From positions 1 to 43,257 of the forward strand of contig JBHJMP010000592.1 of assembly GCA_043381765.1 (NCBI GenBank): DNA of 43,257 bases, written 5' to 3'. This document shows, in pieces, positions 1-43,257 of the stretch. Source of the stretch: Collodictyon triciliatum. Its lineage: Eukaryota. Each line of letters begins with the position of its first letter. The first letter of the stretch is position 1. The notes under the pieces are model-generated. The model had not been told where the DNA came from, did no database searches, and saw nothing but the letters and a program-made list of their open reading frames with translations. The translations under genes and the position numbers were made by a program.

Positions 1-97
1 GGTCAGTACTAGATATTTAATTTTTCTTCTTTTCTTCTCTCTTTTTTTTTTTTTTTTTTTGCCAGTATCTCACAGATTTCATTCCATCCTGCAATAG

Positions 98-717
98 TTT
101 TTGAAGAAGAGGAGGACCCAAACACAAAGTCGTTCTTCTCTGAAATCATCTCGTCTATTTCGGACGTGAAGTTTAGCCGTGACGGCCGCTACATCCTGTC
201 ACGAGACTACATGACTCTCAAAATATGGGACGTCAATATGGAATCACGGCCTGTCAAGACCATCCAGATTCATGAAAATCTTCGCAGCAAACTCGGCGAT
301 TTGTACGAGAATGACTTCATATTCGACAAATTCGAGTGCAGCTTCAGCGGTGATGGAAAGTATGCTCGTGCAATCAGTCTAATCCTCCTTTCGCAATTAA
401 TGTCTAATCCGGTGCCTAACAACAATTTTTAACTCAGCTACGTCGTGACGGGCTCATACCACAATCTGTTCCATATTTACGACCGGTCGGGTAAGAGCGA
501 CTGCTGCATCGAGGCCTCCAAGGTTCCTCCCAAAAAGAAGGCAGCAAAGTCTAAGATCAGCCTCGGGCGCTCCAAGAAAGACGTGAAGGCCCGTGACGAG
601 GTGATTAGTGCCGACCAGATGGATTTCAACAAGAAGGCCTTGCACCTTAGCTGGCATCCAACCCAAAACATTGTGGTCGTTGCTGTCTTGAATCACTTAT
701 ATCTGTACAGTGCTTAA
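98..717 (+). CDS. PPP2R2: Protein phosphatase 2A regulatory B55/PR55 subunit (WD40), 3' partial; exons 98-359 and 438-717
   Basis: Spliced translation [52 protein letters not shown]...[13 protein letters not shown]...[13 protein letters not shown]...[13 protein letters not shown] is the characteristic B55 C-terminal sequence. GT-AG intron 360-437 restores frame; ends TAA TAA. The 5' part lies outside the window. Confidence 0.96.
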
Positions 718-1338
718 TAACCCAGTAGCCGCGTAATTAGATCAGAATCATCCTTATCCGATCTCTTCTTCCCAATCGTTGTGGACTGAGATGGACACCC
801 TCGCACTTTAGTGAAAATATCGGCCACATTGAAGACATCCGCCAAAGAAACCCCTCTTTGTTCTATTGTGATTATTTTCCCCCTCGATTATAAGCAGGGA
901 AAATGAATTGTTACTCTTTTTTTTTTCTTAGCTTCGGGCGTGTCCCAATTATTTTTTTCTTCACATTATGCGTGCAAACAACCCGACGCCCGAATAAACT
1001 TGAGATTGTTTTAACTTAGTATATGCTTCGGCAGGCCGCTTGTCTCTCCGCCAGCGTATGTTCCCCTTCAAACCCTATGTACTCTTAATTTCTGTCACAA
1101 TCGAACCATCCTAATACGAGTGGGCGTCATCAGAGCGCTGAGAAATCTCAACATCTGATTCCTAGTTTTCAGTCTCTCGTCCGCATCCATGTTCCTTGTT
1201 TTTGTTTTTTGATTTTTGATTTTTGATTTTTTGTCTTTTTGTTATTTGTTTTTTTTGTTTTTTTGTTTTATTTACTGTGGTGTGGACAGAATCTTCTTAT
1301 CACATGTGAATCAATTCGTTTTCTGAGCAGTCTTCGCC

Positions 1339-2402
1339 ATGGCGCTGTGCGGCTCTGAAAATGAAATTCAAACCTGAACTCAGAGTCAGATTCCATCTGC
1401 CTCGAACCAATACGCCGCAGGATTCTACACAAATGCGCGGCACCCAGCCTTGCCCATCACTCAGACAGCCTTGCACCTCGATGACATCAGTCAATCCCTC
1501 CAGACCCCAAACCTCGATGCCAGCAAATACTTGATGATGGGTATCATGAATACGAAAACCGTGGAGTATGACCTCCACATGACCTTGTATCATAAGATTA
1601 CCGCTGTGAGATACCCGATTGTGGCAAGGATAATGAAAACGGAGATGTATCAAATGTTGGGTATGTCTTTAAGTCTATTGTCGTTGGTGATGTCGCTCGT
1701 TGTCTCTACAGGAATTTACGATGGCGAGACACTTGTGTACATGGGAGTTTTTTTATTGGGATTTGTAGCAGCTTCTTCACAAGCTTCCAAATTGTCATGC
1801 TGTCCAACTCTATCATGCTGCGGCACATGGCCCGGTCATTCGACTTTTGGTACTTTCAGTTTCTCATTTTGAAGGTGTTTGTGACCTCTGGAATTCTTTG
1901 CAACTGGGACATCCTGGAACGAGATTTGGGTGCCCCTATACCAGCTTTTTGCAATTCCACTCATTTGTGACTCTCACTTTATTATCATTTTTCAATGGAT
2001 AAAAAAAAAGGCGACAGAACTTTGTCCTTCGAAACAATGCTGTCCACATCCCCTCTTCTACGTGTATTTTATCCTCTGCCAGCTGTAGGGATTGCCGAAA
2101 ATATTCAATTCGGAAGCCCTTTTATGCCAAGAACACCGGAGGCAGCCCTCCATATTCACCGAGAAGGTTAACAAAAAAAAATAATGTATGTGATAGTAAT
2201 TACCATCCCCTCCTGCCTCCATCCCCCATCATGCTGTTCTCCGGCAAGTGGACTGGTAGCGCTCGGCTACTGGGCAACAAGCTTATTCGGTTCTGCTGGC
2301 TTCATTACTCCTTTGAAATCGTCTGCCAGTCGTCATTTTCCCACCCCGAAGGCCACTTACCACGAGTCCAACGCCGGGCTCTTAAATCCTTCCAAAGTAT
2401 GA
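1339..2402 (+). pseudogene. Possible decayed intronless multi-pass membrane protein gene
   Basis: ATG at 1339 is in frame with ORF 1450-1872 but separated by TGA 1375-1377. Hydrophobic segments continue across frame switches (MLGMSLSLLSLVMSLVVSTG.. / IVMLSNSIMLRHMARSFDFWYFQFLILKVFV / IWVPLYQLFAIPLICDSHFIIIF). No family recognised with confidence. Confidence 0.3.
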
Positions 2403-2768
2403 AGAACACGGCGCTGGTGGTTCCGAAACAAAGCGAAGCGAAAACAAGCAAAAGCGAAGCGAAAACAAGCCTAAACAAAACAGAACAAAATGTTATGGCA
2501 AAACAAAAACGATTACAAAAATTGTAAGTTGGTGTGAAAGAACGAAATAGGAAACAAACGAAACAAAAGAACAAAGGTAGACCCGCGGCGCCGGACGCAA
2601 ACCGAGTGCTGCAACGAACCTTCCAGAACACCAGCCAAGCCAAGCCAAGCCAAGTTGATCGATGGTCAGCCCAGAACTGACTCAAGCAAACCCCATCGAC
2701 CCACAGGCCACGAGTCAAGGGCAGGTCGCGGGCCAAAAGAAGAGCAGAAAGTGCCTGGCGAGCAAACA

Positions 2769-5700
2769 ATGCAGCGCGCCTCGTCGAATCCGCTGCAGCC
2801 ACGGACAGAGTTCAGTCCCGCAGGAAGCATTTCAGCCGCTACCTTTCTGATGCTGGCGGATCACTTTGCCACAAGAATCCCCGACGTTGTATGGTCGATC
2901 CGCGGGTTGGTTCGCCTAGACGTGTTCGGCTCAAAGGTATGTCCCATCGCATTTAAGCTGCCATGTGTGTTGAGCAGCATTCTGGACTCTTCAAACCCTC
3001 CATACTCGGTCGCATAGCCGCATATATCGCACATCAGTATAAGTATCTAATGCTGAATATTGTTTCGCTTCTTCGAATGCCAGTTGACAAAGCTCGAACC
3101 ACACATATCTCAACTTCAAAGGCTGCAAGAATTTCGCCTCAGTGGCAAAGAGGTTCGTTTCATTTCAGCTCATCTGTTCTTTTACAAATTCCCGGTTGTC
3201 AGTGCCCTACTCCACCATCGAACATGGCCGACTTCTAGTGAGGCGGTGTAATATTCGTTTAAAAGAACCCAAAACAATATTTTGCTACCCATGAATGGTC
3301 ATACAGATCACAGATATACCTGAAAGCATGACCATTCTCACTCTTCTACACCAGTTGCGATTTGTAGAAAATCAAGTAATTCATTTACCTTTCCTCTACT
3401 TTTTCAGGCATGTGCTGTTTTTGATTTACTATACCAATACGACATTAAGAAAGCGTAATAATAATAGTAATAATAATATGATTAGATATCACACTTCCCA
3501 TTCTCCTTCGGTGTCTTTTCATTACTAACTTCATTACAGATCAGCAACAACTCGGTGAGATTTCCTAACATTACCACATCTAAAGAGAATAACATTTAAA
3601 AACGAAAATTTCGAATGCAGCTGTCTGTATTTCCTTCTTCCATTTTTGAGCTTACTTCTTTGAAGGAACTACGTATGAATGGAAATATGGTAAGGAAACC
3701 GTACCCGAGAATGATTGAGAGTATATTGCTGGAGTGAAATTCACCATGTCAACTGTGTCACATTCCAAAATATATGTCAGGGTGGTAAAATTAACATCCA
3801 TCACATCACTATGGTGCTCCACCTCGGTCGGCTTCGTGTGTTCAAGATCCCTGATTTGCACCCTGACATATCCAGGCTGATTAACTTACTTACTCTGTCT
3901 GTTGAGTGGAACAAGGTTTATCTAGCAACCCTTATCTCCTTGATATATCCACTGAAGTATTGTTTCTTTATGTATTTTAACTTTTGTTTTCCAATCACGT
4001 TATTACATTTCATGTACTTTAGATTGTTGTGTTACCAGATTCTATAAAGTATCTCACCAATTTGGCCGTGTTGGCTGTCCAAAAAAATTATGTGAGACTC
4101 TGAAATCTTGATAGTTTTATGTTTATATGTTTATTAAAAAATTTTAGCCCACAATTGTGAAGCTGTAAATAAAATTTTTTTATTAGATCGAGTTCCTCCC
4201 AGATAGTATATCCCACCTTACAAATCTGCAAAAGCTAGAGCTATGGCAAAACAGGGTAACCCATTTCATCCAAATCATGTTATGAGATTTTGATTCATGT
4301 GACGTTAAATTTTAACTTTATGTATGCTAACTTTGATAACCATCTCGATATTTTGTAAAGTTGAGTCTGCTGCCAGAGAATTTCGGGAATCTAAAAAACC
4401 TGCGGCACCTCGAATTGTGGTATAATCATGTAATGTAGTTGCATCACTTTTCCGTTAATTACCTTCCAAAAATGATTTTTATACACTCTTTGTATTCACT
4501 GGCCATCGTCATATACTCAAACAAATGTAATATCTGCACTTCACAATCTGCAGTTTTCGTATTTGCCGGGCTCTTTCTCCAGACTCACTAAATTAGAAAG
4601 CATATGGCTCTTCCAAAACAAGGTTGTACCCAATTTTTGCCATGAATAGTCTTATCTGATCAATGAGTCAAAAAAATTATCTATTATAACCGATTCAATT
4701 TTAAGTTTTCTGCACTCCCGGATGTTTTAAAGTATATGCCTCGCATCCGCGTATTGTCCCTGGATAAAAACATGGTTGAAATTATCAAAATTCATGTGAA
4801 TACAAAAGTGCATTAAAAGTGTTGATTCGATTATTTTTCTTTCAATTTCAAATAGATTACGTTTCTGTCCGATGTTCTGTTCCAAATGACGCAACTTCAA
4901 CACCTACGCATACAAGAGAACGCGGTAATTTAGCGAGATTTCCTGGCACTACTCATCCACTTCCCTTCGCATATGCCCAAAATGCATGTGAGAATATCTC
5001 AAAGCAAACACTCCATATTGTACTATTTCTAATTCTTGCCGTTACATCCATTCAGCTCAGCAGTATATCCAGCAATATATCAAAACTCCTACGTCTTCAT
5101 GAGTTAAATATAGGCGAGAATAAGGTGGTGTATTTTTTTGGAATTGTAGGTTTTCTTCTACTATCTTTAACCATTATCTTCATAATATTTTTTATTCACA
5201 GTTATCAGACCTTCCCGCTGAGATGAGTCATTTAGAAAACCTCAACAAATTACACCTCCACAGAAACAAAGTATGCCATAAAATTGGCTGTTTAATATAC
5301 ATATATCATTTCTAACATCCTTATCAGTGTATGCTTTTTCATCTTGTATCAATTTTAAATATAGCTTTCAGAGATACCCTCCTGTATTTGGTGTTTGTCT
5401 AAGCTACAGTCACTCAATATCGGCGAAAATCGTGTATGTTTTGGATTAAAAAGCGCATGGATTAAGTTCAAATCATACTCCTTTATTTTTTTTAAAAAAG
5501 TGTAACGTTAAATTATTACATTTACACTACAGGTGTCAGCTATCCCAGATGAGCTCAGTGCACTCACCGACTTGACAAAAATTGATCTGAATCAAAACGA
5601 TGTATTTTTGCTCTCACATCATCCCGCGAACTTGACATTAGATCATAAAAATAGTGCGCAAGTAAGAAATTCATAGAACATATACATATATAAATAGCTT

Positions 5701-8700
5701 TCAGACCTACCTTGCGGATTTGGCTGCCTGCGCGAACTATCAGAGTTGCTTTTGCATGGAAACCAGGTAAATATTGCACGGATGGTAGAATTACATCTGA
5801 AATACATAATTGCTAATGACGACAAAGAAAAGGAATTAATTAGCAATACCAAACGACATAGTATATTAATATTAAGCCAAACTAATTGCACGGGTCAACA
5901 ATAGCTCGATAATAGGACTAAATTTTATTGTCACTTAACCGCTCATTTCTTTTTTAAAAAAACAACATATTAAATATATATTTGTGTAATGATCTATACA
6001 ACAACCCTAGTTAACCCATGTCCCTGAAAGCCTCAGTGTGCTCACTAATTTGAGTTGCCTGTCTTTAAATGACCAAAAGGTTCCTCCAAATTTTATCTTT
6101 ATACTTGCATGAACATCAATGCACATCAAATATCTTTGGCTCCTTGATTGGAATTTTTGAGAATTGACATAATGTTTATGTATAAATATTCGACACACCT
6201 TGTCTTAAAATAGATAGAAGATTTGCCTGAGTGGATATCAAAACTAGCGAAATTAATGGAACTTGATATCAGCAAAACTCTTGTAATCATATATCCTTAC
6301 GTTGTTGATGTTGTTGATCATGTGCTAGAAATTTTATTAAAAATGCATCTAATCGACATAAATCAGATTGAGACAGCAGTCGCTGGCATCACATCCCTGC
6401 CATGCTATGAGAAGAGTCTTGATCTTACTCTTTTAGACTTGACTGAGCCCACAGCTGTGTATTTTAACGGATATGGAATCCAACGGTTCCAAGATATCAA
6501 AGGAAATCTTGATTTGTACAGGATGATAGATTTGTCTGGAAATAGGGTTTTCATCAAATTTTGTATTCTAATCGGTTGAAAAATGAGCTCCTAGCCTAGT
6601 TTGAACCATATCTTTTCGGTGTTTAACTTTCATATGTAGAGCGTGATGAATATATCTGGATGATGAATAATTTTTCTTTTTCAAAAAAAAAAAGCTTTCA
6701 AGCCTCCCTGAAACCTTCAGCTCTCTTACCAATCTCCAATGCCTCTTCTTGGGTTCTCTATCCGGAGGGAACAAGGTGTGCAACAAGTTCTAGATGAGAT
6801 GCCCTAAGTGTATTGCTGAGCACTTTTCTTTCTAATTCATTCAATTTTCCGTTCCTCGGTTATTCTTTTATATTCTACTTTTTGTCTTCAAATTTCGTAA
6901 AATATTGTTGAAAGTCGCTTTCGTTACTAATGCCCATTAACTATTCAAAATCAGTTTTCTGAGGTTCCCTCTGTTTTAAGCTACATGACTCATCTGAAGT
7001 CACTCCGACTAGACCGAAATCCGGTTAGTGTTAACTTGTTTCGTTCATATTTTTAAAAGTAGCGTGTTTATTTCCCCTGCATCTTTTTCGATATCTTTTC
7101 ACAACAGATTTACATGATTCCCCACTGGATCACACTTCTGTCCTTGCTTTATGATTTGTCAGTAGACCAAACTAAGGTAATCAAATTGGCGTCGATGTTG
7201 GGAGACTTTACTTTTCCTTTTACTTTTTCTTTTCTCTTTCTCTTTCTCTTTCTCTTTCTCTTTCTCTTTCTCTTTCTCTTTCTCTTTCTCTTTCTCTTTC
7301 TCTTTCTCTTTCTCTTTCTCTTTCTCTTTCTCTTTCCCTTTCTCTTTCTTTCTCTTTCCCTTTCCCTTTCCCTTTCCCTTTCCCTTTCCAATGATAAGTT
7401 TTAATAATAGGTAACGACCGCACCGATTGGTTTGAGAAAGTTGAAGTGCTTTGAACACTCTACAACACTGCAATCTTTAAATATGGTCCAGCCAAGAGTC
7501 GGATACGAAATGAAAAAAGGGCACACATTTATTGATAGCGTCCTTGGTGATTACGAAAATCTAGAGGAATTATACCTAAACGAAAACAAAGTTTGTTCAA
7601 GCTTTACACCTCTTCAAAAACTCCTTGATAATTTAAGTGGAAAGAGGTGTCAAGATTAACTGCTTATCTAACCTCCAGATCGTTTTACCAATAGATTGAA
7701 TCAATCCCCGAAGCTCTGGGGAAGTTCCGGGATCTTTCGATTCTCGATATATCTCACAATAATGTACGTAGATTTGTAGTTCCAAGATTACATATTTATA
7801 TAGATATTACGTGACAGCTTGCATTTCGGTTTTAATAATGAGTGATTTTGAAAAAAAAAAATTATTTCTAGATTACTAATCTTCCAGAGTGGATTGGAAT
7901 CTTAAAGAATCTGAAGGAACTAAATTTTTCTTTCAATCAAGTAAAAATGGGTTAATTTATTGGTACTACATCATCATAAATAAATTTTTTTAAAAAAAAA
8001 AGGCACAGCGCAAGACATGCATCATCATTTCCTGACCTTTTTAATATAAAATATAGGTTAGAAAAATCCCTGTTTCAGTGGCTAGTCTCCTATGCCTGGA
8101 GGTTTTGAAATACGAAAGAAATCCAATAGAGTATCCACCACAAAACATTTTGTCTCAAGGAACTGGCAAAGTAGTGGAGTTTATGAAATCTGAAATCCAA
8201 GGTACGGAATATTGGTCTCGAACACGAATCATTGTGATTGGACCCCAAGGATGCGGGAAATCTACTTTAGTTCGGTCATTAAGTCAAACAGGCAAATTCC
8301 AGAGCACATGTGACGAGGAGCAAAGTCCTGTCAACAATGGCATAGATATCCAAACAGTCAATTTTTTAGTTCCTGGATTTGAGACACCTGTTCTTGTTTC
8401 ATTTTGGGACTGTAAGGAGCCTGAATTTCAGGTTGCTCATCCATTTTTCTTTTCCAAAAAGGCACTATTTCTTTTAGTGTGGGACTCAACGTTAGGTTTA
8501 TCGAGCAGTCACTTGAAAGAATGGATATCATTGGTTGCATCAGTAGCCCCAAAAGCCGAGATTATAATTGTAGGAACAAAAACGGATAAACTTGAAATGC
8601 CTGACCAAACCTCTGTTACTCTGGTGGCCAATGTTAGGGGATTATTGATTCCGTTCAGAAGTAATATCCAATTTATTGATTGTGTTCTGGTGAGTAATTC

Positions 8701-10850
8701 GACGGGGAAAAATATCCCCAAGCTCAACGAACTGATTAGATCAACGCTTTCAAGGTTGATGAAAAGTCACCGCACGGTCCTAAAGTCAACCAACGTGCTT
8801 AGGGCTATATGCGACAGTGTCGGGAAAAATAGAGAAAATTCCAGCATGACCTATACGGAATTCTGTGATGTGTGTGAAAGCTTGTCCCCTACACTGGAGC
8901 CAGATAGAATATTACCATTTCTCAACGATTGTGGTGTTGTTGTGTGGAGTGAAAACGAACGCTTTAGAGATGTAATAGTTTGTCATCCTCAATACCTCTT
9001 CAAAGCTTTTTTGCAAGTATTTAACTCCTCGCGAAGTCGACACTCTTCAGGGGCATACAAGAAAGAAGACATTTGTCGACAGTTTGATGTGAATTTTCCA
9101 GGTTCTTCGGACGCACTATTGGAAGTTTTTCGGAGCTTCAGACTATCGTTTCAAACAAGGAACCAAATATATGAAGTCTTTCCCTTCATACTGCCTCCTC
9201 GGCATCCCCCGCAGTCAATATGGCCCTCGAAACCTCCCGTTCAATGTCGCTCGTACACAGCAAGCCGCATAGATCTGAATATGTTCCCTCCTGGTCTGTT
9301 CAGCTTTATCATGACTGAAATGCAGACAATATGCGAGCCTGGGGTGAGCGAGGAACACAAGAGATATAGCGATTTTTATAGTCAAAACTGTTTTGTTGGC
9401 AAGGTGGTGGCAAATCCGTTCGACCCCGACAGTCACAACTGCATGTGCCTTGTGGAAAGTTTCCCAAACGATTGTAGACTTTATGTCTCCGTTCGAGTCT
9501 TGGATGATAGCCCGTCTTCATTCCACCAGTTAAAGATGATTCTCGAAGTGCTGGAGTCCTGCCTTCAAATATACAGCGGTGTGAGAATCACAAACAAATC
9601 CATTATCTGCCCCACCTGCCATATAATCAATCCTGATATTCACAAGTGCGGTGCCATTGATTGGGACAAGTTAAATGCTAGTCAAGAAAATGCCGCAAAC
9701 AGTAACGAAAGAAAAGACCAGAGGTACCATAGCGATTACTTATGCAACCTGGGGCATTCGGCGACTCTATCCGAGCTCAAGTACGGGTTCAAAATAGAAT
9801 CGAGAGCTTTGTTTATAGACACAGTGCTTCCCACAGAGAATCTATTTATTCCAGAGCTGTTTCTTTTCGAACAAGAAAATACCTTGAGCATGCATAACAA
9901 CACTCTTTACATGCATTTGCTGTGTGACCATCCAAGCCAACCCCACAAGACCAGCCACATGGGCTACCCGGTAAGCGAGGTTGTGCTGCGAAAAGATACC
10001 TTCGCCTCCACTCTAGTGGAGGTTTTGAAACCCCGGGCAGACATTTCCAAGGAAATCCACAGCTTGAATATGGACAATGTGGGCCAAGTTGTGGCATTTA
10101 TTCTCAAGAAAGCTGTGGGGACTTTCCAGGCAAATGGCGATGACCGATTCCGAAAAATTCTCTCCACATTAGACCCCAGTGAAGGTTGGAGGCTGCATCT
10201 GAAAGAGATTCAGTTTCCCAACACACAAGTCAGATATTTGTGCCAAGAATGCACGAGGCGGTTCCATTCGACGCGTGATGTGCCTATTGCACGCCCCAAT
10301 ATAGGAGGCTATATATTTATTAAACAGATTTCTCCATCGTCCTCTGCTGATGATTGGAGTATGTGCTACTCTTTGCTTTGGAAGGATGCTCGGCTGTTAA
10401 CTCTGTACACTAATAAGTCTTTCAAGGAAAACGACAAATTGTCATTGTCAGAGAACTTTAAGGTGAAAAAAAATGTACCCAATTTCTTTCCTTTGAGCCT
10501 TTATTTTTTTTTCTTCTTCTTTCTCAAAGTCGTGCAACTCCACATATATTTATGTTGATTGTTTTATTTTGGTTTGGTTTTTCCTTTTTTTTTGTTATAA
10601 ATGCAAGGTTTCCTTGTGGTCAGCTGGCGATGATTCGTATGGATTGGTTTTGAAGATTGGACAGAAGGAGTACGCCATGAGGGTGATTGATTCTTTATTT
10701 GTATACCCTCATTTTTTTTTCTATTTTCATCATTTATGATGGCCACTTTTTATATTACAAGTTTCTGATTTGCCCGACACGACACAGGTCGAGACGATTC
10801 AAGAATTCCGAACTTGGATTCATCACCTTTCATCTCTGCAACTCAAATGA
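2769..10850 (+). CDS. Roco-family protein, LRR array - Roc GTPase - COR - Cys/His motifs - PH; 29 exons, about 1556 aa
   Basis: Exon 2769-2936; 69-nt LRR exons starting 3084, 3307, 3486, 3621, 3847, 4023, 4187, 4361, 4554, 4706, 4856, 5056, 5202, 5365, 5533, 5698, 6011, 6214; exons 6367-6546 and 6695-6775; 69-nt exons at 6955 and 7108; exon 7411-7590; 69-nt exons at 7695 and 7872; exons 8057-10462, 10608-10682, 10788-10850. All are AG/GT bounded, phase 0 and stop-free. Motifs: NPIEYPP..I..QG LRR-Roc linker, P-loop GPQGCGKST, HPFFFSKKALFLLVWD, IIVGTKTD, COR (FLNDCGVVVW..VIVCHPQYL, FPPGLFS), PH terminal helix VETIQEFRTWIHHL. Confidence 0.92.
3084..7940 (+). repeat. Array of single-LRR cassette exons (22 x 69 nt, one 81 nt, two 180-nt island exons)
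   Basis: Each 69-nt exon translates to (L/I/F)xxLPxxIxxLxxLxxLxLxxNx, e.g. IEFLPDSISHLTNLQKLELWQNR (4187-4255) and LSLLPENFGNLKNLRHLELWYNH (4361-4429). Every intron falls at the same register, just after N-x. Confidence 0.93.
7231..7389. repeat. (TTTCTC)n / (TTTCCC)n hexanucleotide microsatellite in a Roco intron
   Basis: Directly visible; source of the spurious poly-ER/KE/FL ORFs at 7114-7473. Confidence 0.95.
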
Positions 10851-11328
10851 TGTTTGCAGATTGACACGACCCACGACAGCATGGAAAAAGAAAAGAAAAC
10901 TGCTTTGTGCCCTGTCTGATTGCTGCGCACCGACCCTGAACGACCCGCCACCCTCTCCATCCTCATATATCGCAAATAAACAAAGCCTCCTATCCTCCCG
11001 CCTGCGCCCAATGCCCCAAACCCGCCCTGCCGCATCCTACCGCATGGCATCAGCCGAGCCAACAAAGAGAAGAAGAGAGGAAACGATTGGAGATGCACGC
11101 AAACCCGAAAGAAAAATGAGTGGCAACCAAACCGGCAGCGCGCGCAACGATCCTCCACCCAAAAACGGCGGCTCAGGAGATAACCACAGAAACCCCCCAA
11201 AAACGAAAAACGAAAAACACAAAAACACAAAGAGAGAAGAGAGAGAAAAAGAAAAGGACAGCGAGCCCTAAACAGCGAGTATCCTGCCCACTCCTTCGGA
11301 AGCCTGCGTCACAGCTGAAGGCCGCCGC

Positions 11329-14139
11329 ATGTCTGTGTCTCAGCAGCTTCGCCGCCGCTCTCTTCAGCCGCCGCTTCGCACGCAGGCCTCTGGGTTGAAT
11401 CTGCCGACAGAGTCGCTTCTGCAGGGCGCAGTCATTGGACAGAGCCTGCTCGGGCCGCGCAGAGGGGCAGAAAGCAGCGTCCCGTGCGAGCAGACTGCGG
11501 CTCCACACGCAACCCGCGCCCTTCCGCAAATCCCGCCGGGCACAACAACAGCTTCGCCGCTGCCTTCGTCCGTGAGCGCAGAGCACTTCCGTGTAGACGC
11601 AGACTGCATCTTTCCGGCCATTGCGGCAGACTTTCCCCGCGATGCAAACGCGCTCATCATTCAGGTCTGCGACGAGGCGCGCCGGGTGCGCAAGGACTTT
11701 GTCTGCCCGCGCGACAAGATCCTCTCGTCCATGGCCTACTTTGCAGACTACTTTCAGGATGCTGCGCTCGTCAGCCCGGTTGAGCAAACAGAAATCTCGG
11801 TCCACTGCGACATTCACGTCTTCGAGTGGCTCGTCAACTTCATCATGCGGCCAGAGTCTCCTCCTCTCCTAGGTTTTTCCCCCCTTATTTAATCGCAGTA
11901 TCCCATAGATAAAATATTCACAAAAAGTTACTCATTTGTTTTGTCTTAGCACTTACTACTGCTTCTTTTTTTTTTTTCATCCTTAATTTTTTTACCGAAC
12001 AATTATCACATAAACTATACATTCTATATGATTTTTCGGGCGTAATTTTTGCTACATAATTTTTTATTGAAATATGTGTTTGTATCGTACAGACCCGTCC
12101 AATGTGATGTCCATCATGGTTTCGTCAGATTTTCTGCAGATGAACGATGTAGTTCGAGTCTGTCTCAAATACCTTCGTGAACATCTGAACCATGTCCTTC
12201 GGCTCCCGCTCGACCTCAGTTGTCTTAGTCCTAAGCTCCTCCAACTTCTCAGCAACAAATTCACGATTGACGAATTGGATGGGTATTTTTGAGCTTTCGA
12301 ATACAGAAATCATTTCAAAGAAAAATAAAATCTTTTCACGATTTTTTGCATCGCATCGACAAAACCATATGCATATCTCTACAGCTTTCTATCCATTGAA
12401 TATGCATCGGTTTCTTTATTTAACACTTTTCTTTAATTTGTTTTGTACCTCCGCTTTTCTTTCCAGGATAAAAGACCGTAAAGACCGGTTGCTGAGCAAG
12501 ATGTACATCTGCAAAATTGAATGGCTTTTCCAAACGCCCGACAACACTCTAAACAGATGCAAGCTTTGCAACACCATCTACACAGCTGGTCAATACACTT
12601 GGATGTTGTGTCGAAAGGCAGAGCCTCATGTCGATTTCCATGGAAGTGTTGTTGCAAGGTTCCTTCTTTTCCACTGCTCGAATGCATAACATCTTCACTT
12701 CTTTTTTTCCCCATCATGTATATTTTCATTTATGTTTCCCCAAACAAAACCCCTTCTACAGGACGAAGAGACACAAACTAAATGGAAAATAAATCTAGAT
12801 AGCAATATCCTAACGACGAACCTTTTTTCTTTAAAAAAAAAAAACATCTTGCTCTCCGTGAATTCGGACAGGCATAGCCCAGACGAAAGCTTCGACATGC
12901 AAGACTACATCGCTGATTTTTGCAAAGAGCGCTTGTCTTGGAAAGGAATATTCTGGAGGTTGTGGAGCCTCTCGCAGACGCTCACATGCATCCGGTGCAA
13001 TCGCAAGTTTGTTGGAACTGAATCAAAGCATTGTTTGTCTCATGAATCACCGCCTGAATTTCCGAGTGATGGAGCTAGAGGAAAGTAAGTTTTTCAATAT
13101 CTGTACCATATTGTCAATAATCAATAACTCTGGGAAGCCTTGCAAACAACGTATTTTCCAAATTAATCAAAGATATCCGTGTTGTGGGGGCCTTGCTTTG
13201 CGCCTTGGCACTTCTATTCATCGGCGTGGATGCTGTTCCGAACCGCACATAGTCGACCCAACAAGCAGAGATGAAGAAATCCTACAGAGAATCGAGCGGC
13301 ACGAACAGTACTGCTCTCTTCCTTTCGATGCTTCCCTCGATATAGATGATATCGGAATCGACGATGGAAAAGTTCTTGCGAGGTCTTGCTATCGCTCACT
13401 CATGGAATCAGTTTCGTTTTTTAGAATTTTTTTTCATTTTCTGTATATTCGCCCTATTTTTGACACCATTTCTCACATTACGCTCTATTGTGTGAAGCAT
13501 ATTTTCATGTGGAGTAGAAATAATTTACGTAATGCCCTCAAAACTTTTTGACTATTACATTTTCACTTAGGATGAAGATGAAGAGGAGGACGATGAAATT
13601 GCTCACATGGTAAGCTCCTATCCTCCAAGTAAATCACGTATGACGGGACAGAGACATACAGATTTCATTTACTCAACAAACCCGACATCCACTTCTTACA
13701 TGCAAATATATATATATGTATCCTTTTCTCATGTCCACTGGCTCTAACCTTCCTCACTGGCGGTTACCTGGCTTGCTCCAAGTATCCAAGCAAGTTCAAA
13801 TCTTTTGGTCCAGGCTTTGAGCGCAGACGATACTGGAGTCCCCAGGTGAATGTTGCCTCTCTCAAGTGGCTGAAGATGGACGACCATCGTACAGATGATG
13901 CCGAAAGAATGGAAAGCATCATCCAGCTCATGATGGGGCAGCGCAAGGACATGCGGCGCAGAGCCCCGAAAACATCTCCTTCATCGTCGACTTCGATGCT
14001 CAAGCAAATCACAAACGGCCCTGTTGGCTACTGCATTCCTCCACAACTTACAACAAAGGACAAGCCTGGGAAGGACAGGCGACCAGATGTTGCGCGTAGA
14101 AGCCCAGCGGTAAGCACTCATCACTACGATTATCACTAG
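11329..14139 (+). CDS. SANBR: SANT and BTB domain regulator (SANBR/KIAA1841) homolog; 7 exons: 11329-11872, 12093-12282, 12467-12658, 12872-13084, 13173-13410, 13571-13609, 13783-14139
   Basis: IIQVCDEARRVRKDFVCPRDKILSSMAYFADY..ISVHCDIHVFEWL, NVMSIMVSSDFLQM, KDRKDRLLSKM, SWKGIFWRLW..LTCIRC, YPCCGGLALR and DDHRTDDAERM match the recognisable KIAA1841 family blocks in order. Splice phases are consistent. Confidence 0.9.
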
Positions 14140-14589
14140 TGTAATCGTGCCGTGGCGAATTCTCTGCCATGATGCTGATGCGATGAAGTGTAATATCTTG
14201 TTATATTGTAAAACTGAACAACAGGTGAATGCAACACCCTTCAAGTAAATTAGTAGAGAAAAAAATGGGAAAACAGGAGCAGGAAAAACTGTACCGCCGG
14301 TGCGCTTATCGCCCGGGTGTACTAACTTATTTAGTCATAAATGAATCGATTAACCTGACATGCGCTTTAAAGGAGAGAAAGAAAAATCGACGAATTTATT
14401 CCAGTAAATAATACATGAAAGAAAAAATCGGGTTTGATATTGGAATAGTCGGGCGATGTGACCAAACAGCTCAAAAAAATCAGGCGATTTCAAAGTGTGA
14501 CATTTATTTCACATACCGGCTGATATATTAGACTAAAAGTTGCCACTTTCGAGGCAATACATACGAACAGTTAAAAAAAAAAAAAAACA

Positions 14590-17500
14590 TCATAAGATTT
14601 GCTCAAATCCGTTCTGCCTGTGTTGTGTGTATGTATGTCCGGGTGGGGGAGGGAAAAGCGGATCGACACACAGGCGAATGACATCTTCCACAAGGTCAGG
14701 TAGTAAATCACTGGAAAAAGGAGAATGATATGGTCAAAAGGAATTCCTTCGAGCAAGTATTCCAATGAATTTTGAAGGGTGATTGGGACATACCGTAGGA
14801 TTTGGCTGCTAAGTGCAAGACAAGGGTTTGTATTGACTTCCAATAAATACACACGAAGTTGTTCGTCAATCATAAAGTCGAACCCAAACAGCTCGAATGT
14901 GTACTTGTGAGCGCGCTGCGTAAGGTGCTAATGCGAAGTAGATTCTCAAAGTTAAGTGATCGGCCCTTCTTGGGTCATGGTAATCGAAAATACGGGCATC
15001 ATGTCTTTGCAAGATAATTATTAAAATGCATATCCAGAGAAAAATCAAAACATGCAACAAGAATATTTACTATAATACAGTTTAAAAAACTATGATGGTG
15101 CATGCATCCAAAGTATGTGGTGATTAGATTCATTGGTACACCTTGTGGACACTGAGTATAGCCAGGGTCATCAGTTCTTTAATCTTTGGAACAAGGTTTT
15201 CTTGAACAGACCAGTTTATTGTGGGATGCTGCTGCTCGATATAACTGGGATGATGTATTTCACAGGATTTACATGCATATTAAAAACCACAAGATAGGTG
15301 TTTGAGAGAAAGAGAGAAAAAAAAACCGAAACGTACTCCTGAAACTGCTCTAACGACCTTTGATTTCCCTCTTCATACTTTCCATAATCATCAGAAAATT
15401 TCTGAACCGCGTTATTTGTCAAGTGGACATTCAAATCGTCGACATTCTCTGTCGAAAAGTCCCTGCTCGATGTCCTGAGATATGCCCGTCGATAGAAATG
15501 AGCTTCGAGTTCCTGTTTATTTCGCGAGGATTATTGGAATTGAAACGACGAATCGCAATATTTGGGTATTGAACCCATTTTGGATTATCATATGAAGTGT
15601 TTTAATTGGGAGTTCAGGGGGAAATGGTCACATTTAGGCACACTTCCTATTAAAAAAAAGTGTGTGCGTGTGTGTCTGTCTTGGAAGAAAAAAAGGCGGG
15701 AATGTATGAAACAGATATCAACTAATGTGTCTATATTCTTGTTGTTCAGGAGGGTTAAATGACATTGCTTCTGTTTGTACTTGTTGGGACTTTGAGCGAC
15801 GGTAATTGGTTAGGAGAGAGCGTACGCTGCCATTCAATATACTAGCCTTGGGAAGCTTTCCTGCACTATTTTCCTACAGCGCACAAGAGGAATAGAAACT
15901 CCCTCAGATATTTTCCTTTTTGGATATGACGAGGTGTATTGAAATTGAGAAAAATAGACAATACAACGGATTAATTACATCCAAATTATCAGGATGGTTC
16001 TCTGTCACGATTGGCTTCTCCTGCAGGATTGGTGACACAAATGGCGCGCACATCTCGATTGGCCGGAATATGAGAAGGCAGTATGACCGAATATCAAACT
16101 TCCTTCCATAAATCAAGAGAGGCCGTTCGATATACTTCTGAACTATCCACGCCCCACTCTGCTGCGCAACTTTGAGTAAATGAGCCTACATGAGAAGAGA
16201 TACAGATTGGTTAATCTCGGTACAGGTGGTGGTCTTTCTCAAAGGTCGTTTCTTGTGAGTTTCCACGTATTGATATTGTGCTAGATATCAAACATAACGC
16301 TAAAAAAGTGTGTAAAACTGAGATATGCTCCCATGATTGACTTTTGTATAGTATCCTATTAAATGAGAAGTTCAGGTAAAAATATTTTTGTCCTATTTTC
16401 TATGCAAAATGTATTTCTACTGGTGTCTGGAATCCTTGGTTTTGGTCCTTGGTCGGAGAAACAACACTTCTTGAATTCGGTTGGTTGCTCATTATATAGT
16501 TCTCCATTGATGTCAATGTGTTGAATATCTGAATTCCTTTCCCTGTTTCATCGCATTCACGATATTTTCTATGATTAGCTCCGGAAACAAGCTGAAGCAA
16601 CAATATCTAAGTATAGACTGGTCAAACCTCTGTTCAGACAAGATGGCTTAATAATCCACATATTCTTGGATCCATAGACCCCACTCCTCCCATCTTCTCC
16701 ATTAGCGGTGCTCTACAAATATCCAGAGAAATGAGACAGATGGCATGTAGGAAATCTGAAGCGTTGACTGGCTTCGTTAAAACAAAATAGTAAATGAACA
16801 TTATTCTTCAAATGAACTACTATTCATAAATAATATGCAAGCTTCGAATGACAGAAAAGGGATGAACCTTCTCCATTTGCTTGAACAGCCGCCTCATGTT
16901 CGTGAGGTCCTGTGTAAGAGAGATGCTCTTGACTACAATCGTGACGGGGAGGTAATCGAATACATTGATTCCATTCTGATCGCACAGTGATTTGATGTTC
17001 CTGCTCATTTCCATCGTGGTGGGTATCAAGGTCGTTGTGGGGAGACAGTTCGTTATTCGGTTAGCGTAAAGGATATGAAAAGCGCGTTTAGGAAATGAAT
17101 TTGTAAACTTTTAAACATTGCCACCTGAACAGCCCTGTTTTTGTACACAGTTCCGAATGGTTATCAAGGTGATTGATGATTTGCCTCAATTGCGGATTGG
17201 TGTTGTATTTATCATGCCCGATGCTTTGTCCAGTTTCCTTCCATTTGAAGTTGAATCCAGTGTCGTCTTCTGTGGTCTAAAATATATAGAAACACGGGGT
17301 AAATGAGCGATGCAGTTGAAATCGGAAATATTTTTTTTGAGTGTTAACAGGAACAATTGGATTAAATGCGTAGGTGTAATTGTTTGGAAAACTAATCAAT
17401 ATGAGCTCATTGTTATTTTGTGGTACACACTTCAGACCACCATGTACGTCGCTGCAGTGCTTCCCTCACTAAATCAGAATTATTTCCGGGAAGAATAACG

Positions 17501-18055
17501 TATTTGGGACCCGGTGACTCTGAACTCTTTCCTTGCACCAGCGCACGGTCGGGGACTGATTTCTACCAAATCAACACGGGCGAGTTAACTTCACCAGACA
17601 AAAGGAGATGATAGAAAAGAAGAAAAAGAGAGCACATAAAATATGCATCGCATGAGTCTTCAACAGGATTACATGGAGACAGATGGCTTCAGCGAAATGC
17701 AGAGGAAGTAGGGTCAGTGACATAATAGACAAAAGGCGGGACTAACTGCGGCTCTCTCCTTCGTGGGCTGCGGTTGGGAAAGGCGTGCGGTGGGCGTCAT
17801 CGGCTGAATGGTGAACGGATGCAACACCCCGGCTGACCGAACGCGTTCCCTTCGTGGAGACGCGTGCGATTGACTCACGCTTTGCTTCGCACCTGCTGTG
17901 CCTTTTGCTTCGGACAAATCTTCCCTTCGACGTTCGGGCTTCGTCCGATGTGGCCGCGGATTCGACACAGAGCGGTTCTGCGACCCGCCTTTCCCGGGAT
18001 TCGTCGAAGCACTGCCGAACGCGTTGTTTGAAGTGCTCGGTGAAAGCCTATTCCC
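14590..18055 (-). CDS. Tubulin-tyrosine ligase-like (TTLL) ATP-grasp enzyme, probably TTLL3/8-like glycylase or initiase; 5' end runs into the assembly gap
   Basis: Spliced motifs [124 protein letters not shown] (TGA 14590-14592). The subfamily call is inference. Confidence 0.9.
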
Positions 18056-18497
18056 NNNNNNNNNNNNNNNNNNNNNNNNNNNNNNNNNNNNNNNNNNNNN
18101 NNNNNNNNNNNNNNNNNNNNNNNNNNNNNNNNNNNNNNNNNNNNNNNNNNNNNNNNNNNNNNNNNNNNNNNNNNNNNNNNNNNNNNNNNNNNNNNNNNNN
18201 NNNNNNNNNNNNNNNNNNNNNNNNNNNNNNNNNNNNNNNNNNNNNNNNNNNNNNNNNNNNNNNNNNNNNNNNNNNNNNNNNNNNNNNNNNNNNNNNNNNN
18301 NNNNNNNNNNNNNNNNNNNNNNNNNNNNNNNNNNNNNNNNNNNNNNNNNNNNNNNNNNNNNNNNNNNNNNNNNNNNNNNNNNNNNNNNNNNNNNNNNNNN
18401 NNNNNNNNNNNNNNNNNNNNNNNNNNNNNNNNNNNNNNNNNNNNNNNNNNNNNNNNNNNNNNNNNNNNNNNNNNNNNNNNNNNNNNNNNNNNNNNNN
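18056..18497. other. Assembly gap (N run)
   Basis: Run of n; probably hides the TTLL start codon. Confidence 1.
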
Positions 18498-18694
18498 CAC
18501 CTTATCTCAATCGCTTCATCGGCAGGCTGCGTGGTGTTGGATGTGAGATGGAATTGGACAATGCAGCTATTTGGGGATCTCGCGACGAACGAGACACAGA
18601 AAAACACAAGGTGTTTGCGTCAAGTGCGGTTTGGGTCTTAATCAACATACATGATAGCTGGTCGGATTAGGAGCAGGTGCGAAGTGGGCAGTAA

Positions 18695-18695
<1 letters not shown>

Positions 18696-18790
<95 letters not shown>
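18696..18790. repeat. Poly-A homopolymer tract
   Basis: About 95 consecutive A between TTLL and the Rab 3' end. Confidence 0.95.
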
Positions 18791-18791
<1 letters not shown>

Positions 18792-18955
18792 ATGAAATCC
18801 AAAAATCAAAAAGTAAAAAGTAAAAAGGAAACGAAAAGCAAGCTAGTGTGGTAAGAAAGACAGTAGAGAAAGAGAAGATGAAAAGTGGATTTATAGTAAT
18901 AGTTTTCTTTCATTTTCTTTTTGTTCACACATTTCTCTCAGTTCTCTAGCATTAT

Positions 18956-21198
18956 TCAGCAACATGATTTCGACTCTGGCGGCGGCTCGGGTGTTGTACC
19001 AAGATAGGGGCTTGTGACAGGGCTCTGGAAAGACTGATGCGCCCCGACTAAGTGTTTTGCAATGCTGTAGAACATGTCATCGATGCCTGCGAACAAGTAC
19101 GCATTCAGAGGAAGATAGATGTTTGCAACAAATGAAAGAATGTGGATTGTAGCTATTAACAAAGTTTTTTATATCACATTATCTGGGCTTTTCTTCTGTC
19201 TCTTTGTGCTCCAATCGTCTATAATTGTTTAAACTTACCGGTGTTATTCTTAGCCGACGTATCAAATACAGCAGCGTTGATAGTGCTGGCATAGTCTACA
19301 ACCAATTACAGATTCCGTATGTATGTCACATTAGCATATATACTTGTGATATCAGCACGTATGCGTTATACAGTGCCCATATCTCAAAAATCGCTGCATA
19401 CCACAAACAACAGAAGGGGGGATTCGGCGCTGGTCCGAAAGGTCTGTTTTGTTTGCTGCAATCGCCATCACTGATATGAAATGATTTGTAAGTATAGAGT
19501 GCATCATCGGATTATGGGTTTACAGCCTTTTGGAGGGTTTATCCTGATGACAAAAATAAATAGAAGCTAGAAAAAAATAGAGAACATGGAAGGGATATAA
19601 AGACACACCGAGTGAAGCATCGCTATTCTTTTTTAATTCATCGACCCATCCCTTTAGCTGCTCGAAGCTATAATCGTCTGATACGTCAAACACAATCACA
19701 GCCGCGGCTGCTCCTCGATAGAACATAGGTGCCTGTGAATACAAGAAATGAGCAGGCATGTGAGTTTTCAGTATTTGGATATCAAGATAAGGTAAACTAC
19801 GATGCATTTATGGTCGCCCTTTTTCTGACATCATTTATATATTAATATTAATATATAAATGATGTCATTTTCTTTTATTTTCTTTGTAAGAAAAGCCTGA
19901 ACACTCACGAGTGATCTAAATCTAAGGTTTTGATATTGGTGAGATTAAACAGTAAAGCGAATAATGAAAAAACAGTGAGAAATTTAGTTTTATAAAAAAT
20001 TTCTATTAGCCTCTTTGCATTCATGTAGGAAAAACCTCTCTTGGCCAGCAGTGTCCCAGATTTGTAACTTGACTCTCATTCCGTCGACAGTGCTAACATA
20101 AAAGAAAAGAGAGGGAGAAAATGATAGAAAAGGAGGATTGAGTACGTATGAATTATTCTTGCTATTGTAAATCATGAAATTTTGTCAAAAAGTTCAAAGT
20201 TCTTCAGAGAATAAGAAGAATAAGAGGGCTAAAAAGAAAAATTTAAACATGAAAAATGATGCGCGATTTCAAACTTACAATCTCTTTGTAAAGAAAGAAG
20301 CGCCGACGGTGCTTTTAATGTTTGCAAAAGTTCCTTCAACATATCGTGTGACAATACTTGATTTCCCGACACCTTTCAACCAGATCGTAAGAGTGTGATA
20401 TTTTCAGCAAAAGTCCAATTTCAAGAGCAGCATACATATCAAAAGATGAAAAAGAATCTTGTAATTAGGACGAACATAACATCTCTTTTGATATAAAAAT
20501 TTATCTTATGAAACATTCACACTATTAGCGAGCACAAATATGGTTATATAAAGTGCAGAATCCTTACCAGTGTGACCGAGCATAACAACTTTTGCAACCA
20601 GGCATTGAGCAGAGTCAAAGTTTTCTGTTCCTATATCACACATACTATTAGAAACAAGTTATTTCAAGAGATGTGCGGGTGCAAAAAATAAATAAATAAA
20701 AATAAAATATCGCGGGCGGAGCACATCCAAACTACTTAGACCCAAACCTGAGCCGTAGTCAGGATTTCCGAGGTTATGAGCCGCACTCTTATTCGACGGT
20801 GGAGACGCTTCTGCGCGAAGACTTCTCCTGTGCGAGCAGGCGCGCGTGCAGGTATGTGAAAGGAGAGAGAAAGAAGACGAGAACGAGTGAAAACCAGATT
20901 AATGCCAATAGGACGATGCAAATGGACTTTGTTTTGCTTGGTCAGTGAGTGCGGGGTATCGAGAAGAGGACCGGGGCTGGGTATTGACAGACTCATGGCC
21001 ATGTCTCCGTCATCTCCCTCTCTGCGCCGCACAGTAGGCGAACACCAAGTCGTAAGTCGGGAGAACACGGTAAGGATTCCCGAGCGGCAGAAAGCCATGG
21101 GGATGAAGGAGCAATAAAAGTCGGGGCGGGAAGGCAGGCGCGGACTGTGGCGCAAGTGAGACTCACCTCGACCGGTAGTCTGGATCGGCAGAGGCCAT
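18956..21198 (-). CDS. Rab GTPase of the endocytic Rab5/21/22 clade with N-terminal extension; about 10 exons including a 13-nt microexon
   Basis: Spliced: MASADPDYRSR|RSLRAEA..DYGSG|TENFDSAQCLVAKVVMLGHTG|VGKSSIVTRYVEGTF..STVGASFFTK|..KLQIWDTAGQER|FRSL|APMFYRGAAAAVIVFDV..|MAIAANKTDL..|FDTSAK|..SKSCC*. G1-G5 motifs and the CC prenylation motif are intact. The start ATG at 21198 is the best guess. Confidence 0.92.
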
Positions 21199-21235
21199 CC
21201 GTGTCTCGGGACGATCTGGTGTGAAGCAAGAGAGA

Positions 21236-21875
21236 ATGAGATCGGGAGACAAAGAAACCGCTCTCTTGCCGCTGGGCCGCTCAATCAAGCAGAGTACGGG
21301 CGCTCTTTGGGCTTCAAGACAGCCCCGTTCGCCTTCGAGTCGTTGCGGCTTGCAAAGCTTCTTGGACTGCTTCCTTGTCATTTCCCTTCCCGGCAAAGAT
21401 CGGAAGTAAACCAAGTGGACACGAGGAAGACGCAAGCGCGGACAGCATCGTGCAATGAGACTGGATTCTTCCTTGCGCGCAGAATCTTTCTTTTTTACTC
21501 TCTTCCATCTCTCCTCTCTCTACCGCAACAGTCTTTTGCTGCGGGTGGCACAGAAACTGAGTTTTGACAGGTAAGGCACCTGCATTCCGCCCCTTCGATG
21601 TATGTCAGCCGGGTCGCAACACGCAGAGTGCATCCTTTATCGCCCGCGCCATGGCGTAGGTTTTACATTCCCTCCTGGTCTGGTCGGGCTCTGCATCGGG
21701 GACTGGCTCGGGAGCCCTTCAACCGGTATACACAGCGGTCTGTTGCGATATTCACGTATCCAGTTCAGACTATCGGAGTGGGCTCAAGAGTGGGGAATCG
21801 GGACACTTTGAGCCTTCTGATGACGCCCAGTGGAAGCGCGTTCAAGACTTCGGATTGTGTTGGATGGGGATTTAG
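21236..21875 (+). CDS. Hypothetical 4-exon orphan ORF (128 aa) or spliced divergent non-coding transcript
   Basis: Segments 21236-21405, 21532-21570, 21660-21725 and 21764-21875 join through three GT-AG introns into one open frame. There is a strong pyrimidine tract before 21532. No homology recognised. Confidence 0.25.
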
Positions 21876-22218
21876 AACAAGGAGGTAGATTTGCTTTAAA
21901 ATGAATTCTGTGGCAAAGACTTTGATAAAAGAAAAAGAGAAAAAAAGAAACGAAAAAGAAAAAGAGAATCGAAATCGAAAATAAAAAAAAAAGGAATAGC
22001 GGAACTATGCGAGACAACGGGAAGATTCTTGGTTATTCTTTTCTTTGTTGATACTGTAAAAGAGAGGAAGGAAGTCAATTTAGGGAGATGAAACCAGAGC
22101 CCAGGCTAGAAATGTTAAGACATAGGCTGCTTAGTTATTGTCACTATAACAAAGAAAGATACAGCAAATGAAGAGGAGAGGAAAAGGAACAGGGTTATGG
22201 TTTGACCATCAACCAAAG

Positions 22219-26244
<4,026 letters not shown>

Positions 26245-26922
26245 CCTCGTCCTACTTTTTTCCCTACGATTATTCTCATTAATCTTCGTCTCTCTTCTTA
26301 ATATATATAATCGTATGAAAAATATATCATCGTATTATCTGCAATTCAAGCTTTGTGCGATAGTCTAGAAAAGGTTCGATTCCTGACAGCCCAAAAGCGA
26401 GCTAAAAAACGAAAAGGCAGATCGCATTGACAAACGCGTTTGGGCGATGTGAGTTTTGAAGTTGATCGGAAACCAATGAATACAGAAAGCCCAGTTTGCC
26501 ATTTTGACTTGGTCACATATCTGCCGTCTTGCGGCCTGTCACGCTTTTTTCATAGATGGAGAAAGTAAAAAAAGAAAACAGTAAACAAGTTTAAGAAACA
26601 AGAAATAAGAAGAAAATAGGAAGAAAAAGGAAAAATAGGAAGAAAAAGGAAAAAAAGGAAGAGAGACCTAGAAAACATCTGTTTAAACGGACAACACAAG
26701 GCTTCCTTCGACAGATTCCCTTCTTTTCTGGCTTCTTTCTTTCTTGCCGACGGCACGGCCTTTGTGAGACACCTTGGGATTTCCTCTGGCTGTCAAGAGA
26801 AAATGCTGTGCTGGTTGGGACATCCTCATATCGCCTCGGCGTGCGTCGTTCGGGTTTATCCATTTTTTGAAGGGAAATTGTTTTCTGGTTTCCAACAAAA
26901 GCAAGAGATAAACCGCTGAGTT

Positions 26923-26936
26923 CACACACACACACA

Positions 26937-26990
<54 letters not shown>

Positions 26991-27000
26991 AACACACACA
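26923..27000. repeat. (CA)n microsatellite
   Basis: Directly visible. Confidence 0.95.
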
Positions 27001-27405
27001 TCGCGAGAATCGGTAATGTGCAAGAAAACTAAAAGAGAGGGAGGAGATGAATGAGAGAAGAAACGTGATATGGGCGATACGAAAGTGAAAGAAAAGCATT
27101 CAAGCGCAGTCGATATTGTATGCTTTCACAATTGATTCTCCTGTGGTATGAAGGAAGCACGATGTTGTGGAGGTGCACAAGCCGGGATTTCTAAATTCTT
27201 TTCTTTTATTTCCTGATGATATATCATATTAATATTTCATTTCGCGCAGAGAATATTTCGAGAGAAGAGACAGCGATGACGTTTGTTTTTAGTTTCAATG
27301 AGTCGAGGCGAAATAGTATGAGAAAAACAAGAATTGGTCGAATTAAAACGGATCGTGGTGCCGACAGAAGCAAGTAAAGATGGCTTTTGTTTTGGTTTTT
27401 TGATA

Positions 27406-30319
27406 TCAGTCGGTCTTTCTTTGGGCAGCTGCCGATTTCTTTTTCTCAGAGTCTACAGTGGTTTAAACGCATATATCAATATCAAATTTACAGCTCACAT
27501 TCTCACATCCCCATCAAATTGAAACGCTGTGGTGGAAATATAAGGAAATGAAGTGGTTGGAGATTAGATAAGCAAACGAGATAACTCGAAAGGTAATTAC
27601 TTGACGGTGCGGGTGGTTTAAATATAATCTTCTGGTCGCCTAGTCTCTCGTCGAGATGTGCTTGATAGAAAGCAAGTTGGATTTTACACAGGACTAGAGA
27701 TTCAAGATACAGAGACCGCTCTCGGCGATATTGGTCCAAGCGCGCGTTCAAATCACGCAAGTCAGTGCGAGACACTTCCATCTCTGCCTGAAGAGCGTCC
27801 AATTGTGGTAGAGCTAGGATGTCCTTCTCTGTTAGTTGTTCGTAGCTGGTGTCCATGCCCATCTGCTTCATGAATGCCCTATTCTGAAATTTTTTTTTGA
27901 TATCGACATTATGAGCAAATAAAGACACCTACCCACCAAAGTAAAGACTCTGTTCACATAATGACGGGAAGAAATCATACCAGTTTTTCTGCACGCTCCA
28001 GTCGACTCCTCATCTGCATGATTTCCTCGCTTTCATCTTGTTTCTTTTATCATTTTAAAGCAATAAGATAACTTTTCTTCCGTATCGATGCTTGGAAATA
28101 AAAAATAATAAAAATATCCGCTGTTTGCACTCGAAGTTAAATAGGAATTCAAATATTGGATAAAAGTCGATTTTTTTGGCCTAACCTTCGATTGTTTTTT
28201 GCTTTTAAAGAATCCTTTGCTTTCTTTTAGAAATATCACGAAATTTTATTTTGAAGGTTTTTTTATACGGTGCGTAAAAATTACACGCAATTTGGCAACA
28301 CTATTTCAATCAAACATCAAAATTCTTATCATGAGTATTATACCTTTTGGTACTGGGGGTAATCTAGGGTAAATTGGAGTTTACTTGATGATATTCTAAA
28401 TGCTATATTGAATTGACGAATAAAATGATGCTAAGCATATATAGACAGAGATAAATACCTGGGCTTTCCATTTTCTTGAGTTAGTTGACTTGTTTTACTT
28501 GTATGATGCTAAGAGAAAAGGATGGAATGAGCTCGAATACACTAACGCACATGGACTTTTTGATCCATACAATTGTTGACTACAACACAATACCTTTGGT
28601 GCTTCATTTTCTGGTCGTATTTTCCGATCAATGCCCTATCATCGTTTATCATAAGATAACATAACACCATTTAAACTTGACGTACAATCAAATGTGATTA
28701 TTTTTTATATAAAAACAGAGTATTTACCGCATCTCCATGTTCTTCAACGGGGTTGGCCATCTAGTAATAAGGTTTGCACAATTAAGATTTTACCAGATAC
28801 AGGCTTTTTAAAAAAGAAAAATAATTAAGGATAAGCCTTTGGTATTATTTTGTAGCTGGATCTGAATTCTCACGACATCTAATGTATGAGCATCCTCTGG
28901 AAGTCCATCTTCCTATTATCAGACAAATTAAAAAAAAGATGAATGTAAAAGCTCCATAAATAGTATGACGCACGCCAATGCATAAAAAAAAATAGTAGTT
29001 AATATTGCTACTTACGATGTTTAAGTCTTCGTGGCTGGCATGTGAGATTGCAGGATAAGGTCGTGTCACATTGCCGACACCGAATCCATATTGGACGTCG
29101 CTGTGGTCAGAGGAGCCCTGTCGGTCTAGATATTCCTTAGGCGATGGATTCTGGCTCTGAGCAAAAATGGATGCGGTCTGCTTCGACGCCACACTGTACC
29201 AGCTTTCTGACTCAACACTAATAACAAGATGCATCAGTACTGAACTAAATATCTGTGGTGATTGATTAAGAATTATATAAAACGGACGTTCCAATAAATT
29301 TAACCACCACAAGCCTTTCTAAACTATTGTGATGGAAACGTCGGCATTTTTTTTTCGTATATCGATGTGTTTATGAATATATATGTATTCCTTGAATAAA
29401 TTGCTCATCCGATCGATAGATTGTATGTAAAATTTACTCATCACCGCCTGTTTCGTGTAGACAAACACTCCTGACTTGGATCTGATGATATAAAGTAAAC
29501 ACTCATTTTAGCTCAGAGTCTGAGGCTGGTGTTGATTCATTCAAACAAAACAAAAAAAAATAGTCGTGAATCAAGAAAGCATTCCTGATATATGTCAGAT
29601 AATATGCTTACCTTGATAGATGGTGATTTTGCTCCAAGGGTCTTTAAAGATAAGCACATGTTGCTCTCGGTGGTCATATTTTCTGTGCACAGCTTACTTA
29701 GGTCAAACGCCGAAGACAAGACCGCCTGGTTTTTGCCACCTTGCAGGACCTTTGAGAGATGAATTTGGATCAGTTGAATATATATATATGTATATAACCC
29801 TAATAATGAAATTAAGTGCATTGAAAATAGATGATATCGTCCCAATTACCAGGTAAAGTGTCATGGAGGATATCTTTTCAATGAATGATTGTGTTTTAGA
29901 GTGTTTGTACATCGTTGCTACCAGTGATAGAGTTTCATTCCACTCAGCCTGGAAATTCTGGGAGCTACTCTATTGGTTAAAACAGATTTTTATAATAGTA
30001 ATTTTTTCCTTTGTTTTATGTAATGTTACAGTTCATTCATCGATAATATTATCAAAAGAAATATTGAGAGATATCACAATACGCAACTAATTTTGTGAAT
30101 CGATCTTTAAGTTCATGGGTTCTTGTGCAAGAGGCGCAAAGAAAGACGCAAGGCTCCACGAAGACGTTTGCATACCTTAGTCGAGTTGATGACTTTTGAG
30201 CCACGGCTAACGGAGATGAAAAACACGCCCCCTTCCACAGGAAGGCTGTCTGCTACTCCTATGAGAAAGTCGAAGCGATATTTGGAACCTTTGGAGGCCT
30301 GCCAGCCCAGTCGGTTCAT
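27406..30319 (-). CDS. NT-C2 (EEIG1/EHBP1-type) domain protein with C-terminal coiled coil, paralog 1; multi-exon, last exon tentative
   Basis: MNRLGWQASKGSKYRFDFLIG..FISVSRGSK..|..AEWNETLSLVATMYKHSKTQSFIEK..|..FDLSKL is the NT-C2 pattern (K.RF, RGSK, W.E.L....T.Y...F.EK, DLS). A low-complexity middle is followed by a coiled coil at about 27640-27900. Confidence 0.78.
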
Positions 30320-31047
30320 TCCTATGCCCGTTTATTGTTTCTGCTTCGTCGATCAATTCCCCCAGCACGGCCTCTTTGCCACACGCAAGAACACTGAAGG
30401 CAGCTGCCCTGACCCAGAGACGCAGCTTTGGTACGCAGACATTAGTCAGAACTGCGCTGAGAATATATATAAATGTAAAACCCATCCCCTCAAACAAAAA
30501 GCTCCTGCCCGCAACACATTTATCTCACTCGCGGACTCGCCAGTTTGTTGTTCATCGGGCTCTTCAAGAGAGACCAAGTGTGGGACAACGCACAGCAGAC
30601 TCTGAGTCGCTCGCGGCCCTGCGGATTAAACTGGGATGGTTGGGCTCTGCAGCAGCCAGGCAGAGACGATTGATTCCGCGCGTGAGATGTTCTCTTGCAG
30701 GCATGTGCAACCCACTATTCCTTAATTAGGCCGCACAATGAGCGCCGACGGAAGTCTTTGTTCTGCAGCGTTTTCGTGGGGGGCTTTTGTTTATGGGCTT
30801 CGCAGCACAGGGCTTGTGGGTGTCAGGGCAGAAGCCTTGCCCAGAATCTCTCGGCAAGCCAGACGATGCAGCGAAACGCAGCCACGATTTCAAGCAGGGA
30901 AGACTTCTTTGTGGGTTGTTTAGATTGGAGAAGTACAGTGGGACTTTGGGGTGCTGGCAAGAGAGCATGCGAAGGCTGTGTGTGCTGCCATGGTGAAGTT
31001 TCCAGAGGCGAAAGGAGGATTGGTGCTTCTTCAACAGAGAGCCGGTG

Positions 31048-34000
31048 TCAGTTCTGGGGCGGGGAAGGAGAAATCGGTGTGGATGAATGTATATCTTGTA
31101 ATGTATGTGAGGACAAACACTGCCGCGATGGATTGTGAGTGGTGAGCCACGCTTTGGACTTTTTTTTTTTTTTTTTGCAAAAAAAAAATAAAAAAAAAAA
31201 AAAAAAAAAAAAAAAAACATACTTTCGAGTCCAGCTGCGCTTTGTACCGTGCAAGCTCTACTTTAGCTGCGAGTAGTAAGCTCAGATAAATGTCTCTCTC
31301 TCCAGAAACCTTTTGGAGCTTCTCATTCAGGCCTTCAACAAGATTTGTGTTTGGATTGTGCTCTGACTGCTTTACTCCATTTAATACACCCAAGTCATTT
31401 TGTGGCTCTACATTTGGCGAGGTCTTCGACGTCTTGTTGGCCTCCAGCTGTAAAATGCCAGCATTGAAAGAAAAATAAGGAAGAAAATATTTAGCATCGT
31501 TCTTCTAACATCTATGGAGTTTGTAAGCGAGTATTTGTGAAAGCTGCGTATACAACCCAAATATATTTCATGAGATTTTCAAAAATATGACCTGTTCCTG
31601 TAAGTTGCTGACCGTCGTGCGAAGTCCGTTTATCTCACTCTCATAGTTTTTCCTGATTTCATCCACATCCTAACAGTTTAATGAATAAAACGAAACCCAC
31701 AATCAGCACTGTCAACGTTACTAAGCACAATAGATTTGTATACTCACTTGAGGTGAGTACCAACGTATACTGACGTCTTCAGCGACCTGAGGAAGCATTA
31801 GGGTTTTTTTTAAAAAAAAAAAAAGGCATTAAATTAATTTTTCCACCCACTTTTCTGATTAATATTTGAAAATCATGCAAGGTGAATTCAAATATGCGAT
31901 AATTCAGATTGCTTGACTTCAGCCAAGCCATGACGCCGCAATATTCAAAATCGTTTAAAACCAATAAGAATATTCATATGTCTTACTTGGACATTGAATG
32001 CTTCAGGCTCTTCAATTACACGAACAGGGGGTCGAATGGGTGGTACTTCGGTAGGAAAGTATTCATCAACAGACTTTGATATTGAGTCAAGATGTTCCTC
32101 AGAACTATGCTTATCTTCTTCAAAATCATCGTCATCAAAAACCACCACATCCTGAAAGTTCATTAAAAGTACAGTTTATTAAGGAAAGTAAATCGAACAC
32201 ATCTATATCTATCTTTAGAATGATTGCAACAAATAAAATTATAAAAGCTTTAGGATAGCCCTCGTTTAAAAAGTTCAAAATATTTTGTCCATAATGAGAA
32301 ACAAACGTGCTCAGAAGTGTGTTCATAGGAGTGGGTGCTTCTATTAGAAAATACACGAATGATGCTACTTTTCATTCCACGATGCATTTGACGTTGATAA
32401 TAACAAAACAAAAAAATTATATGACGAATTTATTACCCTTCAGGCACTACATCCGGTCTATCTGAAGGAGAAGAGGCGAGATAAGAAATCGTGCATTCTC
32501 CTGGTTGGAGCACGACAGTTCCTAGGTCTTGAGTTATGGGTTGAGGTTTGCTCACCACGGGGACGAATTCTACTTGTTCCAACGCATCTTCTTCCCCCAA
32601 AAACTCATCCAGTAGTAGTGCAATGCTTTCTCCACTCATGCATACGGCTTCTCTCTCTGACTCTATATTTTCATGGCATCCATCCTCTGCCGGTCCTTCG
32701 CTTATGAATTTCAAGGGAGGGTTGTGCGCATGACGTTTTTCAATCGACTCTTTCATTATATTGACCAGTGTATCTCTCGGCGATAGCCCAGACGACAAAA
32801 TGATTTCTTGGTTGTAATCTTCCTCCTCACCGATATCGGCAGGGAACTCATGCTCCAGTAACAAATTTTCCGGCTCCGTTAATAGGAAAGGTTGCTCGTT
32901 GGTGTCTATTGCTTTCATTTCTTCCTTTCCATCGCTAGTTGTTGAACCAACAGCATCAAGATTTAACTGTGAAGGCGGGGCGCTTTCAGAATCATGAGCT
33001 GAGTTATGATTATCTCTTTGAGAACGAGCCACCCGAAGAAAATTCAAAAGCCTGGATTTTGACCCGCTCAACTGCCGTCTCGACTGAGTGTTTGCTGCTT
33101 GTGTTGAATATTGAGTCTCATGTGATATTTCTGGTTCGGCGTGCTCCAAATCAAGTTGTTTATGTCTTTCTGCGGCATCAGGCGAATCTAATGGCGAAAT
33201 GTGACCTTGATTCTCATTCTGCTCGATGAAGCTAGTTTCTATGAGGAATACTATTAATCAAAATGAGAACGTAATACACAGTTTCATGGGAATAATTCCG
33301 AGATGGTAGCCCTCAACCAAAGCAAAAAGTGCTGAAAATAAAGAGAGGATAATGATCGAAGGCCCGCTTACCGCTTTGCAACATTTGAACTGTATTTGGG
33401 GAAATTGCTGTGTTTATTTCTTGGTCAGAAGACACATATGCGGTCTCGAAATCGGCCACAAATGACTCGATATGACCTTCTTTGTGAATATCTAATTCAT
33501 TCTCTGGGAAAGCTTCAACTTTTCCCAAGCTTACTGTCTGTTGGAATGACATGCTTTCTTCTGTCTTTGTTCTTGAAACAGACGACGGCTGCGAAAAAGA
33601 ACTGGAAAATGAATCATGTCTCAGAAGGATACATTTAAACTAGTTGAGAAACGTGTACAATATCATATTTTCACAAGGCCGTCACTAAGTGCGATTATAC
33701 CTGGAGTATGACTTTCCTGTCAATACATTAGACCTGGATTCGATCTGGGGAAAACAAAAGGATATCAGAGGAATTAAAATATATTCAACCAATGACGTTT
33801 TCATTATTTGAAGTAAAAGAACTTTGATAATGGTCGGCTGCCCCTCGATCTTTGAGCTGAATTCCAACTGGTGTGCACACATATGGTTTAAGTTGCATAA
33901 GTCGGCAAAGTTTATCTCCTTGTGCATATAGGAAATATCTTTGTTGCTTCCAATGCCCTACACACAAAATCGTTTAATTAGAGTCGGTAATATCACCTTT

Positions 34001-34483
34001 AATAAAATACAAATAATTCACAGACGCTTGAGTCCATCTACGTTAGGGTATGCACCAACCACGGTTGTGAACCATTATGGCAATAATGTATATACAAAAA
34101 AAAAAAAAAAACGACCTTCCGGAGTTCGATGAAGCCAAGCTTTTCCTGAAAACGGGTGTGATGGCCATCTTTGTAAAGCGTCACAAACATTTCAGTTTGT
34201 TGCTCCCATAAAACTTTTCCTTGATTCACTAAGCGCTGTAAGGGATTGTCAGATATGCGGCATCGATTATATGCCAAACATCATTCGTGCGTGCAGAATG
34301 TTGTGCGTGTTTTCAGCTGGCTGCACTTACAGAATCCGAGCGAGCCGTTTTCGAGCCTCGCCCAATCATGATGTAGACGTGTTGTCCCTCAAATGGTATA
34401 TTCTCGCCACTGTGCACAATGAATTCGATGCGAAACTTGTGAGGTTGAGTCCCAAGACGCTTGATCACTTTGCTGGGGTTCAT
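31048..34483 (-). CDS. NT-C2 (EEIG1/EHBP1-type) domain protein with long acidic linker and C-terminal coiled coil, paralog 2; multi-exon, last exon tentative
   Basis: The first coding exon, missed by the ORF track, reads MNPSKVIKRLGTQPHKFRIEFIVHSGENIPFEGQHVYIMIGRGSKTARSDS, then |RLVNQGKVLWEQQTEMFVTLYKDGHHTRFQEK..|..INFADLC. Acidic exon at about 32440-33230; coiled coil at about 31220-31670. Confidence 0.78.
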
Positions 34484-35686
34484 ACTCCGTCACTTCCTAC
34501 AGGCACGAGAAAGGCTCAGCACAGGTACGCATCATTCTCGTAGGCACAGCTTCTTTTTTGGGCCAGAGCTTGAACAACTGGATCAACATCCCTTGCTGCC
34601 TCAGGGTTGAGAAGAGAAAGGAGAAGTAAAATAAAATAAAAATGAACGAAGGAGAAAAGGACAAGAAAACCGACAAACAGAAGGCACACTACTGCTCGTT
34701 GTTCTGGTTTCTTTGGCTTTGGCTTTGGCCTTGGGCAAGGTAACGCCATGAAAGGAACAATAAAGCATTCGGTGTAGGGCGTTGTGTGAATAAAGGAAAA
34801 AGTGTTATATAATGTACAGTTATCTGTAACTGCTTGTTATCACTCCATGAAAAGAAAAAAAAAAAGAGGAGAGTTATCGAATGGTGTCATCAAACTCTTC
34901 ATTCGTCCCGAATCAAACTAGAGTTGGTGACTCACCTAGAAAGATGCCACCCTATATCTATCCACCATCTTGAAGGAAATCAAGAAAGGCGCGAAAGAGA
35001 AGCATAAAGCAAGGTCAGGACAGCAATTCGCCAATGAGAAAGAAATCTGGACGGCCTCAATCGCCCACCATCCAGCTCTTAATTCAGCTTGTGTTTCGAT
35101 TCATCCTTGACCAATACTTTTTTTTTTTTTTTTTACTTCTCATGGGGCTGACAACTACCACACAAGTCCGTCATTTCCGAGGGTAACACAGCCAGAGAAG
35201 CCGCACAGAGCGATGCCAAGAGAGCGAAAATCTGGCAGGTCACACACGGGTCACACAGATGCTGCGCTCTGCCTGCCTTTGCAATTGCACAGCCCCGGCC
35301 GCTTCAGGGTGGGTCAATGCCGGGTAGGCTTTCACTTGCTTCTGCCCAACCTTCTGTGTGTTTCACAGAAAGAGGCTCTCTTCGGGCGTCACACAGGTTA
35401 CAAAACGAGATCTATGAACCACGAAAGGAATTATGCACCGTTGACACCGTGCATTTACATCTGTACTACTTATACCATACATGTGATGTCATATTATATA
35501 TCCAGTATCAAGGGCGGTGTTTTTAGTTGTCAGCGCCCATCGACAAAGCCGCGTCTCTTGTTTTTGCTTTTCCTGAGTCACTCGATGCAATGTTTGTTGC
35601 TTGGCTTCTTTTCCACCAAGCTGCGGGTCGACTAAGTAAAAGTTCACCAGAGTCCAAGCAGAAATCCTCGGCTGCGGCGGAACGCG

Positions 35687-37301
35687 ATGCCGCCAAAGTA
35701 CGTTCGCCTGAAAGACAGACCCGAATGGAAGGGCTTCGAGCCCACTAACCTGCCCACAACAGAGGAGCCTGTCTTTTCCATCGGCTACGAAGCGCGCTGT
35801 AAGGACAATACGCCGATCACCTTGTTCACTTGCTCTGTCTCAAGTGTTGTATTATTCTACCCACAGACAAGGAGATTCTGGGCTATGTCTTTGCGTGCAT
35901 CGAAAGGAATGAGTATTCGCAGAGGGCGTTGGATCTCACGACAGAGGCGCTCCACCACAACCCTGCGCACTATTCATTCTGGAAGTACCGCCGTGATATC
36001 CTGCGCCATCTCAAAAGCGACCTCATTGAAGAGACTGAAAACATATACCAGATGATGATTGATAATCCGAAAAACTATCAGCTTTGGGGGCATTGCCACT
36101 TTCTGGTGCAAGAGTCTGCAAGCTTTGACTTGGAAGGGTGTCTGGCTTTTCTGCAGTTAATATTTGAGGACGACTCCAAAAACTACCATGCATGGAGCTT
36201 CAGGTTTTGTGTTCATGATGATTGTCTTCCTTTTCTCTGATGTCAAAAAAGTGGAATGTTGGCACAGTCGGCGCAGAATTAGTCTGCCCCGAAGGACATA
36301 TAATTTGTGTAACTAGTACCAGCACTTTATGTCTAGATTGAATGTGTATCGCTTCCGTGTCCTTCCTATTATTCTTTGAAAAAAAAAAAAACAGGCAGTG
36401 GCTCACTCAAAAGTTCCCTAATTGGCCAGAGGAGCTTGACTTTGCTGCGAAGATGATTCATCACGATGTTCGGAACAACTCCGCTTGGAATTATCGATTC
36501 TTTGTTGTTAAAAATGAAGGGTTAATCCCCGAGATTATGGAAAGGGAGATCAAGTAGTGCACTCTCTTTGGCACTTATTGCTTTCAATCCTGCTGTTTAT
36601 CACATAATAAACATGTCTTCATTTTATCGATGTCGAACTATTCTTTAGGATTATTTCATTCCTTATGGATTTTTTTTATGTAGATATACCATGGAAAAGA
36701 TTCAAGTAGCATCTCACAATGAAAGTCCTTGGGTTTATTTGGAAGGGTATTAAAATCATCGAAGTGTTTATCTCCTCTTCCCAAAATTCAGAGAACTGTT
36801 TTATTACTTTATATTGTTTGCAAACTCTTTTTCCACAAATTAAAAAAAAAACGGTTCGAAACCCACACTTTTTCTTTTGAAATCATAGATTGATTCGTGA
36901 AGGATATGCAGACAGTCCCGAATTACGCACTTTTTTGGGATCCACTGAGTTCGATGTCAATCCATTTGCGCTCAAGACAAGAATATCACTGCTGATGAGA
37001 AGCGAGAGGAAAGAAGACATCCAAAATGCCATTCAGGTGTCACTATCAAGGGAATCATGCTGCATGCTGCTGATATGATTTTTTACATATGTCAAATTAT
37101 TTCACAAAGTTAAAACTCTTGAAAGCGTTCATCAAACTGTGCTAGGAAGGACCTGCTAGATTGTCGTGGGGTTATAAATTTTTCTTCTTTCGTCTTTAGA
37201 TTTGCAATAGGCTCGGTCTCGAGCTCGACATCTTCAGGAGAAAATACTGGATAGACTTCATGTTGCCAGTAATCGAGAGTAAACTAAGTTCTCTCCCTTA
37301 G
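35687..37301 (+). CDS. FNTA: Protein farnesyltransferase/geranylgeranyltransferase-I alpha subunit; 6 exons
   Basis: DRPEW..P, E.SQRALDLT..NPAHYSFWKYR, NPKNYQLWGH, DSKNYHAWSFR|QW, DVRNNSAWNYR, HNESPWVYL and LDIFRRKYW are the PFTA repeat signatures. Ends TAG 37299-37301. Confidence 0.95.
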
Positions 37302-37764
37302 ATAGGAGATAAAATGATGTCCAAAACAGAACACAAGAATTAGTCTGACAAGCAATCTAATAAACAAAATCTGCAAATCGCAAATCGCTAATCGCAAGCT
37401 CATTCTACCTATCGACCCACAATACGTTCACTTATCTAGTTCCGGCTCTCTCGTCTGTTTCTACATTCTGATGTAGTGCTTCTGCGAGTTTTAACTTCAC
37501 CACTCTTTAAGCAACCAAGGTCATAAAACAGAAACAGCAAAACACCAAACTGCAAAACACAACGGCCAACTTTGCGGCGTTTGTGCGTTTGTTGGGACTC
37601 GAAGATGCTTCATGATACCATATCAGGTATCATTGATCAACCCAAAGAGCACAAAAACTGCAATCTTGCCGAGAACACACCAGGAACAGAAAGGAAAAAA
37701 AGGAAGAAAAAAAAAAAGGAAAACGGAGGGGAAAACATTGCCTAAACAAAGCTAAACAAGATCG

Positions 37765-38242
37765 ATGGAAGCCGAAAAGACCGAGCAACCAGTTGAGATC
37801 ATCGAGACCGAAAATGCCGAGTCCGTCAGCCCCGAACTAACTTACGCGCACCGCATCATCCACACGCGAGTAAAGTTTCAACGACATAAACAAACTTGTG
37901 CTTGCAACAACAAAACAAAAAAGAAAAAAGTCCTCCAAGAAAACTGCTTTTTTTTTTTGCCTGAGAATCTTTGTGAGCCATGCTATTCTTTTTCTGTTCC
38001 CTGATCGTCCTTGCCCAGGGAAGCATCAGCGATCCTCTTGTCGATCCACAAAGGCTTCTTCAGGCATGGAACAGCCCGATGCCGCCCACACCCGAAAGCA
38101 CCGAAGAACAAAACCTCAAAAACTCGATCCTGATCGGCGCTGATACTTCGCGCTTCTCAAAGATTCGCAGTTCCATGCAGAGCACTGGACTAACCTTCAA
38201 CCGTGTGTGCTTTTCGATTCCACAACTCTCTCTAACCCTCTG

Positions 38243-38302
<60 letters not shown>

Positions 38303-41300
38303 TTTTTTTTTNNNNNNNNNNNNNNNNNNNNNNNNNNNNNNNNNNNNNNNNNNNNNNNNNNNNNNNNNNNNNNNNNNNNNNNNNNNNNNNNNNNNNNNNN
38401 NNNNNNNNNNNTCTTATTCTTTTCTTATTCTTTTCTTATTCTTTTCTTATTCTTTTCTTATTCTTTTCTTATTCTTTTCTTATTCTTTTCTTATTCTTTT
38501 CTTATTCTTTTCCATTTAAGAGTAATAACCACATCAACTCACTCATAGTGATATTTCAATCATCTCCAACAAAAATTGTCTCTGATGTGGAAAACAACCA
38601 GTCTATTATGGCTGTGATTCTGTGGGAAGGGTTCGAGATTGATTCTCTGACACTAATAAGAACCATCCGATCGAAACTGAGCCGCACGAAGCTTCCATTC
38701 ATTGGTGATTATATATAGAATATGTGGTTTCTTTTTATGGTTATTTTGACTTATTTTCATGTGTGCACTTCTGTCGGCAATAGTAATTCTCCCTCTGGAT
38801 AAATCAAGAAGCTTTGACATTGAAAAGCGAGACGAGCTAGTTGCCGAGGATGTGGAAGACATTTTGATTGAGCCTCTTAACCCAAAGATGCTCAAAGTTG
38901 CTGTGAGGAACGCATCAGACTCTCTTGATGGGAAGTTGTCATCAGATGTGAGGAGACCACTCTATTTCTTCGTCTTTGTTTTTTAATTGAAAAAATTCAT
39001 AACATAACATTTGCCTCCAGCTGCACTCATTTGTATATTTCCCTTTATTTTGTATTAATCTACATTTGTTCACTGTTTATTTTAGTTATTTTGGAAAATA
39101 GGCGTTGATGAAAAAAAGTTGTTTTGTTTTTAGCAAACTCTGCGGTTATGAATCATAACTTCGTATATTTTCATTATCAGCCCAGCATATCTGCTTCGTT
39201 AAAAGCGAAGGAGACGACTATCAAAGATTTGCGAGGGAAGATTAGACTTCTCTGCTCCAAGTTGGTCTATATGGATAGGGAGAGAGGGAGGCGGGTAATT
39301 TTCTCAATTCCGAAAAGCCGTTGGCTCTGGCACACTCCATTACGCCCTATTTTCAAATAAGCATACCAACGAACGTAACAGGGAAGCACAGATAGTGGTC
39401 TTACAGGAAAGTCTTCCCAATTGTATGAGGATGCTGATGGTCTCATTGAAAGTAGCACACAATCTGCAGGACAATCCTTCGCTCTGATTGATGTATGTCG
39501 CACATATGCTAGAAACATGATCCTTTTTGCTCTGTTTGTTTCTGGATGAAGATGAATCCTCCTCTTTGTTACTTTAACCAGGATTTTTTTCACAACGCAA
39601 GGAGATTTTTTTCTCTTTCTTTCTTATCTCTGGCATTGGAATACTGACAACTATATGAACAGACTGGTGAAACTCCGATTCAGTCCTTGATGAGACATAC
39701 GAAAAACTTTAATGACGGAATGTATACGAAACCTCAATTCCATCGGATTGTACAAAGACTGACAGTTCACCTCACCTCCCCGCCTGGAGTTTCTCCTCTC
39801 AAACACTCACTTTCAATGTCAACCATTGACGTGATGAGCCAAAGATGGGTTATAAATGTAATGTTGCTCCTTGAGAATAAGTCTCGTTCGTTTGACTAAT
39901 GCTATCGTAGCATACGATGTACTGCATTTTCACTTCATATGTATCATTTAATTTCTAATTCGATGTCTTATTTTAGGATTTCTCCAGTGAATCATCTTCT
40001 GTTATCACTGACCTTGTTTCAAATCAAGGGGATGATATTGATCAGTCTGTCATGGACGGCGACACCTTTCTTGGTCTTATAATTATTACTCTTTTACTAG
40101 AATATTTATTATGAATGTAAACCATTTTATTTTTTTCTCAGTGCAGATAGTATTATATAAATTTATGAATTTTGTTGTTTAAGATTGTGGATTTTATTCT
40201 TTCAATTGCAGAGGATGAATACTTGAATGCCGAGCTTAATGAAGCTAATGAAACTGACCCAAGTGCTCATTACCTGTCTGCTTCGCCTCCATCTCCGAAA
40301 ACGACTTTTTCGTCTCCCGAGTCATTCTCTGGTTCAATTGTATCATCGGATGCTCCAAAAAGTGACGCTTCCGCATCAAAACCTCCTTTATTGAGACTTG
40401 GCTCATCCCGTGTGTTTGCCAGAAGTAGCGGATCTCTCACACAGAAAAGCGCTCATTTTGATTCGTCTATCATTCCACCTCTCGAATTTCCCAAGAAAAG
40501 TGAAAAGAACAGCGACATCAGAAGCTTAGAGTTTGACAATTTGGATATGAGCAACACACAGCTAATAGATATCGTTGTCAAGATATTTGAAGATTTAACT
40601 GTTCTTGAAAAGGTTTTTCCTAATTTTTACTCACGAAAACAAACTATTTTAACGCATCTGGCATAGAAGAGCAAAAAATGAGGGAGGAAAACTTTTAACT
40701 TACAGAGTAAATTTTTACTATATTCGTTTGCTAGTTTAATATCGATGTTGGGAAATTCAGAAATTTTGTCTCTGCGGTGAGCGAGCATTATTCGCTGAAT
40801 CCATACCACAATTTCCAGTTTGTTTTGGATAAAAATAAATAATGATGATAATTACGATATAATATAGTCTATCAAGAACCATTCAAGAATTCTAACATAA
40901 TTATTCTTTGGTCTGAACCGGAAAAAAAAAGGCATGCAGTCGATGTTCTTCAAAATACATACTTGTTTTTCGTTAACACAAAAATTACTACGTATTTTAC
41001 TTACTTGGATGTGTTCGCCTTGTCTTTTGGTAACTCATACCCATCTCAAATAATAGAGTCTTGATTTTTCATCCTTGCCCCTTTAATTGTTTTAGTATAA
41101 TTTCTTCAAAAAAAAATGTATTCATGAATTGTTTAAACTTAGCGGCCATATGCCATGATTTGGATCACCCAGGAGTGAATAATATTTATCTGATGAATGT
41201 CAAAGTAATCCTCCTCCATAATATTAATCAATAGTAATAATATTCTAATCAGTTTTATGATATGCAGTCACCAAAGGCGCTTCTTTACAACGACCAGGTC

Positions 41301-41511
41301 TGAAGATTAGAATTGTCATCCAACACGACATCACATAATCTCATTATACATTCAATACCAATAAAAATGTCATTGAAATACACACTTTTGTAGTCGATTC
41401 TCGAGAATCACCATTGCGCCACAGCATTTTCTTTGCTCGAAAAAGAAGAGTTCAATATCATTTCATCGCTATCTGAGAATGATAAGAAGGAGTTCCGAAA
41501 GATTGTATTTC

Positions 41512-41610
<99 letters not shown>

Positions 41611-41957
41611 TTTGTGCTATGTTACGTGTATCAAAATGCACAGGATGAACCTTAACTTAAATATCCCTATGTTACTTGGTTGATCAAAGGTCGTCTTCTG
41701 TATTTTGGGCACCGATATGACGAAACATTTTGAACATATGGGGAAGTTGAAGAACATCCTGGATACTGTTGGATTCAACAGAGAAAAGTTTGTTCACAAA
41801 CTGCAAACACTTCTTTCATTCTTTTTTTCTTTTTCATTTTTTTCCTTTTTTTCTTTTTTTTTTTTTTTCTTTTTTTCTTTTTTTCTTTTTTTTCTTTTTT
41901 CTTTTTTTCTTTTTTTCTTTTTTTCTTTTTTTTCTTTTTTTCTTTTTTTCTTTTTTT

Positions 41958-42040
<83 letters not shown>

Positions 42041-42860
42041 CTTTTTTTCTTTTTTTTCTTTTTTTCTTTTTCTTTTTCTTTTTCTCCAATCTGAATGCTA
42101 TTTTATCGTTTGGACACTTCTATTCCATGCAAGAAAAAAAAACCCTAAAAAAAAAAACTCATAGATTAGATGACCGCATATTCTTGGGCTCTTTGATTGT
42201 TCATTTGGCTGATATCGGCAACGTTATTCGCCCTTTTGTAATTTCTCAAAAATGGGGTTTGCGCGTTGTGGCCGAATTTCTCATCCAGGTTTGATGCGCA
42301 TAAAATACTATGGAAATCATAAATGTATATTAGCTCAATCATGCATTTCGTAGCATAAAATTAATAACAGCTGTAATCATCACGTGTAATAGGGAGATCA
42401 AGAGAGAGACCAGAGCATGCAAATATCTCCGTTCATGGATAGGTTCGACATCGATGCCGCAAAAATGTCACTGAACTTTATCACGTTTGTTGTTAGTCCC
42501 TTCATGGATGTTCTTGCACGAGTGGTTCCAGAGTATATAGGTTGGTTCCCATTACAATACCCTTCTCACTTTCTCGTATTTTCATGTCTCCTTTTTTTTT
42601 CTAATTGCTCTTATAAATTGTCACTTTTTGTATTCTTTCCTTCTATTCTTCTTTTTATTGTTCATTTTTTTATCTTTATTTAGAACCAATAGAGCACCTA
42701 AAGAATAACGCAGAGAATTGGAGGAAGCTTCAGGCGGATGGGAAGTTCTTATCTCCTCTATATTTTCCAGTGAGTAATGAAAAATATATGTGAATGCCTT
42801 CTTTTTTTTTCGGTTCATTTTCCAAAGAACATGGCTTTGTATGGAACTGTAGGAACATGA
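37765..42860 (+). CDS. Class I cyclic nucleotide phosphodiesterase with an N-terminal degenerate receiver (REC) domain, RegA/PDE8-like architecture; many exons, last exon tentative
   Basis: NPYHNFQ|HAVDV, AAICHDLDHPGVNN, LYNDQ|SILENHH, LGTDM, HLADIGN, W.LRV..EFLIQ|GD, PFMDR. N-terminal IMAVILWE..DSLTLIRTIRS..LPFIVIL..VEDILIEPLNPKMLKVAV follows the receiver fold pattern. Confidence 0.92.
38312..38411. other. Assembly gap (100 N) inside a PDE intron
   Basis: Run of n flanked by poly-T and a minisatellite. Confidence 1.
38412..38511. repeat. 11-bp minisatellite (TCTTATTCTTT)n, intronic
   Basis: Directly visible tandem units. Confidence 0.92.
41512..41613. repeat. (TTTA)n microsatellite, intronic
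   Basis: Directly visible. Confidence 0.95.
41812..42085. repeat. T-rich low-complexity / poly-T tract, intronic
   Basis: Directly visible; source of poly-F/poly-K artefact ORFs. Confidence 0.95.
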
Positions 42861-43184
42861 TGCCAAGAAAATGGGTCTATTTACATCAAAGACTTGGGAC
42901 ACCACCCTGCCTAATAAAAAAGTGAGTTGCTAAGCATACATTTGATTCGCTTTGAGATGTTCAAGTTTTCGAGCAAATATGCACATGTATTTTTTGATAT
43001 CGGACTGATATTCATCGATTAGATGAGTGGCTCTGCAAAGTCAGCGCCGTTCTGGAAAAGCTCGAAAGAAGAGCAGAAGGAGGAGCAGGAATTATCGGAA
43101 CCAAAGACAACCAGTAAGAATTAAAAAAAAAAAAGAAACGAGTGTATCACACAAATCACATTGAAAGGCAGAGCTGTATAAGCT

Positions 43185-43185
<1 letters not shown>

Positions 43186-43257
<72 letters not shown>
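43186..43257. repeat. Poly-T tract at window end
   Basis: Directly visible. Confidence 0.95.

Follow-up and report, generated by a model that had tools for sequence, protein, structure and literature searches.

We wanted to know whether an array of short exons, each encoding a single LRR, is a device for generating variable receptors or a fixed part of an ordinary gene. The array precedes a Roc-COR exon in the window (the whole stretch of Collodictyon triciliatum DNA analyzed here, 43,257 nucleotides), and a sequence-only reading had proposed that it could supply a variable, combinatorial, immune-like LRR repertoire.

We scanned the plus strand from 2500 to 8400 for modules of the form AG-[69 nt, open in frame 0]-GT/GC and obtained 31 modules, 22 of which encode an LRR and 9 of which are non-LRR modules in chance frames. 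As listed in the table, each of the 22 LRR exons is exactly 69 nt long, encodes 23 amino acids and one LRR of the form (L/I)(S/T)x(L/I)PxxIxxLxxLxxLxLxxNx, and is in phase 0 and in the same register, as originally described, and the quoted variants (ELRMNGN, TLSVEWN, KLELWQN, HLELWYN, SIWLFQN, KLHLHRN, and ELLLHGN) are all present. The three irregular exons of the LRR region (180, 81, and 180 nt) also end after N-x in phase 0. All 25 exons of this region (exons 2-26) are thus phase 0-0, and 22 of them are equal in length, so that they could be skipped in any combination without a frameshift, and the skipping of any 69-nt exon is indeed, as had been pointed out, frame-neutral. Introns in the array measure 66-244 nt, with an AG acceptor at every exon from 2 to 27 and a GT donor at exons 1-26 (2937-2938 for exon 1). 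The whole gene has 29 exons and encodes ~1556 amino acids in the order LRR–Roc–COR–Cys/His module–PH, with about 27 LRR units. The 69-nt exon array and the Roc-COR exon are confirmed and are far beyond chance, with independent support from spliced contigs and from the gap-free match of the spliced protein to D. rotans transcriptome proteins (both below).

The assignment to a Roco gene, with Roc-COR in a single exon of 2406 nt, also held. A Pfam search of exon 27 detected Roc (PF08477, 1.3e-12, residues 57-177) and, directly C-terminal to it, COR-A (PF16095, 1.8e-11, residues 257-369), and the gene, having both, belongs to the ROCO (Roc-COR) GTPase family. The AlphaFold model of exon 27 (pLDDT 79.7, pTM 0.77) matched, in Foldseek, LRRK1 (8e05_A, 2.3e-23), the Chlorobium tepidum Roco protein (6hlu_A, 1.5e-19), its RocCOR tandem (3dpu_A, 4.1e-18), and the COR chain 3dpt_B (2.2e-10); LRRK1/2 and CtRoco were thus recovered by fold, at just 14-19% sequence identity. 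The present protein shares with these solved Roco proteins (6hlu, 3dpu, LRRK1, and LRRK2) the Roc-COR tandem and the LRRs N-terminal to Roc, but differs in having no kinase domain, in carrying a conserved, family-specific Cys/His-rich module and then a PH domain after COR, and in its degenerate switch II. The Roc P-loop (GPQGCGKS) and the G4 motif (TKTD) are present; the glycine of the G3/switch II DxxG motif is missing (WDC-KEPEF), whereas the motif is kept in 9 of 10 aligned relatives from Diphylleia rotans. DxxG is a feature of active GTPases, although Roco family membership does not need it, and the loss of the glycine makes normal GTPase cycling by the window Roc uncertain. The PH domain (a Pfam match in 5/5 relatives scanned) probably brings the protein to membranes, judging by domain identity.

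Splicing was followed in contigs from one small run (X3; its kind, 'RNA?', is the tool's guess), which are assembled and shallow. Among the 22 introns within 2700-7200, exact GT..AG joints were seen at nine (introns 1, 2, 5, 6, 8, 9, 13, 14, and 16), all of them (9/9) connecting consecutive exons, in assembled contigs that lose rare variants. No exon-skipping joint was present among the nine seen in this shallow set, which covers 9/22 introns, and unspliced contigs occur beside the spliced ones. Further, in a comparison of 14 D. rotans isoform pairs (10 Trinity genes), 0 differed by an internal multiple of 23 amino acids. With multiple paralogues in the family and only shallow RNA data, some exon skipping at a low level could still take place. 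We note that all six strain differences in the X3/X4 contigs are non-coding (6/6), for which the chance is 0.046 if differences are spread uniformly over 2700-7200 as a whole rather than over contig-covered bases alone.

Table. Features of the Roco gene and its LRR exon array (positions in the window; P0004 and P0153 are D. rotans proteins)
Feature	Position	Strand	Content or basis
Exon 1	2769..2936 (168 nt)	+	ATG at 2769; N-terminal cap and first, irregular LRR; joint 2936>3084 (intron 1) in X3 contig; alignment to N-termini of P0004, P0153
Exon 2, 69-nt LRR	3084..3152	+	Module scan, repeat HMM; X3 joints both sides
Exon 3, 69-nt LRR	3307..3375	+	Module scan, repeat HMM; X3 upstream joint
Exon 4, 69-nt LRR	3486..3554	+	Module scan, repeat HMM, protein alignment
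Exon 5, 69-nt LRR	3621..3689	+	Module scan, repeat HMM; X3 downstream joint
Exon 6, 69-nt LRR	3847..3915	+	Module scan, repeat HMM; X3 joints both sides
Exon 7, 69-nt LRR	4023..4091	+	Module scan, repeat HMM; X3 upstream joint
Exon 8, 69-nt LRR	4187..4255	+	Module scan, repeat HMM; X3 downstream joint
Exon 9, 69-nt LRR	4361..4429	+	Module scan, repeat HMM; X3 joints both sides
Exon 10, 69-nt LRR	4554..4622	+	Module scan, repeat HMM; X3 upstream joint
Exon 11, 69-nt LRR	4706..4774	+	Module scan, repeat HMM, protein alignment
Exon 12, 69-nt LRR	4856..4924	+	Module scan, repeat HMM, protein alignment
Exon 13, 69-nt LRR	5056..5124	+	Module scan, repeat HMM; X3 downstream joint
Exon 14, 69-nt LRR	5202..5270	+	Module scan, repeat HMM; X3 joints both sides
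Exon 15, 69-nt LRR	5365..5433	+	Module scan, repeat HMM; X3 upstream joint
Exon 16, 69-nt LRR	5533..5601	+	Module scan, repeat HMM; X3 downstream joint
Exon 17, 69-nt LRR	5698..5766	+	Module scan, repeat HMM; X3 upstream joint
Exon 18, 69-nt LRR	6011..6079	+	Module scan, repeat HMM, protein alignment
Exon 19, 69-nt LRR	6214..6282	+	Module scan, repeat HMM, protein alignment
Exon 20, irregular LRR island with GITSLPCY	6367..6546 (180 nt, 60 aa)	+	Boundaries set by gap-free alignment to P0004, P0153
Exon 21, LRR with 4-aa insertion (LGSLSGGNK)	6695..6775 (81 nt, 27 aa)	+	Repeat HMM i-E 7.5e-05; protein alignment
Exon 22, 69-nt LRR	6955..7023	+	Module scan, repeat HMM, protein alignment
Exon 23, 69-nt LRR	7108..7176	+	Module scan, repeat HMM, protein alignment
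(TTTCTC)n microsatellite	7226..7388	.	Within intron 23; outside coding array
Exon 24, second irregular LRR island	7411..7590 (180 nt, 60 aa)	+	Protein alignment
Exon 25, 69-nt LRR	7695..7763	+	Module scan, repeat HMM, protein alignment
Exon 26, 69-nt LRR	7872..7940	+	Module scan, repeat HMM, protein alignment
Exon 27	8057..10462 (2406 nt, 802 aa)	+	Last LRR, Roc GTPase, COR, Cys/His-rich module, start of PH
Exon 28, mid PH domain	10608..10682 (75 nt)	+	By eye collinear with P0153 C-terminus
Exon 29, C-terminal PH helix	10788..10850 (60 nt plus stop)	+	By eye collinear with P0153

The array is old, as the sequence-only reading had judged. The 22 LRR exons show a mean pairwise nucleotide identity of 0.41 (maximum, 0.58), and their third codon positions are saturated (identity of 0.274 compared with 0.253 expected from composition). 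When the region 2701-8200 was compared with itself by blastn, 0 non-self HSPs were obtained at E<=1e-3, and the introns have no mutual similarity. Further LRR modules, for which the same reading had suggested a genome search, were looked for within the 43-kb window with a repeat HMM in six frames: nothing better than i-E 0.2 was found outside the annotated exons, all matches were annotated plus-strand exons, with no intronic, minus-strand, or other copies in the window, and neither strand of the window holds a silent bank of donor LRRs near the gene.

The closest database relatives form a Roco family in the transcriptome of the freshwater flagellate D. rotans, which accounts for 16 of the 20 best cluster representatives. 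Phylogenetically, P0153 and P0004 of D. rotans pair with each other (96/93), and the window gene branches as the sister of this pair (90/82); ~1.1 substitutions per site separate the three genes. The 653-amino acid LRR region aligns to P0004 and P0153 with 0 gap columns, and all three have the same number of repeats, of the same lengths and in the same order, which at the protein level speaks against the variation in exon number or order that a variable repertoire would show; because the comparison is between proteins, it is the order of the repeats, rather than the introns themselves, that is seen to be conserved, and two metagenome scans for genomic DNA of relatives gave none. The LRR region is 0.438 and 0.417 identical to the two co-orthologues, and Roc-COR with the C-terminal part is 0.406 and 0.423 identical. 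Across species, repeats of the same rank are 0.453 identical compared with 0.275 for other ranks, and the x positions of the beta-face are 0.432 identical at the same rank compared with 0.103 at other ranks; the same-rank value was reached by 0 of 10000 rank permutations. Beta-face x positions are also conserved more often than other x positions (57/132 versus 49/176, Fisher p=0.005; for P0153, 50/132 versus 44/176, p=0.018). Thus, with conservation as a proxy, the exposed positions that had been thought to diversify are kept rank by rank (0.43 versus 0.28 for other x positions), and the pattern first taken as a sign of diversification, a conserved framework with x positions that differ between repeats, merely defines an LRR. 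The HMM-detected LRR span varies from about 65 to about 940 amino acids among D. rotans paralogues, indicating that units were gained or lost in deeper history. STAND-like modules (DUF4062 plus AAA_16), which recall immune NTPases, occur in a separate clade of the D. rotans family.

Overall, we consider it likely that the array goes back to tandem exon duplication in the distant past and is now a frozen relic, and that the gene encodes an intracellular Roco GTPase and does not generate variable receptors; the proposal of a variable repertoire is, at the protein level, largely at odds with what was found. The locus would be an ordinary expressed gene whose one-LRR-per-exon layout is most simply traced to an exon and its intron having been duplicated together in tandem long ago, after which the array would have been frozen, with each repeat acquiring its own fixed identity and the concave-face residues held by purifying constraint. 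Since repeat number, order, and binding-face residues are kept in distant relatives, the gene looks old and fixed, and fixed repeat identities together with a constrained concave face make it most likely that the LRR solenoid shows a single conserved binding surface. This surface may face a conserved partner or, alternatively, the protein's own Roc-COR core, as the LRR surface does in solved Roco/LRRK structures.

A repertoire directed against pathogens or prey and varied by skipping exons in different combinations, by swapping them between paralogues, or by rearranging them somatically would be compatible with exons removable in frame, with the expansion of the family in D. rotans, its unequal LRR spans, and its STAND-like clade, and would have a published precedent in Ectocarpus and Saccharina (PMC3341825, PMC11378527). 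We regard it as very improbable, given that three genes so far apart have identical repeat number, order, and length, that beta-face residues are kept rank by rank above other variable positions, that recent duplicates and spare, intronic, or reverse-strand cassettes are absent from the window, and that all joints seen are consecutive and no D. rotans isoform pair shows skipping of an LRR unit. A more modest proposal, which involves neither a repertoire nor a part in immunity, is that regulated, conditional skipping of a single LRR exon, or of a few, tunes solenoid length, comparable with the LRR-exon skipping of animal NLR genes. The frame-neutral structure, the limited coverage of joints in contigs that drop rare variants, and the existence of such variants in brown-algal ROCOs (PMC11378527) speak for it, but the joints and isoform pairs that we have show no skipping, and the individual conservation of every repeat argues that each is needed; we think it unlikely. 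Finally, introns could have entered an already existing LRR array in parallel, each time at a favored site within the repeat. The introns, being without mutual similarity, do not directly demonstrate common descent, and the two 180-nt irregular units have no internal introns. However, ~25 independent gains at one codon boundary and phase would be required, the duplication of one exon-intron unit would account in one step for the shared length, phase, and register, and within this gene no intron interrupts the 2406-nt Roc-COR exon, which leaves parallel gain extremely unlikely.

Lamprey VLRs also use LRR modules as building blocks, but depend both on somatic gene conversion and on silent donor cassettes arrayed in the flanks; the 43-kb window is without a spare cassette, and the present array is fixed in the germline across species. 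Arrays with one LRR per exon have been described before in brown-algal ROCOs, Tetrahymena, and gonadotropin receptors, from which the present array is set apart by its length, phase, and register. The brown-algal LRR-ROCO genes of Ectocarpus and Saccharina (Zambounis et al. 2012, PMC3341825; Teng et al. 2024, PMC11378527), which the sequence-only reading had rightly named as a parallel, are also LRR-Roc-COR genes without a kinase and with one LRR per exon in long, equal-length, frame-neutral arrays. Their exons, however, are 72 nt long (24 amino acids, GxxPxxLxxxxxLxxLxLxxNxLx, phase 2) and end after NxLx, whereas those of the present gene are 69 nt long (23 amino acids, phase 0) and end after N-x, which places their boundary two residues before the brown-algal one. 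These differences in exon length, phase, and boundary make an independent origin likely. Further, the same papers describe recent local duplications, little conserved exon order, and non-coding or reverse intronic LRR copies, none of which was found here, as well as beta-face sites under positive selection and variants produced by splicing, on which the present gene was judged by a conservation proxy and by shallow data, respectively; the C-terminal PH domain is another difference from brown-algal ROCOs. The 90-bp exon arrays of Tetrahymena LRR genes (Xiong et al. 2019, PMC6564038) are likewise protist arrays of exactly equal-length exons with uniform intron phase, but these exons are in phase 2, number tens of thousands, and lie in young, species-specific, fast-expanding, non-Roco genes, in contrast to the single, old, and conserved array described here. 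The gonadotropin receptor differs more, being the ectodomain of an animal GPCR whose introns are in phase 2 and whose repeats are far less numerous; its similar-sized, in-phase exons of one LRR each (Koo et al. 1991, as cited in PMC11378527) are read as duplication of one prototype exon in a receptor that is not variable.

The gene at the left of the window belongs to the Roco family and carries an exon-per-LRR array (LRR, leucine-rich repeat), in a new lineage and in a register of its own. When the + strand between 2500 and 8400 was scanned for open 69-nt modules preceded by AG and followed by GT or GC, 31 modules were found, of which 22 encode leucine-rich repeats of 23 aa that fit (L/I)(S/T)x(L/I)PxxIxxLxxLxxLxLxxNx and the remaining nine are chance frames without LRR character. 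The array of 69-nt, one-LRR exons that a sequence-only reading had reported is thus real and was accurately described, and the single Roc-COR exon of that reading is exact. All of exons 2-27 have an AG acceptor and exons 2-26 a GT donor, the introns measure 66-244 nt, and splicing of exons 1-27 gives an open product of 1511 aa up to 10462. The whole gene model comprises 29 exons and ~1556 aa.

Features of the Roco gene and of the rest of the window
Feature	Position	Strand	Remarks
Exon 1	2769-2936	+	GT donor 2937-2938
Irregular LRR exon, 60-aa island	6367-6546	+	180 nt; ends at N-x register, phase 0
Irregular LRR exon, 27-aa unit	6695-6775	+	81 nt; ends at N-x register, phase 0
Simple repeat (TTTCTC)27	7226-7388		intron 23 of the Roco gene
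Irregular LRR exon, 60-aa island	7411-7590	+	180 nt; ends at N-x register, phase 0
Exon 27 (last LRR, Roc, COR)	8057-10462	+	2406 nt; Pfam Roc 1.3e-12, COR-A 1.8e-11
Roc switch II/G3	8399-8425		exon 27 residues about 115-123
COR-PH module	about 9350-10300		exon 27 residues about 430-750
Exon 28 (PH domain)	10608-10682	+	placed by eye from collinearity with relatives, not by RNA
Exon 29 (completes PH domain and ORF)	10788-10850	+	placed by eye from collinearity with relatives, not by RNA
SANBR-type BTB domain	11272-11892, 12071-12289	+	PF11822, 6e-16
Simple repeat A95	18696-18790
Simple repeat (ATA)33	23545-23645
Simple repeat (TTAT)25	41512-41613
3'5'-cyclic nucleotide phosphodiesterase domain fragment	41734-42294	+	PF00233, 2.5e-07
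T-rich run	41822-42083		262 nt

An exhaustive protein search with the Roc-COR exon as the query returned 3400 proteins at E<=1e-3 (another homologue search had given just two weak matches, with E about 1e-7). Proteins of the Diphylleia rotans EukProt transcriptome accounted for all ten of the best matches and for 16 of the best 20, the other four being two Acidobacteria MAG COR proteins, a Tieghemostelium Roco and an unnamed Logan protein. The top two matches, P0003/P0153 and P0004, are 41-43% identical to the window protein across the whole Roc-COR exon and belong to the same length class (1554 and 1653 aa). A maximum-likelihood tree built on the Roc-COR part places the window gene as sister (90/82) to P0153 and P0004 (96/93), indicating that the pair was duplicated on the D. 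rotans side, and the path from the window gene to this pair amounts to ~1.1 changes per site. For the Roco gene, the closest sampled relative of the source organism is therefore D. rotans. No relative was detected in metagenome contigs, scanned both with a single protein and with the family alignment. A brown-algal origin was rejected, as the closest relatives are from D. rotans and exon length and phase differ.

For a repeat-by-repeat comparison of the array with its relatives, MAFFT was used to align the spliced protein with P0004 and P0153. The 653-aa LRR region, including the two 60-aa islands and the 27-aa unit, aligns without a single gap column. Identity to P0004 and P0153 is 0.438 and 0.417, respectively, in the LRR region and 0.406 and 0.423 in the Roc-COR and C-terminal part; hence, the LRR region is conserved no less than the enzymatic core. 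Repeats of the same rank (i.e. at corresponding places in the array) share identities of 0.453 (P0004) and 0.419 (P0153), compared with 0.275 and 0.272 for repeats of other rank. At the exposed β-face positions of LxxLxLxxNx (repeat positions 15, 16, 18, 20, 21, and 23), same-rank identity is 0.432 and 0.379 and other-rank identity 0.103 and 0.104, and none of 10000 rank permutations reached the observed same-rank value for P0004. Further, the β-face is better conserved than the other variable positions, for which same-rank identity is 0.278 (P0004) and 0.250 (P0153): 57/132 versus 49/176 positions for P0004 (Fisher p=0.005) and 50/132 versus 44/176 for P0153 (p=0.018). Purifying selection at the exposed positions is judged here by protein identity as a proxy. 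The variable exposed surface emphasized by the sequence-only reading varies from repeat to repeat, which is true of LRR proteins in general, but for any given repeat it is fixed across species. For brown-algal ROCOs, PMC11378527 reports the reverse, a diversifying pattern at the LRR surface. As a weak hint in support of constraint, six of six strain differences in contigs of the sequencing runs X3 and X4 lie in the UTR or introns (chance 0.046, assuming differences to be uniform over 2700-7200).

Nucleotide identity among the 22 exons averages 0.41 (maximum 0.58), adjacent exons are not more similar than distant ones (0.41), third-codon-position identity is 0.274 against 0.253 expected from composition, and blastn of 2701-8200 against itself gave no non-self HSP at E<=1e-3. 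Low exon identity, saturated third positions and the lack of self-matches together show that the array has no recent duplications. When all six frames of the 43-kb window were searched with a profile HMM of the 22 repeats, the annotated + strand exons alone were recovered; introns, the minus strand and the remainder of the window held no extra LRR copy better than i-E 0.2. In this the window gene differs from Ectocarpus ROCO genes, for which PMC3341825 describes interspersed non-coding or reverse LRR copies.

Arrays built on the same principle are known elsewhere, but unit length, phase and boundary position differ. The window gene uses 69-nt, 23-aa, phase 0 units; the sources give 72 nt, 24 aa and phase 2 for brown-algal ROCOs (PMC3341825, PMC11378527), exons of exactly 90 bp in phase 2, numbering tens of thousands, for Tetrahymena LRR genes (PMC6564038), and similar-sized phase 2 exons with one LRR each for gonadotropin receptors (cited in PMC11378527). 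In the window gene the exon boundary follows N-x; in brown algae it follows NxLx, two residues further downstream. These differences in length, phase and boundary argue for an independent origin of the window array and, more widely, point to repeated independent origin of such arrays by exon duplication. The source organism represents a third protist lineage with exon-per-LRR arrays, alongside brown algae and Tetrahymena. PMC3341825 and PMC11378527 describe brown-algal genes that were shuffled recently, are under positive selection and yield splice variants; the window gene lacks every hallmark of shuffling that could be tested. A literature search on 69-bp LRR exons returned the Ectocarpus paper alone, and no paper combining ROCO with Diphyllatea or CRuMs terms was among the matches listed.

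With regard to splicing, no sequencing run on record as RNA contains the gene stretch; small shares of it (<=0.10) turned up in metagenomes from freshwater and the subsurface, as well as in two small coded runs. Runs X1 and X5 yielded no sequence matching the stretch. X3, a small coded run, carries the label "RNA?", a guess of the tool, and is mixed spliced and unspliced material, because unspliced contigs spanning four exon-intron borders are also present. X3 contigs of >=99% identity contain GT..AG joints exactly at introns 1, 2, 5, 6, 8, 9, 13, 14, and 16, i.e. at 9 of the 22 introns within 2700-7200, and all nine joints link neighbouring exons. No exon-skipping joint was seen in these contigs over 2700-7200, and because contigs drop rare variants, minor isoforms are compatible with the nine consecutive joints. 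Ten D. rotans Trinity genes of the Roco family supplied 14 isoform pairs for comparison. None of these pairs differed in the LRR domain by an internal multiple of 23 aa, transcriptome assemblies being poor at resolving isoforms; the differences consist of 5' truncations, of alternative C-terminal tails that would fit intron retention in the PH domain, of a 6-aa indel of low complexity and of one 49-aa in-frame insertion. The sequence-only reading had proposed a combinatorial, immune-like receptor system, and had held that a single constitutive isoform, a single-copy gene with an unchanged exon order in all strains and relatives, and purifying selection at the exposed positions would leave the array a relic of ancient exon duplication. 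At the protein level, the latter is largely the picture obtained: the gap-free repeat order, the conserved β-face and the 9/9 consecutive joints leave the receptor system unsupported. We consider it very improbable that, despite this stasis, regulated skipping of individual 69-nt exons gives this Diphylleia-related lineage Roco isoforms whose LRR solenoids are shortened or shifted in register; if it did, this would be a second, independently evolved exon-per-LRR splicing repertoire, as proposed for brown algae. The array is a clean counter-example, in which a maximally shuffle-ready structure of 22 equal, symmetric, one-repeat exons has kept every repeat in its place across deep divergence. 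Exon symmetry alone is therefore no evidence for a combinatorial receptor.

An AlphaFold model of the exon 27 product, for which 10 relatives were used (pLDDT 79.7, pTM 0.77), matches LRRK1 (8e05_A, 2.3e-23) and LRRK2 as well as the structures of Chlorobium tepidum LRR-Roc-COR (6hlu_A, 1.5e-19) and RocCOR (3dpu_A, 4.1e-18). Pfam detected a C-terminal PH domain in all five relatives scanned. The COR-PH module, a family-specific stretch between COR and PH (pLDDT mostly 70-90), has no Pfam match and contains C518-P-x-C521, C563, C623, H630, and C729-x-x-C732, invariant in 11/11 aligned members, and it may bind zinc. A Roco subfamily with the architecture LRR–Roc–COR–Cys/His–PH is documented here for a deep-branching group that has been little studied. 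The protein has no kinase domain, and no signal peptide or membrane segment was apparent by eye; we infer a GTPase that signals inside the cell. The LRR solenoid would present one conserved interaction surface, and the PH domain would direct the protein to membranes. Packing of the LRR against the Roc-COR core is a feature of solved Roco and LRRK structures, and by analogy such packing on its own core would also account for the conserved concave face. The P-loop and TKxD motif of the window Roc are intact. Its switch II/G3 is degenerate (WDC-KEPEF), with a one-residue deletion and loss of the glycine of the DxxG motif (WDxGG in 9/10 D. rotans relatives), and hydrolysis by this GTPase may be altered or absent.

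In the wider family, the alternative C-terminal tails of the D. rotans isoforms P0007/P0155, P0008/P0156, and P0010/P0158 start inside the PH domain, by eye at or beside the positions of window gene introns 27 and 28, which suggests retained introns and PH-domain intron positions conserved across paralogues. D. rotans P0013, P0164, P0018, and P0020 form a separate Roco clade, in which LRR-Roc-COR is fused to STAND-type modules: DUF4062 in three of the four (absent from P0013), AAA_16 in three (absent from P0020) and an NPHP3_N-like module solely in P0018. Compared with the clade of the window gene, this Roco-STAND fusion looks more immune-like. Scanning the window for Rfam families and tRNAs gave no match, and Pfam on 10 other long ORFs gave the phosphodiesterase fragment only, which adjoins the T-rich run. 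The next gene downstream of the Roco gene encodes the SANBR-type BTB domain. The four simple repeats of the window are long and perfect or near-perfect.
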